A stretch of DNA of 64,000 nt from Candidatus Bathyarchaeota archaeon (GTDB lineage Archaea; Thermoproteota; Bathyarchaeia; 40CM-2-53-6). The notes beneath the pieces are model-generated. The model searched no databases, had not been told where the DNA came from, and was given only the letters and a program-made list of their open reading frames with translations. The stretch lies in contig CAVSBL010000002.1 in assembly GCA_963726255.1 (NCBI GenBank), positions 992,001 through 1,056,000 on the forward strand, read 5' to 3'. The position numbers were made by a program, and so were the translations under genes. The stretch's first letter is position 1; each line of letters begins with the position of its first letter. Positions 1 through 64,000 of the stretch are shown here, in pieces.

Positions 1-1026
1 TATCGTGCTAGCATATATCGCCGGTCCGATTCCACCAGCGTCGATTGGCCGTGGCATCCAGGCGGCATCGCCAACAATCATGTAACCGTTTGCTACCATG
101 CAATCGTTCTGCCTTCGAACAGGCACTTGCCAGTTTCCTTTTTCGTTTCCCTTATCTTCTGAGCCGTCCGCAAGCTTCCAGTTCTTGATGACAGGATTCG
201 TGCGCACATATTCATCGATTAGGGATTGCAGGGTATCATGTCGGCCCAACTCCTTGTTTCGGCGTTCGAGAATTCTCTTCTGAACACCGAGGCCTATGTT
301 GACCTTATTCTCGCCTTTTGGAAACACCCAAGCGTACCCGCCCGGCGCGATCTCCTGGTCCAGGTGAATAATGCAGTAATCGGGGTCAAAGAAGGTCCCG
401 TCCTTCTTGCCAACTTCAAATTTCAGAATGTACCGCCCCGTTGACTCCATGTCGTTTTCCTTGTCGATCTCCCTTTCAATGTAGCTCTTTATGGGAAGGC
501 TTGTTCGAAGCCGCGAGGCCGACCCTGTAGCGTCTACGACCAGCTTCGCAGTTTTCTTGAAGCTGGAGTTATCCTTCGAGGATCTGCAATGTATGCCCTT
601 GACGAAACCGTCTTCGTGTATGAGAGCATCAGCATAGGTTTCGAACAGGAACTCTACCCCAAGTTTCTCTGCGTCGTTCAATTGCCTCTGGGGGAGGAGT
701 TTGCGGTTTAAGACGAACCCTTGGCCGTCGAACATGGCTTTCGACTTGTGGTCTGGGGAATATGCGACTACCCCGTGAATAGTCCGCTCAAGTTCAGGTT
801 TACTGTAATGTATCCCAACTTCCGAAGCAAGGTAGTCCAGGCTGCCTTTGCTGACAGCGTCTCCGCAAACCCAACCAGTCGCGGTCTTCATTCCCGCTTG
901 AGACCTAGGGTTTCGGTCAACGACAAGGATCCTGAGACTCTGATTAGAGCGCTTTGCAGCAGATGCTGCAGTAATCATTCCTGCAACTCCGGCCCCAGCG
1001 ATTATGACATCATAATCGGGTTCCAT
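1..1026 (-). CDS. Geranylgeranyl reductase family FAD oxidoreductase (DGGGPL reductase-like), 3' end outside window
   Basis: Manual translation: MEPDYDVIIAGAGVAG (FAD motif), VCGDAV, APGGYAWVFPKG, IVGDAAWMPRPIDAGGIGPA. Absent from the ORF track because it runs off the edge. Confidence 0.88.
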   Translation of the reverse strand, partial: MEPDYDVIIAGAGVAGMITAASAAKRSNQSLRILVVDRNPRSQAGMKTATGWVCGDAVSKGSLDYLASEVGIHYSKPELERTIHGVVAYSPDHKSKAMFDGQGFVLNRKLLPQRQLNDAEKLGVEFLFETYADALIHEDGFVKGIHCRSSKDNSSFKKTAKLVVDATGSASRLRTSLPIKSYIEREIDKENDMESTGRYILKFEVGKKDGTFFDPDYCIIHLDQEIAPGGYAWVFPKGENKVNIGLGVQKRILERRNKELGRHDTLQSLIDEYVRTNPVIKNWKLADGSEDKGNEKGNWQVPVRRQNDCMVANGYMIVGDAAWMPRPIDAGGIGPAIYASTI

Positions 1027-1201
1027 CTAGAGCTGCCTCACCGAAACACGTTCTGCACTAACAAGTGGTTCTACACAAAAACGTTCAGGTTTCCAGTTGG
1101 TTTAGTTTTCCTTAAAGCAAATCTAGGATAGAACGCGCTGACTCGGCTTAATGGGAATAGGAAGAAAAGAGAGGCTTAGAGGCGAAGCCGTTACGGCTTG
1201 C

Positions 1202-2878
1202 CTACTTGCCCTTAATCATGCCGTTCTCGATCGAGAGCAGTTCTGAGCTTGGCGTGTTGAGAGCGCCTAGTGGGCACCCGCAGCCCGCCGCATGTCCCTT
1301 ACCCTTTCGTAGAGCGCCTTTGTACAGTCCTTGCTCGAGAGTCGTCTTGTGCTCCTTCTCCCATTGCTCGATGGGGATTCCGTACTTTGGTTGGATAGCG
1401 TCCCTGTACCATTCGGGAATGACGTTGAAGGCACAGAAGGGTATGATTCTCATGTCTGGGCTGAGGTAGTGGATGTCGCATCTTCGCAGGCGTTCTTCAT
1501 CATGGTTGTACTTGTCCATGAAGTGCATCATGCCGAGGAACATTGACTTGTGATGGAACGCTCCGAGTGCGCTGTAGTCGTTCTTGACGAGTGCGTTGAA
1601 GAGCAGTTTGCTGAGGGCCAAGCCCTTTGGTTGCTTACTTCGGTCGATGAACGTTCCCATCTTGGCCAGGACTTTGGCTACTACGAGGTATTTGTTCTTG
1701 CCCGCCCTGAGTTCGTCCGCCTTCTCTTCCAAGTATTCAAGTAGGCCTTCAAGGTCTACGAAGGAGGCCATTGAAACCAGTTTGTCGCCGTCCTTGAAGA
1801 CGTAAGTGCCCGCACCGCATGCGAAGTGGATTGAAAGCTCGTATCGTGGGCGTTTCGTTAGGGCTTCGACGAAGTGTGTAATGGGGACGCAGCTCGGGAC
1901 TGGGAACCAGTCTTCCCTTCGAACTTCGCCGTCTGTCTGCTCCTCGATGCGCTCAATGCAGTCTGGGATTGTTATTCGGTATTTCTCTCGCTCGGACTTG
2001 CTCAACCGGCCGGTCAATGAGACTGGTTGGAAGTTGACGGCGTGAATGGTATCCATGTTTCTTTGGCCGAATCTTATTAGCCCGCCTAATTCGTGGTCGT
2101 TGATGCTCTTGATAACCGTCGGAACCAGTACAACGCCTAATCCCGCTTTTCTGCAGTTCTCAATTGCGATGGGTGCTTCCCAATGGTTCTTCGGGTTTGT
2201 TCGCGGCGTGACGCCGTCGAAACTCATGTAGACGGTGTTGACACCTGCTTCCCTGACGCGCCTTGCGCAATCAGAATCCTGGGCCATATTGATTGCATTG
2301 CTGTTCAGCTGGATGTGCTCAACGCCTTCTTCCTTGCATATGCGGATGATTTCGGGCAAATCTTCACGGAGGGTCGGTTCTCCGCCCGTGATTTGGATCG
2401 CATTACCCGGTACAGGCCTCTCAGCGCGAAGGACTTGAACCATCTCACGAATCTTTTCCTGTGTGGGCTCATACACATAGGCGCCTTCAACACCTTTCTT
2501 GGCGTAGAAGAAGCAGTACCAGCAGGTTAGGTCACAGCGGTTTGTGATGACAAGGTTGGTTAGCCCTGAGTGGCTCAGGTGGCTCGTACATAGCCCGCAG
2601 TTTGTTGGGCACGCACATTTCTCGAGTGGGACGTTCGGGTTTTCGATTCCTTTCCCGTTATGGGAGAACTTGGCGAACTTGTAGTACATGTCGGCGGAGC
2701 CAAAATAGAGTTCCTCAATTTCGCCGTGCTCTGGGCAAGTTTTGCCTAACCAAATCTTGCCTGCACGCTCATAGACGTTTGCTGGGAGAATTCTGTTGCA
2801 ATCAGGGCAAATGCTTCTGGTTTCCCTGATTAGCTTAGTCTCAACCCTTTCCATCTGAACTGTTTCCGTATTAACCAC
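1202..2878 (-). CDS. tes: Tetraether lipid synthase (Tes/GDGT-MAS, MJ0619-type radical SAM)
   Basis: N-terminal SICPDC...TCPEHG, CPTNCGLC, radical SAM CDLTCWYC, FQPVSLTGR, C-terminal RRCDIHY...IIPFCAFN. Confidence 0.85.
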   Translation of the reverse strand: MVNTETVQMERVETKLIRETRSICPDCNRILPANVYERAGKIWLGKTCPEHGEIEELYFGSADMYYKFAKFSHNGKGIENPNVPLEKCACPTNCGLCTSHLSHSGLTNLVITNRCDLTCWYCFFYAKKGVEGAYVYEPTQEKIREMVQVLRAERPVPGNAIQITGGEPTLREDLPEIIRICKEEGVEHIQLNSNAINMAQDSDCARRVREAGVNTVYMSFDGVTPRTNPKNHWEAPIAIENCRKAGLGVVLVPTVIKSINDHELGGLIRFGQRNMDTIHAVNFQPVSLTGRLSKSEREKYRITIPDCIERIEEQTDGEVRREDWFPVPSCVPITHFVEALTKRPRYELSIHFACGAGTYVFKDGDKLVSMASFVDLEGLLEYLEEKADELRAGKNKYLVVAKVLAKMGTFIDRSKQPKGLALSKLLFNALVKNDYSALGAFHHKSMFLGMMHFMDKYNHDEERLRRCDIHYLSPDMRIIPFCAFNVIPEWYRDAIQPKYGIPIEQWEKEHKTTLEQGLYKGALRKGKGHAAGCGCPLGALNTPSSELLSIENGMIKGK

Positions 2879-3119
2879 CGTACTTGGTAAACTAAGTCGG
2901 GCGCTTCGCTTTTTCGCATATTAACCCTTTCCAAACCTGAACGAAGGTGAAAGAGGGGGCACCCAGACGGGCAATTACCCATAACTCACACATCGTTTGG
3001 GTGGAGCCACCCTCAGATTCCTTTATGGCACTTGGCGTAGCAGGTTGGATATTCTTGATCAAACTCTTCGAAGCCAACTCCAGAGAAACCGTTATTCAGG
3101 CTGACAGCAGGCTCAACGC

Positions 3120-3614
3120 GTGTTGATGCTTATGGAGCAACAGGGCAAGTCGCCAAGCGAATCCTCGACTCGGATGGTACGAATTATGATGCCTATGGAT
3201 GCAAACGTGGCCGGTAACGTATTCGGCGGTAGTATTCTGCGAATGATCGACGAGGTGGCGTCAATCGTCGCCTTCAGGCACTCACGTAACAACGTTGTAA
3301 CCGCATCCCTTGACCGGATGGACTTCATTTCCCCAGTCTATATTGGCGACATACTTCGGATGATCGCTTCCATCAACTACACACACAGAACATCGATGGA
3401 AGTTGGAGTTCGCGTCGAAGCAGAGAACCCGCTAACCGGCGAAGTCCGCCACACAGGCACGTGCTACCTCACGTATGTGGCACTCGACAAGAACCGAAAA
3501 CCAACACAGGTGGCTATCCTGAGACCCGAGACTGGCGAAGAAAAGCGACGTTGGGCTGAAGCTGAGGAGAGACGAAAGCGCAGGCTTAAGGAAATTGGTA
3601 AGCTCAAAGATTAA
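3120..3614 (+). CDS. Acyl-CoA thioesterase (hotdog fold)
   Basis: DANVAGNVFGG, VVTASLDRMDFISPV, TSMEVGVRVEAE motifs. Confidence 0.9.
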   Translation: MLMLMEQQGKSPSESSTRMVRIMMPMDANVAGNVFGGSILRMIDEVASIVAFRHSRNNVVTASLDRMDFISPVYIGDILRMIASINYTHRTSMEVGVRVEAENPLTGEVRHTGTCYLTYVALDKNRKPTQVAILRPETGEEKRRWAEAEERRKRRLKEIGKLKD

Positions 3615-3697
3615 GTCGAATGCAATCCAACCTGAGCGCTATACCTGACTTCGGGAAAACTTCAAGAAGAGAAGCAGAGCTACCTTGCAGTCCGGAA

Positions 3698-3934
3698 TTG
3701 GCTGAATTGATTGGCGTAGTTATTACATTCGATGACACGGAGAACAAAGCCTGGATAACGGTCTCAGAAATGGACCTAGATCGCTTCATAGGGCACGACG
3801 CGTCTTTTCAATTCTCGAAGACCAAAGATTTCAAGGGAAAAGTCATCGGTGTTGAGACCGATTTTCTCGTAGTCAAATTTGAGGAACAACCCCTAGGGCT
3901 TGGTCAAGGCAGCCAAGTATCAATAGCCGATTAA
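3698..3934 (+). CDS. Small beta-barrel protein resembling ribosomal protein L35Ae (eL33), acidic and divergent
   Basis: LIGVVITF...FIG...FKGKVIGV...VVKFEEQPLGLGQGSQVSI parallels the archaeal L35Ae pattern. Start uncertain (ORF open from 3620). Confidence 0.45.
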   Translation: MAELIGVVITFDDTENKAWITVSEMDLDRFIGHDASFQFSKTKDFKGKVIGVETDFLVVKFEEQPLGLGQGSQVSIAD

Positions 3935-4074
3935 CTCCCCCCAAGCTGCTCAATTAGCTACGTGTAGTACAACCCTTAGGGGAACTTATAATTCAGGACG
4001 TGAAACCAGTAAGTGCATTCCCTCAGCCACTTGCATGCGCGGGAGCCGCCGAGGTTTAGCGTTTGATTAGAAAT

Positions 4075-4406
4075 ATGGATAAGGATTGGCGCGAGCGGGT
4101 CGTAAAGAACAATCTTGACCTAATCATACTTAGGCTCTTGCGGCGAAGCCTCAATGGGGCTACGAAGTTAACATTGCGATTCGGGACAAATACCGAGTCT
4201 ACTTGAGTGCAGGCACCCTGTATCCGTTGCTGCACTCACTTGAGGAAGATGGTTACATTCAAGGCGAATGGGAATCTGAGAAGGGGCGCGGCCGTAGAAT
4301 CTACAAGATCACTGAAGCGGGGGCCGGCTTCTTGGAGGCAGGGGAACGTGCCACACTCGAACTGGCTCGACTCATGCAAGGCCAGCCGTCGGCAACAAAG
4401 ACCTGA
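4075..4406 (+). CDS. PadR family transcriptional regulator (single-base frameshift near 4140)
   Basis: MDKDWRERVVKNNLDLIILRLL in one frame continues as PQWGYEV...LSAGTLYPLLHSLEEDGYI...RRIYKITEAG in another. Confidence 0.85.
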
Positions 4407-4471
4407 ATCGAGCTCGCGGGGAATTCGAAAGCAATATCAAGGATGAGCGGTTTCGGAGCTGAGACCCGAAC

Positions 4472-5014
4472 TTGCCTAAGAACAGCGCGTCATCGAAGGC
4501 CATTCAAGCGTTCAAGAATCCGACGGTGCGCGTCCTGATACTCATCGTCATACTATTTGCGGCAACTTATGGTGGGGTCGAGGTTATGCGGTTGGCGCTT
4601 CACTCCGAGTCCCCGTTGATGGTTGTTTCATCGGGGAGCATGGTACCTGTCCTCAATGTTGGAGACATCATAATTGTTCGTGGAGTTGATCCACAGACCG
4701 TGACTGTGGGGACGATAATCATCTTCCACAGCCCGTACGAATACGACATGCCGATTGTGCATCGGGTAGTCGCCGTGCTCAACGAAGGGGGCTCACTATT
4801 CTTCCAGACCAAAGGCGACCATAATGGAATTCAGGATGGTTGGAAGGTGCCCGCTGCGAATCTCATGGGAGTATACGTAATGAAAATCCCTTATGTTGGC
4901 CTCATAAGCTTGGAACTGCGCGGGCCCCTCGGGGTCACTCTCATAATTCTACTGGTCGCGCTCATTATCCTAGTTGAATATAGCGAATCGAAAACTCACA
5001 AGAAGAAAAACTAG
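4472..5014 (+). CDS. Signal peptidase I (archaeal Sec11 type)
   Basis: VSSGSMVP catalytic Ser, PIVHRV, TKGDHN, flanking TM segments. Confidence 0.92.
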   Translation: MPKNSASSKAIQAFKNPTVRVLILIVILFAATYGGVEVMRLALHSESPLMVVSSGSMVPVLNVGDIIIVRGVDPQTVTVGTIIIFHSPYEYDMPIVHRVVAVLNEGGSLFFQTKGDHNGIQDGWKVPAANLMGVYVMKIPYVGLISLELRGPLGVTLIILLVALIILVEYSESKTHKKKN

Positions 5015-5065
5015 TGCATGCATTTCGCGGAGATATTCTGTGAACCTCCGAGCCTGTTTCGGTTC

Positions 5066-5335
5066 TCAATCACCTGTAGTCACAAGTTCGCCTACTATCG
5101 CGGTATGCGTTCGGAGCACACCATCCAATGTCTGGATACGTGTCCTCACGGTCCCAGTGAGGTTGTTGATGTCTGTGGCTTCAAGGTAGGCGATGATATC
5201 GAACATTCCGGTAACCGGGTGCGCCGTCTTGACTCCTTCAATCTTCGACATTTGTTCAGTAATACTTCTTGACTTCCCCGGGGCGATCTTGATTAGAATG
5301 TAAGCGCCTATCTTTCGCTTCTCAGTCATTGCCAT
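5066..5335 (-). CDS. Stand-alone Lrp/AsnC ligand-binding domain protein
   Basis: AYILIK...VTGMFDIIA...GVLRTHTAIV. Confidence 0.85.
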   Translation of the reverse strand: MAMTEKRKIGAYILIKIAPGKSRSITEQMSKIEGVKTAHPVTGMFDIIAYLEATDINNLTGTVRTRIQTLDGVLRTHTAIVGELVTTGD

Positions 5336-5377
5336 CTAGGGCGATGTAGTCGCGTGCTTTGCTTATTTTCGCTTCCG

Positions 5378-5974
5378 CTACACACTTGGCGTGGCTGCGG
5401 GAGCCGCTTCGTACGTTATGAGTACCTTTTCCTCAAGGGTTCCCTGAAGTTTGGTGACCGCCCTGTGAACTTCAGTTTCTTTCTTCGCTCCGGTGCAGAC
5501 AAGTTTTCCGCTTGCGAATAGGAGTATGACGACTTTCGGATCGTCCATCCTGTAGATTAGGCCTGGGAATTGTTCAGGTTCATACATTGTCCGTTTGAGC
5601 GAGTACGTGGACTTCTCTAGGTCTATGGCCCCGCCGAGGCCGGCTGACGCAACGATATTCTGAATCATAATTTCCGGCTTGCCAAGTATGACGATGCCAT
5701 TCCTCTTCAGTTCATCAACAACCTTCATCACTGCCTTCCGAGCCTGCCGCTCGGACTTTGCGCCCGTGCAAACCATCTTTCCTGAGCTGAAGATCAGTGT
5801 GGCCGTTTTCGGTTTCTTCAGCCGGTACACGAGGCCAGGGAATTGTTCAGGTCGGTACTCGACACCGGGGAAAACACGAACGATTGAATTGAGGTCAATA
5901 TTCTGGTGAAGGGTCGCGGAGGCGACGACGTTTTCGATGTTGATGAAAGCCTTCTTTACCGGCAGATTAGCCAC
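5378..5974 (-). CDS. tbp: TATA-box-binding protein
   Basis: Two repeats of NVVAS...YxPEQFPGL.YR...LIFSSGKMVCTGAK. Confidence 0.98.
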   Translation of the reverse strand: MANLPVKKAFINIENVVASATLHQNIDLNSIVRVFPGVEYRPEQFPGLVYRLKKPKTATLIFSSGKMVCTGAKSERQARKAVMKVVDELKRNGIVILGKPEIMIQNIVASAGLGGAIDLEKSTYSLKRTMYEPEQFPGLIYRMDDPKVVILLFASGKLVCTGAKKETEVHRAVTKLQGTLEEKVLITYEAAPAATPSV

Positions 5975-6010
5975 CTTATATACGTGGGGAATTGGGCACT
6001 CGTAACCCCC

Positions 6011-6031
6011 TTTAATATATAAGCCCTTTTT
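6011..6031 (-). promoter_or_regulatory. BRE/TATA promoter of tbp
   Basis: Minus strand reads AAAAAGGGCTTATATATTAAA about 40 nt upstream of the tbp start. Confidence 0.55.
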
Positions 6032-6172
6032 AAGCTCGGCTAGGGCGACGGTGTCTCCTAGAGCTAGTTAGGTTGGAGAACGCTAACGGGGCATGTTTCT
6101 CTATGCTGATTGCGTAACGGAGCCGTTATGCAAGCCGAAACGGCATCATCTCGCCCGCGAATAGGCTACATT

Positions 6173-6730
6173 TCAACCTTCAGAAATAGCGGGGCTGAGC
6201 CGCCGACTCTTTGCGTACGCTGCGGCGGTTAGCACTGTGAATAGGCCGATTAAGAGGGGTAGGCCGTAGCTTGGGTATTCTGGGATCGGTTGAACCCAGT
6301 TAACAGTGACGAATGCGTCACCAAAGTTTCCCATATTATCGTAGGCCACGACGACTACTGTGTATGACCCAGGTTGGGCGTAGGCATGGTTCTGTACCTC
6401 ACTAACCTGGCTCTGGCAACAGTAAGGAACATCAAGGAAAGCTCCGTCGCCGAACTCCCAATGCAGCCGAGTGATCCAGGACCCTGGAAACGTTTTGGCC
6501 TGAACCCCAAACGAGTAAACTTGGGGCGGGACAGTGTCCACCTGTACTGCGTTGAAATTCACTTGCAACACCCCGCCCGTCTGGACCTGAAGGTTTGTTG
6601 TAGTCGTAACGGTGAAACTGATGCTTGTCGTCTGTTGCGGACCGTTGGCTGAGGCGGGCGCACTAAGGCTTAGCGTACCGACTAGAGCGGCTACTATGAT
6701 GCACACTGTTACCAGCGAGTTAAGCCTCAA
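6173..6730 (-). CDS. Secreted PKD-domain protein with PEF-CTERM-like sorting signal
   Basis: Signal peptide; WEFGDG...HAYAQPGSYTVVVVAYD PKD motif; C-terminal IPEYP + TM + KSRR. Confidence 0.75.
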   Translation of the reverse strand: MRLNSLVTVCIIVAALVGTLSLSAPASANGPQQTTSISFTVTTTTNLQVQTGGVLQVNFNAVQVDTVPPQVYSFGVQAKTFPGSWITRLHWEFGDGAFLDVPYCCQSQVSEVQNHAYAQPGSYTVVVVAYDNMGNFGDAFVTVNWVQPIPEYPSYGLPLLIGLFTVLTAAAYAKSRRLSPAISEG

Positions 6731-6907
6731 CTGAAATCATTGGACTTGCTGGAAACTCGGAAGATAAACCTACCCGCAAAAACCCCCAAACATGTGTCAT
6801 TTTCCAGCCGCCCCTGAAGCGAGGGTTAACAGCCCACTGCGTAGGCCCAGCGCGCACTGAAACGGAAGATGTAGGACGGTTGCCCGTCTCGAGGGTTGTC
6901 CTATCGT

Positions 6908-9514
6908 TTACTTTCTACGCCGTCTCAGAATCGCTAATGCCGCAATGCCGAGAATCATGCCAGCAATTATGGACTCCCAGGGGAAGCCTGGTATTGGTGG
7001 CAAAGCCAGTGGCGTCGAAGCGGAGGACGAAATGGAAACTATGGTTTCTTGGGATGTGGTCGAAGGTGTGCTGGTCTCCGTACTAGTCACCGCAGAGCTG
7101 GCCGCGGTTGTTGAAGAGGTAGCCGTGCTGGATGTGACAAGACTCGTCGAACTCACCGTTGACGTGCTCGAACTTGCGACTGTACTCGTTGCGCCCGCAC
7201 TTGTTGTACTAGGAGCCGTCGTACTCGGAGTCGTTGTGACTCCACCGCCGCCCGAGGTTGGTATATTCAACGGGTCAAGGTGAATTATGCCTGCCAAGGT
7301 CGAGGAGACAGGGGTACCGGTTGCATCGTATATCGGATCGCCTACTGCAAAGCCGTCTTCGGGTCCCGTCAAGAAAACCGACCGGAGCGTGAGCCCTGTA
7401 GGAGTCAACCCACCTTCGATCGGAGGATTAGGAGTTCCCAAAGGAGTGTTAGTCCATCCTCCACCGTCCCAATGGGCAAACAGGACGTTCGGTGGCGAGC
7501 CGGATCCGTCATCGCCGACGGCCCATCCATCACCATTGCCGGACCCAGTGCCAAACGTATCGACGTAGACGGATCTGAGGTTTGCAGTGTTCGGCGTTAC
7601 TTGGCTTGCGCCGCCTGACCAGCTAGACCCATCAGTCGTAATTGCCACGGTAGCCGAAGCTCCCACCACGACACCGTGAGTTGAGTCTTTGAAGTAAACA
7701 CCGTACAGATTTTGGCCGCCCGAAATCACTGGGATTGGGTTCAAAATCCAAGTTGGCACACCAAGGGTGATTGTTAGCTTAATGACAGTTCCACCATTGC
7801 CCACGGCCCACCCTGCACCCGTGCTGGATCCGGGATTGTTTATGAAAACACTGTTCAAGTCGTTTGTTGTGGGGCTCATAATCGGCGTCCAAGCACCCGA
7901 CTGATAGCGCCATATGTGTCCGCCGGTGCCCACCGCCCAGCCGTCGCCGCCCGTACCGCCACTTAACATGAATACTGACGTCGGCTCACAAGGCAACGAG
8001 CCTCCGCAGCCTGTTATTGGTTGTCCGTTCCAACTATTTCCATTCCATTTCAATGCCTCAGGCGTGGTCGGGTTTCCGCCCAATGCCCACCCCTCGCCTG
8101 AACTCAACATGAAGATGCTCATCACGTCAGCTGACGACACTGCTGCAGGTGCAGCGTTTGCCCGGTGCCATTTGACGCCATCCCAATGGATTAACGAAAT
8201 GCTGCTATCGGCAGTGCTATAGTTTCCTCCCGCCCACGCATCATTCGATCCGACCTCAAAGACTGAGTTGAGGCGTGGCGAGAGCACAATGCTCGTGCTA
8301 CCGCCCCAGCAAGGCGCCGGGACAATTGAACCACAATTCGTATTGCCAGTTTGAATTATGACCCCTTGCGTGCCAACGGCCCAGCCGTTACCACCTGAGG
8401 GGAAACTAGCCCCGAAGAGATCGGTTCCAAAACCCGTGCCAGTATATAGTGGTGGATTTAGGGGTGTCCAAATGTTCGACGACCCAATGGTAGTCGAGTG
8501 AAGAATAGTACTGTGTATTCCCACTATCCAACCCTCGCTTGTGCTGGTGAGGAATATCCCCTCGAGATCAGTACTGGTCGGAGCAGGGCTGGGAACGCCG
8601 GCCCAGAAACCTGTTGTGAAATGCCAAATCTGACCGCCCCGCCCCACAGCCCACGCGTCTATTGGGTTTCCTTGATCTACGAAAATTCCCAAGAGATCAT
8701 TCGCGATTGGGTTGATTTTCGCCGCTGTCCAAGTACCTCCGTTTAATCGGGCAACTACACCTCCGTTACCCGCTGCAAACCCTTCGAGGTTGCCCGCCGC
8801 GTCTTGGAACATGTAGACGCTGTTGTACTGGGATGTAGTTGTCCCCGTCACTGGTTGTTCCGTCCAACCTGCACCCCCTTTCGGGTTTCCACTGAATTGA
8901 AAGATAGCTCCAGCAGTCGTATTCTTGCCAACCGCAAAGGTGAGCCCTGATGGGAAAGATATGCCGCCTGGACAACCGGATCCGAATTGTGGAGAGTGAC
9001 AAACCATAAACACTGAGGTTAGATTTCTCGAGTTTGCAAGACCGAGGGAAATTTGAGTCGCAGCTATACCGTCATAATAAACAGAGATGCCTATCGTCGA
9101 ACCAGAATCGGTCCCAACGAACCACCCATCTGATCCGTCACCGTTCGCGCTGCACAGCCCGACTCCTGGAGCTCCTGGATTAGTACAGAAGTTCACAGAG
9201 TTGTATAGGCCAGATGGAAAGGTCTGCATCACCCAAGAGAAACCGTCGTATCGTGCAACGAGCGGGGCAGGCGCGGTAGTTGAGTTTCCTCCGACCGCCC
9301 ATCCATCTCCCGCACCAATCGAACCAGATCCCCCATTTCTAACATATACACTACGCAACGGCCCCCTTACATTCTCTGAGTAGTGAGTGGGGTTAATGTC
9401 ACGCCAATCGCCAGAGGTTATCAGTCCCTGGCCCGGCAGTATGTTAACAGCGAACAGAATTAGCACGAGGCTTATGGCGACTAAACCGAACCTGTAGGTC
9501 CTCATGTGCGTCAT
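6908..9514 (-). CDS. Secreted beta-propeller repeat surface protein (Ycf48/BNR-like) with Ser/Thr stalk and PGF-CTERM
   Basis: Repeated L.SVF....GWAVG..G.I...W units, S/T-rich linker, IPGFPW + TM + RRRK. Confidence 0.75.
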   Translation of the reverse strand: MTHMRTYRFGLVAISLVLILFAVNILPGQGLITSGDWRDINPTHYSENVRGPLRSVYVRNGGSGSIGAGDGWAVGGNSTTAPAPLVARYDGFSWVMQTFPSGLYNSVNFCTNPGAPGVGLCSANGDGSDGWFVGTDSGSTIGISVYYDGIAATQISLGLANSRNLTSVFMVCHSPQFGSGCPGGISFPSGLTFAVGKNTTAGAIFQFSGNPKGGAGWTEQPVTGTTTSQYNSVYMFQDAAGNLEGFAAGNGGVVARLNGGTWTAAKINPIANDLLGIFVDQGNPIDAWAVGRGGQIWHFTTGFWAGVPSPAPTSTDLEGIFLTSTSEGWIVGIHSTILHSTTIGSSNIWTPLNPPLYTGTGFGTDLFGASFPSGGNGWAVGTQGVIIQTGNTNCGSIVPAPCWGGSTSIVLSPRLNSVFEVGSNDAWAGGNYSTADSSISLIHWDGVKWHRANAAPAAVSSADVMSIFMLSSGEGWALGGNPTTPEALKWNGNSWNGQPITGCGGSLPCEPTSVFMLSGGTGGDGWAVGTGGHIWRYQSGAWTPIMSPTTNDLNSVFINNPGSSTGAGWAVGNGGTVIKLTITLGVPTWILNPIPVISGGQNLYGVYFKDSTHGVVVGASATVAITTDGSSWSGGASQVTPNTANLRSVYVDTFGTGSGNGDGWAVGDDGSGSPPNVLFAHWDGGGWTNTPLGTPNPPIEGGLTPTGLTLRSVFLTGPEDGFAVGDPIYDATGTPVSSTLAGIIHLDPLNIPTSGGGGVTTTPSTTAPSTTSAGATSTVASSSTSTVSSTSLVTSSTATSSTTAASSAVTSTETSTPSTTSQETIVSISSSASTPLALPPIPGFPWESIIAGMILGIAALAILRRRRK

Positions 9515-9737
9515 TTTACATCACGAACCGAACCATATATAAGCGTTGCTTAGTGGCACACATCTACACTTCATTCTTGCTCAAACTCTGTGATATATTT
9601 CCTGACAGCCTCACGGATTACAAACGACCTGGAAGGCACCTTGTCTCCCTCGACCATCTCGTCAATCGTGTCCAGCAATTGGATGGGGAGTGTGGCGGTT
9701 ATGTTCGCCATTCTGTTCGATTTCTTACCTCTCATTG

Positions 9738-12494
9738 CTATGGCCTTCTTGGAACTGGGTACATTACTGCAGGCCTTGTCCCCGGCCTTGGCGGTCTCCG
9801 ACCTAACAAAAGTAGAAGCACTACTAAGATGACCACGAGTGCCACACCGATCCCTAGAATTATCGGAATCAAGGAGCCACTAGGGGTAGGCAAAGTGAGT
9901 ACAATAGTTTGGCCGTTGCTGACGACATTAATGCTGGGACTTGCAGAATCTGAACCCTTACTGATGCTAACAACATATGATCCGAGTGGAACTGTAAAGG
10001 TAACTGTGCCCTGCGAGTCCGTTACGCCCTGTAATCCGAGTGATGCGATGGTGACGTTTGCTCCTTGAACAGGGTTTCCTGAAGTATCTACCACCTTGAT
10101 TGTAACTTGGACATTACCGGGAACTGTGACTATGGAAGTGGTGACGCTTGTAGTAGACGCGATCGTAGACGTTGACAGTGTCGACACTTGTGTGACCGTC
10201 GTAGTCTGAGTGAAGATTCCGCCAAACGGCGCGAATCTCAAGATTGTGGACAAGGGTTGCTTGAAGCCAGGCCCGCTGTAATACGCTGCACTCTTGAAGT
10301 CCGGCGAACCCCCAACTATCCAACCGTCAGTCTCGGAGGTCATATAGACTGATGTTAGGATTGGCGGGATTTCTCCAAGCAACGATGGTGAGAGTGTGAC
10401 GAAGTTCCATGCGAAGCCATCCCAATGGAGAATCGTTGCGACCAATTTGCCCGGGTATCCCACCGCCCAACCATCAGTTGGCGACGTGAAGTAGACTGAT
10501 TTCAACAGGCCGCTTGTGTGGCCGGTTGGGGTGATCCCTCCTGGAATTGAGGGTGTCGCAACTGGAGACCATTTGGTTCCATCCCAGTAGATGATTACAG
10601 GACCGTCGGTGATCGAAGGCACCGAAATGCCTCCGACTGCCCAGCCACTAGTTGGGCTAAGCATGAAGATTGACGTCAGATTAGCGTCAACGGATAGGCC
10701 CGGAGTCCCGCTCACTGTCACAACGTTCCATGTTCCGACGCCCCCCGTCACCGTGTAGTGCAATATGGTGGCATTGTTACCTACAGCCCAGCCTTCGTTC
10801 TGGTTGAGCATGAACACCGAGTTTAAACCCGGTATGGGGGTAGATGGCGGACTAGACGGTGATGGGAAAATAGCCCATGTTGCGACACCACCAGTTACAG
10901 TGTAGTGCAGGATAATACCAGAAGGAGTAGGGGTCGAACTCTGGCCGACAGCCCATCCCTCATTTGAACTAATCATGAAGACCGAATTGAGTGAGTAAGA
11001 GCCTGGTGGCGGGGTGATCGTGTTCCAGGACCCACCAGTGAAATGCAGTATTACAGGGCACGGGGCGGCTGAACACGTGGCAGTTAAGTGATCCCCGCCG
11101 CCGACCGTCCAAACATCGCCGGTGTTAACCATGAATACTGAATTCAAATTGTTCAGTGTGCCTATCGCCACGCCTTTAGTCCAAACGAATCCGTTCCAAT
11201 GGTAGATCGTTGGTTCGAATGTGGGCATGACTGAGGAGTTGCCGACCGCCCATCCATCGTTCGGGTTTACCGGCCCTGTCAACGGTGGGCCGAATGAAAC
11301 CGATGTGAAGTTGTTGATTGTCGGGCTCGTTACAGTTCCATAATTGGTTCCGTCGAAATGCAGAATGACGCCATCGGTGCCCACGCTCCAGCCATCAGCT
11401 GCACCGTTAAAGTAACCTGAGTTGAAGTTCAATGACGCGACCGGCGATGTTGGCACGAGGTTTGATGGCAACGCAGTCCAAGTACCACCGGTATAGTGAA
11501 GGATAGCTCCACTCTTGCCGAAGGCCCATCCCTCGGCCGAGGAAACCATGAAAACCGAGAACAGGTTGCTAGCGGTTGTTCCCGGGCTGACCGGACCCGT
11601 CCATATGCCAGTGCTGTAGTGAACTATGACACCCCCATCTCCGACACCCCAACCTTCCGTCGGGCTCAACATGAACACCGATCTTAGCGTGCTCGTAACG
11701 GGTGAAGTGACAGGTGACCAAGCACCACCGAAATAATGATAGATTACTCCTCCAGACCCTACAGCCCAACCTTCGGTCGAACTGACCATGAAGACAGAGT
11801 AGAAGACAATATTCTTGACTGGTGCCTGAGGCAGATTCCAACCACCGCCCAAACCGGGCACGCCGGTCCAATGCCAGAACACTCCACAAGCCGTGCCGCC
11901 GCATGGAGAACCGTTCTGCGTCTGTCCAACTGCCCACACATCTGTGGAACTCACCATGAAAGCGGACCACAATTGGCCAGCATTCACACCATTCAAACCT
12001 GCGTTCTGTACACGCCAACTAGTACCGTCCCAATGAATCGCCACAGAAGCGTTCGCATTCGGAAACAGAATTGGCGGAGTGAAGGGAAATGTGTCGTTGA
12101 ATCCGACGGCCCAACCGTCGTTCTTACTGATTGGGTTGTTGGGTGGACCGAAGGTTACGGAGGTCAAATTGTAGGCATTTTGCTTGCTCGGGAAACTCAG
12201 AAACTTAGGCGCAGGAACCAGATTCCAGGTTGAGCCGTCATAATGAAATATTGCTGGGAGAGCCGTCACAGTATCGTTGGACGGAAGAGAGTCTCCAACA
12301 GCCCAGCCTTCAGTGGGGGATAGCATGTAGAGCGAATTTAGTTGCGGGTTTGCGGGTGGGCTGATGTATGCGTCTGGGTTGATGTCCCTCCAGACTCCCA
12401 TCTGTGCAGTTGCAGGAACAGCCGATACCGCTAGGAACAACATTGAAAACGCAATAATTCCGATTGATAACTTCGTCTTTCGCATCGGGGACAA
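9738..12494 (-). CDS. Paralogous secreted beta-propeller protein with carboxypeptidase-regulatory-like domain and C-terminal TM anchor
   Basis: Repeats LNSVFM.S..EGWAVG...ILHY.G..W; VVDTSGNPVQGANVTI...TDSQG domain; TM helix + basic/Pro tail. Confidence 0.75.
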   Translation of the reverse strand: MSPMRKTKLSIGIIAFSMLFLAVSAVPATAQMGVWRDINPDAYISPPANPQLNSLYMLSPTEGWAVGDSLPSNDTVTALPAIFHYDGSTWNLVPAPKFLSFPSKQNAYNLTSVTFGPPNNPISKNDGWAVGFNDTFPFTPPILFPNANASVAIHWDGTSWRVQNAGLNGVNAGQLWSAFMVSSTDVWAVGQTQNGSPCGGTACGVFWHWTGVPGLGGGWNLPQAPVKNIVFYSVFMVSSTEGWAVGSGGVIYHYFGGAWSPVTSPVTSTLRSVFMLSPTEGWGVGDGGVIVHYSTGIWTGPVSPGTTASNLFSVFMVSSAEGWAFGKSGAILHYTGGTWTALPSNLVPTSPVASLNFNSGYFNGAADGWSVGTDGVILHFDGTNYGTVTSPTINNFTSVSFGPPLTGPVNPNDGWAVGNSSVMPTFEPTIYHWNGFVWTKGVAIGTLNNLNSVFMVNTGDVWTVGGGDHLTATCSAAPCPVILHFTGGSWNTITPPPGSYSLNSVFMISSNEGWAVGQSSTPTPSGIILHYTVTGGVATWAIFPSPSSPPSTPIPGLNSVFMLNQNEGWAVGNNATILHYTVTGGVGTWNVVTVSGTPGLSVDANLTSIFMLSPTSGWAVGGISVPSITDGPVIIYWDGTKWSPVATPSIPGGITPTGHTSGLLKSVYFTSPTDGWAVGYPGKLVATILHWDGFAWNFVTLSPSLLGEIPPILTSVYMTSETDGWIVGGSPDFKSAAYYSGPGFKQPLSTILRFAPFGGIFTQTTTVTQVSTLSTSTIASTTSVTTSIVTVPGNVQVTIKVVDTSGNPVQGANVTIASLGLQGVTDSQGTVTFTVPLGSYVVSISKGSDSASPSINVVSNGQTIVLTLPTPSGSLIPIILGIGVALVVILVVLLLLLGRRPPRPGTRPAVMYPVPRRP

Positions 12495-12766
12495 CCACTA
12501 TTCTTGATACCGGTAGCCGTGCGGGCGGATGCTTACATAACATTAAGTATGCATTACGTGTCAAAACTCGCATCGCAATTTTCCCCTTTCTTATCGCAAA
12601 AATGACTCGATTATTCGCAGAGCGCGCTCCTGGAACACCCGATAGGCAAGGCACTAGAAGATGGCTTGTGCGTGGAAATTGACTCAGTTGTGGCAATAAT
12701 CCACGACGCGTGCAACCTTAATTCGCTCATTTACGAACTTACCTTATTGCGGGGAAGCCTAACCAT

Positions 12767-13084
12767 ATGACTTGGAAAGGGCTGAAAATCCTGAAAATTC
12801 ACATCAAGCTTTACGGGGTCTTCAGAACCGCTGCGAGGACCAGTGAAATCGACTTCAATGTCAGTGGCACAACCCCAACTGTTAGATCACTAATATCACA
12901 ACTCGTGGCCGGGAATGAATACGCAGACTTGAAACGACTATTATTGGAGACCGCGTCGGACGACCCCAGGCCAAATGCACTGATCATGGTCTCGGGAAGG
13001 GAGATTAACTCCTTGGATGGACTGGAAACCTCACTTTCCGAAAATGACGAACTGGGGCTGCTCCCCGTGGCACACGGCGGCTGA
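12767..13084 (+). CDS. MoaD/ThiS/SAMP ubiquitin-like sulfur carrier
   Basis: Beta-grasp pattern, LDGLETSLSENDELGLLPVAHGG, ending in GG. Confidence 0.88.
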   Translation: MTWKGLKILKIHIKLYGVFRTAARTSEIDFNVSGTTPTVRSLISQLVAGNEYADLKRLLLETASDDPRPNALIMVSGREINSLDGLETSLSENDELGLLPVAHGG

Positions 13085-13110
13085 GGAGCCACGGAACGAA
13101 AGCGACCGCC

Positions 13111-14007
13111 TCATTTCGACTTAGGTTCTATTTGGGGGATTAACGTTTCATTCATGCTTCCAGTCCTGTACCCGAACAAGTCGAAGGAAACATACTTGAA
13201 ACCGAGCTCTCGCAAAGCCTTCCCGATTGTGTCAAGCAATTCCTCATTAAATAACAGATTCCGCTCATCTTTCCCAACCTCAATTCTCGCCAAGTCTCCG
13301 TGATCTCGAACACGTAACTCCTTCACATTGGTCACGGAACGAATGAAGCTCTCGGATTTCTCCACGCGCATGAGCCTCTCCGGCGATATTGTTTGACCAT
13401 ACTGGATCCTTGATGAAAGGCAAGGCATCGAGGGTTTATCGAAATTAGGCAAACCCAGCACTCTCGACAACTCTCTGACTTCAGGTTTGCTCATACCTAC
13501 CTCCGAAAGCGGCCTCCTTACGCCTTCCTCTGTTAGGGCTGCTGCGCCCGGCCGGTGTCCGAACATGTCGTCCGCGTTGGTCCCATCCACAATAGTGGTC
13601 GCGCCGAGGTCCGCGGCCAGCTGCTTCAGTTTCCCGCTCAACTCCTTCTTGCAAAAGTAGCATCGGTTAGCTGGATTGGAAACATATCTCGGGTCATCAA
13701 GCTCCTCGGTCCGGATCACCATGTGAGTTATCCCAATTTCCTTTGCAAGCCTTCTCGCATCTTCCATCTCGGTTTGGGGAACGCTTGGAGAGTTCGCGGT
13801 CACGGCGATCGCATTATCACCAACTGCAAGTTTCGCTAGGTAAGCAACGAGCGTGCTGTCTATCCCCCCTGAAAAAGCGACAAGGATCTTGCCAAAGCCT
13901 CTAAGCATCTTCACTGCTTCCTCCATCTTCGCGCGAAGGACAGAAGACATTTCCGGAAGAAGCCCGTCGATTTGTTCCGATCCGTCAGGACCCTTTGCTG
14001 TTAACAT
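13111..14007 (-). CDS. larE: ATP-dependent sulfur transferase LarE (nickel-pincer cofactor)
   Basis: PP-loop AFSGGIDS, RCYFCK, DGTNADD...HRPG, PCLSSRI, LRVRDHG..ARIEV. Confidence 0.92.
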   Translation of the reverse strand: MLTAKGPDGSEQIDGLLPEMSSVLRAKMEEAVKMLRGFGKILVAFSGGIDSTLVAYLAKLAVGDNAIAVTANSPSVPQTEMEDARRLAKEIGITHMVIRTEELDDPRYVSNPANRCYFCKKELSGKLKQLAADLGATTIVDGTNADDMFGHRPGAAALTEEGVRRPLSEVGMSKPEVRELSRVLGLPNFDKPSMPCLSSRIQYGQTISPERLMRVEKSESFIRSVTNVKELRVRDHGDLARIEVGKDERNLLFNEELLDTIGKALRELGFKYVSFDLFGYRTGSMNETLIPQIEPKSK

Positions 14008-14064
14008 TTTATGCTACGTCTCATAGCTCATTGTACTTAGGCGTTTCCACGCTGGTGAAATTTC

Positions 14065-14853
14065 TTGCGAGACATTCTTGAGAAACTGCGTAGAGGCGAG
14101 ATTTCTGTAGACGACGCGGAAAGGGCGTTGAAAATCAATGCCATTGAGAATGTAGCGAACATAGCCCGTCTGGATGTTGGAAGGGCTGTCCGGCGCGGGG
14201 TCCCAGAGATAATATTCGCTGAAGGAAAATCAACTGAGGACCTCATTCGGATTTGCAGCCGAATGATTGAGAACAGTGGCCGAGCAGTCGTTAGTCGTGT
14301 TAGCGAGGAGCAACTCATCAAGTTGAATGAGCACTTCACTGGCCATGAAATGAAAAAACTTCCTCACGCATCAACAATCGTCATCAGAGGTGTTGCTTAC
14401 AAAAAGACCGAGACCGGTGGTCGAGTTGGGATCATAACTGCCGGAACGGTTGACCTTCCTGTCGCTGAAGAGGCAGCCATGATTGCGGAAGAAATGGGCT
14501 GCGAAATTTTCCTGGAGGCGGACGCAGGGGTCGCGGGCATCCACCGTTTGGTCGAACCGCTGACGGCTATGGTAAGGAAAAATATTGACTGCCTAATCGT
14601 CGTGGCGGGACGTGAAGGCGCGTTGCCAACAGTGGTTGCGGGGCTAGTTGACATGCCTATCATCGCTGTCCCTGCCTCTTCGGGATATGGCTATGGCGGG
14701 GGCGGGCAGGCAGCGTTGATGGCTATGCTTCAGGCGTGTTCTCTCGGCCTTTCGGTTGTGAATATTGATTCGGGGATCGCCGCTGGCGTGGTGGCCGCGC
14801 AGATCGCAAACCGGGTAGCAGCGGCTCGTAACAGGGCCGAACTTAAGCCTTGA
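14065..14853 (+). CDS. larB: Nickel-pincer cofactor biosynthesis protein LarB
   Basis: RRGVPEIIFAEGK, TAGTVDLPVAEEA, DAGVAGIHRL, VAGREGALPTVV, GYG, ACSLGLSVVNID. Confidence 0.92.
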   Translation: MRDILEKLRRGEISVDDAERALKINAIENVANIARLDVGRAVRRGVPEIIFAEGKSTEDLIRICSRMIENSGRAVVSRVSEEQLIKLNEHFTGHEMKKLPHASTIVIRGVAYKKTETGGRVGIITAGTVDLPVAEEAAMIAEEMGCEIFLEADAGVAGIHRLVEPLTAMVRKNIDCLIVVAGREGALPTVVAGLVDMPIIAVPASSGYGYGGGGQAALMAMLQACSLGLSVVNIDSGIAAGVVAAQIANRVAAARNRAELKP

Positions 14854-15793
14854 CCGTCTTCAGGAGGCCGCAGGCGGCCTTCACGACTTCAACGGACTTC
14901 TGAAAGGCTGCTGATTCATCAGAGTTCAGCTTCAGTTCGATTACGCGCTCAACACCCTGTGCGCCCAGAACCGCTGGAACATCCACATAGACGTCCCTGA
15001 ACCCGTATTCGCCGTTCAGATGCGCCGTCAGACAGAGCACCATCTTCTTGTCCTTGATTACGGTCTCCACCATTCGTGCGATTCCATGTGCGGGTGCATA
15101 GATCGTCGCCCCCTTCAGGGCGATAACCTCAGCGGCAATCTTTCTGGTATGATCAATGGCACCATTCACCTCAGCGGGTGAGAGCAAGTCGGTTATCGGG
15201 ACGCCGTTCACAGTTGAGAACCTCGGTAAGGGGACCATGGAATCTCCGTGCTCACCAATGACAACGGCTTGTACAGAACTCGTCGAAACTCTCAACGCTT
15301 TGGCGATGAAATATTTGAAGCGCATAGTGTCGAGCATTCCGCTTTGGCCGAAAACTCGGGAGGGCTCGAATCCTGTGACCTTCCAAGCCAAGTAGGTCAT
15401 CACGTCAAGCGGGTTAGTAACCATCAAGACCAGCGTTTTAGGTGCGTATTCCAGAATCTTCTCGCTTACGCCTCGGATTATAGCCTCATTCTTTTCCTGT
15501 AGGTCGAGGCGGGTCATACCCGGTTTTCTTCCCAAGCCTCCGATGACAACGACAAGTTCTGAGCCCGCGATGTCTTTGTAATCGTTCGAACCAACAATAT
15601 CCACGTCAACACCCTGTTCCGCGGCCATCTGTCCTAGGTCGAGGGCTTCGCCTTGAGGAAGACCTTGGATGATGTCAATGAGTCTTAAGTCGCCGAGCTC
15701 TCTTTGGGCCACTTGCAGCGCGACGGCGCTTCCGAGTTTGCCAGTGCCAATAATTGAGATTAGCTTTCGTGCGGGCATTCCATTCGCCATCAT
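14843..15793 (-). CDS. mdh: Malate dehydrogenase (LDH-like MDH)
   Basis: GTGKLG, RKPGMTRLDL, VTNPLD, GEHGDSM. Confidence 0.9.
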   Translation of the reverse strand: MMANGMPARKLISIIGTGKLGSAVALQVAQRELGDLRLIDIIQGLPQGEALDLGQMAAEQGVDVDIVGSNDYKDIAGSELVVVIGGLGRKPGMTRLDLQEKNEAIIRGVSEKILEYAPKTLVLMVTNPLDVMTYLAWKVTGFEPSRVFGQSGMLDTMRFKYFIAKALRVSTSSVQAVVIGEHGDSMVPLPRFSTVNGVPITDLLSPAEVNGAIDHTRKIAAEVIALKGATIYAPAHGIARMVETVIKDKKMVLCLTAHLNGEYGFRDVYVDVPAVLGAQGVERVIELKLNSDESAAFQKSVEVVKAACGLLKTVKA

Positions 15794-15984
15794 ACTGCTA
15801 AGGCTTGTACCTGCTTATGGTTCCATCGTTTTTCGAGAGATTGCTTTTCAGGATTGCTACTTACTAATCAAAACTTACATACTTCGATGAGAGTTGTTGC
15901 AAATTTCAGGCTTGATTAGCAAAGGCTTTTATGGCCTTGCTATCCGCTAACACCAAGTCGATTCAGAAAGGGAGGGAATGTTCA

Positions 15985-16131
15985 TTGGCCGAAATGTTTT
16001 GTGTGAAATGTAAGGAGAAGAAGACTGTGCCCGACGATCAGACCACCATGGAAAAGACTGCGAAAGGCCGCAATATGATGCGTGCAACTTGCCCGACCTG
16101 CGGCACCAAAATGACGAAGTTCACGAAGTAG
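15985..16131 (+). CDS. DUF5679-type small Zn-ribbon protein
   Basis: MFCVKCKEK...GRNMMRATCPTCGTKMTKF; GGGAGG SD upstream. Confidence 0.75.
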   Translation: MAEMFCVKCKEKKTVPDDQTTMEKTAKGRNMMRATCPTCGTKMTKFTK

Positions 16132-16281
16132 AATCCATCTTAGTACACGTCTGGAGCGGGTCGACCAGTTTTCCCTACTCTTTTTATTCTTCCTACTTAC
16201 CGCCCTTTTCAAAACATACACTCGTCAGTAACCCTTAGAGCCTACACCAATCCACGTCCCATGTCTCACGAGGACTGAAGG

Positions 16282-17127
16282 TTGGAGATTAGCTCGTCAA
16301 ACCTGAGCTTTCGAATTTCAATGGTTAACCTCGACGAGCTGAAACCACACGAAGAAGTAATAGATCCTGCCGTCGGATCACTGGCGAATGATGTTCTAAG
16401 CGAGGGCTTACTTCGAGACCCATTGGTCGTCGACCAGGAAGACTATGTAATTCTGGATGGTATGCACCGGTTCAACTCGTTGAAGTTGCTGAAGTGCCGT
16501 TTCGTACCATGCTGCCTGGTTGACTACGACAACCCCCAAATCAAGGTAGGGGCCTGGTTCAGGCTATTCACCGTAGAAGAAACCGAGATCCTCGCGGAGA
16601 AATTGCTGAAAGAGGCCGGGTTGAACTACTCAAGGAATAGCATTGACTTGGCGAGGCCGAACTACAGCCCTCAAACAATCATCCTAACCCAAGGTAAGTC
16701 AGAATTCTCATTGCCAGAACCAACGGACCCAATTCAACGAGCCAGAACGGCCGTGAACTTAGAAAGAACCATGGTCAAGGCGGGCCACGCTGTGACATAC
16801 CTGTCAGAAACTCGTGCACTTCAAGAACTCCAGTCAAACGAAATGAACTTCATCATACCGGTACCCATTTTCACCAAGGAACAAATTCGCGAATTCGGCG
16901 TAGAGGGGCTGCTCCTGCCTCACAAAGTGACACGCCACGTGATGCCTTCTCGTCCACTCGGGATAGACATTCCATTACCTATGCTCACTGACCGCACAAT
17001 TTCACTTGATGAAGCGAACCGAAAACTTGGAGAACTACTCGCGCAAAGGCATATTGACCGAAAGCCTCCCGGTTCAGTGGTGGATGGGAGGCGGTACGAA
17101 GAGGAACTACTAATCTTCACGCCTTGA
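16282..17127 (+). CDS. ParB/Srx-fold protein, SerK-like (ADP-dependent serine kinase family)
   Basis: LKPHEE, ILDGMHR, VDY...IKVGAW, TKEQI...LPHKVTRHVMP follow the SerK motif order. Confidence 0.65.
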   Translation: MEISSSNLSFRISMVNLDELKPHEEVIDPAVGSLANDVLSEGLLRDPLVVDQEDYVILDGMHRFNSLKLLKCRFVPCCLVDYDNPQIKVGAWFRLFTVEETEILAEKLLKEAGLNYSRNSIDLARPNYSPQTIILTQGKSEFSLPEPTDPIQRARTAVNLERTMVKAGHAVTYLSETRALQELQSNEMNFIIPVPIFTKEQIREFGVEGLLLPHKVTRHVMPSRPLGIDIPLPMLTDRTISLDEANRKLGELLAQRHIDRKPPGSVVDGRRYEEELLIFTP

Positions 17128-17185
17128 CACCCGTTCAGGTTTATATTCCCCTGACTGTTCTTAGCGGCGAAAGAGCTGACGGGAA

Positions 17186-17383
17186 ATGCCAACCGAAATT
17201 TCTGACACAGAACAGTTCGTCAGGATTTCAGAGCGGGCCACGGAATGCCGCGTAAAACGGCTGAAGGATATTGTGAAACTGAAACTCCGAACCGCAAATC
17301 AGCTCTATACGATTAAGATTGACCCGGAACAAGCAGCCGTCTTACTGAAACAAATACGATGCGAAGTCATCGAAGCTCCCTAA
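17186..17383 (+). CDS. rpl38e: 50S ribosomal protein L38e
   Basis: MPTEISDTEQF...VKRLKDIVKLKLRTANQLYTIKI follows the eL38 pattern (MPREI...VKFKVR...YLYTL). Confidence 0.75.
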   Translation: MPTEISDTEQFVRISERATECRVKRLKDIVKLKLRTANQLYTIKIDPEQAAVLLKQIRCEVIEAP

Positions 17384-17409
17384 GCTTTTTGTCGTAGCGA
17401 GGTTCGCCC

Positions 17410-18630
17410 CTGTCCCCAGGAGAGGTCACTTACTCTTTCTTCCTCGCGGTCGGTTTTCTAGCTGTCGCTGCCGCACTCTACTCTCTAAGCCTGGGAGTAC
17501 AATTTGACCGCAAAGTCTCAAAAGCGCTTGCCAAACCTAAACACGGTTTTCGCCCTCAAGTCTGCTTAATCATGCCCTGTAAAGGAGACGAACCAGGCCT
17601 GGAGAGAAACCTAAAGGCTGCCTTACAGCAAACGTACGGAAACTACTACACTGCCGTTGTAACTGACTCAGTTGATGACCCCGCCTACGCCATCGCGAAA
17701 TCCATACTATCACACTACCCGGAAAGTGCCGCTCACCTTTACACCTCGTACACTACAATCCCTGCAAGTGGGAAAGTTGCAGCACTCCTAACCGCCCTGT
17801 CGCGAGAACGTGACAAAGCTGAAGTCTACGCCACGATCGACAGCGACGCATTAGTCTCATCCAAATGGCTTGAGGATCTGGTCGACAACCTCAAGGATGA
17901 ATCGGTGGGGGCAACGACAGGTTTTCGTTGGTACTTTCCTACGCGGGGCGGGTTCTGGTCGTATGTCGAAGCCGCTTGGAACGCCTCCGGAACAAATCTG
18001 CTCTTCAACGACCGATACAACTTCCCATGGGGTGGGGCAATGGCGGTGAGAGCGGAAACTCTGGACAAGATTGGAATTAGGGAACTGTGGTTAGGTGCGG
18101 TCAGCGATGATATGACACTCAATTCTGCGTTGAGGAGACACGGCTTCAAAATCCAGTTCCTCCCACATTGCACCGTCGCCACCTTTAATCAGACTGACCT
18201 ACGGCGTTTTCTGGGTTGGGCGACACGTCAGACAATAATAACGAGAATCTTCAACCTCAGGCTATGGAAGTACGCGGCCGCTGCATACGCATTCTTCGAC
18301 TTCGTATTCCTACTCGCCGTCCTCAGCCTCGTTTTGGGGTGGATGTTTGAGCGATTGTGGCTGGTTCCCTCGGCTCTGCTATTCGTGCCGTCCGTTTTCG
18401 GCGTATTACGAAGCGCCCAGCGCAATTCGACCTTCAGCCGTGCTATGCCTGAGTTCAAGCAAGAATTCGAGAAGACTCGATTCAAGGAAGCAATCGCAAG
18501 CCTTATTGTCCCTTGGATTATGACATACTGCATAATTAAGTCGGCTCGAACATGCGAAATCGAATGGCGAGGCCGAACCTACAAACTCACGGATATGAAC
18601 CCGCTTGCCTCACCGCGAAGCTTTCCTTAA
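17410..18630 (+). CDS. GT2/GT21 (ceramide glucosyltransferase-like) membrane glycosyltransferase
   Basis: MPCKGDEPGL..NL, SGKVAAL, IDSDA, WGGAMA, SDDMTL, WATRQ. Frame is open upstream of 17572 and encodes a TM helix (probable CTG start at 17410). Confidence 0.8.
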   Translation: MSPGEVTYSFFLAVGFLAVAAALYSLSLGVQFDRKVSKALAKPKHGFRPQVCLIMPCKGDEPGLERNLKAALQQTYGNYYTAVVTDSVDDPAYAIAKSILSHYPESAAHLYTSYTTIPASGKVAALLTALSRERDKAEVYATIDSDALVSSKWLEDLVDNLKDESVGATTGFRWYFPTRGGFWSYVEAAWNASGTNLLFNDRYNFPWGGAMAVRAETLDKIGIRELWLGAVSDDMTLNSALRRHGFKIQFLPHCTVATFNQTDLRRFLGWATRQTIITRIFNLRLWKYAAAAYAFFDFVFLLAVLSLVLGWMFERLWLVPSALLFVPSVFGVLRSAQRNSTFSRAMPEFKQEFEKTRFKEAIASLIVPWIMTYCIIKSARTCEIEWRGRTYKLTDMNPLASPRSFP

Positions 18631-19780
18631 ACCGCTTCTCGTAAAACAACTAGACCTCGTCATCCTGTTCGTGACCTCAATCTGCAACGCCCGATGCCGA
18701 ACATGCTTCTACTGGCTCGAACTCAACCGCAAAGGCGACCTAACCTTTGACGAACTCACCAGACTTTCCTTAACCATGCCCGAATTCCACGACCTGTGGA
18801 TCTCGGGCGGAGAACCCTTTCTTAGAAAGGACCTTGCGAAAATCATCCAAGTATTCTACCAGAACAACCACATTCGGGACCTGCGCATTCCAACTAATGG
18901 ACTCCCGACCGTACAGACGATTCAGACCGTGAAAGAGATTCTTCAGACATGCCCGGAACTTCAAGTTGAGGTCGATATCTCGATAGATGGCTTGGGCGAG
19001 ACGCATGACAGGATTAGGGGAGTTCCAGGCAACTTCGAGAAAGCACTCACCACAATCAGCGAACTTCAAGCCCTGCGGGCCCAATGGCCTAACTTCACAC
19101 TCTACATCAATTCAGTCATAACGCAGGAAAATCAAGATGAAATTACAAGGATGGGAGAATTCTTCGAGAAGAACAATCAACTGGACGGACACTATTTCCA
19201 GATCATACGCGGAGACCCGAAGGATCCAACACTTCAAACAGTGAACCCGCAGCAGCTTAGCCATATCTATCAGGAAGTACTACCCATCAACTTCCGTTAC
19301 GTGTCTAAATCCTCTCGGAAGAAATCATTGCTGGAACTGTTAACGAGGGCGTACTGGAAGGCAGGATACGCCTTCAGCTATCAGACCCAATATAGGAACT
19401 ACGTTGAACACGCCAAATGGAAGATGCCTTGCACCGCAGGCCAGACTTCTATCGTTATCGACTACAATGGAGATGTGAGAGTCTGCGAACTTCGCAAACC
19501 CATCGGAAACCTGAGACGCTATGGGATGGATTTCCGCAGGTTCTGGGGTTCAGTTGAACGGAAACTCGAGGTTCGCCGAGTGGAGCTTGACCAATGTTTT
19601 TGCACACACATCTGTTTCATGTACGATTCAATGCGTCACAGCAAAAGAGTCATGCTCTGGGAGTTACCCGCGATATACCTGAGACAACTTCTAGGAAGCT
19701 TTCTCCGCAAACCTATCGCTCGCAAGGAACTGGCGCAACCCAGAACAAGTGTGCCTCTGACGGTCGTACCCAGCGACTAG
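18605..19780 (+). CDS. Radical SAM/SPASM-domain protein
   Basis: CNARCRTC, SGGEPFLR, C-terminal CTAG...GDVRVCE...CFCTHIC. Confidence 0.88.
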   Translation: MPHREAFLKPLLVKQLDLVILFVTSICNARCRTCFYWLELNRKGDLTFDELTRLSLTMPEFHDLWISGGEPFLRKDLAKIIQVFYQNNHIRDLRIPTNGLPTVQTIQTVKEILQTCPELQVEVDISIDGLGETHDRIRGVPGNFEKALTTISELQALRAQWPNFTLYINSVITQENQDEITRMGEFFEKNNQLDGHYFQIIRGDPKDPTLQTVNPQQLSHIYQEVLPINFRYVSKSSRKKSLLELLTRAYWKAGYAFSYQTQYRNYVEHAKWKMPCTAGQTSIVIDYNGDVRVCELRKPIGNLRRYGMDFRRFWGSVERKLEVRRVELDQCFCTHICFMYDSMRHSKRVMLWELPAIYLRQLLGSFLRKPIARKELAQPRTSVPLTVVPSD

Positions 19781-19804
19781 GCAGGTTACGACGGCGTTCA
19801 CGTT

Positions 19805-20164
19805 TCAGCGGCGCGACTTCTTCGTCACTAAGTTACGTAATCTTGCGACTTTGCTCATGCTGAACTTTCTATCCGCCGTCACGAGTACGAACTTCTTTCC
19901 CGAACGAAATAGGAAAGCCATAATTTTCTCATGAACTAGAATTGAATATTCTGGTTTCCCGAAAAAATCTGCTAAATCCTCCGCTTTCTGAAAGGAGACC
20001 AACTTCGCGATTAAGTGAGGCGTCTTCTCAAGCGGCTCCATTGGCTGGACACCTTCACGCATACCCCCTTCCAGTATATGCCCGTGTCCGTCTACAATGG
20101 CAGCGAATCGGACCTGTTTGTCAAAGCGCATTATTCGATCATAAAGTCTGGGCAACTCTATCAA
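19805..20164 (-). CDS. DUF6659-like small protein (roadblock/profilin-like)
   Basis: DKQVRFAAIVDGHGHILEGGMREGV pattern; family call from recollection. Confidence 0.6.
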   Translation of the reverse strand: MIELPRLYDRIMRFDKQVRFAAIVDGHGHILEGGMREGVQPMEPLEKTPHLIAKLVSFQKAEDLADFFGKPEYSILVHEKIMAFLFRSGKKFVLVTADRKFSMSKVARLRNLVTKKSRR

Positions 20165-20332
20165 CCGCCTTCACATTTCGGTTCTTCACAAAAAGACCTT
20201 CCGATTTCTTGGAACGAGTGAAGCGAATATTACACTTAGCGCCACTAAATCATCCTAGGAGACAACCTGCCGAGTCGTTGTAATGGATTCGGTAGTCTTT
20301 ATTTCTCTGGGTTCTGCATTCACCGCCGCTCT

Positions 20333-20426
20333 GGGCCGGTCGTCTAGCCTGGTTAGGATATCTGCCTGACAAACCAAACGTCCAGAACGCAGATGGTCGC
20401 CGGTTCAAGTCCGGCCCGGCCCACCA
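20333..20426 (+). tRNA. tRNA-Val(GAC) with 16-nt canonical 37/38 intron (20372-20387), encoded CCA
   Basis: GGGCCGG/CCGGCCC acceptor stem, TCTGC/GCAGA anticodon stem, GAC at 20368-20370, GCCGG-TTCAAGT-CCGGC T-arm. Confidence 0.93.
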
Positions 20427-20489
20427 TGATATTTTAGAGGATGAACGGGGCTCGCTGAATAGCCATAACACCGGTTGCTTTTCATTGTT

Positions 20490-23167
20490 TCATATGTTCT
20501 CGGTTGTGGGCGCCATTTTCTCTCGCGCGACGGCCTGCGCTGCGACCAGGCGGGCCACTGGAACTCGGTAGGGTGAACAACTGACGTAGTCTAGGCCTAG
20601 TTCGTGACAGAACTCAACCGAACTTGGTTCGCCACCATGTTCACCGCATATCCCCACTTTGAGCTGTGGGTTGCTTTTCTTTCCCGCCTCGACAGCTAGC
20701 CGCATTAACTTACCAACGCCTCTCCTGTCAAGGACTTCAAACGGGTTGGAGTTCAGGATCTTCTTGTCGAAATAATCTTTGAAGAATTTTGCTTCAGCAT
20801 CGTCCCTGCTGAATGCAAAAGTTGCTTGGGTGAGGTCGTTTGTTCCAAAGGAGAAGAAATCAGCATAATGTGCGATCTCGTCCGCAGTTAAGGCGGCCCG
20901 AGGAACCTCTATCATCGTGCCGACCTTGAACTCTATTCTCAACCCCATTTTTTCCATGACTTTTGCGGCCACTGAGGTTATTTTTTGCGCAGGAAGCGAA
21001 TTTCGTTGGCTTCCCCTACAAGGGGGAGCATTATTTCTACTCGAACTCTGACGCCTTCGTTTTGCAGTTCGGTCGCGGCCTCAAAGATTGCGCGGGTTTG
21101 CATCTCATATATCTCAGGGTGGCTTATTGCCAGCCTACACCCTCTATGGCCGAGCATTGGGTTGTGTTCGGCCAGGGTTATCACTTTCCTGAGCATCCGT
21201 TCTTTCGATTCAAGCAAGTCCGCGCCACTGCCTGTCGCTTTCAAGGAAGCAACTTCAGCCGTCAATTCATCATACCTAGGTAGGAACTCATGGAGCGGCA
21301 GGTCCAGTAATCGAATGGTGACGGGCAGGTCCTGCATGTTACGGAAGATTTCTTTGAGGTCCTCCTTCTGCAACGGCCGCAGCTTCTCCAACGCTTGACC
21401 GCGCTCCTCGTCCGTTACGGACAGGATCATTTCTTGAACTATGGGAAGCCGGTCTTGAGCGTTGAACATCCGTTCAGTTCTACAAAGTCCGATTCCACCC
21501 GCGCCAAATTCCCTCGCTACCTTGGCCCCTTCGGGTGTGTCAGCGTTAGCTCGAACGCCGAGCCTACGAGCTTCATCAGCCCAGCCCAGCAATTGTTTTG
21601 CTTCAGCGCCCAACTTCGGATCAATTGTTGGAACAACACCCAGCAGCACATTTCCAGTGGTTCCGTCGATCGTGATAACGTCATTCTTCTTTACTGTAAC
21701 CTTGCGTGTGCTCATAGTATCGGTGCTAGGATCGATTTTGATCTGTTCGCAGCCAACGACGGCTGGTTTTCCCATCCCTCGGGCTACAACTGCCGCATGG
21801 GACGTCATACCTCCCCTGCTCGTGAGGACCCCCTTGGCAGCGATCATCCCGTGAATGTCCTCGGGGGTGGTCTCCTCTCTAACGAGGATAATTGCTTCTC
21901 CCGTCGACCCTAAAGAATGAGCTTCATCGGTATCGAAAATCACCCTCCCAGTCGCGGCGCCGGGTGACGCCGGTAGGCCGGTCGCTATCGGTTTAGCATT
22001 GAAGCTTGGATCAATCTGCTTGTGCACTAGCTGTTCTAGATGCGCGGGAAGAACTCGTAGCAATGCCTGCTCCTTCGAGAGAAAACCTTCCTCGACCATG
22101 TCGACTGCAATTCGGATGGCGGCTGAAGCAGTTCGCTTCCCCGACCGCGTTTGAAGGATGAACAGCTTTCCTTTTTCGACGGTAAATTCGATGTCTTGCA
22201 TGTCCTTGAAATGTTGTTCAAGCATCTTGCACATATCGAGCAACTGAGTGTAAACGAGGGGCATCTCGTCCTTTAGTTGAGCAATCGGTTTAGGCGTCCT
22301 GATTCCGGCTACGACATCTTCGCCCTGGGCGTTGATGAGGAACTCTCCGAACAGACGCGGTTCGCCAGTCGAAGGATTTCTTGTGAAACAGACGCCGGTG
22401 CCCGAATCCGGGCCCATGTTCCCGAACACCATCGTCTGAATGTTAACAGCCGTGCCCAGCGTTTCAGGAATCTTGTTCGCCTCACGATACACCACGGCCC
22501 TATGCCCGTTCCACGAACGGAAGACTGCCGCTACAGCCATCTGAAGTTGAGTTGCCGGATCGTCGGGGAAGTCCTGCCCCGTTTCCTTTCTGCTAAGACT
22601 CTTGAACTCTTGAACAAGAGACGCCAATGCCGTCGCATCGAGTTCAATGTCCGAACTCACGCCCAACTTCTCTTTGCGTTCGCGAATGATTGACTCGAAA
22701 GCATCTCCCCCAACACCAAGCACAACTTTCCCGAACATCTGAACGAAGCGTCTGTAGGCGTCGTACGCAAACCGTTCGTTATTCGTCTGCTGAATGAGAC
22801 CGATGACGGTCTTATCGTTCAACCCAAGGTTGAGCACCGTATCCATCATTCCGGGCATCGAGATTGGTGCACCGGACCGAACTGAAACCAGCAGCGGATT
22901 TGTAGCGTCCCCGAAGATTCGGCGCGTTTTCAATTCTAAGGTCTTCAGTTTCAGGCGGATTTCGTCTTCAAGGCCATCCGGGAACTTTGACCCATGTGAA
23001 CTATAGTAGTTGCAAGCCGCTGTTGTCACCGTTATGCCAGGAGGAATTGGCAGGCCGAGACCTGCCATCTCTGCAAGGTCTGCCCCTTTGCCTCCGAGCA
23101 GGCTCCGGAGCTTGGAACTCCCCTCCTCGAATAGGTAGACGTACAAACCGCTTCTCCCCACAAACAA
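20490..23167 (-). CDS. ppdK: Pyruvate, phosphate dikinase (frameshift in A-run near 20980)
   Basis: [50 protein letters not shown]. The two ORFs join if one A is added ([11 protein letters not shown]). Confidence 0.95.
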
Positions 23168-23350
23168 CTACCCGAAATGCAGCAGACTTACTGAAGAACT
23201 AGGATACGAAGGAATTGTGGTAATCTGGCTCGATTTGGACGCCACCTGTCAAAGTAAGTTGGCGTATTTACCGTACGTAGATATTACTTATTCCGAAGGT
23301 TTCCGCCGAGAAGTACTACCTTCCCAAGATATCAGGAGTGGAAATGTAAG

Positions 23351-25708
23351 ATGAGTGCCCTTCTACTTTGGTTCGACGAAATCAGTAAGCAAGATGTACC
23401 GCTCGTAGGCGGAAAGTCTGCAAGCCTGGGCGAAATGACATCAAAGACGAAAGTTCCAGTTCCGTATGGCTTCGCACTTACAGCCGATGCGTACAGGTTG
23501 TTCCTCGCAAAGAACGGGCTAGAATGTAAGATCGCAGATGCCCTGAAGGTCTTGACGGATTCAAACGACACGGTCACGCTCCAAAAGGTTGGTGCGGAAA
23601 TACGGAAAATGATTGAATCCGCGGTAATGCCGAAGGAACTCGAGCGAGTCATAGCAGATGGGTATGCGAAACTCAGTGAACGAGAGAAAGTCAAGAACCC
23701 GTTCGTCGCAATACGGAGTTCTGCGACTGCAGAAGACCTACCCGACGCAAGCTTCGCAGGTCAACAAGAAACATACCTCAACGTCACCGGAGTAAACAAC
23801 GTAATCCAGAGCGTAAAGGAGTGCTATGCGAGTCTTTTCACAGACCGCGCGATATTCTACAGAATCCAGAAAGGCTTCAACCATGTCGACGTAGCACTTT
23901 CCGCAATTGTGCAAATGATGTGCTATTCCGAGTCCAGCGGCGTTATCTTCACCATGGACCCAACAAACGGCGACGAGTCCCTGGTACTAATTGAGGCATC
24001 TTACGGATTAGGAGAGTACGTTGTGAAGGGCACCGTCACGCCCGACGACTATTATGTCGACAAGGCGAGCATGAAAATCATTCGAAAAGAGATACCCATG
24101 AAGACGATCATGCTTGTCCAGATCAAAGCCGGAGGAACTGAAGAGAAGAGAGTACCCAACGACCTCAAGGAGCGACAGGTAATCACTGACGATCAAGTAG
24201 TTGAACTGGCCAAGCATGCTATGACCATTGAACGACACTATGGCCATGCCATGGATATTGAATGGGGACTTGACACCCAGACCGGGAAACTCTTGATATT
24301 GCAAGCTAGACCTGAAACCGTTTGGTCCCTTAAGAAGAGCCCAATAAAGAAACCAACTCCTCTAGCCGGAGAGAAGAAGATCATTCTCAAAGGGCTGCCA
24401 TCATCTCCCGGCCTCGGATCGGGCAGAGCGCACGTAATCATGACATCGGACCACGTTAGCGAGTTTCAAAACGGCGAAGTCCTCATAACCGAAATGACTA
24501 CACCCGACTGGGTGCCGACAATGAAGAAAGCAAAAGCAATCGTCACAGACGCCGGTGGCATGACATGCCACGCCGCCATCGTCAGCCGCGAATTAGGAAT
24601 CCCATGCATAACAGGGACGAAAATCGGAACTACCACCATACACACAGGAGAAGAAGTTACAGTTGACGCAAAGATGGGCTTCGTCTACCAAGGAATAGTC
24701 CTAGAGATGCCTGAATCCGACACCAAACCTCAACCATCTGCAGATGGGTTGGCGGCTTTCAAGGATCCTACCGTAACTGGGACGAAGATCTTCGTCAACC
24801 TTGGCGAACCCGAGTTAGCCCACAGAATCTCACAGCTGCCAGTAGACGGCGTGGGCCTGCTACGGATGGAATTCATTGTAAGCGATCACGTAAAGAAACA
24901 TCCGATGATGCTTATCGAGCAGGGACACCCTGAAGAATTCGTGGACAAGCTATCCACAGGCCTTGAAACAATATGCAGAGCATTCTATCCGAGGCCGGTT
25001 GTTCTTCGCTTCAGCGACTTCAAAACGAACGAGTATGCAACACTCGAGGGTGGAGAAAAATACGAAGGCGGCATCAAAGAGGCGAACCCGCTTATCGGAT
25101 GGAGAGGGGCAAGCCGCTACACCGACCCGCGTTACCAACCAGCATTCAAACTCGAAATTGCAGCCATCAAGAAAGTCAGAAACGAATTGGGCATGCGAAA
25201 CCTTTGGTGCATGATCCCGTTCAACCGAACCGTAGACGAGTTTGTGAAAATCCGCGAGCTTCTCCGAAGCGAAGGGTTAGAACAATCGGAGGATTTCAAG
25301 CTCTGGATCATGGCCGAAATCCCCAGCAACATAATATTGGCAGATGAATTCTGCAAAGCTGGTGCGGACGGTTTCTCAATCGGTAGCAATGACCTGACGA
25401 TGCTAATACTAGGCGCGGACAGAGACAATGAGGTTTTGGCGCCACTCTTCGACGAAAGGAACCTTGCGGTCAAACGAGCAATCAAGGACCTTATCGACAC
25501 GGCCCACAGTTTCGGTAAGACCGTAAGTATCTGCGGCCAAGCGCCAAGTGTCTATCCTGAATTCGCGAAGTTTCTGGTTGAATCGGGTATAGATAGCATT
25601 TCAGTGAACCCGGATGTCATAGTCCACACGCGGAGACTGGTCGCACAAGTTGAACAGAGAGTCGTTCTAGACGCGGCGCGAAAACAATGTGCTGAAAAGA
25701 ACCGTTAG
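23351..25708 (+). CDS. ppsA: Phosphoenolpyruvate synthase
   Basis: VGGKSASLGEM, RSSATAEDLPDASFAGQQET, GGMTCHAAIVSRE, IGSNDL, ICGQAPS. Confidence 0.96.
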   Translation: MSALLLWFDEISKQDVPLVGGKSASLGEMTSKTKVPVPYGFALTADAYRLFLAKNGLECKIADALKVLTDSNDTVTLQKVGAEIRKMIESAVMPKELERVIADGYAKLSEREKVKNPFVAIRSSATAEDLPDASFAGQQETYLNVTGVNNVIQSVKECYASLFTDRAIFYRIQKGFNHVDVALSAIVQMMCYSESSGVIFTMDPTNGDESLVLIEASYGLGEYVVKGTVTPDDYYVDKASMKIIRKEIPMKTIMLVQIKAGGTEEKRVPNDLKERQVITDDQVVELAKHAMTIERHYGHAMDIEWGLDTQTGKLLILQARPETVWSLKKSPIKKPTPLAGEKKIILKGLPSSPGLGSGRAHVIMTSDHVSEFQNGEVLITEMTTPDWVPTMKKAKAIVTDAGGMTCHAAIVSRELGIPCITGTKIGTTTIHTGEEVTVDAKMGFVYQGIVLEMPESDTKPQPSADGLAAFKDPTVTGTKIFVNLGEPELAHRISQLPVDGVGLLRMEFIVSDHVKKHPMMLIEQGHPEEFVDKLSTGLETICRAFYPRPVVLRFSDFKTNEYATLEGGEKYEGGIKEANPLIGWRGASRYTDPRYQPAFKLEIAAIKKVRNELGMRNLWCMIPFNRTVDEFVKIRELLRSEGLEQSEDFKLWIMAEIPSNIILADEFCKAGADGFSIGSNDLTMLILGADRDNEVLAPLFDERNLAVKRAIKDLIDTAHSFGKTVSICGQAPSVYPEFAKFLVESGIDSISVNPDVIVHTRRLVAQVEQRVVLDAARKQCAEKNR

Positions 25709-25754
25709 CGCGTCAACCATCCCAAGAGGACTGGGGCTCTCACGGGCCTCTAGG

Positions 25755-25907
25755 TTAACTGTGATCCCACCACAGGTTGTGGCATCTAGCACACACGACC
25801 TGCGTGAACTCTTCAAACGCAGGCAAATACTCAGTCCGTATCTCCGAAGTGTTTCTCTGCCTCAGTGTTATTTGTCGACTCCCGCAAGCGGGACAAGCAC
25901 ACATCAT
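25755..25907 (-). CDS. Zn-ribbon microprotein (paralog 1)
   Basis: MMCACPACGSRQ...QVVCARCHNLWWDHS; two CxxC pairs; paralogous to 26133-26264. Confidence 0.7.
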   Translation of the reverse strand: MMCACPACGSRQITLRQRNTSEIRTEYLPAFEEFTQVVCARCHNLWWDHS

Positions 25908-25934
25908 GTTTATGGCCGTTAGCGCTAGAATAAC

Positions 25935-25964
25935 GTAATACAATTAAAGGATTTCTGGTAATAC
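25935..25964. promoter_or_regulatory. Operator-like element GTAATAC-N16-GTAATAC enclosing BRE/TATA of Zn-ribbon gene 1
   Basis: GTAATAC at 25935-25941 and 25958-25964; near-identical element at 26291-26320. Confidence 0.65.
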
Positions 25965-26132
25965 TTCTGCGCTGAAGAATCACTGGAGCAGTATGATAGG
26001 GACAGCCTTAGCTGAGTGAATGAAGGTAGAGAATGTTTCTGTCGCCTTCTGAAGAGGCGCATCCCTCTGACAGGCCGCGTACTCTCTCAAAATTGCAGCA
26101 TTCTTCGTCCTTGTAATCATATGAGAAATTTG

Positions 26133-26264
26133 CTACGGAGTTGTATATGGGTAGCTTTGGTCCCACCAAATGTTTACGCAGTTTGCGCATTTGATCTGGA
26201 CAGCCTCGCGAGCGTTGATGAACTCCATATCCCTACTTCCGCAAGCAGGGCAAGTGTCTGCCAA
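26133..26264 (-). CDS. Zn-ribbon microprotein (paralog 2), below ORF-track cutoff
   Basis: Manual translation MADTCPACGSRDMEFINAREAVQIKCANCVNIWWDQSYPYTTP; alternative GTG start at 26273. Confidence 0.7.
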   Translation of the reverse strand: MADTCPACGSRDMEFINAREAVQIKCANCVNIWWDQSYPYTTP

Positions 26265-26290
26265 CACTTCCACAAACCTGAACGTGGACC

Positions 26291-26320
26291 GTAATACAAT
26301 TAAGGGATATGGTGTATTAC
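26291..26320. promoter_or_regulatory. Inverted-repeat operator GTAATAC-N16-GTATTAC in divergent promoter
   Basis: Perfect 8-bp inverted repeat GTAATACA/TGTATTAC flanking an AT-rich core, 10 nt before the ATG at 26331. Confidence 0.7.
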
Positions 26321-26330
26321 TGACGTAGCC

Positions 26331-27209
26331 ATGAAGCGCCGTTATAGTATGACCTTGGACCCGTCCTTAATGCATAAGGTAGACTTGTTAGTCGATGGGA
26401 CGAGGTTCACCAACCGGTCGGAAACGGCTGAATTTCTCATGAAACTCGGGATAGAACAATTCCGACCCGAAAGAACGGCGTTGATCCTATGCGGCGGCCT
26501 TGAAACCAGAGTGAGGCCATTGTCCTTCTCTACACCCAAAGCTCTTCTACCGATAGGGTACCAAGCCTTGGTCGAGTACCAAATTGAATACCTGAAGCAC
26601 TACGAATTTGATAGAATAGTTCTGGCGATAGGCTACCTACAGGAACAGATCGTCCGCTACTTGGACGAACACCGCCTCGGAATACGCCTTCGCTTCAGCT
26701 TCGAGAAAGAACCCCTCGACACGGGAGGCGCCATAAAGAACGCTGAACAGATGATAAGCTCCGATTTCCTAACACTAAACGGCGACGTGATCTTTTCAGG
26801 ACTTGACCTTGACAAATTGATTTCCGCCCACAAGAAAGCCAACGCATTAGCCACCGTCGCATTGGCGAAGTCCAGGACGCCGACGAGGTTCGGGGCCGTG
26901 GAGCTCGATAGCGACAACAGAGTCGTTAGCTTCGTTGAGAAGCCACGAAAACAAACTGCCGGCGAGACGTGGGTAAACGCAGGCGTCTACGTAATTCGCC
27001 CTTCCATCTTCGCCAAGATCCCAAAGGGAAGACGGACTTCGCTCGAGTTGGATGTCTTCCCCAAGTTAATGCGGGAAGGAACAATCTTCGGATACAGACA
27101 TGAAGGATACTGGGCGGATGTTGGAACACCCGAGGACTACCTACGGGTTCAAAAAGACCTTCTCACTGGAGTCCTAAAGCCAATCACAGAAATGCCCGAG
27201 AATGCTTGA
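26331..27209 (+). CDS. Ribbon-helix-helix domain fused to sugar-phosphate nucleotidyltransferase domain
   Basis: MKRRYSMTLD..L..KVD.LV....FTNRSETAE (CopG/NikR-like RHH), then ALILCGGLETRVRPLS..TPKALLPI, EPLDTGGAI, LNGD, FVEKP, YWADVGTPEDY. Confidence 0.85.
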   Translation: MKRRYSMTLDPSLMHKVDLLVDGTRFTNRSETAEFLMKLGIEQFRPERTALILCGGLETRVRPLSFSTPKALLPIGYQALVEYQIEYLKHYEFDRIVLAIGYLQEQIVRYLDEHRLGIRLRFSFEKEPLDTGGAIKNAEQMISSDFLTLNGDVIFSGLDLDKLISAHKKANALATVALAKSRTPTRFGAVELDSDNRVVSFVEKPRKQTAGETWVNAGVYVIRPSIFAKIPKGRRTSLELDVFPKLMREGTIFGYRHEGYWADVGTPEDYLRVQKDLLTGVLKPITEMPENA

Positions 27210-27226
27210 CTTTGGATGGCTACGGG

Positions 27227-28372
27227 CTACGCCAAAGCCGGTATTCTTCGCTTAAGGTCCTTCAGAATTTCGGCTGTTTGTTTCGGCGACGTGTCGGCTG
27301 AAAGTTCCTGCTTGGCTTCCCCCTCACTGCTAATGCTCTCTGGAGCACTCTCCCCAACGAGCGCTTCGAACAACTTCTGCCAATCCCTTGGGACGGCTTT
27401 GGGAGGCACGTAATCAACTAGTACGGAGGCAACAGAAGTCCATGCCCTCGCAACGTTGGCTAGGTTGTAGCCGCCACCGCCGAAAACAACGAGGCGACTA
27501 TGAGCTACCTCATGCGCCAATTCATGAACAATCTTAGCGACCTCGCAGTAGGTCTTTGTAGTGAGTTGCAAGTGAGCTAGCAGGTCGTTTGCATGCGAGT
27601 CTGCCCCACATTGCAGCAGCAGAACCTGCGGCTTGTACTTCCTCACGGCTGCAGGAACAATTTCCCGAAACAGCTCCATGTATGGCTTGTCGCCGGTGAA
27701 CGGCGGTAATGGTATGTTAATCTTGATTCCGGAAGCTTTGCCTTCGCCAATCTCCTCAGTGGATCCAGTGCCAGGAAAAAGATAGTGGCCGTCTTCGTGG
27801 AAGTCAATATCCAAAACGCCAGCGTCTGAGTAGAACCCGTACATTACGCCGTCTCCATGATGCGCGTCCACGTCTAGGTAGAGGACCTTGTCCACTGCAT
27901 ACTTCTTCTTCAGATATGCAATTGAGACGGCGGGGTCGTTGAAGATGCAGAAACCGGACGCGCGACCTGGATGGGCATGGTGCAGTCCTCCAGAGAGGTT
28001 CATCGCATGTGCTACTTGACCTGACATGACTAAATCAACCGCAGCCAGAGACGCGCCTACACCGAGCGCAGATGCCTCAAAACAACCCTTGAAAGCGGGC
28101 GTATCTCCCATATCGAGAAATCCTTCGCCTGACCTACTGACCTTCTGTACTAGATCTATGTACTCTTCATCATGGAAGAGCGCAAGTTCATCGCGGCTGG
28201 CCACACGCGGTTCACTGACCTTCACGTTCGGCGAAGAAAGTAAGCTGACTGCCCTCATCAGCTCAAAGGTCAGTTTCAGCCTAGTTGGCTTGAGCGGGTG
28301 GGTCGGCCCGAAGTCGTACTGCTGAAACGCGTCGCTGTAAACGACGCCGAGGGTCTGGGTCAATGGGTGCAA
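27227..28372 (-). CDS. AcuC/histone deacetylase family protein
   Basis: HPLKPTR, GGLHHA...ASGFCIFND, DVDAHHGDG, GADSH..D.LA, GGGGY. Confidence 0.93.
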   Translation of the reverse strand: MHPLTQTLGVVYSDAFQQYDFGPTHPLKPTRLKLTFELMRAVSLLSSPNVKVSEPRVASRDELALFHDEEYIDLVQKVSRSGEGFLDMGDTPAFKGCFEASALGVGASLAAVDLVMSGQVAHAMNLSGGLHHAHPGRASGFCIFNDPAVSIAYLKKKYAVDKVLYLDVDAHHGDGVMYGFYSDAGVLDIDFHEDGHYLFPGTGSTEEIGEGKASGIKINIPLPPFTGDKPYMELFREIVPAAVRKYKPQVLLLQCGADSHANDLLAHLQLTTKTYCEVAKIVHELAHEVAHSRLVVFGGGGYNLANVARAWTSVASVLVDYVPPKAVPRDWQKLFEALVGESAPESISSEGEAKQELSADTSPKQTAEILKDLKRRIPALA

Positions 28373-28490
28373 CCTGCCGAGAAGCGGCTACGTTCATTGG
28401 GTGGGGCGTTTGTTATGCGTTTAGGTTATGGTTTTCAGTAGCCCAAACTTAAATAATCCATATGTAATAACCGCCACCTGGCGTATACGA

Positions 28491-28838
28491 ATGCTACACT
28501 CCCCCAGCACTCTGAAGATTTCTCTGACTGAGAAAGCTGCTGAGAAAGTCAAGGCAGCAATAGATAAGCAAGAAAAGAAGGATGTGGGCCTGCGCCTCTA
28601 TGTTTCGGGCGGAGGCTGCAGCGGGTTCCAATACGGTTTGGCTTTCGACAACCAGACCGACGGAGACCATGTTATCGAAGCTCACGGAGTCAAGCTTCTA
28701 GTCGACGAACAGAGCGCTCAGTACGTGGATGGCTCAGAAGTGGACTATGTTGAAACAGTCATGGGTGAAGGTTTCAGGGTGAACAACCCCAACGCAACCG
28801 AAACATGTGGTTGCGGCCACTCATTCAAACCCAAGTAG
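28491..28838 (+). CDS. A-type Fe-S carrier (ErpA/HesB/IscA)
   Basis: GGGCSGFQY and NPNATETCGCGHSF. Confidence 0.93.
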   Translation: MLHSPSTLKISLTEKAAEKVKAAIDKQEKKDVGLRLYVSGGGCSGFQYGLAFDNQTDGDHVIEAHGVKLLVDEQSAQYVDGSEVDYVETVMGEGFRVNNPNATETCGCGHSFKPK

Positions 28839-28906
28839 TCTACGGACCAATCTTCTCTTCAGCTACCTTTTGTCCACTCAGCCGCATAGCCTGCCTTCGA
28901 GTAGGA

Positions 28907-30445
28907 CTAGCACGGCTCGATTGTGGACGGCGGTTTCGAGGTTATCGCGTACGTCACCCAGGTAACTCCGGGTACCTCACCTGTGATTCGGCTGCTGAGT
29001 TCCTCGAGGACATCGGGCGTGATTCTTGCCCAGTCTGCGGTCATGCCGTCCAAGGATTTCACAATGCGAACGGTAACGATGTATCCTAACTGGCGCTGAT
29101 CGCCAAGAACTCCCACTGCCGTGTCATCCCCAACGATTGCGAACGCTTGCCAAACGGAGCCGTAAAGTCCGCGGCGGGTCAGGACATCCTCAACTATGGC
29201 GCTGGCTTCTCGGCATATGCGGAGTTTCTCGTTTGTTACCTCGCCGACAATACGAACCGCAAGACCAGGGCCTGGGAAAGGGTGTGCGCTTACTATGACG
29301 TTGGGTACGCCGAGTTCCTGAGCGATCTTGCGAACCTCATCCTTGTATAGGAACTTCAAGGGCTCAATAATTCTGAACTTCGACCATTCAGGGATCCCTC
29401 CCACATTGTGGTGCGTCTTTATTCGAGATGCTATGCTACCAGTCCCCGCACTTTCGATAACGTCTGGGTAGAGGGTTCCTTGAGCTAGCCAACGAAACGT
29501 TCCCGTCTTCGAACTCTCTTCGTCAAAGACTTTGATGAATTCTTCACCGATGATTTTCCGTTTTTGTTCAGGGTCGGTAACGCCGACAAGACGTTTTAGA
29601 AATCTTTCAGAAGCATCAACGTAACGCAGGTTTAGCTTAAGTTCATCCTTCAAAGCCTTCACAATCAGTTTCGCTTCATCCTTTCTCAAGAGGCCGTGAT
29701 TAACGAAGATGCAGGTTAACCGGTCTCCCACAGCCCGCTGCACGAGCACGGCTGTCGCAGTGGAGTCAACTCCACCGCTCACAGCGGACAAGACCTCATC
29801 ATTTCCAACTTCGGATCGAATTTGCTGCGTAGCGGTTTCAATTATCGACCGCGGGTTCCAGGTCTGCGAACACCCGCTTATTCCAACGGCGAAATTCCTT
29901 AAGATCTGTAGGCCGTTCTCCGTATGCGCAACCTCTGGATGAAACTGAACCCCGTAAAGCAGGCGAGAAGAATCACGTATAGCCGCGGTTTTGCAATTCT
30001 CGGAACTAGCAATCACCTCGAACCTGCCGGGGAGGGTTTCCGCGTAATCACCGTGGCTCATCCAAGAGACCATTGAGCCGGTAATTCCCTGAAATAGGTC
30101 AGAGCTGTCGGATATGTTCAACTGCGCCTTCCCATACTCCCGCCGTTTTGTCGCTTTGACGCGGCCACCCAGCATCTGAACCATTAATTGGAGGCCGTAG
30201 CAGATACCCAAGACGGGCAAGCCAAGCCGAAAGATTCCGGGGTCACATTTGGGAGCTCCTTCATCGTATACGCTGGCGGGGCCGCCGGAAAGAATCACGC
30301 CCTTCGCTTTCAGCTCTAGGAGTTCCTGTGGTTTTGCGGTATATGGCATCAGCTCTGAGTAGACTTCGCATTCCCTTATGCGGCGTGTTATGAGATGTGA
30401 GTACTGGCCTCCGAAGTCAAGAACGGCTATCAGTTCGTCGGGCAT
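28907..30445 (-). CDS. guaA: GMP synthase (glutamine-hydrolysing, single chain)
   Basis: LDFGGQY, GICYGLQ, QFHPEV, SGGVDS, IKTHHNVGG, HPFPGPGL, KPPSTIE. Confidence 0.97.
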   Translation of the reverse strand: MPDELIAVLDFGGQYSHLITRRIRECEVYSELMPYTAKPQELLELKAKGVILSGGPASVYDEGAPKCDPGIFRLGLPVLGICYGLQLMVQMLGGRVKATKRREYGKAQLNISDSSDLFQGITGSMVSWMSHGDYAETLPGRFEVIASSENCKTAAIRDSSRLLYGVQFHPEVAHTENGLQILRNFAVGISGCSQTWNPRSIIETATQQIRSEVGNDEVLSAVSGGVDSTATAVLVQRAVGDRLTCIFVNHGLLRKDEAKLIVKALKDELKLNLRYVDASERFLKRLVGVTDPEQKRKIIGEEFIKVFDEESSKTGTFRWLAQGTLYPDVIESAGTGSIASRIKTHHNVGGIPEWSKFRIIEPLKFLYKDEVRKIAQELGVPNVIVSAHPFPGPGLAVRIVGEVTNEKLRICREASAIVEDVLTRRGLYGSVWQAFAIVGDDTAVGVLGDQRQLGYIVTVRIVKSLDGMTADWARITPDVLEELSSRITGEVPGVTWVTYAITSKPPSTIEPC

Positions 30446-30476
30446 TGCCTATCAGTTTGCCGCAGGTTCGATGACC

Positions 30477-31010
30477 CTACCGTATCCGCTTTAGACCTTT
30501 TGGATACCTCAATGCCAAGTCAGCGTAAGCTTCCTTGTATTTGGTCCAAAGTCGTTTGTCGGATTCTGCGACATCTCGAATGACTTTCGCGGGAACGCCA
30601 ACCGCAACTTTGCCATCAGGAATTGTTTGGTTGCTTGTCACTACTGCGCCTTCACCAACAATGCTCCAAACTCCGACGGTCCCGTAGTCGCTTATCACTG
30701 CACCCACACCAACCACTGCGTAATCTTTGATTGTGCAGTTATGGAGAAGCGCCCCGTGGCCAATTTGAACATGATTGCCGACTTCGCATTTCTCATTCAT
30801 CCGCGCATGTAGGACACAGTTTTCTTGTATACTCGTTTTCTCCCCTATCGTAATCGTTCCATAATCTCCTCTGATTCTTGCACCGGAACCGATGAAACAT
30901 TGTGTCCCAATAGTAACATCTCCCAGCACCTTCGCGTCCTCGTCAACGTAGGCGTTTGGCGCTATCCGTGGGATGCGCCCTTCAAATTCGTATATTCCCA
31001 CGCGGCTCAT
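30477..31010 (-). CDS. Gamma carbonic anhydrase family (hexapeptide repeat) protein
   Basis: LGDVTIG, IRGDYG, IQENCVLH, IGHGALLHNC. Confidence 0.9.
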   Translation of the reverse strand: MSRVGIYEFEGRIPRIAPNAYVDEDAKVLGDVTIGTQCFIGSGARIRGDYGTITIGEKTSIQENCVLHARMNEKCEVGNHVQIGHGALLHNCTIKDYAVVGVGAVISDYGTVGVWSIVGEGAVVTSNQTIPDGKVAVGVPAKVIRDVAESDKRLWTKYKEAYADLALRYPKGLKRIR

Positions 31011-31158
31011 CTCGGAATCTGTATTTTGAACGGCGGCTCTTAAGATACGCCTTGACGGGCTTCGCCAAAGAAATCATCTTCTGGCCTAAAGCGGACTACG
31101 TTAATGGCATGTTCCCTGTAGGGTCAGGGAGCAATAGAATCGTTACGTTGAGCTGTTC

Positions 31159-31547
31159 CTAGGAGAAGCTGCCAATCTTCGCTTCGAGTTGGCTCTTCGG
31201 CAGGAGCCCAACTACACGGTCCACTTCAGCCCCGTTCTTCATTACGAGCAGCGTAGGAATCGCCCTTATGCCAAATTTCTCAGCGGTCTCGGGGTTCTCG
31301 TCAACATTCAACTTTCCGAACACTATTTTCCCGCTGTACTCCTTTGCCAGTTCCTCCACTATGGGTGCAATCGCTCGGCAGGGTGCACACCAGGCTGCCC
31401 AGCAGTCGACGACAACTAACGGGTAGTTCTTGACTGTCTGGTCGAAGTTCCTGTCACTAACAACTATTGGTTTGTCTATGCTCGGTGTTGACATTTGTCC
31501 CATTAGTTCGTGCATCTTCTTTTGCGTATTTGCTCAAGCTCGTCCAA
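31159..31547 (-). CDS. trxA: Thioredoxin (N-terminal frameshift near 31520)
   Basis: WAAWCAPC; upstream frame encodes MDELEQIR...KKMHEL, the typical archaeal N-terminus. Confidence 0.92.
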
Positions 31548-31779
31548 AATCGGACCACTCGCAGCAGTTCAAGCCAAGAAGTTCCCTTTCGTTATAAATC
31601 TACCCCGCAACTAACGTGAATGACGCAGCTCGACCCTACCCCTATTCCCGACGTCAGCCGGATCGGGAATTCGCGGGATTATTATTCAGAAGAAAAGCGG
31701 CGGTCGAGCTTTGGCTTTGCGCTCTTTGGCATCCTAGTCAACCTTAAGAGGCCAACACACTGTAAAACGGGACTCAAGC

Positions 31780-32936
31780 GTGAGTGAAATGCCCCTCGAC
31801 TTTGATTTCAGCGAAGAACAAGCACTTTTCCGTAGAACTGTTCGAGAGTATGCCAAGAAGGAGATCGCTCCGAAGATTAGGGATGCTGAAAGCAAAGGCA
31901 AATTCCCGTGGGAGCTTTACCGGAAGATGGGGCAGGCTGGGCTTCTGGGCCTAAGGTTTCCGAAGCAGTATGGCGGGCAGGAGGCGGACGCTGTCACGAT
32001 GGGAATTCTCGTCGAAGAAGTTGCCCGCGCAGGCTGGCAAATTCCGCTCAGTGACATAATGGGTGAGATTCTGTCTTTGCATGGCCCGGAACAGCTGAAG
32101 AGAGAGTGGCTGCCGGCCATGGCGAAAGGTGAGAGAATGCTTGGAATCGCGAACACGGAACCGTCCGCGGGTCGGACGCTGCCGCCATCACAACCCGTGC
32201 AGTTCGAAAGGGGGACAACTACGTGTTGAATGGTGAAAAACAGTACATAACCGGAGTAAACGAATGCGGAGCTTACTGCGTGCTCGCTAAGACCGACCAA
32301 GAGGGCGGGGCTAAGGGAGTTAGCATGTTCTTCGTTGAGATGGACAGGCCGGGCATCGAAAGGTACAACCTTGACGCGCTCGGCTGGAAGTTGTTCTCCT
32401 TCGGAGGTTTCGTGCTAAAGGACGTAACTGTCCCCGTAGGGAACCTGATTGGTGAGGAGGGCAAAGGTTTCTATTATGTAATGGAAACTTTTGACCTAAT
32501 GCGATCCCTGATCGCGGTTTGGTGCATCGGCATGGCCGAAGCAGCAATAGACGAAAACATCGAGTACGTGAAGCAACGAACAGCTTTCGGGCGACCTATC
32601 GGGAAATATGAATCAGTGCAATCGCGTATTGTCGAAGGTTACACGAGACTTGAGGCTGCCAAGCTGCTTTGTTACAAAACCCTTTGGACCAAGGACAAGG
32701 GCGAGAAGATTACGAAACAGTCAGCCATGATTAAGTGGTATGTGCCACAACTCTGCTTCGAAATAGTGAACGACTGCCTAACAAACCGCGGAGCATTGGG
32801 CTACACAACAGAAAGCCTAGATGAATATAGGTTGAGAGAAATACGTGGGGCCATGATAGGCGACGGCACGACAGACATTAACAAAATCGTTGTGGCCCGC
32901 GAGCTGCTAGGTAAAGAGTTTCTCCCCTACCGCTGA
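31780..32936 (+). CDS. Acyl-CoA dehydrogenase (frameshift in G-run near 32170)
   Basis: Restored TEPSAGSDAAAITTRA...YVLNGEK; QRTAFGRPIG; IGDGTTDI. Confidence 0.9.
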
Positions 32937-32982
32937 GGCAGGGCCATTGCCCCAGGACCGCAGCTAGGGGAAACCTGGATTC

Positions 32983-33237
32983 CTATTTGCCTTCGCTAAC
33001 GATAGTAGTCAGGGTAGATCGAATCTTGTCGAGCCTGCGGACTTTCCATGTTATGACTTCTTTCAGGCGATCCATAGAATCTGTTTCAATCTTTGCCACT
33101 ATGTCGTAGACGCCGTATACGAAATAGGACTCCTTAACCTCCGGAACTTGGCGCAGGTCCTTCAAAATTTCATTCTCTGAACCAGCGTCAATATTCATAA
33201 AGACGAAAGCCTTCGGCAATGCCTTAAACCTCACCAA
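32983..33237 (-). CDS. Stand-alone Lrp/AsnC ligand-binding domain protein
   Basis: KAFVFMN...VYGVYDIVAKI...IRSTLTTIV. Confidence 0.87.
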   Translation of the reverse strand: MVRFKALPKAFVFMNIDAGSENEILKDLRQVPEVKESYFVYGVYDIVAKIETDSMDRLKEVITWKVRRLDKIRSTLTTIVSEGK

Positions 33238-33295
33238 AGATAGTGCCGATGAGCATTATGAGATTATCCCTAGGCGTACCACAGGCGGGTTTGGG

Positions 33296-34189
33296 GTGAC
33301 AAATACGTCAGCCCAGCCCCAGCTACTGATTCAACGGATAGAGGAGTTGACCAGGGAACGTTCTTCAACCGACCGGAGGATGGGTTACATTTGGATGCTC
33401 GTGCCGGCCCTGCCGATTGTGGCGGGAATCGGCCTCGCGGTTGGATTCATCGGAATCATGGCCTCAGTGCTCTCGAGAGTTGGCAGCCTTCAGCAACCAC
33501 AAACCGCCCTCTCCTCGGTAATGGGGGAGATTCTTGCGTTGTACGGCTTCGCAATTGCCTCATTTTACCTCGTACTGGCGATAGGAGCTTTCGCCGTTTA
33601 CTATATGATTGAAAGGAGGAACGGCCATTCCAGAAGACAGCAACAGCTCTTTTCGACCCTTCAAAAGTACCTAGCCTCAAAATCAGGCCCTACTGCGGAC
33701 GATAATGTCTTTCGCCTTCAACAATTGACTGAAGAATCGATGTTCGAGGAGCGCGATAGGCCAGCAGGTCTATGGGCGGTACTCTACGTCTTCGTCAACC
33801 CAATCGTCGGCTTGATCGTGGCGTACAACCTCACTCAGGACTTGCGCAAACACGAGGAACTACAATCCAACTACCAAACAACCCTACTGAGCGCACTTAG
33901 TGAAAGTGGCGTAGCGCCCCTAACCCTTCCTCCCTCCAGGCTTCACAAGAGGGACCCGATGCTGTTAATCATATTGACAGCGATTACGGGCGGCATTTTC
34001 TGGATTTATTGGTTCTACACACTGTTGAAAGATTACAATGAACATTTCCAAGACCAAGCACAGTTCGAAGACCAGATTCTTACCCTGTTGACGCCTCAGC
34101 CAAAGGCTGGGAATTGCGGAAGTTGCGGCGGCGCGGTGCCTGAAAACGCAAAATTCTGCCCTCATTGTGGAAGACAACAAACGAGGTAG
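33296..34189 (+). CDS. DUF4234-like membrane protein with C-terminal zinc ribbon
   Basis: TM segments, ILTAITGGIFWIYWFY...DYNEH, CGSCG...AKFCPHCG. Confidence 0.75.
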   Translation: MTNTSAQPQLLIQRIEELTRERSSTDRRMGYIWMLVPALPIVAGIGLAVGFIGIMASVLSRVGSLQQPQTALSSVMGEILALYGFAIASFYLVLAIGAFAVYYMIERRNGHSRRQQQLFSTLQKYLASKSGPTADDNVFRLQQLTEESMFEERDRPAGLWAVLYVFVNPIVGLIVAYNLTQDLRKHEELQSNYQTTLLSALSESGVAPLTLPPSRLHKRDPMLLIILTAITGGIFWIYWFYTLLKDYNEHFQDQAQFEDQILTLLTPQPKAGNCGSCGGAVPENAKFCPHCGRQQTR

Positions 34190-34215
34190 TGGCTTCATTG
34201 CGGCTTACCTCTGCC

Positions 34216-34830
34216 ATGCGCATTGCACTTGTTCGAAACAAACTGTTGATCACCGTAATCGCGATCACGTTCTTCTCCATAATCATCATATCAGCTGTAG
34301 TTGCTTACGCCGTTCTATTGACATCTCCTGACCTCATGAAGGTCATAGAAGATTTCGTTGGAACAACTAGGACTTATGCGGCGATACCGCCCCCTTTCAC
34401 GAAAAACCTGTACTTTTTCATTTTCCTGAACAACATAGGGCACTTCTGGAACCCGGCCAGAATCTGGGCCTGGGTGCCTTTCATTGGGGCGTTTAGTTTG
34501 GGTTATGAGCTGCTGTTAAATGCGATTACGATAGGTGCAGTTGCTTCCTTTGTCAGCATCACGAAAGGAGCAGCCTACACGATTGCTGGCCTGACACCAC
34601 ATGGGGTTTTTGAAATTCCTGCGTTCGTACTGGAGTTTGCTGGACTAGCGCGGTGGCATGTTGCGACTACTCGTGCGTTATACGGAAAATTAGGCGGCCG
34701 GGGTGTCGACCGGCCGCTTCTAGTCGAGGGAGTGAAGGATGCGCTGATGCTGTCGTTGATGTCAGTAGCTCTGTTCGCCATAGCCGCGTACTTCGAAACC
34801 TACGTAACGCCACGCTTCTTAGGCCTCTAA
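34216..34830 (+). CDS. SpoIIM/DUF95 family membrane protein
   Basis: IFLNN and PHGVFEIPA, AAYFETYVTP motifs. Confidence 0.85.
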   Translation: MRIALVRNKLLITVIAITFFSIIIISAVVAYAVLLTSPDLMKVIEDFVGTTRTYAAIPPPFTKNLYFFIFLNNIGHFWNPARIWAWVPFIGAFSLGYELLLNAITIGAVASFVSITKGAAYTIAGLTPHGVFEIPAFVLEFAGLARWHVATTRALYGKLGGRGVDRPLLVEGVKDALMLSLMSVALFAIAAYFETYVTPRFLGL

Positions 34831-34841
34831 CCAAGCTCGCC

Positions 34842-35585
34842 CTACGCGAACTCGTAGGCTACTTGCACCGTGACCGTAACCCGCAACGTGCCCGGCTGGA
34901 TTGGCGTCGCTTGTGACGAAGCGCTGAGGCGCTCGTAGGTTGGCTGGAAGTTGTAGCCCGGTGTGACAGATATCGGGCCGACGATGCTGACCCCTAGGCC
35001 CGAAGCCATCGCACGCGCCTGGCCGTCTGCATCCTGAATTGCCTGTCCCAGTGCCTGTTTCTGTAACGTCGCGAGCGTCGCGGTGGAGAACGTGAACATG
35101 ATTCCTTGAACTACATTCGCTCCAGCAGAGACGGCTGCATCTATCGCTTTGCCCACCAAACTAAAGTCCTGTAAGGTCACTTGGATTGTGTTCACCGCGG
35201 CATATCCGACGATTTTGGATGGCATAGTCTGATCAGGATTGTTCTGGTAAACCGGCGATAGTGTATAGGACACCGTTTCAATCGAATTCTTGTCGATCCC
35301 AATACCGCCCAAGACTGCGATGACCTTCGTCATCGTGGCCGCGTTGTCGCCAGCCGCTTGTGTTGCAGAATCGGCCTGTGTTTGAACCGCTAGTACCAGA
35401 ACTGCCCGATCGGGAGGTGCCGTCACGGTACCAACGCCGGTAACTTGGATCGTTTTAGGAGCGGGTTGTTGTGCCGTCGTCTGAATGGCCGGAGGTCGAA
35501 TGACGGCTATGGCGCTGATGAGGACTATTGCCACCATTGCGACGGCGGCCAGATAGTAGATCCTTCTATTTGCAATCTCACTCAT
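34842..35585 (-). CDS. SIMPL (DUF541) domain protein
   Basis: IQVTGVGTVTAPPDRA, IDAAVSAGAN, IQPGTLRVTVTVQVAY; AGGAGGTG SD before ATG 35585. Confidence 0.88.
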   Translation of the reverse strand: MSEIANRRIYYLAAVAMVAIVLISAIAVIRPPAIQTTAQQPAPKTIQVTGVGTVTAPPDRAVLVLAVQTQADSATQAAGDNAATMTKVIAVLGGIGIDKNSIETVSYTLSPVYQNNPDQTMPSKIVGYAAVNTIQVTLQDFSLVGKAIDAAVSAGANVVQGIMFTFSTATLATLQKQALGQAIQDADGQARAMASGLGVSIVGPISVTPGYNFQPTYERLSASSQATPIQPGTLRVTVTVQVAYEFA

Positions 35586-35825
35586 CCATTGCACCTCCTT
35601 TCCTCTGAACTCAGCTCCCTCATGGAGCTCTCCCTGCATTAATCCCGCGCTTTTGAACAGGGCGTTCACGGATTAGAACACATGATGCCTGCCCTCGCCG
35701 ATATCTCGCCTTTAATGAACAGATTCGTGGTGAATAAGCGGCCAATGTATGCTGCTTTCTTTGGAGTTTAGGGTTGAAATCTTATCTTGGCGCCGGCAAG
35801 CTAGGCCCTAATTCCGTGACCAGCT

Positions 35826-36257
35826 TTGTTCAAGGTGTTCATAACGACACGGGTAATAGCCCGGATTGCGCGGGACGTCAACAGACCCGTCGAGCGGATC
35901 GGCTTGCTCATGGGTGCCTTAGAGGACCAAGCCCTTTGGGTCAATGACACCATACCCGGAGGAAATGAAACGAGCGAAGTTTCGTGTGTCTTTCCTCCCC
36001 AGCGCCTTGCACAGGTTGCCAATGATATCGTTGAAGGAAAAATAGAAGGTCGAATCCTGGGGTGGTATCACTCCCATCCTGGCCACGGCTTGTTCTTGTC
36101 ACAGACTGACCTTGACACGCATATGGGGTTCTACCAGTTTTCCCCCTACGCTTTATCACTGGTTGTCGAGCCGAGTACCGGTGAATTTGGTGTTTGGATT
36201 TATGAGAACGGCCTGGGCGTAGTGCAGCTCCCGGTAAGCTACATACACATCATTTGA
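35826..36257 (+). CDS. JAMM/MPN+ (Rpn11-like) metalloprotease
   Basis: ERIGLLMG...LGWYHSHPGHGLFLSQTD. Confidence 0.88.
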   Translation: MFKVFITTRVIARIARDVNRPVERIGLLMGALEDQALWVNDTIPGGNETSEVSCVFPPQRLAQVANDIVEGKIEGRILGWYHSHPGHGLFLSQTDLDTHMGFYQFSPYALSLVVEPSTGEFGVWIYENGLGVVQLPVSYIHII

Positions 36258-36879
36258 CCTTTCCAGTCCCCAACCTTATGCCTTCGCGAATTAGGATCCG
36301 CTGTATCTTTCGCGCTGAGGCAACCCTTGAGAAACGCAGTTTGCTGTTTGTCCCGGTCCAAAGGTCTGCCAACAAAGCTGCTGGGTAACCCTTGCGTCGA
36401 TATTGAATTACTTGTAAAAGTATGTCTATCCTGTCAGCGGCGCGGACAATCTTAGCTTCAAGGGTCCGCTCCGCGTCAAATTCCTTCTGGAGAGCCAAGT
36501 AACTTCGGCGGAGGGTTGGCTCTTCCAAGCCCTCCGTAATATGTTTCCATGCTGCATGCTCTAACTGGGCTTTAATGGCCTCCCCCCTCTCTCCAAGATA
36601 CACTAGGTATTCTTTGCTTATGTCGAAGGTCAGGGATTCAGACAGATCATGTAGAATCGCCAGTCGCAGTACGCGCTCGACGTTCACATGTTTTCCACCC
36701 TGTACTTCCAGGTCGGCTATGACGAGCGAGAGCGCGCAGGTTGAGAATGAGTGATCGGCAACCGATTCAATGTCCTGGAATGACACGCCGTGGCTGATCC
36801 AGCCGCTTCTTGGAATCAGCTTCATTCTGGCCAAGTTCAAAAGGAATCCGATCATGCTTTCCGCCATCGGCCTAGCCAC
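36250..36879 (-). CDS. HD-domain 5'-deoxynucleotidase (YfbR/HDDC2-like)
   Basis: PRSGW...ESVADHS...LHDLSE...ADRID. Confidence 0.88.
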   Translation of the reverse strand: MARPMAESMIGFLLNLARMKLIPRSGWISHGVSFQDIESVADHSFSTCALSLVIADLEVQGGKHVNVERVLRLAILHDLSESLTFDISKEYLVYLGERGEAIKAQLEHAAWKHITEGLEEPTLRRSYLALQKEFDAERTLEAKIVRAADRIDILLQVIQYRRKGYPAALLADLWTGTNSKLRFSRVASARKIQRILIREGIRLGTGKVK

Positions 36880-36949
36880 TTACCCAAATGACAACAATAG
36901 TTATGGCTTTGAGCCTTTGTTTTCCTCGCCCAGCCACAGGTTGCCCTCA

Positions 36950-37687
36950 ATGAAGCGCAGCGTCCTACTAATCCTAATTATCGTCCTTTCAACGGCGGGC
37001 GTATTCTGGGCAACATCATTCAAGACTACAACAATCTATCCGGATAAGCACAATTACAGCTGGCAATGCTTCCCGTTGGCCAATAACGGTTTCTCGAATA
37101 ATTTTGAGATCACCTCATACTACAAGTGCCCCTTCAACATGAGGGGGTGGATAGAATTCAACATCAGTTCGATTCCGTCGGATGCCTGGATCATTTCGGC
37201 ACAGTTACGCTTGCGGTTGTGGACCAAGGGCGACCCAAGCCTGGGCACTACGGATTCAACGGGCAGAATCTACGGGGTATACCGCCTTACCAAGCCGTGG
37301 ACTCAGACCAGCATTAACTGGACCAATCAACCCAACTTCACCGACGAGCACCACGCCACAGCCCCAGTTCCACCAGGCGAAGGGGGATGGTATGGCCCGC
37401 TACTATGGATGAGTTGGGACATCACCGACATAATGAAAGACTGGAGGTCCGGCGTAAGCAACTACGGATTCGTGGTCAAAGACACTCGCGAGTACGCCAC
37501 CAACTTCTATACAACGCAATTTTTCACAAACGACCAAGTTCCCAACGAAAACTACTACCCCCGACTCGTAGTAACCTACGTATCCCCATTGAACCTCGCA
37601 ATTTTCGGCGGCGTACTGCTCGCTGAAGGGTTCTTAATCACCGTCATGTACCGATTGAGAATTGGCGGCTCGAAGATTCGGGAGTGA
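36950..37687 (+). CDS. Secreted/anchored DNRLRE-domain-like protein
   Basis: Signal peptide, IEFNISSIP....SAQLRL, WT...INWTNQP, WDITDIMKDW....NYGF, PRLVVTY + TM. Confidence 0.7.
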   Translation: MKRSVLLILIIVLSTAGVFWATSFKTTTIYPDKHNYSWQCFPLANNGFSNNFEITSYYKCPFNMRGWIEFNISSIPSDAWIISAQLRLRLWTKGDPSLGTTDSTGRIYGVYRLTKPWTQTSINWTNQPNFTDEHHATAPVPPGEGGWYGPLLWMSWDITDIMKDWRSGVSNYGFVVKDTREYATNFYTTQFFTNDQVPNENYYPRLVVTYVSPLNLAIFGGVLLAEGFLITVMYRLRIGGSKIRE

Positions 37688-38694
37688 CGCAAACCATGGG
37701 AACACTAGCGGAAGGTGCAAGAAATGCCGTTGAAGTTTGCATGTCAGTGAAGAAGGGGGAACATGTGCTGATCCTAACGGACCACGCGACATTGGAAGTG
37801 GCCAAAGCCATCGCCGACGCGGCCGAGAAAACGTCAAGAGGAAACGTAAAGCTCCTGATTCTCGAGAATTATACGGAACGCCCTGCGAAGGAATTGCCGA
37901 AACAAATACTTGAGCTGGTTCCTTGGGCGAACGTTACGTACTATGCAGCTGAAAGTCAAAAGGGGGAGCTTTCAGTTAGGGGCCCGTTCATTCGGACAGC
38001 GATAAAATACGCTAGACACGCGCATATGCCTAGCATCACGAGAGAACTCATGGAAACTGGCATGTGTGCTGATTACGGAAAGATCTCTGAGCTAACAAAG
38101 AATGTTGAGCAGGTTGTGAAGGGTTGCAAGAAAGCTAAGGTAGTCAACAAGGCAGGAACTCAACTCAATGTTGAATTCAACCCGTCATGGAGGTGGAGGG
38201 TGTCCGACGGCCTCTTCCCTAAGAAAGGAATGTGGGGAAATCTACCGGACGGAGAAATATTCACTGCGGCCTTCAAAGCGAATGGCAAGATGGTCATCGA
38301 CGAACTAGGGGATTGGTTTAGCCCCAAGTATGGTGTCCTCTCAAAAACGCCTGTCACATTGCAAGTGAATAACTCACGCGCCGACCTCAATTCAATTACA
38401 TGCGCAAACGAACAAGTGTTGCGAGAATTCAAGGAATATCTCAGCCAAGACCCTAACGGAACACGGTTAGGAGAATTCGCGATAGGAACGAACATATTCT
38501 TAGAACGATTGACTGGCAATCTGCTGCAGGATGAAAAATTCCCATCAGTTCACTGCGCCTTCGGCAACCCCTACCCAGAAGAAACAGGCGCGGATTGGAG
38601 TGCGAGTACTCATGTTGATGGCATTATGCTGAAGTGTAGCATTTGGATTGACGACAAGCGGATAATGGAAGAGGGAAAACACCTGGTCGGTTGA
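37684..38694 (+). CDS. M29/aminopeptidase T family peptidase
   Basis: GNLPDGEIF, LGEFAIGTN, DEK...HCAFG, THVD. Confidence 0.85.
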   Translation: MTQTMGTLAEGARNAVEVCMSVKKGEHVLILTDHATLEVAKAIADAAEKTSRGNVKLLILENYTERPAKELPKQILELVPWANVTYYAAESQKGELSVRGPFIRTAIKYARHAHMPSITRELMETGMCADYGKISELTKNVEQVVKGCKKAKVVNKAGTQLNVEFNPSWRWRVSDGLFPKKGMWGNLPDGEIFTAAFKANGKMVIDELGDWFSPKYGVLSKTPVTLQVNNSRADLNSITCANEQVLREFKEYLSQDPNGTRLGEFAIGTNIFLERLTGNLLQDEKFPSVHCAFGNPYPEETGADWSASTHVDGIMLKCSIWIDDKRIMEEGKHLVG

Positions 38695-38776
38695 CCCGAC
38701 AGGCCAACTGCTATTAACGAAAGCAATAAGTACGAACTTTTGATATGACAGCGCCCCTTCGTTAGAGGAAACTAAA

Positions 38777-40567
38777 TTGTCAGGCTTCAAGCCCGGAAGA
38801 ATTGAAAGAGTAGCCGGGCCAGTCGTCGTCGCTTCAGACATGCTTGGGTCCCACATGTACGAACTTGTCAAAGTGGGCAACTCAGGCCTTATCGGTGAAA
38901 TCATCAGAGTCCAGGCTAACACGGCCACGATTCAGGTCTACGAAGAGACTACGGGAATCAAACCGGGTGAGGTCGTTGAACGTACTGGCAACCCCCTCTC
39001 AGTTGAACTCGGACCGGGTTTGGTGAACCAATTTTTTGACGGGACTCAAAGGCCTCTCCCCGTCCTTTTAGAGAAAGGCGGCGCTTTCATTCGGAAGGGC
39101 ATAACTGCACCAGCGCTTGACCGAAAGAAGAAATGGGATTTCACGCCGGGTATGAAGAAAGGAGAGAAAGTCACCGGCGGGGATGTACTCGGCGAAGTTC
39201 CAGAAACAGTGCTGGTCAAGCACAGGATTCTGGTCCCCCCGAGCGTAAATGGAACTCTCAAGTCAATTGTCCCGAACGGGGCTTACACGCTGGAAGATAC
39301 AATCGCCGAGGTTGAAACTGGCCATGGTACAGTCAAGCTATACTTGATGCATTCGTGGCCAGTCCGTATACCGCGCCCCACCCGCGAAAAAGTTCCCTCG
39401 GACACACCCCTCATAACAGGCCAGCGAATAATTGACTTCTTCTTCCCAATCGCCAAAGGTGGGACGGCGGCAATTCCAGGAGACTTCGGGACGGGTAAGA
39501 CCATAACGCAACACCAATTGGCCAAATGGGCTGACGCTGAAGTGATCGTTTACGTGGGCTGCGGTGAACGCGGAAATGAGATGACTGAGGTTCTCGAAAC
39601 GTTCCCCGAACTCAAGGACCCGCGATCTGGTAAACCCTTGATGGAGCGTACTATCCTTGTTGCCAACACTTCTAACATGCCCATCGCTGCCCGCGAGGCC
39701 AGCATGTACACTGGTGTAACCCTGGCCGAGTATTTTCGAGATATGGGCTATGACGTGGCTTTGATGGCTGACTCTACCTCACGGTGGGCCGAGGCCCTGC
39801 GAGAAGTCTCCGGCCGACTTGAGGAGATGCCTGGCGAAGAGGGGTACCCAGCCTATTTGGCGTCAAGATTGGCTCAGATCTATGAAAGGGCAGGTAGGGT
39901 CAAAGTGATTGGTAACGACCCTAACAAGCTTGGATCCGTTTCCGTGGTAGGTGCCGTGTCGCCGTCCGGAGGCGACTTCTCAGAACCTGTGACTCAGAAC
40001 ACGCTAAGGATTGTGAAGGTATTCTGGGCGCTGAGCAAACCACTAGCTGAGCGAAGACACTTCCCAGCAATTGACTGGTTAACCAGCTACTCCCTGTACT
40101 TGGAGTCCCTAGAAGACTGGTACCGGACAAGAATTGGTCCGGAATGGTCCTCCCTTCGCAAGGAAGGCATGGCGCTCCTGCAGCGCGATGAGGAACTTCG
40201 GGAGATTGTAATGCTCGTAGGCCCCGATGCACTCTCCGAGAGCCAACGAGTGGTACTGGAAGCGGCGCGCATGATCAAGGAAGACTTCCTAATTCAGAGC
40301 GCCCTACACCCAGTTGACAGCTACTGCTCGCCTGAGAAGACATTCCGCCTGATGTCGCTTATCATGAAGTTCTACGAGAAAATGAAGGAGTCCACGGAGA
40401 AGGAAGTCCCACTCCAGCGGGCCCTAGAGGTGCCGACTAAAGAAGAGATTGCGAGGGCCAAGATCCAACCATCCGAGACCTTCGACGCATTTGCCAAAGA
40501 ATTGTCAACCAGGATTGACCAAGAGTTCGAAAAGCTAACCAAAGAAATTGTTGAAGTCGCCAAATGA
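38777..40567 (+). CDS. atpA: A/V-type ATP synthase subunit A
   Basis: GDFGTGKT P-loop, GCGERGNEM, DSTSRWAEA, EEGYPAYL. Confidence 0.97.
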   Translation: MSGFKPGRIERVAGPVVVASDMLGSHMYELVKVGNSGLIGEIIRVQANTATIQVYEETTGIKPGEVVERTGNPLSVELGPGLVNQFFDGTQRPLPVLLEKGGAFIRKGITAPALDRKKKWDFTPGMKKGEKVTGGDVLGEVPETVLVKHRILVPPSVNGTLKSIVPNGAYTLEDTIAEVETGHGTVKLYLMHSWPVRIPRPTREKVPSDTPLITGQRIIDFFFPIAKGGTAAIPGDFGTGKTITQHQLAKWADAEVIVYVGCGERGNEMTEVLETFPELKDPRSGKPLMERTILVANTSNMPIAAREASMYTGVTLAEYFRDMGYDVALMADSTSRWAEALREVSGRLEEMPGEEGYPAYLASRLAQIYERAGRVKVIGNDPNKLGSVSVVGAVSPSGGDFSEPVTQNTLRIVKVFWALSKPLAERRHFPAIDWLTSYSLYLESLEDWYRTRIGPEWSSLRKEGMALLQRDEELREIVMLVGPDALSESQRVVLEAARMIKEDFLIQSALHPVDSYCSPEKTFRLMSLIMKFYEKMKESTEKEVPLQRALEVPTKEEIARAKIQPSETFDAFAKELSTRIDQEFEKLTKEIVEVAK

Positions 40568-40577
40568 GGGTACAGGT

Positions 40578-41977
40578 ATGTCTGTTGTTGTCCGCGAATA
40601 TTCCACCATCAATGAGATCTCGGGCCCCCTCCTCTTTGTTCAGAACGTGAAAGGTGTCGGCTTCGGCGAACTGGTCAGAATTCGCACCCCCACAGGCGAG
40701 GAAAGACGCGGCCAAGTTCTCGAAGTCCGCAGTGACTTGGCGGTTGTTCAAGTCTTCGAAGGCACCTCTGGACTAGACATATCTTCCACAAGCGTCCGCT
40801 TCCTGGGAGAAACAGTCAAGCTACCCGTTTCCAGCGACCTCCTCGGTAGAATCTTCGACGGGAGCGGCAACCCGATAGACGGCGGCCCACGAATCATTCC
40901 AGAGGATTACTGGGACGTCCACGGCGCGCCCATCAACCCTTACGCAAGAACATACCCCGCGAATTCATCCAGACCGGCATATCGGCCATAGACGGCATGA
41001 ACACCCTCGTCCGAGGGCAAAAGCTCCCACTATTTTCCGGCGCCGGACTCCCCCACAACCGCGTTGCCGCTCAGGTCGCACGTCAAGCAAGGGTTCGAGG
41101 CACGGGGGAACCATTCTCAACCGTTTTCGCGGCAATCGGGATCACAGCAGATGAAGCAAGATTCTTCAAAGAAGACTTCGAAAAGCAAGGCGCGCTTGAA
41201 CACGTCACCATGTTCGTCAACCTAGCAGACGACCCGGCAATTGAAAGAATTCTCACCCCGCGTATGGCATTGACGGCGGCAGAGTATTTCGCGTTCAAAC
41301 TGGACATGCATGTACTCGTTATCCTAACTGACTTGACGAACTATGCTGAAGCCCTTCGGGAAATCTCAGCAGCCCGCGAAGAGGTCCCCGGAAGGAGAGG
41401 GTACCCGGGCTACCTTTACACGGACCTTTCCACGATCTACGAACGCGCCGGAAGAATTCGCAACGCGAAAGGGTCGATAACTCAACTGCCCATTCTGACC
41501 ATGCCGCATGACGATATCACGCACCCAATCCCGAACCTCACAGGATACATTACCGAAGGCCAATTGATCGTGGACAGAGGTTTGCATAGAAAAGGCATCT
41601 ATCCACCAATCGATGTGTCTCCATCCCTTTCCCGGCTTATGCGTGAAGGCATTGGAAAGGAAAGGACACGACAGGACCACAGGGAAGTTTCCGACCAATT
41701 GTACTACGCGTACGCTGAAGGCAGAGCCTTCAGAGACCTAGTGGCCGTGGTAGGAGAAGAAGCACTTTCGGCTAGGGATAAAATATACTTGAAGTTCGCT
41801 GACGACTTTGAGCGACGCTTCATAGGGCAAGGAGAATATGAGAACCGCGACATTGAGAAAACACTCGACATAGGATGGAGCCTGCTGGCTGAGCTGCCGG
41901 AAAATGAACTGAAACGTATTGACCCCGCGACGATCAAACAATTCCATCCGAAATACCGCAGCGGGATAGGAAAGTAA
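40578..41977 (+). CDS. atpB: A/V-type ATP synthase subunit B (frameshift in C-run near 40957)
   Basis: Restored [30 protein letters not shown]; [12 protein letters not shown]. Confidence 0.95.
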
Positions 41978-42640
41978 ATGCCCGAGCTAATAACCGGCGT
42001 CCACCCAACCCGAATGGAACTGCTCACGCTACGTAAGAGACGCAAAATTGCAGAAAGAGGCCGCGACCTTCTCAGAGAGAAACTCGACGCCCTCATGATC
42101 GAATTCTTCCAATTCGTCCGCGAAATTGCCACCCTAAAAACCAAAGCGCAGAACCTGCTGGCCGAATCCTACGACAATTTCGTTGCCGCACAAATGGCCA
42201 TGGGATACACAAAACTTCAACAAACCTCCATTGGCGTTGAGGACAGGTTTACAATAGAAACAAAGACGAGAAATGTGATTGGCGTTACGATACCATACAT
42301 CCAGGTGAACGTTAAGCCGCTCAGCGGGTTCCCGTACAACGTTTATGATACCTCAATAAGGCTTGATGAAGCCACATTGAAGATGGCTGAAGCCATCAAA
42401 GCGATCGCGGAGCTTTCGAGTGCTGAAGCTGCAGTGAAGAAGCTGGCTGAAGCGATTGCGTCCACGAAAAGACGTGTCAATTCATTAGAGTACGTGATAA
42501 TACCACGAATGCTTGGCACAATACGCTATATCGAAATGCACCTGGAGGAAGCGGAACGTGAAGACTTCTTCAGGTTGAAACGGATAAAGAGCAGAATGGC
42601 GAAGGTTGAAGTTATCGACGCGCCTCTGCTCGCGCCTTAG
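41978..42640 (+). CDS. atpD: A/V-type ATP synthase subunit D
   Basis: PTRMEL...RG.DLL..K, TKRRVNSLE...EREDFFRLK. Confidence 0.95.
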   Translation: MPELITGVHPTRMELLTLRKRRKIAERGRDLLREKLDALMIEFFQFVREIATLKTKAQNLLAESYDNFVAAQMAMGYTKLQQTSIGVEDRFTIETKTRNVIGVTIPYIQVNVKPLSGFPYNVYDTSIRLDEATLKMAEAIKAIAELSSAEAAVKKLAEAIASTKRRVNSLEYVIIPRMLGTIRYIEMHLEEAEREDFFRLKRIKSRMAKVEVIDAPLLAP

Positions 42641-43026
42641 TTCGACGACTGTTGGCCCTTAAGAGTCAATATAGCTTTGGCTAGGTCGCCGCCAGCTTCT
42701 GCAAGGGCCTTCCTCGCTTCTTCCACCGGCCTACCGGTTTGCTGAGCCACTAGCTGAACGTCCGAGTCAAGAGGAACATTTTCGGTTGGCGCACTAGTAA
42801 CCGCCTCTGAGACTCGACCACCCGCAATCTGGTACATGGCTTGGCCTTGCACGGTCACGAGGGTTACGCTGGGTTCCTCTATCACAATATCCTTTCCAGC
42901 AGTCTTTATGATAACTTGAGAAACACCTAGAATCTCGTCCACCTTCATTCCCATCTTCTGCATCATGCGCATTGCATCGCGCCCGGTCGGGACGCCACGA
43001 GCTGCTCTCAAAGCCCTAGCTGCCAA
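42637..43026 (-). CDS. nac: Nascent polypeptide-associated complex protein
   Basis: RMMQKMG, VIIK, YQIAG, DVQLVAQQTG...ARKAL...GDLAKAI. Confidence 0.92.
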   Translation of the reverse strand: MAARALRAARGVPTGRDAMRMMQKMGMKVDEILGVSQVIIKTAGKDIVIEEPSVTLVTVQGQAMYQIAGGRVSEAVTSAPTENVPLDSDVQLVAQQTGRPVEEARKALAEAGGDLAKAILTLKGQQSSN

Positions 43027-43334
43027 TTTCTCTCAACCTTCTTTCGAATCTTCACGTAGGCCGCCCTTATTCCCTTACCGCTTTTCCGGGGGTCACGAAA
43101 GTCAAGGTGGCACATCATTCAGCAGCTATGCGGATGACGCCTGTTTGAAGTTGTAGGTCAATAATCCTGCACAAGAGAGAGATGAGAAATTCTTGCGCGT
43201 TGCTTGGAAAATTCGCAGACACTTATATAGACGCAGTAGAGTACGCCACAGAAATTGCGACGTGTTACAATCATGGTGACTCCGCATTCATCGAAGGATG
43301 CTATAGCTCTTTGAGTTGGCATAGAGATTCACGG

Positions 43335-46187
43335 ATGCTTCTTTTGGCCGCTGTACTTGTTCTGGCAACAATTTCACCGCTAGCCCAGACTGTAGGCGCC
43401 ACATTCTTTTTTGACCCACTGGTCACGCTTCACTGGAAGGCCGACCCTGGCCTCCGTAGCTTCCTGGCCGAGCATTCAACTAAAAGCCAGGAGCAGGTGA
43501 GGGTTCTAATTGTCTTCTCCGATGTGCCGTCATCAAGTCAGATACGGGAGCTCACTGGGTTATCTACGTTGGAAACCTTCACAGGCCATGTGGCAACCAT
43601 TCATCTGCCGCTCAGTCGACTTTCCCAAGTTGCTTCCCTCGACTTTGTCAACCACCTCTCGCATCCAAGGCAATTGAGTGCGCGTTTGGATAGGAGCGTC
43701 CCAGATTTACTCGTAGATACAGTTTGGGACACTGTCCGAGACGCGAGCGGAAACTCAGTGAATGGGACAGGCGTTGTCGTAGGAATCGTAGATACGGGAA
43801 TCGATCTTGCCCATAGAGATTTCTTCTTCGAGAACGGAACGAGTAAGATCCTCTACGTTTGGGACCAATCTGTCTCAGGCAAAACTCCCGAAGGTTTCGA
43901 TTACGGTAACGAGTGCACTCGAATTGATATCGGTGCAGGAAGATGCGGTGAGATCGACGGTGAAACAAATCCCTTATTGGGTGCAGACTCAACGGGACAC
44001 GGAACTGCAGTCGCGGCTGTGGCCGCAAGCTCTGGACAATCAGGTAGGTTCTTTGAAAGCTGTCTCCGATACGATGGAGCGGCGTGGGAAAACGACACAA
44101 GACAGTGCCAAGATTCCAATAGTTCCTTTGCTTTGATGGCTGCTACGTCGGACTACCTTTACTTGGGAAGCCTCTATAGATTTAACCGAGCATTCTTCGA
44201 TATCCAAACCGCCGGTGAGTATGGAAGTGCTTTGTGGGAGTACTCTCAAGGTTCCGGTTCGTGGGGCTCTCTTGAGGTCGAGTCAAACCAGACCTCAGGG
44301 TTTACGCGAAGCGGAACTATCTTCTTCACACCACCTAGCAATTGGAAGACGGACGCACTCGGTGGCAGCGCAAGTCAGTACTGGATTCGCGTGAAGGCTG
44401 CCAACATAGAGCGACCCGCCATTGTCGGTCACGTCCAAATCAGTCCGCCATACAAAGGAGTTGCACCAGGGGCGTTCATTATTGTTGTCAAGCTTAGTGA
44501 CGGAAGTGACGATCGTATCCTGGATGGAATAAACTATGTCGCTAGAAGAGCTAGACAACTAGACCTCCCATTTGTAATTAACGACAGCACAGGAGACAGC
44601 CTCGGATCTCATGACGGGACAGAACCCTTGGAGATTGCATTCACGGACCTAGCCGCTGATGGCATACCAATTGTGGTCGCGGCCGGGAACTCTAGGAATG
44701 CGCACCTACATGTCAGTGGTAAGTTATCGCCAGGCCAGGCCGTGAGTGTGCAGTGGTATGCTGCCGAGACAGGAAACCAGTACGTAGACTTGTGGTACCC
44801 AGTTACAGATGTTATCGGGATTACGGTTAGGTCGCCTGATGGCACTAACGTTTCAGGCCCAACGCCAGATTCCGGGGTCAACACACGAAGTGGAAATGTC
44901 ATAATAACTCCCGACGAGCGCCCAACAGGTAAAGAATGGTGGGTCAACATCACCAGCGCAAATCCTCTTCGTTGGACTTTCACATTGACGGCGATAAGCG
45001 TTGAGGACGGTAAGTGGAATGCCTGGACAGAACCTGGCCAGTTTGCCAATCCGCAGGGGCCCGCTGCTAGTCTCTACAGAATTGACCCATCTGACACAAT
45101 CGACTACCCAGGCAATTCGAGAGGCGCCATAGCAGTGGGGAGCTATGTGACAAGAGACTTGTGGAGGTCTGGATGCGATAGCTGCATTGATTACACAAGC
45201 TCCATTGGCATTCGCGGTATCTGGAAGTTTCATGGCGAGACATCTGTAGTGGTGGGGAACGTAACTTTCGACTCGGGAATGGGCCCCACAAGAGACGGCA
45301 GAATGAAGCCAGAGATTACTGCACCAGGTGCGAACATAATCGCTGCAAGAGCTTTCAACCGACCGCAGTTATTCTCGGACCCCGACAATTACCACCAAGT
45401 GTGGCGCGGAACGAGTTTCTCGGCGGCGCATCTTACGGGTGTCATAGCCCTAATGCTTCAAATGAACCATTACCTCAGCCCGAATGAAATCAAGACCATT
45501 CTAGCCGAGACTGGAAGAGAGGACCGATTCACTGGCCCAATAGACAAGGAGATTGGCTCACCGCTGTGGGGTTGGGGAAAAGCGAATGCGTTAAACTCAA
45601 CCCTTGACGCCATGGAGCTTTACGCGGTCGGGGTGGAAATCGATTCGGTAGGGTTACCCTTGGCGACGAACCTGACGCGCGACGGAGAAAAGGTCGCAAC
45701 CGTTACACTTAACCAAACACGGACCGTTGTTCTTGAGTTTCAACGTGGCGGAAACCACACAGTATCACTATCCCCCTATCTTACGGCGCAACCAGGAACC
45801 CGTTACGTGTTGGAGGAGCTCCCGTGGACTTTCTCCTCTGGTGGGGTGAGGAGGTTCCACTACAAACTGCAATTCTACTTGCAGGTAACATCCGAGTATG
45901 GCTATGCAACAGGCACCGGCTGGTACGATGCAAATTCAACGGCCGTAGCGAGTGTGATACCCAAAGTAATACAGGGGCATGAATTTCACGGATGGATAGG
46001 TTCGGTAAGTTCAGGCTCGGAAGCGGTTGAGGTGAAAATGGATTCAAGCAAAGTCTTGATCGCAACGTGGGGGCCAGCATCTGTGCAATCCATGGCGAAC
46101 ATATTGGGGTTAGCCATGGCGATCGCCATTTCGGTTGTGATCGCCCTTCTTGTTCGATATAGATACCTAAAACGAACTTCTAGGTGA
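43335..46187 (+). CDS. Membrane-anchored S8 subtilase (Csp-like) with inserted domains
   Basis: Signal peptide, catalytic VDTGID, GHGTAVA, AAGN, GTSFSAAH; C-terminal YGYATGTGWYDA repeat and TM. Start uncertain. Confidence 0.88.
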   Translation: MLLLAAVLVLATISPLAQTVGATFFFDPLVTLHWKADPGLRSFLAEHSTKSQEQVRVLIVFSDVPSSSQIRELTGLSTLETFTGHVATIHLPLSRLSQVASLDFVNHLSHPRQLSARLDRSVPDLLVDTVWDTVRDASGNSVNGTGVVVGIVDTGIDLAHRDFFFENGTSKILYVWDQSVSGKTPEGFDYGNECTRIDIGAGRCGEIDGETNPLLGADSTGHGTAVAAVAASSGQSGRFFESCLRYDGAAWENDTRQCQDSNSSFALMAATSDYLYLGSLYRFNRAFFDIQTAGEYGSALWEYSQGSGSWGSLEVESNQTSGFTRSGTIFFTPPSNWKTDALGGSASQYWIRVKAANIERPAIVGHVQISPPYKGVAPGAFIIVVKLSDGSDDRILDGINYVARRARQLDLPFVINDSTGDSLGSHDGTEPLEIAFTDLAADGIPIVVAAGNSRNAHLHVSGKLSPGQAVSVQWYAAETGNQYVDLWYPVTDVIGITVRSPDGTNVSGPTPDSGVNTRSGNVIITPDERPTGKEWWVNITSANPLRWTFTLTAISVEDGKWNAWTEPGQFANPQGPAASLYRIDPSDTIDYPGNSRGAIAVGSYVTRDLWRSGCDSCIDYTSSIGIRGIWKFHGETSVVVGNVTFDSGMGPTRDGRMKPEITAPGANIIAARAFNRPQLFSDPDNYHQVWRGTSFSAAHLTGVIALMLQMNHYLSPNEIKTILAETGREDRFTGPIDKEIGSPLWGWGKANALNSTLDAMELYAVGVEIDSVGLPLATNLTRDGEKVATVTLNQTRTVVLEFQRGGNHTVSLSPYLTAQPGTRYVLEELPWTFSSGGVRRFHYKLQFYLQVTSEYGYATGTGWYDANSTAVASVIPKVIQGHEFHGWIGSVSSGSEAVEVKMDSSKVLIATWGPASVQSMANILGLAMAIAISVVIALLVRYRYLKRTSR

Positions 46188-46190
46188 TGG

Positions 46191-46700
46191 TTAGCTATCT
46201 GTCCGGCGGTTTCCCGAGACCTCTTCCACTCCCTTGCGCAGCTTTACGGCAACTCCCCTCTTGAAATGCATCATGTCATGGCCACTCAGGACAGCCCTTC
46301 CGACGCCCACTAAGCCTCCACGCTCGTCAGTGACAATAGCCTCTTCCGCTGGTCTAAGGTTGGAATCAGCTTGCACAACATGTTTTGCGAAAACATCTCC
46401 CCCGCCCCGAACAACGTCGGCCACGTCAGCTTGGATCATTACGAGGTTTGGGGGATTTTTAACTCTCGATAGGAGGAGACTTGCGCCATCAGGTGTCAGT
46501 GCCAAATAGCCGTCCCTTGGCCGCAACGTCGCGATTAGACGGTTGTCTCTGTAGATATACCGAATTCTTCCAGTTCGCCTCGAGCATTCGACGAGGACCC
46601 GCTTATTGAAAAGCGCCGGACCTACTCCCGCTCCGAATTGGTAATTCGCTACGCCCACCAATTTGCGAAGTTGAGCTAGAGTCGGACGGTCCATTTCCAT
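46191..46700 (-). CDS. PUA-domain protein (archaeosine TGT C-terminal-like)
   Basis: NYQFG, RTGRIR, ATLRPRDG, DVFAKHV, GVAVKLR. Confidence 0.85.
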   Translation of the reverse strand: MEMDRPTLAQLRKLVGVANYQFGAGVGPALFNKRVLVECSRRTGRIRYIYRDNRLIATLRPRDGYLALTPDGASLLLSRVKNPPNLVMIQADVADVVRGGGDVFAKHVVQADSNLRPAEEAIVTDERGGLVGVGRAVLSGHDMMHFKRGVAVKLRKGVEEVSGNRRTDS

Positions 46701-46771
46701 CAAGTACTCAATACTCGAACAAGCCAATTTAAATTTCCAGTTCGCCAAGAACTGCATAGGGTGCGGGGCTC

Positions 46772-47284
46772 TTGAACTGCGATATTTGCGGGAGAGAGAT
46801 TATGGGCCCAGCTTTCAGGGTACGCGTTGAAGGAGCAAAGATGCTCGTTTGCGGTACGTGCCAACATCTAGGCAAACCGTACCATGATGAAACACCGGCT
46901 CCAATTCGACAACGCGTGCCTGGTGCACTCCGAATGCCTAAGGCCACTCACCAAAGGGCCCCCGAATTGCCTAGAGGAATGGAAGAGTCGGAGGTTGCTG
47001 ACGATTACTCGACGCTCGTTCGCCGCCATCGCATGAAGATGGGATTGTCCCAAGAGGAACTTGCCAAGCGAGTGAAGGAGAAGCTGTCCGTTATCCAGAA
47101 GATAGAGACAGGGAAAATGGCCCCTGACACAAAGTTGTGCAGAGAGTTGGAGCATGAGTTGAGAATTAAGTTACTTGTTCCACGCCAGGAGACAGCTGTT
47201 CCGAAGATGGCCGCTCCTGCGGAGGTGACTCTAGGCGATATCATTAGGATTAAGGGCAAACTGAAGCCTAGTGATGGCGCTTAG
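46772..47284 (+). CDS. Archaeal multiprotein bridging factor aMBF1
   Basis: CDICG...VEGAKMLVCGTC Zn ribbon + HTH GLSQEELA...IQKIETG, TLGD. Confidence 0.93.
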   Translation: MNCDICGREIMGPAFRVRVEGAKMLVCGTCQHLGKPYHDETPAPIRQRVPGALRMPKATHQRAPELPRGMEESEVADDYSTLVRRHRMKMGLSQEELAKRVKEKLSVIQKIETGKMAPDTKLCRELEHELRIKLLVPRQETAVPKMAAPAEVTLGDIIRIKGKLKPSDGA

Positions 47285-47835
47285 TTCCTTACAACATTCT
47301 TTCCGTGGGCAGTGGGGACGATTTGAATTCTTGCGTTTTGGTAGGTTCCCTCAAGGCGAGTGTGCTTAAACAACCAGTCCAGGAATATGCCTAGGGCGCT
47401 TACCTCGCTGATGGGTTGATTGGTTACGGCGACATTCCAGTCTGCCAAGCCATAGATCTCGCCAGGAACCTTCTCAGCTCCGACTATGACCAGTTTATCA
47501 GCGTCAGAACGCCTTATGCTAGCCACAACCTTGGGCAAGGGCAGCCCGTATGCGGTTAAATGTATGATTTTCCCGCCGCCTCGCTTCCATTCATTCACGG
47601 TTGAGCGCCAGGGCTTCCCGGCCTCGATTGTGAAGTTACCCCCGAATTCTTGGACGACCCGGTTTACTCTTTCGACGAGCTCCCGGTCCTGTACATCGGC
47701 GATGTACACGCCATCCGCACCTAAGGCGCGAGCGGTCAAACACACGTGAGTCGTTACGCGGCTGTCTCTAGGGATTCTATGGCCTATTCGGAGAACGACC
47801 ACTCGAGATTTGCGCCGTGACCTCTTCATTGCCAT
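47281..47835 (-). CDS. trm56: tRNA (cytidine(56)-2'-O)-methyltransferase
   Basis: LRIGHR..RD.RVTTHVCLTARALGA, HLTAYG, GAEKVP, NQP.SEVSAL. Confidence 0.93.
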   Translation of the reverse strand: MAMKRSRRKSRVVVLRIGHRIPRDSRVTTHVCLTARALGADGVYIADVQDRELVERVNRVVQEFGGNFTIEAGKPWRSTVNEWKRGGGKIIHLTAYGLPLPKVVASIRRSDADKLVIVGAEKVPGEIYGLADWNVAVTNQPISEVSALGIFLDWLFKHTRLEGTYQNARIQIVPTAHGKNVVRN

Positions 47836-47846
47836 TTCGACCCGGC

Positions 47847-48035
47847 TTACCGAGTCTTAACGATCAGGTATATCCCAGCTAGGAAGATTATCGATCCGAG
47901 CACTTCGATTATGCCCACCTTGAAGTAAAGTGCCGCTGGGGTCCCGCCCTGCGTGACGGATGTCGAGCCCGCTATATCCATCATCGAGCCTACGAAGAAC
48001 AGGATAAAACCCAAAGTTGCTACCGTTTCCTTCAT
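47847..48035 (-). CDS. Small two-TM hypothetical protein
   Basis: Two hydrophobic helices; co-directional with trm56. Confidence 0.55.
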   Translation of the reverse strand: MKETVATLGFILFFVGSMMDIAGSTSVTQGGTPAALYFKVGIIEVLGSIIFLAGIYLIVKTR

Positions 48036-48164
48036 CTTCGATGGCCCGCGAACGCTAAAACTAAGTTCGTATAAAAAGTTGCCCGCCTCCGAGGAGGCTC
48101 ACAACAAAGAGTTAATGCGAAGTAAAACGGTAGAATCATAGACGTTCACCCGGCGGTCAGCACA

Positions 48165-48689
48165 TTGTCGATCTTGGACGAGGAACTCATAAAGGTGGCG
48201 AACCTCTTCGGGGGGGAAGAAGCCGTCACAGTTGTTAACAGCCTAAAAGCAATCAGCGAGGGAACTGACGAAACAATAACAAACGACTGCAAGACCCGTT
48301 TCAATAAGGAAGTCAGGCTTAACACGGTTAGAAAGATTCTCTACAAGCTCTACGACCACGGCCTAGTTTCATGCACTCGCGTCAGAGACGATAAGACGGG
48401 ATGGTTCATATTCTATTGGAGATTGCAGCCTGACCAATTAGACGCATTCATCCGAAGCCGGAAGAGACGGGCGATGGATAAATTGAAACAAAGGCTTGAC
48501 TTCGAACGAAACCACACCTTCTTCATATGCAAGACGGATGCCGACGTCCGAGTTACCTTCGAAGAGGCGATGGAAACCTCCTTCAAGTGCAGTAAATGTG
48601 GGAATCAGTTGGAAAGCTCTGAGAATGCGGACATGATAACCGTCCTAGAGTCCAAGATCGAAAGGCTGGAGGCCGAACTCAGCAGATAA
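48165..48689 (+). CDS. tfe: Transcription factor E
   Basis: TDETI...LNTVRKILYKLYD...RDDKTGWFIFYW, TFEEAME..FKCSKCG. Confidence 0.93.
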   Translation: MSILDEELIKVANLFGGEEAVTVVNSLKAISEGTDETITNDCKTRFNKEVRLNTVRKILYKLYDHGLVSCTRVRDDKTGWFIFYWRLQPDQLDAFIRSRKRRAMDKLKQRLDFERNHTFFICKTDADVRVTFEEAMETSFKCSKCGNQLESSENADMITVLESKIERLEAELSR

Positions 48690-48704
48690 GAAACGCTGAG
48701 CCAA

Positions 48705-49472
48705 ATGAAGATTACAATACTCCAAAGACCAGGCCACCACACATCGAGAGACTTCAGTTCGAGCCTGGAGAGCACACTCCACTCTCTGAAAGGCGACTTA
48801 GGCGCGTCGTTCAAACTTGATGGATTCTCACAGAAGGGCTGGGCAAGAATAGACATCCAAGGCGAAGACTCCGAAATTGCCAAACAACTTTTGATCCGTG
48901 ACCTAGGCCAGGCCCAAACTGACCTATTGGACGTAGAAGCGCAAGGAGTTTACGAAGGCATCATTAGCAGCGGGCTTAACGATAACTTGGAAGTGGACAT
49001 TGGAATAGAATCACCGACAGCAGTAAACGTCAAAATCGGACTCGAGGCCTTGCGCGCTCAACTGGCGGATGGAAAACCCCTACGAATCAACGAAATCATT
49101 CGTGAATATTGCCTCATACCTGGCAGTCGGGCAGCGGTTCGGATAACGCGGCTTGAACAAGGAAAACATTCCGTTGGGGGCTGGCTTGCAGACTCCCAAA
49201 TTGAACGCCTCGCAGGCTGGATAGGAACACGCTTAGACCGCATCCAAATCTCCGACTCCTATCGGCGCGAAGTCGAGTATGCGATAAGAAAAGCGAACCT
49301 TGAGAGGGACATCGTGTCCGTAGAACCTATCACGTTGACTGCGCAATCCGTTGTATGCAAGCTCGGTACCGACGCAGTCGGCCTGATTCCGAAACTCGGT
49401 TCAGTACTCAGGGAACGCGAATTGAACCCCTTCATTCCGAAACGGATCATAACCCGATGCCGCCCATGGTAA
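48705..49472 (+). CDS. DUF2110-like conserved archaeal protein
   Basis: Position directly after tfe; GEDSEIA, VCKLGTDAVGLIPKLG motif. Confidence 0.7.
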   Translation: MKITILQRPGHHTSRDFSSSLESTLHSLKGDLGASFKLDGFSQKGWARIDIQGEDSEIAKQLLIRDLGQAQTDLLDVEAQGVYEGIISSGLNDNLEVDIGIESPTAVNVKIGLEALRAQLADGKPLRINEIIREYCLIPGSRAAVRITRLEQGKHSVGGWLADSQIERLAGWIGTRLDRIQISDSYRREVEYAIRKANLERDIVSVEPITLTAQSVVCKLGTDAVGLIPKLGSVLRERELNPFIPKRIITRCRPW

Positions 49473-49478
49473 GCGAAG

Positions 49479-50267
49479 ATGAGTTCAGAAGTTTGGCGGC
49501 TGCTGGATTGCAGCCATGATTCGGTGTTCGAGAACCTTGCTATCGAAGAAGCACTGGCTCGGAGTGCGGGCTCGAAGAACTTCAGACCGACAATCCGCCT
49601 CTGGGTCAATCCCCAGAGCGTGATTCTCGGACGTTTTCAAAATCCTTCAGCCGAAGTCAACACGTTGCTCTGTCAACAAAATGGCATTCCGCTCGCAAGA
49701 CGTTTTACAGGTGGAGGTGCAGTGTTCCATGACGAAGGAAACCTTAACTTCACACTCGTTGCCCAACCTGAAATTGGAACTAGCCTGACTAAACTTAACG
49801 AAACTTCTTCCGCCATCATTCTCGAAGCCCTTCGCGGCCTAGGTTTGAAGGGGAGCCTTCTCCCGCCAAATTCAATCGTAGTTGGGGAGAAGAAGGTGTC
49901 GGGGGCTGCTGGAGCGTTGGGCAAAGGATTTGCGCTTTGGCATAGCTCAATCTTAGTTTCCACGAACATCAGCCTCCTAGAATTGGTTCTCGCGCCGAGC
50001 AGGGAAACTAACGAAACACGCTACGTGCACAGTCGATGGCATGCCGTAACCAATCTTCAGAACGCCTCAGGCCACTCGGTGAGGGTCAACGACGTCAAGT
50101 CCGAGCTCATCAAATCTGCACAAAAGATTCTACGTGTCAACCTTCGGGCAGATCGGCTACGCGAGGACGAAGAAAGACTGTTTAGAAGTTTATACACTCG
50201 GAAATATTCCTTGCCCGACTGGAACCAGAACGGTAAGTACAGAGAAATTCGAGAAGGGCCAGAGTGA
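49479..50267 (+). CDS. Lipoate-protein ligase A family protein
   Basis: NLAIEEAL, RRFTGGGAVFHDEGNLN, KKVSGAA. Confidence 0.9.
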   Translation: MSSEVWRLLDCSHDSVFENLAIEEALARSAGSKNFRPTIRLWVNPQSVILGRFQNPSAEVNTLLCQQNGIPLARRFTGGGAVFHDEGNLNFTLVAQPEIGTSLTKLNETSSAIILEALRGLGLKGSLLPPNSIVVGEKKVSGAAGALGKGFALWHSSILVSTNISLLELVLAPSRETNETRYVHSRWHAVTNLQNASGHSVRVNDVKSELIKSAQKILRVNLRADRLREDEERLFRSLYTRKYSLPDWNQNGKYREIREGPE

Positions 50268-50268
50268 T

Positions 50269-50508
50269 TTACACAACTATCGCTGTGTGAGTGCGTTCAA
50301 CGCCCTTCACGGATTGGACCTTTCTTATCACCAGTTCAGACAGGGTCGTCATATCTTTCATTTCCAAGTATGCGATGACATCGTAAAGGCCGGTCACCGC
50401 GTGAACCATTTTCACACCACGAACCTTCGCGATTGCTCTTGCCACTGACCGTGAACGTCCTAGCTCTGCCTGAACCAATACGAATGCCTTCACAACCATG
50501 GAAAACAC
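50269..50508 (-). CDS. Stand-alone Lrp/AsnC ligand-binding domain protein
   Basis: KAFVLV...VTGLYDVIA...GVERTHTAIV. Confidence 0.87.
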   Translation of the reverse strand: MFSMVVKAFVLVQAELGRSRSVARAIAKVRGVKMVHAVTGLYDVIAYLEMKDMTTLSELVIRKVQSVKGVERTHTAIVV

Positions 50509-50628
50509 AACTCCGAGCAGGTGCTAAGGCCTACTTAAAAGGAATTGAGGGCGTCGCTACGCGTACTACAGTTCGAACAAGGGATTGAATCTCAGTAAAC
50601 CCCAAATAGGGACGGCCCGTTTTGCTAA

Positions 50629-51772
50629 GTGATTGGAATGCGAGAAGGTTACTTACCTAAGTTCGCGGTTGCAGTTCTTATTTTGGCCGCTGTCGCAATC
50701 ATATTGTCGGGGCAGGCTGGTCACGTGGCAGCTACTACGAGTAGTACGCCGCAAAACTACTGCAATAGTTACGGTTACTACGATACGAGCTACTATTACT
50801 GGTACCCGTATTCTTACTACTACAGCTACGGCTACCCCTATGATTGCTATTACAACAACTACGGTTACTACTACGGTTACCCGTACTATTACTACGGATA
50901 CTCTTACTATAACCAGCCCTCGAATTATCAATTAACCGTCGCGACTGACCCAGCGAACATTGCGACTGTAACTGGCGGCGGAACGTTCTCCCAAGGAAGC
51001 TCCGCATCATTCTCAGTGACGCAGACTATTGTGCAATCCTCCTCGAATACTCGGTACGTTTTCTCCCATTGGAGTGGAGACTATTCAGGCGTCGGAAGCA
51101 GCGGCACAATAACCATGAATGGGGCGAGGAAAGTTACCGCAGTTTACCAATTGCAATATTATCTGAACGTAAACGCGCAACAGAACGCGCCGGTACCCGA
51201 AGGCACTGGATGGTACAATGCAGGCGACACGGCCACGTTGACGAGCGGAAGCCAGATGATCGGCGATAGCTCGAGCAGACTCGTCTTCCAAGGCTGGAGC
51301 GTTGACGGCGGGAGCACCCAGAGCGGGTCCTCCTTCTCGGTGAAAATGGACGCACCCCACAGCGTGTCCACCCAATACAAGCAGCAGTATTACCTCCAAG
51401 TTCTAACCGACCAAGGTGCCCCCTACGGGGCCGGATGGTATGACGCTGGCAGCACAGCCCAGATCTATGTATCGACCCCCGTCAGCACATCATACGGCGT
51501 CAGCATCATCTTCAACGGCTGGCAGGGTGATATCCAATCCAACAGCCAATCGACAACCGTACAAATGGACAAGCCCAAAACCGCCATCGCGCTCTTGGCG
51601 CACCGATTCCACGGTCCTCTACCTAACAATCGCCATAGGAGTAATCGCGGTTCTCGTCGCTGCGGCAATCATCGCATTTTCCGCGGCCGCGCGAAAACGC
51701 AACTCATCTCATCCAGCACCATCGAGGCCTACATCCACCTCAGAGAACCATACCAGGAAAAAAGCCGATTAA
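50629..51772 (+). CDS. Secreted, TM-anchored protein with Tyr-rich N-terminus and InlB-B-like repeats (frameshift near 51593)
   Basis: Signal peptide, Tyr-rich tract, repeated QYYL.V....G.GWY.AG...F.GW.G units. Natural ending SWRTDSTVLYLTIAIGVIAVLVAAAII...RKR lies in the 51416-51772 frame. Confidence 0.75.
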
Positions 51773-51861
51773 CGGCGCAAAATAGAACGCGCACTGTTCG
51801 GTTCGCACTGCAAGCTCTAATACCTCTTCGTTTCTTGCACGGCCGTTGAGAGGCCTTAGGT

Positions 51862-53016
51862 TTGAATGTGCCAGAGGTAAGACAACAAATCCCCCTTCTC
51901 ACCAACAACGTCTACCTCGACAACGCGGGAGCAGGCCCGCCACCGGTCAGCGTGCACGCCGCAATGCAATCATTTCTGGCCGAATGGAGGGACTACGGCG
52001 AGAAATGGGAAGCCTGGCTCCTGGAAATCGTAAGGGCACGCGAACTGTTCGCCAGCCTCATCAATGCCACTTTGGACGAGGTTGCTTGCGTTCCGAATGT
52101 TTCATCCGGCTTAGCAGCCATCGGAAACGCCCTCCCCTTACAGCGAGGCCAGAACATAGTTGTCAGCGAACTGAACTTTCCCACAAATGTCTACATCTGG
52201 CACGCCATGAAGCGAAAAGGCCTGCTTTCTGAAGTTAGGGTCCTAAAAGCAGAGAACGGGCAAATTCCGATATCGGAATTCGAGAGGGCAATCGATGACC
52301 AAACTGTAGCGGTTTCGCTCGATTATGTTTCATGGATAAACGGTTGCAGAGAGGATGTGCGGGCCATCACCCAGATTGCTCACTCCCACGGTGCACTAAT
52401 GCTAGTCGACGCGTTTCATGCTATCGGCGTTATTCCCGTAGACGCCCGGAAGCTTGGCGTTGATGTGTTGGCCTGCGGGACGTACAAGTGGTTGATGGGC
52501 CCACATGGGACCGCATTTCTCTACGTAAGCCGCGAAGCTTTAGATCAGCTTGACCCTGGAATTGTGGGATGGCACGGCATCTCCGACTCGGTCGTCGCTA
52601 GGGTTCGTTCCAAACAGGAAACCTTCGGACGACCCTTTGACCTTGCTGGCGTTGCACCAGCGAAGGATGCAACGCGGTTTGAATGGGGAACATGGTCAGT
52701 CATCAGCGTCGTTGGCGCAAGGGCCGCGTTAGAATTCACCCTGAAATATGCCCCGGAGGAACGCGAGCCTCTGGTTGAACGGCTAAACGAGCGACTTGTC
52801 GACGGCTTGAGGAGGATAGGAAAGCGAATCACGTCCCCGCTGGAGAAAGGGCGCCGGAGCGGGATCGTCACATTCCAAGTCGATGATGCGGCACAGGTTT
52901 CGAGGAACCTTCAGCAAGCGCACGTGGTGGTCGCACCCAGAGTGAACACGTTACGGGTTTCACCGCACTTTTACAACACAAACAACGAGATAGACACGCT
53001 GCTCGAGAAGCTTTGA
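51862..53016 (+). CDS. Class V PLP aminotransferase / cysteine desulfurase-like
   Basis: YLDNAG, VDAFHAIG, YKWLMGPHG, RFEWGT, RVSPHFYN. Confidence 0.88.
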   Translation: MNVPEVRQQIPLLTNNVYLDNAGAGPPPVSVHAAMQSFLAEWRDYGEKWEAWLLEIVRARELFASLINATLDEVACVPNVSSGLAAIGNALPLQRGQNIVVSELNFPTNVYIWHAMKRKGLLSEVRVLKAENGQIPISEFERAIDDQTVAVSLDYVSWINGCREDVRAITQIAHSHGALMLVDAFHAIGVIPVDARKLGVDVLACGTYKWLMGPHGTAFLYVSREALDQLDPGIVGWHGISDSVVARVRSKQETFGRPFDLAGVAPAKDATRFEWGTWSVISVVGARAALEFTLKYAPEEREPLVERLNERLVDGLRRIGKRITSPLEKGRRSGIVTFQVDDAAQVSRNLQQAHVVVAPRVNTLRVSPHFYNTNNEIDTLLEKL

Positions 53017-53031
53017 CGCGAAGGAAACGAA

Positions 53032-53190
53032 CTAGTTACCTTTGACACGGGTCATGAATTTCTCAGGAACGCCTGGCCGGTGCCTCTCACAATAATACTC
53101 GACCTTGCCAAACATTTCGACCTCCCAGTCAGCTTCCCTGCCGCATAACGGTAGGTTGCATGCTGGCTTGGTTTCCGAATTCTGTGCCAT
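53032..53190 (-). CDS. Small C-x4-C...CxxH metal-binding hypothetical protein
   Basis: CNLPLC...YYCERH in a 52-aa ORF filling the intergenic gap. Confidence 0.5.
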   Translation of the reverse strand: MAQNSETKPACNLPLCGREADWEVEMFGKVEYYCERHRPGVPEKFMTRVKGN

Positions 53191-53272
53191 GGTTGTGCTC
53201 AAAGCCCGTTCGGAACCCTGAAACACGAGGTTTTTCTAAGCTCTTTCGGTTCCCCGTATTCCGAGTGCACGA

Positions 53273-54049
53273 ATGGTGACAGCAATGAAAGCGCTTCAGG
53301 TTAACAATGTGATGAAAAGTTTCGGCGGACTAATGGCGGTCAAAGGCGTCAGCTTTGATGTCGATAGCGGCCAAGTTCTCGGATTGCTAGGACCAAACGG
53401 GTCCGGCAAGTCCACGTTGATGAAAATCATAGTCGGGATCATGAAGCCGGACTCTGGCAGCATTTTGGTTCAGGGGGTGAATGTTGCCGAAGACCCCATC
53501 ACAGTCAAGAGAATGGTGGGTTTCGTGCCTGAGAGCCCTAGGCTGTATGAGTTTCTCACCGGGAACGAGTACCTTGACTTCGTTGCGGACGTCCACGGAC
53601 TCGAGGCGAGCGTCAAGCAGGAACGTATCACGGAATTCTTGAAGGCCTTGGACTTGGAGGGTAGAGAAAACGAGTTGATTCATGGCTACTCACAGGGCAT
53701 GAAACAGAAACTAGCAATCATAGCCGGCCTCCTGCACCGCCCCCAAATTCTAGTACTCGATGAACCCCTTAACGCCTTAGACCCTCGTAGCGCCCGCATA
53801 ACAAAAGACCTAATCCACAAACTTAGGGACGACGGCATCCCAACCATTTTCAGTACGCATGTTCTTGAGATTGCCGATGCCATTTGCGACCGAATCGTAA
53901 TCATGTATGACGGCAAGGTTCTGGAAGAAGGAACCTCAACGGAACTGAGGGCAAAAGGAGGGACATCAGGCTCAACACTCGAAGAAGTCTTCCTGAAGCT
54001 AACCGGAACCTCGGATACTCGGGAAATTGTAGAGGCACTGACCCGATGA
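53273..54049 (+). CDS. ABC transporter ATP-binding protein
   Basis: GPNGSGKST, YSQGMKQK, LVLDEP, STH. Confidence 0.95.
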   Translation: MVTAMKALQVNNVMKSFGGLMAVKGVSFDVDSGQVLGLLGPNGSGKSTLMKIIVGIMKPDSGSILVQGVNVAEDPITVKRMVGFVPESPRLYEFLTGNEYLDFVADVHGLEASVKQERITEFLKALDLEGRENELIHGYSQGMKQKLAIIAGLLHRPQILVLDEPLNALDPRSARITKDLIHKLRDDGIPTIFSTHVLEIADAICDRIVIMYDGKVLEEGTSTELRAKGGTSGSTLEEVFLKLTGTSDTREIVEALTR

Positions 54050-55674
54050 AAATCAGGACGGTATACAAGCTTGCCCTAGTCCTGACGCGCTCCCAAATCC
54101 GGGGAACTCAACGAAACAAAACTTTGGCACGCATCTTTGGCGAACCACGCACAATCATAATCGTAGATTTAGTCCTGCTGATTGCCCTGGGCGTCGCGGG
54201 TTATTCGCTGCTTTTGAGGGGCCCCCCATTCCTTGGCGAGACGATAGCCGGTATGGAGGCGAGCGCCTTAGCCGGGGTACCGGTCGGCATCGCTTCTGCG
54301 GTTATCCTTTTCGGAGTGCTCTATGAAATTAGCCAACCAATTCAGTCCCAAAGTACGGATGTCGTGAACTGGCTTCCAATCTCACCGACGGAGTACGTTG
54401 CAGGCTCCATACTATCCGAATCCTACATTTACTCATTCATGCTCAGCCTATCTCTGGGCCTCTTACTTGGGCCAGCATTAATTTTCGGGATGGGGCAAGT
54501 GTGGCTCGCGGCAGCCTTAATGGCGACTCTCGCCCTAGCGATTGGATCTTGCGTCGTTGAAGTTCTCGACGCGTTAACAAATCGAATCTCCTCGAGTTTC
54601 TACAAGAAGAGCGGACGGTCCGGTATGTTCGTCCGCCTCGTTCTGACCATAATAATATTGGTCTTCGTCCAATTGCTCTTCAGCGGACAGATAATCGGCT
54701 ATCTTCTGCAGAGCGTAATTCAAACAGTTAGGCTTGCGTGGTTTGTTCCCTTAGTGTGGCCTTCCGTTGCTGTGTTGGGCGCTTCCCAAGGGAACGGCTA
54801 CACATTCCTCGCATTCGCGAGCCTAAGCGTCGTCTTCACGCTAGCTTTGTTTGAAGTTGCAACAAACTTCCGCGCAAGGTTCTGGGTGCCTGTTCCCGTT
54901 GCGATCAGGCTCTCTGCTCAGACCTACCATGCCCCCCGCATACGCTTGCAGGTACCTTGGATTGGGCTTGGTGAATCAGCCATTCTCCGGAAAGACCTGC
55001 GTTCGCTGACGAGGAGAAGGGAGATGGCCAGGTTCTTAGCGATTCCTTTCGTCCTAGCTGTCTCCCTGGGCCTTTCATTCTTCCCCCTGGGGAGCGAGTC
55101 GATTGCTGACGCCCCTGGACTGTTGGTGACCGTTCCCATCTACTTGTTTCCCGTAGCGATTTTCGTCGGCCTCCTCTCAATGACCAGCATAGGCCAAGAG
55201 GGATACGCAGTGTGGAACCTGTACGCGGCGCCCATAAAACCAAGTAACCTACTGCGGGCGAAAATGCTGTTTGCCGCAGCCCTGGGCCTGCTATTCGTCG
55301 TGGGCCTGTTGGCCGTGTTCAGCCTAGTGCTGAAATCTCTCGTGACTTATTTCTGGGTTCTTCTTGCGCTCGGAATCGCAGTTGTATTTGAGGAGTCAGC
55401 GATCGGAATTTGTTTTGGGGCTCGATTTCCCGACTTTCGCGAAATGGTTCGAAGCAGGTACGTCAGTGTTTGGGGATCACTCCTAGGCATGCTGGTAGGG
55501 ATTAGTTCGGCAATGCTGACCGCTTCACCGATCATAATCTCGGTCCTGCGATACCACCTGATTCTACCTCAACTCGCCGCTCTCAGCTTCATATTTGCGT
55601 TTGCGGTGTTCGTTGTTGCATCCAAGCTCGCAAACGGTCAAATCAAGCTATTACTTCAGAACATTCGAACCTGA
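54046..55674 (+). CDS. ABC exporter permease
   Basis: Many TM helices, overlaps ATPase stop, SIGQEG...Y.API motif. Confidence 0.8.
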   Translation: MKIRTVYKLALVLTRSQIRGTQRNKTLARIFGEPRTIIIVDLVLLIALGVAGYSLLLRGPPFLGETIAGMEASALAGVPVGIASAVILFGVLYEISQPIQSQSTDVVNWLPISPTEYVAGSILSESYIYSFMLSLSLGLLLGPALIFGMGQVWLAAALMATLALAIGSCVVEVLDALTNRISSSFYKKSGRSGMFVRLVLTIIILVFVQLLFSGQIIGYLLQSVIQTVRLAWFVPLVWPSVAVLGASQGNGYTFLAFASLSVVFTLALFEVATNFRARFWVPVPVAIRLSAQTYHAPRIRLQVPWIGLGESAILRKDLRSLTRRREMARFLAIPFVLAVSLGLSFFPLGSESIADAPGLLVTVPIYLFPVAIFVGLLSMTSIGQEGYAVWNLYAAPIKPSNLLRAKMLFAAALGLLFVVGLLAVFSLVLKSLVTYFWVLLALGIAVVFEESAIGICFGARFPDFREMVRSRYVSVWGSLLGMLVGISSAMLTASPIIISVLRYHLILPQLAALSFIFAFAVFVVASKLANGQIKLLLQNIRT

Positions 55675-55687
55675 ACACGAGATCGTA

Positions 55688-55704
55688 TGGTGGGCCGGAC
55701 CGGA
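55688..55704 (-). repeat. 17-bp copy of tRNA-Val(TAC) 3' end (att-like direct repeat)
   Basis: TGGTGGGCCGGACCGGA identical to 61752-61768. Confidence 0.8.
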
Positions 55705-55760
55705 CTCACCCCTGCGCTGGGTCACGAAGATTCTACGACTGGACCGGAAAAAGTAAGGCC

Positions 55761-56429
55761 TCAGACCCAATCGAAGGTTAACCCAGCGAAAGCCACAAGC
55801 CCCATCCGAATGATCCGGCCCAGGAAGACCGATACAAGAAACAACCAGAGGGGTATCCCAAGTGCTCCAGCCAACAAGCCTGCAACATCGAATGCCGGGT
55901 TAGGAGGCGCTGATACTGCAAAAAGCACTAAGGCCGCCCTCCAAGGTTGGCGCATCTGCCTTTCAATCCAACCGCTAGCCCTAGTTTCTTTGACAGCTCT
56001 GTGGCTTGACCGCCCAACAAAATAGGCGACAGATTCACCAATCGCTGACCCAGCTGCCGCGGCTACGATCACTCCCCAGACGTTCAATGCTTGGGCTAGG
56101 CGGGCAATGACTGGATAGTATGGGACCGGTACGATGACAGTGGCATTCGCGAATGCCGCAACAACGAACGCTCCAACATACCCTAACCGTCCAAGGTGCG
56201 AGATAACTTCCGGAGGCAAGAGAACGTAGACTATTACATTCAGAACCAAGGCGACGAATCCGATTAGCAAAGGCAGTAACCAGCGGCGCCACCTCTTCCC
56301 CCTAACCTTTTGAGAGGGACCGGTGGCCGAAGAGCAAAACCCTACGATTGACTTCCTACCTATGAGCGAGTAACGCCAAAAAAAGTATGGCCGCTTCTCA
56401 ATAATCTTCACATCACCACTACAATTCAT
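55761..56429 (-). CDS. VTT/DedA (SNARE-associated) membrane protein
   Basis: GYVGAF...NATVIVPVPY, GSAIGESVAYFVGR, PNPAFDVAGLLAG. Start uncertain. Confidence 0.8.
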   Translation of the reverse strand: MNCSGDVKIIEKRPYFFWRYSLIGRKSIVGFCSSATGPSQKVRGKRWRRWLLPLLIGFVALVLNVIVYVLLPPEVISHLGRLGYVGAFVVAAFANATVIVPVPYYPVIARLAQALNVWGVIVAAAAGSAIGESVAYFVGRSSHRAVKETRASGWIERQMRQPWRAALVLFAVSAPPNPAFDVAGLLAGALGIPLWLFLVSVFLGRIIRMGLVAFAGLTFDWV

Positions 56430-56623
56430 AATATGAGAATTTCAAGGAAGAGAACGCCCAGAATGTATACCAGAAACGAAATGATGTCACCAAAGTACTT
56501 CCACATCTTGCCGAAGCGATGAGCTGACCACAGGACGACGAACAGCCAAAACATGATAGCGACAGCAACCCATGCTTCAGATCCCTGAGCTGGAATGGGG
56601 GTCTGCAACGCAATCTGTGACAC
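56426..56623 (-). CDS. Small two-TM hypothetical protein
   Basis: Two hydrophobic helices. Confidence 0.45.
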   Translation of the reverse strand: MSQIALQTPIPAQGSEAWVAVAIMFWLFVVLWSAHRFGKMWKYFGDIISFLVYILGVLFLEILIL

Positions 56624-57022
56624 TCGCTCTCACGTCGCTGTGAATGATAAATTGATAGATTTAGATTATCTCATCAGTTTTCAGTCAGTGCAGCAATGAT
56701 TCTATTCTGAACTTGACCTAGCCTACTGCTAGGATATGGCAGACGGACAAGGTGGGGGTCCCCATCTCCGTCCATGTCTGAGGTTGAGGCGCAAGTTCGC
56801 TCATTGATGCCTCAGAGGTTAACCCATGACCCTTATGAGAGTTCGGCGAACACGAAGAGGCTGCTCCCCGACTTTGACTTGTTTTGGCGGGGAAGATTCA
56901 TCATCGGTTTGCGGGACTGTTCGCAACCTGATTGGCATGTGCGTTAAGCTGGATGTTCTCTATTCGAATATAGAGGGTATATGCCGTAATCTTAAGAGAA
57001 ATCTCAACCTCAACTTCCGCGT

Positions 57023-57349
57023 TTGAGAATGCCTTACCTGGTTCTGAACTACAGCAGGTGTGACGGAAATGGTGCGTGTGTAAGCAGTTGCCCTAGCTCG
57101 GTCTTTGAACTGTCGAGCAACGGGCGATGGTGCAAGCCCACAGACACTTCTGTGAAGAACAGTATAGCGCTCGAAAGCTTCTATGAACGCATCCTATCGT
57201 CAGACAGGCTAGTCAACTTAGCTATCCGGTACCATGTACCAGACTGCTATCTTTGCTGGCAATGCATCGGCGCCTGCCCAAACAAAGCCATCGATGTCGA
57301 GTATGATGACTTGGATATTCGAGAACATCTTCTGACAGTAAGCGGTTGA
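57023..57349 (+). CDS. 2x[4Fe-4S] ferredoxin-like protein with long insertion
   Basis: CDGNGACVSSCP and CYLCWQCIGACP. Confidence 0.8.
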   Translation: MRMPYLVLNYSRCDGNGACVSSCPSSVFELSSNGRWCKPTDTSVKNSIALESFYERILSSDRLVNLAIRYHVPDCYLCWQCIGACPNKAIDVEYDDLDIREHLLTVSG

Positions 57350-57374
57350 CCATTCCAGAATAGGGTATGTCCAC

Positions 57375-58985
57375 TTGAAGGGCGACAGGATAACGCAGCA
57401 CCCCGTGGTTACGTTTGACCGCGGAAGCAGAGTCATATTCTATTTCGAAGACAAACCAATCGAGGCTTACGGTAACGAGACAGTTGCGGCTGCACTCTAC
57501 GCAAACGGATTGCGGATATTCAGTCGCAGCATGAAGTACCACCGCCCAAGGGGTTTCTTCTGCGCCATTGGGCGTTGTTCGGCCTGCATGATGACCGTGG
57601 ACAATGTCCCAAACGTCCGGACCTGCATGGTTAACGTGAAGGAAGGAATGCGCGTCACGCGGCAAAGCGGCTTTCCCAATGCCGACCACGACTTGCTGTC
57701 TGTCATGGACAAGTTGGGATTTTACTTCTCCTTGGCCTCCGGCTTCTACCACAGAAAATTGATCCGCCCTGCCTTTCTAAGGCAAACTTACCTCAAGATC
57801 CTCACCAAGTTTGTGGGACTAGGGCGTCTCCCGGCAAAGGAATTGACTAGCAAAGCGGAGAACTCGAAACTCTCGATGGAGACAGATGTTGTCATAATCG
57901 GAGGAGGCCCCGCCGGCCTAACCGCCGCTCTCGAAGCTGGGAAGAGGTGCCCGAATGTGGTCTTGATTGATGATAAGAGGATGCTTGGAGGACAGCTTGT
58001 CAAACAGACGCACCGGTTCTTCGGCGACGCACGACACTACGCAGGTGTCAGGGGAATCCGGATCGCGGAAAGGTTGACAAAACAGATTCGCGAATTGCCG
58101 AACGTTACAACCTTTCTCGATTCTGACGTATTCGGTATCTACGATAGACACATCGTCGCGGCTGCGCTAGAAAATCGCTTACTTAAGATCCGCGGCAAGA
58201 AGATCATCATTGCGACCGGAGCATACGAAAGAACACTAGTCTTCGAGAACAATGACCTTCCGGGAGTTTACGGAGCCGGCGGTGTCCAAACGCTGATGAA
58301 CACCTATGGAATCAAGCCAGGCACAAGAGCACTTGTTGTTGGAACGGGGAACGTTGGCCTCATTCTCTCATACCAGCTGCTCCAAGCTGGCGTGAACGTT
58401 GTGGCCATGGTGGAAGCTCTCCCCCGGATAGGTGGATACTTGGTTCACGCCGCCAAGGTTCGGCGTCAAGGCGTCGAAATCCTGACCTCGCACACAGTTA
58501 TCAAGGCATTAGGGCGAGGCAAGGTTCAGGGCGCTATCATAGCGAAGATCGACAACTCTTTCAACCCAATTCCGGGGACCGAGCGGAAAGTCGACTGTGA
58601 TTTCATCTGTATCGCAGTCGGACTAACGCCCACCTACGAGCACGCGTCCCAAGCAGGTGCACAACTGCAGTTCGTGCCAGAACTTGGTGGATTCGTGGCT
58701 CGTAGAACGAAGTTCATGGAAGTCGCCGATGGAGTCTACGTTGCCGGTGACGTTTCAGGAATCGAGGAAGCGACGACCGCAATGCTCGAAGGGCAGATCG
58801 TTGGTCTCCACGCGGCCCTCACCTTGGGATATGGGCTTCCAAGCGACGAAGAGAAACTGGAGGCCTGGATCAAGCAGCTCAACGACGAACGTTCAGGGCC
58901 TTTCGGCGAAAAGATCCGCCGGGGGCTGCAGAAGGTCATGTTACCAGAGGATATGAAGCTTGGAGTCAAAGCAACAGTATCTTAG
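57375..58985 (+). CDS. Dye-linked L-proline dehydrogenase / sarcosine oxidase alpha-like subunit
   Basis: RPRGFFCAIGRCSAC 2Fe-2S domain, IGGGPAG, LGGQLVKQTH, NNDLPGV, AGDVSGIEEA. Confidence 0.85.
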   Translation: MKGDRITQHPVVTFDRGSRVIFYFEDKPIEAYGNETVAAALYANGLRIFSRSMKYHRPRGFFCAIGRCSACMMTVDNVPNVRTCMVNVKEGMRVTRQSGFPNADHDLLSVMDKLGFYFSLASGFYHRKLIRPAFLRQTYLKILTKFVGLGRLPAKELTSKAENSKLSMETDVVIIGGGPAGLTAALEAGKRCPNVVLIDDKRMLGGQLVKQTHRFFGDARHYAGVRGIRIAERLTKQIRELPNVTTFLDSDVFGIYDRHIVAAALENRLLKIRGKKIIIATGAYERTLVFENNDLPGVYGAGGVQTLMNTYGIKPGTRALVVGTGNVGLILSYQLLQAGVNVVAMVEALPRIGGYLVHAAKVRRQGVEILTSHTVIKALGRGKVQGAIIAKIDNSFNPIPGTERKVDCDFICIAVGLTPTYEHASQAGAQLQFVPELGGFVARRTKFMEVADGVYVAGDVSGIEEATTAMLEGQIVGLHAALTLGYGLPSDEEKLEAWIKQLNDERSGPFGEKIRRGLQKVMLPEDMKLGVKATVS

Positions 58986-59466
58986 CGACGGGATCATCAG
59001 GCTCGAAGACCTGTTGCCTTCGGGGTCTGTTCCTCCTGCAAAACGGCTAAGGGATAAACGGCCTGCAGCAATGATTGAATGCATCGAGGAGATTCCATGC
59101 AATTCATGCGCCATCGCCTGCAAACTTGGCGCCATACAGATGGCAACAGTCAACGACATACCGAAAGTCGATTATGACAAATGTACAGGTTGCATGGCCT
59201 GCGTCATGGTGTGCCCAGGCTTAGCAGTCTTTCTTCTGAGGGCTGCGAACGGAGTCGGGTACGTCACGTTACCGTACGAGTTCCTACCAATTCCGAAAGT
59301 CGGAGAACAAGTAAAAACCCTCAGCCGCGAAGGGACTGTTCTTGGCAAAAGCAGAGTAGCACGAGTCCTACCTCCTGAACGCAACGACGGGACGGCTTTG
59401 GTCACAATAGAGGTTCCGGAGGATTGGCTCTTCGAAGCGAGGGCGATCAAGGTAGAGGGATCATGA
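58960..59466 (+). CDS. [4Fe-4S] subunit of proline dehydrogenase-type complex
   Basis: ECIEEIPCNSCAIAC, CTGCMACVMVCPGLA, LPYEFLP.P. Confidence 0.85.
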   Translation: MESKQQYLSDGIIRLEDLLPSGSVPPAKRLRDKRPAAMIECIEEIPCNSCAIACKLGAIQMATVNDIPKVDYDKCTGCMACVMVCPGLAVFLLRAANGVGYVTLPYEFLPIPKVGEQVKTLSREGTVLGKSRVARVLPPERNDGTALVTIEVPEDWLFEARAIKVEGS

Positions 59467-59744
59467 TGGGAAAGAAGTTCGTCTGCTACTGTGAAGATCT
59501 AACAGAAGAGGACGTGCTGAAAGCCATACGCCTAGGCTACAACGACATCGAAGTTCTCAAGAGGTATACAGGATTCTCCACCGGCCCATGCCAAGGCAAA
59601 ACATGCCTGCTCCAAGTCCTGAGATTGCTCGCCGCAGAGAAGAAACTGAAGCCGTCTGACCAACACATGACCACTCAAAGGCCACTAATCGACCCAGTGC
59701 GACTTGGTGTATTAGCTGGAGACAAGATGAAGTGCACGTCGTAA
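59463..59744 (+). CDS. BFD-like [2Fe-2S] small subunit
   Basis: VCYCEDLT...LKRYT....GPCQGKTC...TQRP. Confidence 0.85.
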   Translation: MMGKKFVCYCEDLTEEDVLKAIRLGYNDIEVLKRYTGFSTGPCQGKTCLLQVLRLLAAEKKLKPSDQHMTTQRPLIDPVRLGVLAGDKMKCTS

Positions 59745-60849
59745 TTGTCGGCGCGGGGATACTTGGTCTAAGCATTGCGTACAACCTGGCCAAGCGCGGC
59801 GCCGACGTTACCGTTCTCGAGAGACGGTACCCGGGAAGTGGAATCAGCGTAAGAGCGCTCGGAGCGGTCCACACCCAATGGGGGAATGAACACGACATCA
59901 ATCTTGCTAAGAAGAACCGAGAGATCACGGACCGCCTTTCATCTGACCTCAACTTCAACATTCTATTTCGACGTGACGGATATCTCATGCTTGCGAGTGA
60001 CAAAGAGAGACTGGCCGAGCTTGATCGGAATGCGGACCTGCAACGCTCACTAGGAGTTGACACAACGGTTCTCTCACCTGAAGAGATTCAAGACCGCTAC
60101 CCATTCCTGGATACCTCCTCGATCGTAGGCGGCACTCTCTCAAAGGGCGACGGCTCTATGCATCCGTTCTCGGTTGTGAATGGCCTTTGGAGCGGTTTAG
60201 AAGAGAGGCAAGGCAAAGTAGTCAGGCCGACAACCGTGAAAGCGCTTCATGTCAATGGGGACCGAATATCTTCAGCCGAGACTGATCACGATACCTACAA
60301 GGCAGATGCCTATGTCGTGGCTGCAGGGACTGGATCTCGGGAAATCCTTCGAACAATCAGACTTGACGTGCCCACCCGACTTGTGAAGCATGAGATGCTT
60401 GCAACTGAACCTCTAAGGTTCTTCCTGAAACCCATGATCCAATCGTACCGCGAAGGGATCGCCATCGCACAAAGCCTCCGCGGGAAATACTGTGCCAACT
60501 TCCGACAAGAGGAGAGAAAATTCTGAACGATAACTCATCTACCTTGGAATTCTTAGAGGAGGCTGCAACAGAGCTCGTTCACTTGATACCAACTCTTCGG
60601 GAAGTCAAGGTCTTGAGGCCATGGGCAGGATTGGTTGAGACAACGCGCGACTTTGACCCTGTCACGGGGAGGTTCGTGTACAAAAACCTCTGGGTGGCTT
60701 TTGCAGATTCAGGCAAGGGTGTAATGTTCGCCCCAGCTATCGGAGAGATGATGGCTGAGGAGATTCTCTCCGGAAAATCCAACCCAGACTTAGTACCTTA
60801 CTCGCCAGTCAGACTCCTCTCGCAGCCAAGCATGTTTCGGCACCACTAG
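59732..60849 (+). CDS. FAD-dependent beta subunit (proline dehydrogenase/sarcosine oxidase beta-like), frameshift near 60482
   Basis: IVGAGILG; restored QSLRGEILCQ...STLEFLEE; LRPWAG, GKGVMFAPAIG. Confidence 0.85.
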
Positions 60850-61057
60850 ACCCACACGAAAACTACGGTTCAAATTGCGTTGCACCTTCGCAGCCTAACC
60901 ATCTTGGAGACAGCGTGGATTAGGTTATGAATTGTAGAGGTACTTTGTCTCCCTATGTTGCGTGGGGCTGGGTAAGTTCGAAATCATACAGAGAAAATCC
61001 CGCACCTACCGTGCTTGACTGCGATTATCTAGGCGGAGTGGGTTTGCTGAAAGTCAG

Positions 61058-61258
61058 CTATTTGCGTGTCCCGAACCAATATCCTACGGAGAGAGTTACG
61101 AGACTGTCGAAGAAAATCGGGCTGGCGTAGTCATGTGTTTGGTATCGCACTACGAAATCAAACACTATGAGAAGCACAGTTATTGCTCCAACCCAAGATG
61201 TTGTCACGATACTTTGCCAAAATCCCGGTTGGGCGGCTTTGGGTTTAGGTTTAGGCAA
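61058..61258 (-). CDS. Small two-TM orphan protein ending VGYWFGTRK
   Basis: Two hydrophobic segments with basic termini. Confidence 0.5.
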   Translation of the reverse strand: MPKPKPKAAQPGFWQSIVTTSWVGAITVLLIVFDFVVRYQTHDYASPIFFDSLVTLSVGYWFGTRK

Positions 61259-61426
61259 ATTTTATCATCATAAAGTTCGTAATGCACCGTTAATAGGAGT
61301 TTCCGTATTTTCACCGATAGCTAGGTCGGACAAGAACCGCCCTTTATGCGCCTGCTCTCAGCCAAATAGCAACCTACTTTTCCACCTGCGAGCAGAGCCT
61401 AAGAAACTTGGGTAAGGGGCAGCCAA

Positions 61427-61699
61427 ATGAAGAACGCTGACTATGCTATATACATAACAACCAAGCATGGACGAACTTGGAGATACATCAAAGAGGGCAA
61501 CGATTGGACGCAGACCGCGCCAACGGGAATAGTAAGACGACTTAGTGCCGAGCGAGTGTTATCGCATATTTTACCGCCACTTGCATCAGACCAGCCTTGG
61601 CTCAGTGTAAGAGTAGAACGCTCTAAGTGGGGAAATAGAAAATTAGCTAACACTCGATCGTGTCTTCGTGAGCCTTGGAAGAAAAGGAGTCAAGCGTAA
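61427..61699 (+). CDS. Hypothetical protein
   Basis: ATG ORF of 90 aa next to the tRNA; no recognised motif. Confidence 0.45.
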   Translation: MKNADYAIYITTKHGRTWRYIKEGNDWTQTAPTGIVRRLSAERVLSHILPPLASDQPWLSVRVERSKWGNRKLANTRSCLREPWKKRSQA

Positions 61700-61751
61700 G
61701 CGGAGTGGAGAGCGCCGGCTTAGAATGAGGGATGGTCGCGGGTTCGTCATG

Positions 61752-61849
61752 TGGTGGGCCGGACCGGATTTGAACCGGCGACCTTTGCCGTGTAAGGGCA
61801 ACGTTCAGGCCAGACCGTACGTCTTCTAACCAGGCTGAACTACCGGCCC
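61752..61849 (-). tRNA. tRNA-Val(TAC) with 20-nt non-canonical D-arm intron (61806-61825, position 22/23), encoded CCA
   Basis: Reverse complement GGGCCGG TA GTTC AGCCTGGTTAG[AAGACGTACGGTCTGGCCTG]AAC G TTGCC CT TAC AC GGCAA AGGTC GCCGG TTCAAAT CCGGT CCGGCCC ACCA. Confidence 0.9.
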
Positions 61850-61996
61850 ACTTGTTCCGAGAACGTTCCTTGGGCCGTATAATTTGCCTTATTGAAGTTT
61901 CTCATGAACCGCCTTGCCCCAATGTTGAATGCGAGGTGAACCAGCAACCCGCACCGCAAGGCATCGCGAGCCATTAAGTTCTAAGTTTGAAACCGG

Positions 61997-62971
61997 TTGA
62001 AGGAACCATTTTATACGGTCCCGGAGGTAGACCGGCGGGGACCGTACGTGGTAGTGAAGGAACACGTTGTCTACGTGGACGGGGAATGGCACCCGAAATC
62101 TCGTGCGTCAGTTTCCGTTTTCGACCACGGCTTGCTGTACGGTGACGGCGTATTCGAAGGCATCCGAGCATACAACGGAGTCATCTTCCAGTTCAAGGAA
62201 CACCTAGAACGCCTTTACAGTTCCGCAAAATCGATCAGACTCCAAATCCCGCTTCCCCCAGAAGACATGACGCGGGCAGTAGTTGAGACCATCAAAAGAA
62301 ACGGCCTGAAAGACGCCTACATACGTTTGGTTGTCACGAGAGGCGTTGGCGACCTAGGCGTAGATCCGAGGAAGTGCCGAAAGGCTTCGGTAATAATCAT
62401 AACAGAGTACGCGGACCCAGCGTTCGGCGCGATTGCGAAACAGAGGGGAATTTCAGTCATCATCTCGTCGGTTCGACGCGACGCAGTCGACGCCACTACC
62501 CATGAAATAAAATCGCTAAACTATCTGAACAGCGTTCTGGCTAAACTTGAAGCCGTCGATGCTGGCGCAGACGACGCCCTGATGCTAGATCGGAACGGGT
62601 TCGTATCCGAAGCCACGACAACGAACCTCTTCATTGCGAAGAAGGGCGAAATATTCACACCCCCCTCAACTGCCGCCATCCTCTCAGGCGTTACGAGGAA
62701 ACGGATCATCAAGCTGGCAAGAGAATTAGATTACCGGGTCGTCGAGAAAGGGCTTACACCCTACGACGTAACGAACGCTGACGAAGCGTTCCTAACAGGA
62801 ACGTTGTCCGAAGTTGTCCCGCTCGTGAAGGTGAGGGGCATAGAAATCGCCGACGGGAAAGTGGGACCCATAACAAGGAAGATTATGGAAGCATTCGTGA
62901 AAATACGGGCAGATCCCAAGGACGGCCTACCAATTTACCAAGAAACCGAACGAATCATGGCCCGCCGATAG
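61997..62971 (+). CDS. ilvE: Branched-chain amino acid aminotransferase
   Basis: FDHGLLYGDGVFEGIRAY, IKSLNY, ILSGVTR, EAFLTGT. True start is probably ~62048. Confidence 0.95.
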   Translation: MKEPFYTVPEVDRRGPYVVVKEHVVYVDGEWHPKSRASVSVFDHGLLYGDGVFEGIRAYNGVIFQFKEHLERLYSSAKSIRLQIPLPPEDMTRAVVETIKRNGLKDAYIRLVVTRGVGDLGVDPRKCRKASVIIITEYADPAFGAIAKQRGISVIISSVRRDAVDATTHEIKSLNYLNSVLAKLEAVDAGADDALMLDRNGFVSEATTTNLFIAKKGEIFTPPSTAAILSGVTRKRIIKLARELDYRVVEKGLTPYDVTNADEAFLTGTLSEVVPLVKVRGIEIADGKVGPITRKIMEAFVKIRADPKDGLPIYQETERIMARR

Positions 62972-63191
62972 GAACAAACCACAGAAGCAACCCTCAGCCG
63001 TTCTTAGCGACGACGCAACACCAGTTCCATTAGGCGCTGGTTCTGTTAAGTTGACGGTTCATCGGTTCTGCTAGAGTTACTCAGAACCTAGGCGCGGCTT
63101 TGTTGCGTCCTTGGGACACGAGCAAGGGCGTTGCAAAGTGGGACATGGCTTAATGCGGCACTTAAATCCCTATCGGGAGTGAATGTTAGGC

Positions 63192-64000
63192 ATGAAAATC
63201 CGAGATTGGGTAAAGCGGATTTTGTACTCGATACCCACCGCGATAATCACCCTCGCATCGCTGAACGAGTTGCTGGCGCGAACTCCTCAATTGCCGAGTG
63301 GAGTAACATTGTATAATTTAGCTCTTGTTGCCCTAGTGGGTGTTTTTGCATTTCCTCTTTGGATTGCCTACCAGCTAGGCATTTGGCGAAACAAGAAACG
63401 CTCAGGCACTGTGCTCAAGGGGAGTCCGCCACCTGAAGCGCCTAAGTATGCACTTCCTGAACATCCGACACGAATTAGAGTCGAGAAAAAGGTCTTTGAA
63501 AATCAAGATGTGTACATTGATGGTCACAGTTGGATAGATTGTAAATTCATAAAGTGCAACATAATCGCGGAACGAGGCGATTTCGACCTTGTCTCCAACT
63601 CATTTGATGGCTGTCGGCTGTCAGTTAAAGGTCCAGCGGAAGGCATCATCAGACTGGCAAAAGGCTTCTTCCCCGAGCTTCCTGTCATAGAGCCTACCAT
63701 CAGAGCGAAACCCGACCTTCCGCCAAAAACGGAGCCGAACCTAACATATCTGAAGTTAGGATTCCAAGCCGCAGTGAGACAGAATTTGCGTGAAATAGAG
63801 TCAAAGCTCAGCTTCGAACACCCAAAGCCGATTCATTTTAAGTCTTGGAACGAGACAGAATCGGACATGAAGAAGCAACTAATTGACAACGAGAATGTTT
63901 ACGAGATTGTAGAGAAAATTGCGGCCGTATTGAATGAATGGAATAATGACTTAGATAGAGCCTCTCTCTTAATGCTCGAACCTGATTCGAAGATATTCCT
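63192..64000 (+). CDS. Hypothetical membrane-anchored protein (partial, runs off window)
   Basis: Manual translation MKIRDWVKRILYS...TM...KVFENQDVYIDGHSWIDCKFIKCNI..., open to the window end. Confidence 0.65.
   Translation, partial: MKIRDWVKRILYSIPTAIITLASLNELLARTPQLPSGVTLYNLALVALVGVFAFPLWIAYQLGIWRNKKRSGTVLKGSPPPEAPKYALPEHPTRIRVEKKVFENQDVYIDGHSWIDCKFIKCNIIAERGDFDLVSNSFDGCRLSVKGPAEGIIRLAKGFFPELPVIEPTIRAKPDLPPKTEPNLTYLKLGFQAAVRQNLREIESKLSFEHPKPIHFKSWNETESDMKKQLIDNENVYEIVEKIAAVLNEWNNDLDRASLLMLEPDSKIF

Follow-up and report, generated by a model that had tools for sequence, protein, structure and literature searches.

A protein that databases name as an NDP-sugar pyrophosphorylase or a mannose-1-phosphate guanylyltransferase begins, at the locus described here, with a segment resembling a DNA-binding domain, which raises the question of whether it works as an enzyme or as a transcription factor, and on which genes it would act. 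The locus lies in a 64,000-nucleotide stretch of DNA, denoted as the window. Its host is an uncultured sediment archaeon of the Bathyarchaeia. A first-pass annotation had described a fusion of a ribbon-helix-helix (RHH) with a nucleotidyltransferase (NTase) carrying the motif GGLETRV, two divergent paralogous microproteins, and twin GTA(A/T)TAC-N16-GTA(A/T)TAC sites around a TATA-like core, all beside ppsA/ppdK and a deacetylase, and each of these elements was found in the sequence. The fusion gene (26331..27209, + strand) encodes 292 aa and was characterized by its ORF, Pfam, PDB, AF2, Foldseek and an RHH profile. Microprotein A, a long-type Cys4 zinc ribbon (25755..25907, - strand), has 50 aa from the ATG at 25907. 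Microprotein B, of the short type (26133..26273, - strand), has 46 aa from the GTG at 26273, or 43 aa from the TTG at 26264, a start that better suits the spacing at other targets. The two GTAWTAC-N16-GTAWTAC sites, which have no strand of their own, are O1 (26291..26320) and O2 (25935..25964). Pfam identified a ppdK-like gene, a ppsA-like gene and a Hist_deacetyl protein as neighbors in the window. A synteny comparison placed the ppsA-like PEP synthase gene (23351..25708, + strand; PPDK_N, PEP-utilizers and PEP-utilizers_C) immediately upstream of the fusion gene or the microproteins in most genomes of the genus, and we regard it as syntenic context that does not imply regulon membership. In family f8, pgk is immediately upstream of the fusion orthologue. 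An Rfam search of 25000-28000 gave no match, and a sigma-70 promoter/terminator scan of the region, a bacterial model that is not applicable to an archaeon, performed no better than on shuffled sequences.

Residues 1-48 of the fusion protein correspond to an RHH of the NikR type, in line with what had been predicted for the N-terminus. A profile of 14 N-termini from the fusion family matched E. coli NikR (1q5v) at an E-value of 5.2e-6 over residues 2-43, and the same profile gave E-values of 0.0044 against P. horikoshii NikR (2bj1) and 0.054 against CopG. The R-x-S-x-T strand of the profile aligns with R-V-T-I-T of NikR, and the corresponding strand in the window protein is R4-Y-S6-M-T8. Distant relatives with 33-42% identity carry RHH_1 plus NTP_transferase, and in one of them (P0192) Pfam RHH_1 scored 22.7 bits (cut-off 20.5). 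The window N-terminus by itself reached 13.3 bits on RHH_1 (E 0.085), and a phmmer search with this segment by itself against the PDB found no RHH structure. In the AF2 model, an extended segment at residues 1-10 is followed by helices at 11-20 and 29-43 (pLDDT 76-89), which gives a strand-helix-helix topology. DSSP assigned no β-strand to residues 1-10 in this monomer model; this is expected because the RHH strand pairs only in the dimer, and it is not positive evidence. The predicted RHH assignment of the window N-terminus rests on the family profile and the AF2 model.

Residues 49-292 form an NTP_transferase domain similar to GDP-mannose pyrophosphorylase and HddC, lacking the C-terminal left-handed β-helix domain. 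Pfam NTP_transferase (PF00483) was matched at residues 50-278 with an E-value of 1.1e-42, covering profile positions 2-243 of 245, and the best phmmer matches in the PDB were GMPP 7whr/7d72 (E about 1e-37). When the AF2 model of the fusion protein (pLDDT 87) was searched with Foldseek, the matches (TMq 0.7) included 7x8j (E 2.9e-24) and HddC 5xhw (TMt 0.88). The C-terminal 240 residues have the NTP_transferase fold, and the protein contains neither the ACT-like tetramerisation domain nor the His/Cys nickel site; it is predicted to work like NikR yet falls outside the NikR family proper. The signature loop, which starts 6 residues past the last RHH helix, reads GGLETRV at residues 55-61 in place of GGxGTRL, and the G-x-G-T-R signature is absent. 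All 120 close homologues have GGLE[TSPA]R, with Glu at the third Gly and T, S, P or A at the following, usually invariant Thr. The orthologues of families f2 and f6 retain the canonical GGLGTRL, and those of f8 have GGLG(V/I)(N/K)L. K70, D152, E203, K204 and D263 are invariant in one alignment (A1); in another (A2), K70 and D263 are nearly invariant and D152, E203 and K204 are invariant. The PK-motif Lys, the LNGD Asp, the E-K-P sugar-phosphate Lys and the W-x-D-x-G Asp presumably have the catalytic roles known from RmlA/GlmU. No NCBIfam model reached its cut-off, so that the search gave no equivalog-level enzyme assignment; the top model was mannose-1-phosphate guanylyltransferase, at 192 bits against a cut-off of 440. 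Each genome has, besides the fusion, a separate canonical paralogue of roughly 370 aa. Because the signature loop is remodelled in the genus (GGLE[TSPA]R vs GGxGTR), a role as sensor is likelier for the NTase domain than one as active enzyme. An active enzyme is conceivable, since f2 and f6 keep GGLGTRL and the other catalytic residues are intact in the window protein.

The putative operators share a common layout. O1 (half-sites 26291-26297 and 26314-26320, TATA-like box 26298-26304) reads GTAATAC-AATTAAG-N9-GTATTAC. It covers the core promoter of the fusion gene, whose ATG lies 10 nt beyond, and in the opposite direction overlaps the core promoter of microprotein B. O2 (half-sites 25935-25941 and 25958-25964, TATA-like box 25942-25948) reads GTAATAC-AATTAAA-N9-GTAATAC and is located in the microprotein A promoter, 27 nt ahead of the ATG. 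While O2 is a direct repeat (GTAATAC/GTAATAC) and O1 an inverted one (GTAATAC/GTATTAC), this is no discrepancy because each 7-bp half-site is palindromic about its central W. The window contains 2 operator matches against 0.02 expected, and none of 100 shuffles reached 2. In the whole genome of 2,424,021 bases, O1 and O2 are the only GTAWTAC-N16-GTAWTAC matches; of its 135 half-sites, 3 pairs lie ≤60 nt apart, 2 of them at a spacing of 23. A search of the same genome for degenerate operators (1-2 mismatches, N15-17) gave 26 more candidates, none of which was counted as a site, and the 5 that were inspected lay inside ORFs or had no TATA-flanked layout.

To see how the site is maintained, we compared 20 distinct same-genus upstream sequences. 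The operator precedes all 20 orthologues, 38-40 nt from site start to ATG, with an exact match in 19 and one mismatch in the remaining one, so the motif is indeed conserved beside orthologues of the fusion. GTAATAC-AATTAA was retained in 18-20 of the 20 sequences and the second half-site GTA.TAC in all of them (centre position 12 T / 8 A). Half-site positions were retained in 19-20/20 except for the centre W of the second half-site, and spacer and flank positions agreed in just 6-16/20. With half-sites and TATA-like box kept and spacers and flanks variable, the operator reads as a phylogenetic footprint. O2 was retained in the 4 genomes that have a tandem microprotein pair, and its flanks have diverged. 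Upstream of 1060 crude ORF starts across the genome, AT boxes were enriched weakly and over a wide stretch, from about -60 to -29, too diffusely to fix the promoter-to-start distance.

The first-pass annotation had proposed scanning the genome and its relatives for the motif and its co-occurrence with the fusion. Among 41 genomes, 22 had both the fusion and the site, 15 had neither, 3 had the fusion only and 1 the site only, counts that overstate the support since related genomes are not independent. The site-only genome is 88% complete and its site lies at a contig edge. A reversed control pattern was present in 1 of the 41 genomes. In other families of the order, GTAATAT-N15-GTAWTAY occupies the same position before orthologues; in the case of family f8, the operator was undetected, and the N15 pattern with 1 mismatch was no commoner there than the reversed control. 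In several genomes (e.g. G001, G007, G010 and G022) the self-site stands alone, which suggests that the fusion protein may serve some function in its own right.

In relatives, the operator recurs at unlinked promoters in the order half-site, N8-9, TATA-like heptamer, half-site and start codon. Four of these sites precede genes for 35-aa Cys4 proteins. The other genes encode a 39-aa peptide with 10 Cys residues (3 genomes), a divergent type II GAPDH-like protein (3 genomes; PDB 1cf2, E 9e-13), a CxxCYNWWN protein of roughly 67 aa (2 genomes), a CxxC-rich protein of 88 aa (1 genome), and an FBP aldolase/phosphatase (559 bits vs cut-off 520) divergent from a TIM gene (299 bits vs 132). The start codon follows the site by 24-30 nt in the genes of the 35-aa Cys4 and GAPDH-like proteins, and by 34 nt in that of the FBP aldolase/phosphatase. 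Elsewhere the gaps are longer or less certain: 38-41 nt up to the first Cys of the 39-aa peptide, 42 nt for the 88-aa protein, 48-49 nt for the protein of roughly 67 aa and, at the shared site, 102 nt on its TIM side. The predicted regulon would thereby be wider than the window, taking in, in relatives, gluconeogenesis genes and several unrelated families of Cys-rich microproteins.

The two microproteins of the window both carry the expected motif, CPACGSR...CxxCxN(L/I)WWD(H/Q)S. C5, C8, C39 and C42 are invariant in 10/10 microprotein sequences, forming two CxxC knuckles, and the AF2 model of microprotein A is a three-stranded ribbon (strands 13-17, 34-39 and 45-49; pLDDT 74). The dN/dS ratios of 0.06-0.12 for microprotein A (dS up to 0.95) and 0.08-0.26 for diverged orthologue pairs of microprotein B indicate purifying selection. 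Only 8 relatives were found among 5.8 billion proteins, and an Atlas search for relatives returned only unnamed or generic zinc-ribbon clusters. No Pfam family was above threshold for the microproteins (best DUF7340, 23.2 bits with a cut-off of 27, and DUF7351, 19.3 with a cut-off of 31.2); sub-threshold similarities were to Brz (E 0.021) and to TFIIB/TFIIS ribbons (E 0.01-0.02). Foldseek gave no match at E ≤ 0.001, the best being TFIIS/Rpb9 ribbons at E 0.04-1. When the same-genus microprotein family was aligned with the 35-aa family of f2 by hhalign, the probability was 5% and only CPxC was aligned, so that common ancestry is not supported by the alignment. The microprotein gene has decayed in G001 and G007, and decay in some lineages implies that it is dispensable. 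At 10 of 20 same-genus loci, the operator stands at the fusion promoter without an intact divergent microprotein, and 2 of these have lost the Cys ligands.

We propose, with a probability of about 0.7, that the fusion protein is a NikR-like one-component repressor whose enzyme-derived domain senses a sugar phosphate or nucleotide sugar, and which controls itself, the microproteins and, in relatives, gluconeogenesis genes. In this model, the N-terminal RHH would dimerise, and two RHH dimers would be held about 23 bp apart by the oligomerised C-terminal NTase-fold domain in a tetramer, each dimer reading one palindromic half-site GTA-W-TAC. The half-sites bracket the TATA box; in target orientation, the promoter-proximal one would fall after the TATA box and before the transcription start. 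Repression is proposed because of this position of the proximal half-site, where the bound tetramer would exclude TBP, TFB and RNA polymerase. In this genome, the repressor would target its own gene, which is essentially leaderless, together with the two zinc-ribbon microprotein genes that diverge from it. The targets in relatives would include other Cys-rich microproteins, the divergent type II GAPDH and the divergent FBP aldolase/phosphatase-TIM pair, and the operators at the latter promoters would tie the regulon to gluconeogenesis. A nucleotide sugar, sugar-1-phosphate or NTP in the enzyme-derived pocket may set the DNA affinity. A more elaborate version, which we hold as speculative and rather improbable, is a pseudoenzyme switch in which the NikR-like head and remodelled pyrophosphorylase body read the hexose-phosphate/nucleotide-sugar pool and the microproteins act post-translationally. 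The most conserved targets across the order would then be fast-evolving Cys4 zinc-ribbon microproteins, which might target gluconeogenic enzymes, a proposal drawn from the location of their genes between ppsA and the regulator gene, or else the transcription machinery, a proposal drawn from their TFIIS/Rpb9-like ribbon. If this is true, carbon flux in Bathyarchaeia would be controlled in two layers by way of microproteins.

Several other readings were weighed against the sensor-repressor. The protein could be a self-regulating working enzyme, a trigger enzyme like PutA or BirA, which makes a nucleotide sugar while its RHH feeds back the product level, the microprotein promoters being passengers of a shared or duplicated control region. 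The invariance of K70, D152, E203-K204 and D263 across the order, the canonical loop in f2 and f6, the genomes with a self-site alone and the identity of the top NCBIfam match all fit such an enzyme. However, the third loop Gly is Glu in every close homologue and the next position varies, the NCBIfam score is far under its cut-off, and a separate canonical paralogue is present in each genome. Furthermore, the unlinked operators at GAPDH-like, FBP aldolase/phosphatase-TIM and unrelated microprotein genes imply a real regulon beyond self-feedback, and we consider the working enzyme unlikely. A metal-responsive regulator, a candidate prompted by the Cys-rich targets and NikR-like head, was ranked low, at only a slim chance, because the metal site of NikR is missing from the sensor domain and the remaining targets are enzymes of gluconeogenesis. 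A toxin-antitoxin pair of RHH antitoxin and NTase toxin was rejected, given the sugar-1-phosphate NTase fold and the single polypeptide.

It could also be that another factor reads the operator, for instance the zinc-ribbon microproteins as Brz-like DNA-binding regulators, and that the fusion is merely a target. The weak, sub-threshold Pfam likeness to Brz and TFIIB/TFIIS ribbons and the non-significant TFIIS/Rpb9 matches in Foldseek point that way, whereas the persistence of the operator at half of the same-genus fusion promoters without an intact divergent microprotein, and the presence of the fusion gene in 22 of 23 site-bearing genomes, make this very improbable. Finally, the shared motif might have no regulatory meaning, being a leftover of tandem duplication, as the first-pass annotation had itself considered, or a generic core-promoter element. 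Both window copies do share CGTAATACAATTAA and flank paralogous genes, and the motif includes a TATA-like box. Nevertheless, a generic element would be frequent, and there are 2 sites in 2.42 Mb; the site precedes orthologues in 20/20 genomes, most of them without the duplication, and its half-sites are conserved while its spacers drift. Since unlinked loci and other families of the order carry the motif as well, it is not a by-product of duplication, and a meaningless motif is hardly credible.

Taken all together, the fusion and its two-part operator probably represent an undescribed gene switch linked to sugar synthesis; a literature search, thin on subscription journals, found no publication on the fusion family or on any fusion of an RHH with a sugar nucleotidyltransferase. 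A protein named in databases as a sugar-nucleotide enzyme would then be a predicted transcription factor with a defined operator. Very few regulons have been predicted from sequence in Bathyarchaeia, an uncultured lineage that is abundant in sediments, and this one hints at how these archaea might couple gluconeogenesis with sugar-nucleotide status. It also yields conserved, putatively co-regulated microproteins (35-88 aa) under purifying selection, mostly missed by gene callers, whose function becomes directly testable if they are regulon members. The test material is short, consisting of a 292-aa protein and a 30-bp site.

Among archaeal one-component regulators, the TrmB family (TrmBL1/Tgr of Thermococcales) senses sugars and binds the core promoters of glycolytic and gluconeogenic genes. 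It combines a winged helix with a sugar-binding domain, belongs to an unrelated family and has a different operator from that of the fusion, and is not known to have microprotein targets. DNA-binding enzymes provide another comparison. PutA is an RHH fused to proline-catabolic enzyme domains, BirA and NadR carry winged-helix or HTH domains, NadR has nucleotidyltransferase activity, and in all three the ligand state of the enzyme fold governs repression of their own genes. The fusion likewise joins a DNA-binding domain to an enzyme fold, and would add to the cases in which an RHH repressor has taken over the fold of a metabolic enzyme as its sensor; however, it differs in fold and pathway, and with its remodelled signature loop may have ceased to be an enzyme. 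The human GMPPA/GMPPB complex contains a non-catalytic paralogue, GMPPA, which is a GDP-mannose sensor. GMPPA and the fusion fall in one GDP-mannose-pyrophosphorylase fold family, 7d72 chains being among the top phmmer and Foldseek matches, and GMPPA offers a precedent for the use of this fold in ligand sensing instead of catalysis. Unlike the fusion, GMPPA regulates an enzyme partner and not DNA, keeps the C-terminal β-helix domain and lacks an RHH.

The closest solved relative of the fusion N-terminus is the RHH of NikR (1q5v/2hzv and 2bj1). PMC7055735 describes NikR as a homotetramer that carries a pair of RHH domains at each end, and its operator as GTATGA-N16-TCATAC, two half-sites 16 bp apart. 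The paired half-sites of the fusion are also separated by 16 bp, a NikR-type RHH geometry that argues against a reader of another kind. Both proteins would share a one-component logic in which the sensor domain sets the DNA affinity, as proposed here for the fusion. While NikR has a C-terminal ACT-like domain for nickel binding and tetramerisation, the fusion has the NTP_transferase fold, and its half-sites, unlike those of NikR, are individually palindromic (GTAWTAC). The likely signal for the fusion is a sugar or nucleotide metabolite, in contrast with the metal sensed by NikR.

The fusion gene (26331-27209, + strand, 292 aa), the two microprotein genes divergent from it and the two candidate sites described in the first-pass annotation were all found in the sequence. 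Microprotein A (25755-25907, - strand, 50 aa) starts at an ATG at 25907, and microprotein B (26133-26273, - strand) has 46 aa from a GTG or 43 aa from a TTG at 26264. The original observation is confirmed and its first reading is supported: we regard the fusion protein as a predicted regulator with its operator, with a probability of about 0.7. Pfam matches also confirmed the neighbouring genes named at that stage. The ppdK-like gene (20978-23167 as listed, start possibly further upstream, - strand) and the ppsA-like gene (23351-25708, + strand), whose products are two PEP/pyruvate-interconverting enzymes, stand back to back and share one 180-bp divergent control region. On the other side, the Hist_deacetyl gene (27227-28372, - strand, Pfam Hist_deacetyl E 1.6e-90) is convergent with the fusion gene, the stop codons being 17 nt apart; beyond it lie an IscA/HesB-type Fe-S_biosyn gene (28428-28838, + strand) and the GMP synthase gene guaA (28907-30445, - strand), both housekeeping by appearance.

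The initial Pfam search assigned no domain to residues 1-49 of the fusion protein. Over its first 48 residues, the protein aligns gap-free with 22 other fusion proteins at identities down to 32%, and among the distant ones several score at or near the Pfam RHH_1 cut-off (P0192, 22.7 bits; cut-off 20.5). A profile built from 14 N-termini matched the ribbon-helix-helix (RHH) domain of E. coli NikR (1q5v, residues 2-43) at E 5.2e-6, followed by P. horikoshii NikR (2bj1, E 0.0044) and CopG (E 0.054). In this alignment, the R-x-S-x-T strand of the family, which is R4-Y-S6-M-T8 in the window protein, matches R-V-T-I-T of NikR, and N-R-S-h-A matches N-R-S-E-A. The AlphaFold2 model (pLDDT 87) is extended at residues 1-10 and helical at 11-20 and 29-43, and the head is joined to the first nucleotidyltransferase strand by a linker of five residues, in which E47 and R48 are invariant. 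The profile match and the model bear out the CopG/NikR-like N-terminus proposed from the raw sequence.

Matches to GTAWTAC-N16-GTAWTAC occur twice in the window, at 25935-25964 and 26291-26320, against 0.02 expected, and these are the only two in the whole genome of 2,424,021 bases. The genome holds 135 half-sites, with only three pairs within 60 nt, two of which are spaced by 23; the other (G000:C2:1197998-1198025, outside the window) reads GTATTAC-N14-GTATTAC, with a spacing of 21. A full-length orthologue of the fusion gene was found in 20 of the 23 genomes of the genus, the window's own counted, and in five genomes from three further families in the order (f2, f6 and f8), while close orthologues in 16 of 201 genomes sampled across the class all fall inside the same order. 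One f2 orthologue (L066, G115:C372) is part of an open frame of 822 aa and its N-terminal strand is altered, and one f8 orthologue (L065, G069:C1) carries an in-frame TAA; a fusion, a frameshift or an assembly error could account for these cases.

The exact motif stands 38-40 nt 5' of the ATG in 19 of 20 same-genus loci, with one mismatch in the twentieth. Among these 20 upstream sequences, all distinct, GTAATAC-AATTAA is retained in 18-20 and the second GTA.TAC in all, its centre being T in 12 and A in 8, whereas agreement drops to 6-16 of the sequences in the 9-bp spacer and the two flanks. Because GTA-W-TAC is palindromic about W, the A/T toggle would be tolerable to a two-fold symmetric RHH dimer, and one window site is a direct repeat while the other is inverted. 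When 41 genomes were scanned for the N16 site and the fusion gene, 22 had both, 15 neither, three the gene only and one the site only, although these counts overstate independence since the genomes are kin. The sole site-only genome is 88% complete with its site at a contig edge, and the reversed control pattern matched in one genome. The f2 and f6 orthologues have GTAATAT-N15-GTAWTAY at the equivalent position; those of f8 lie 7-22 nt downstream of pgk, and the pattern search found no operator above the reversed control there. The fusion protein very probably binds the operator.

TATA-like boxes are centred at 26301 in O1 (26291-26320), shared by the fusion and microprotein B promoters, and at 25945 ahead of microprotein A, within O2 (25935-25964). 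The usual archaeal distance from TATA box to transcription start is about 26 nt. With this distance, the fusion mRNA would start at about 26327, 3-4 nt before the ATG, and be essentially leaderless, and that of microprotein A would start near 25919 with a leader of about 11 nt. Seen in the direction of the target gene, the TATA box and the start would flank the proximal half-site, with the distal half-site immediately 5' of the BRE position; O1 would serve both directions, each half-site taking one role. A tetramer on both half-sites would occlude TBP/TFB or polymerase recruitment and would therefore repress, which we consider the probable mode of action. As for the signal, a sugar phosphate, nucleotide or nucleotide sugar is predicted at roughly even odds.

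The body (residues 50-278, Pfam NTP_transferase, E 1.1e-42) resembles GDP-mannose pyrophosphorylases (7whr and 7d72 at E about 1e-37 by phmmer; 7x8j at E 2.9e-24 by Foldseek), and the short enzymes HddC and MurU are also similar. It lacks the C-terminal beta-helix domain, and no NCBIfam equivalog reached its cut-off, the top one being mannose-1-phosphate guanylyltransferase (192 bits vs 440). GGxGTR has Glu in place of its third Gly in all 120 close homologues, and the normally invariant Thr after it is T, S, P or A. GGLGTRL is retained in f2 and f6, and f8 has GGLG(V/I)(N/K)L; the nucleotide loop has been rebuilt in the window's genus and again in f8. K70, D152, E203-K204 and D263, which we take from work on RmlA and GlmU to bind phosphate, metal and sugar phosphate, are invariant, and the pocket is therefore under selection. 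A conserved pocket beside an altered loop could belong to a trigger enzyme, still catalytic and feeding its product level back onto its own gene, as in the known DNA-binding enzymes PutA, BirA and NadR; we consider this unlikely. We lean instead towards a ligand-binding sensor whose catalysis is reduced or altered in the window's genus, for which GMPPA (PDB 7d72) provides a precedent within the GDP-mannose-pyrophosphorylase fold.

Microproteins A and B share CPACGSR...CxxCxN(L/I)WWD(H/Q)S. Of the 20 loci in the genus, 10 have intact divergent copies ahead of the fusion gene, four genomes with two and six with one, and the four Cys and WW are invariant in 10 of 10 sequences. The dN/dS is 0.06-0.12 for type A (dS up to 0.95) and 0.08-0.26 for diverged pairs of type B, rising to 0.41-0.50 in the two closest pairs, where changes are few. 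Three further genomes keep remnants at the equivalent place, two having lost Cys ligands and the third retaining four Cys with GW instead of WW; in one genome, an intact copy stands at a different place, where the nearest 200 nt contain no operator. These patterns indicate that the microproteins are real genes but dispensable. A search of 5.8 billion proteins turned up only eight relatives. The model shows a ribbon of three strands (pLDDT 74), whose top structural neighbours, TFIIS/Rpb9 C-terminal ribbons, are non-significant (E 0.04-1).

The motif could have been a mere by-product of tandem duplication of the microprotein genes; against this, relatives carry extra sites at unlinked loci. Most of these, in target orientation, run from a half-site through N8-9 and a TATA-like heptamer to the proximal half-site, which the heptamer abuts, and a short gap then leads to the start codon. 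This gap measures 24-30 nt at the GAPDH-like genes and the 35-aa Cys4 genes, and 34 nt at FBP aldolase/phosphatase; other distances are longer or less certain (38-49 nt to anchor residues; 102 nt on the TIM side of a shared site). Within the genus, a 10-Cys peptide of 39 aa (Cys about 25%, a composition like that of metallothioneins; no Pfam match) lies directly behind the operator in three genomes (L055:1352-1471, - strand; L056; L058), with one more site cut at a contig edge. Two genomes have, behind an operator, a roughly 67-aa Cys-rich protein (L043:1576-1779, + strand; L039), whose second knuckle ends CSNCYNWWN; resembling CxNCxN(I/L)WWD of the window microproteins, it may be their distant paralogue. 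One genome has an 88-aa CxxC-rich protein behind the operator, and three have a 353-aa divergent type II GAPDH (L057:1555-2616, + strand; L048; L050; PDB 1cf2 E 9e-13; NF003251 89.6 bits, under the cut-off of 185), for which a tblastn search of the genome that holds the window gave no homologue. In f2, operators precede 35-aa Cys4 proteins (four sites) and a 65-aa CxxC protein, and in two genomes the operator sits in the gap from which the genes for FBP aldolase/phosphatase (559 bits; cut-off 520) and for triose-phosphate isomerase (299 bits; cut-off 132) diverge. A 67-aa zinc-ribbon ORF and an 88-aa ORF flank an N16 site in f6, and the target of this site is ambiguous because the distances are longer (43-90 nt). 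Also in f6, a LarA-like nickel-pincer-cofactor racemase homologue (L023:198-1454, + strand; L024; NF052593 314 bits, under the cut-off of 500) is the immediate upstream neighbour of the fusion gene and shares its strand. Together with the gene neighbourhoods of ppsA and pgk, these sites point to two themes, gluconeogenesis and small Cys-rich proteins.

The fusion protein shares the fold of the NTP_transferase family and departs from it in the signature loop and in falling below all equivalog cut-offs. We found no description of an RHH-sugar-nucleotidyltransferase regulator in the literature searched, where most subscription journals are not covered. The novel elements are the occurrence in a Bathyarchaeia clade, a half-site that is itself a palindrome (GTAWTAC), a signature loop with E in place of G, and the predicted regulon of microproteins and gluconeogenesis genes. 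The NikR operator is GTATGA-N16-TCATAC, bound by a homotetramer whose two ends each bear an RHH pair (PMC7055735), and its half-site spacing matches the 23 bp centre to centre in the window (22 bp in f2 and f6). We propose a similar working mode for the fusion protein, although it lacks the nickel-binding C-terminal domain that defines NikR.
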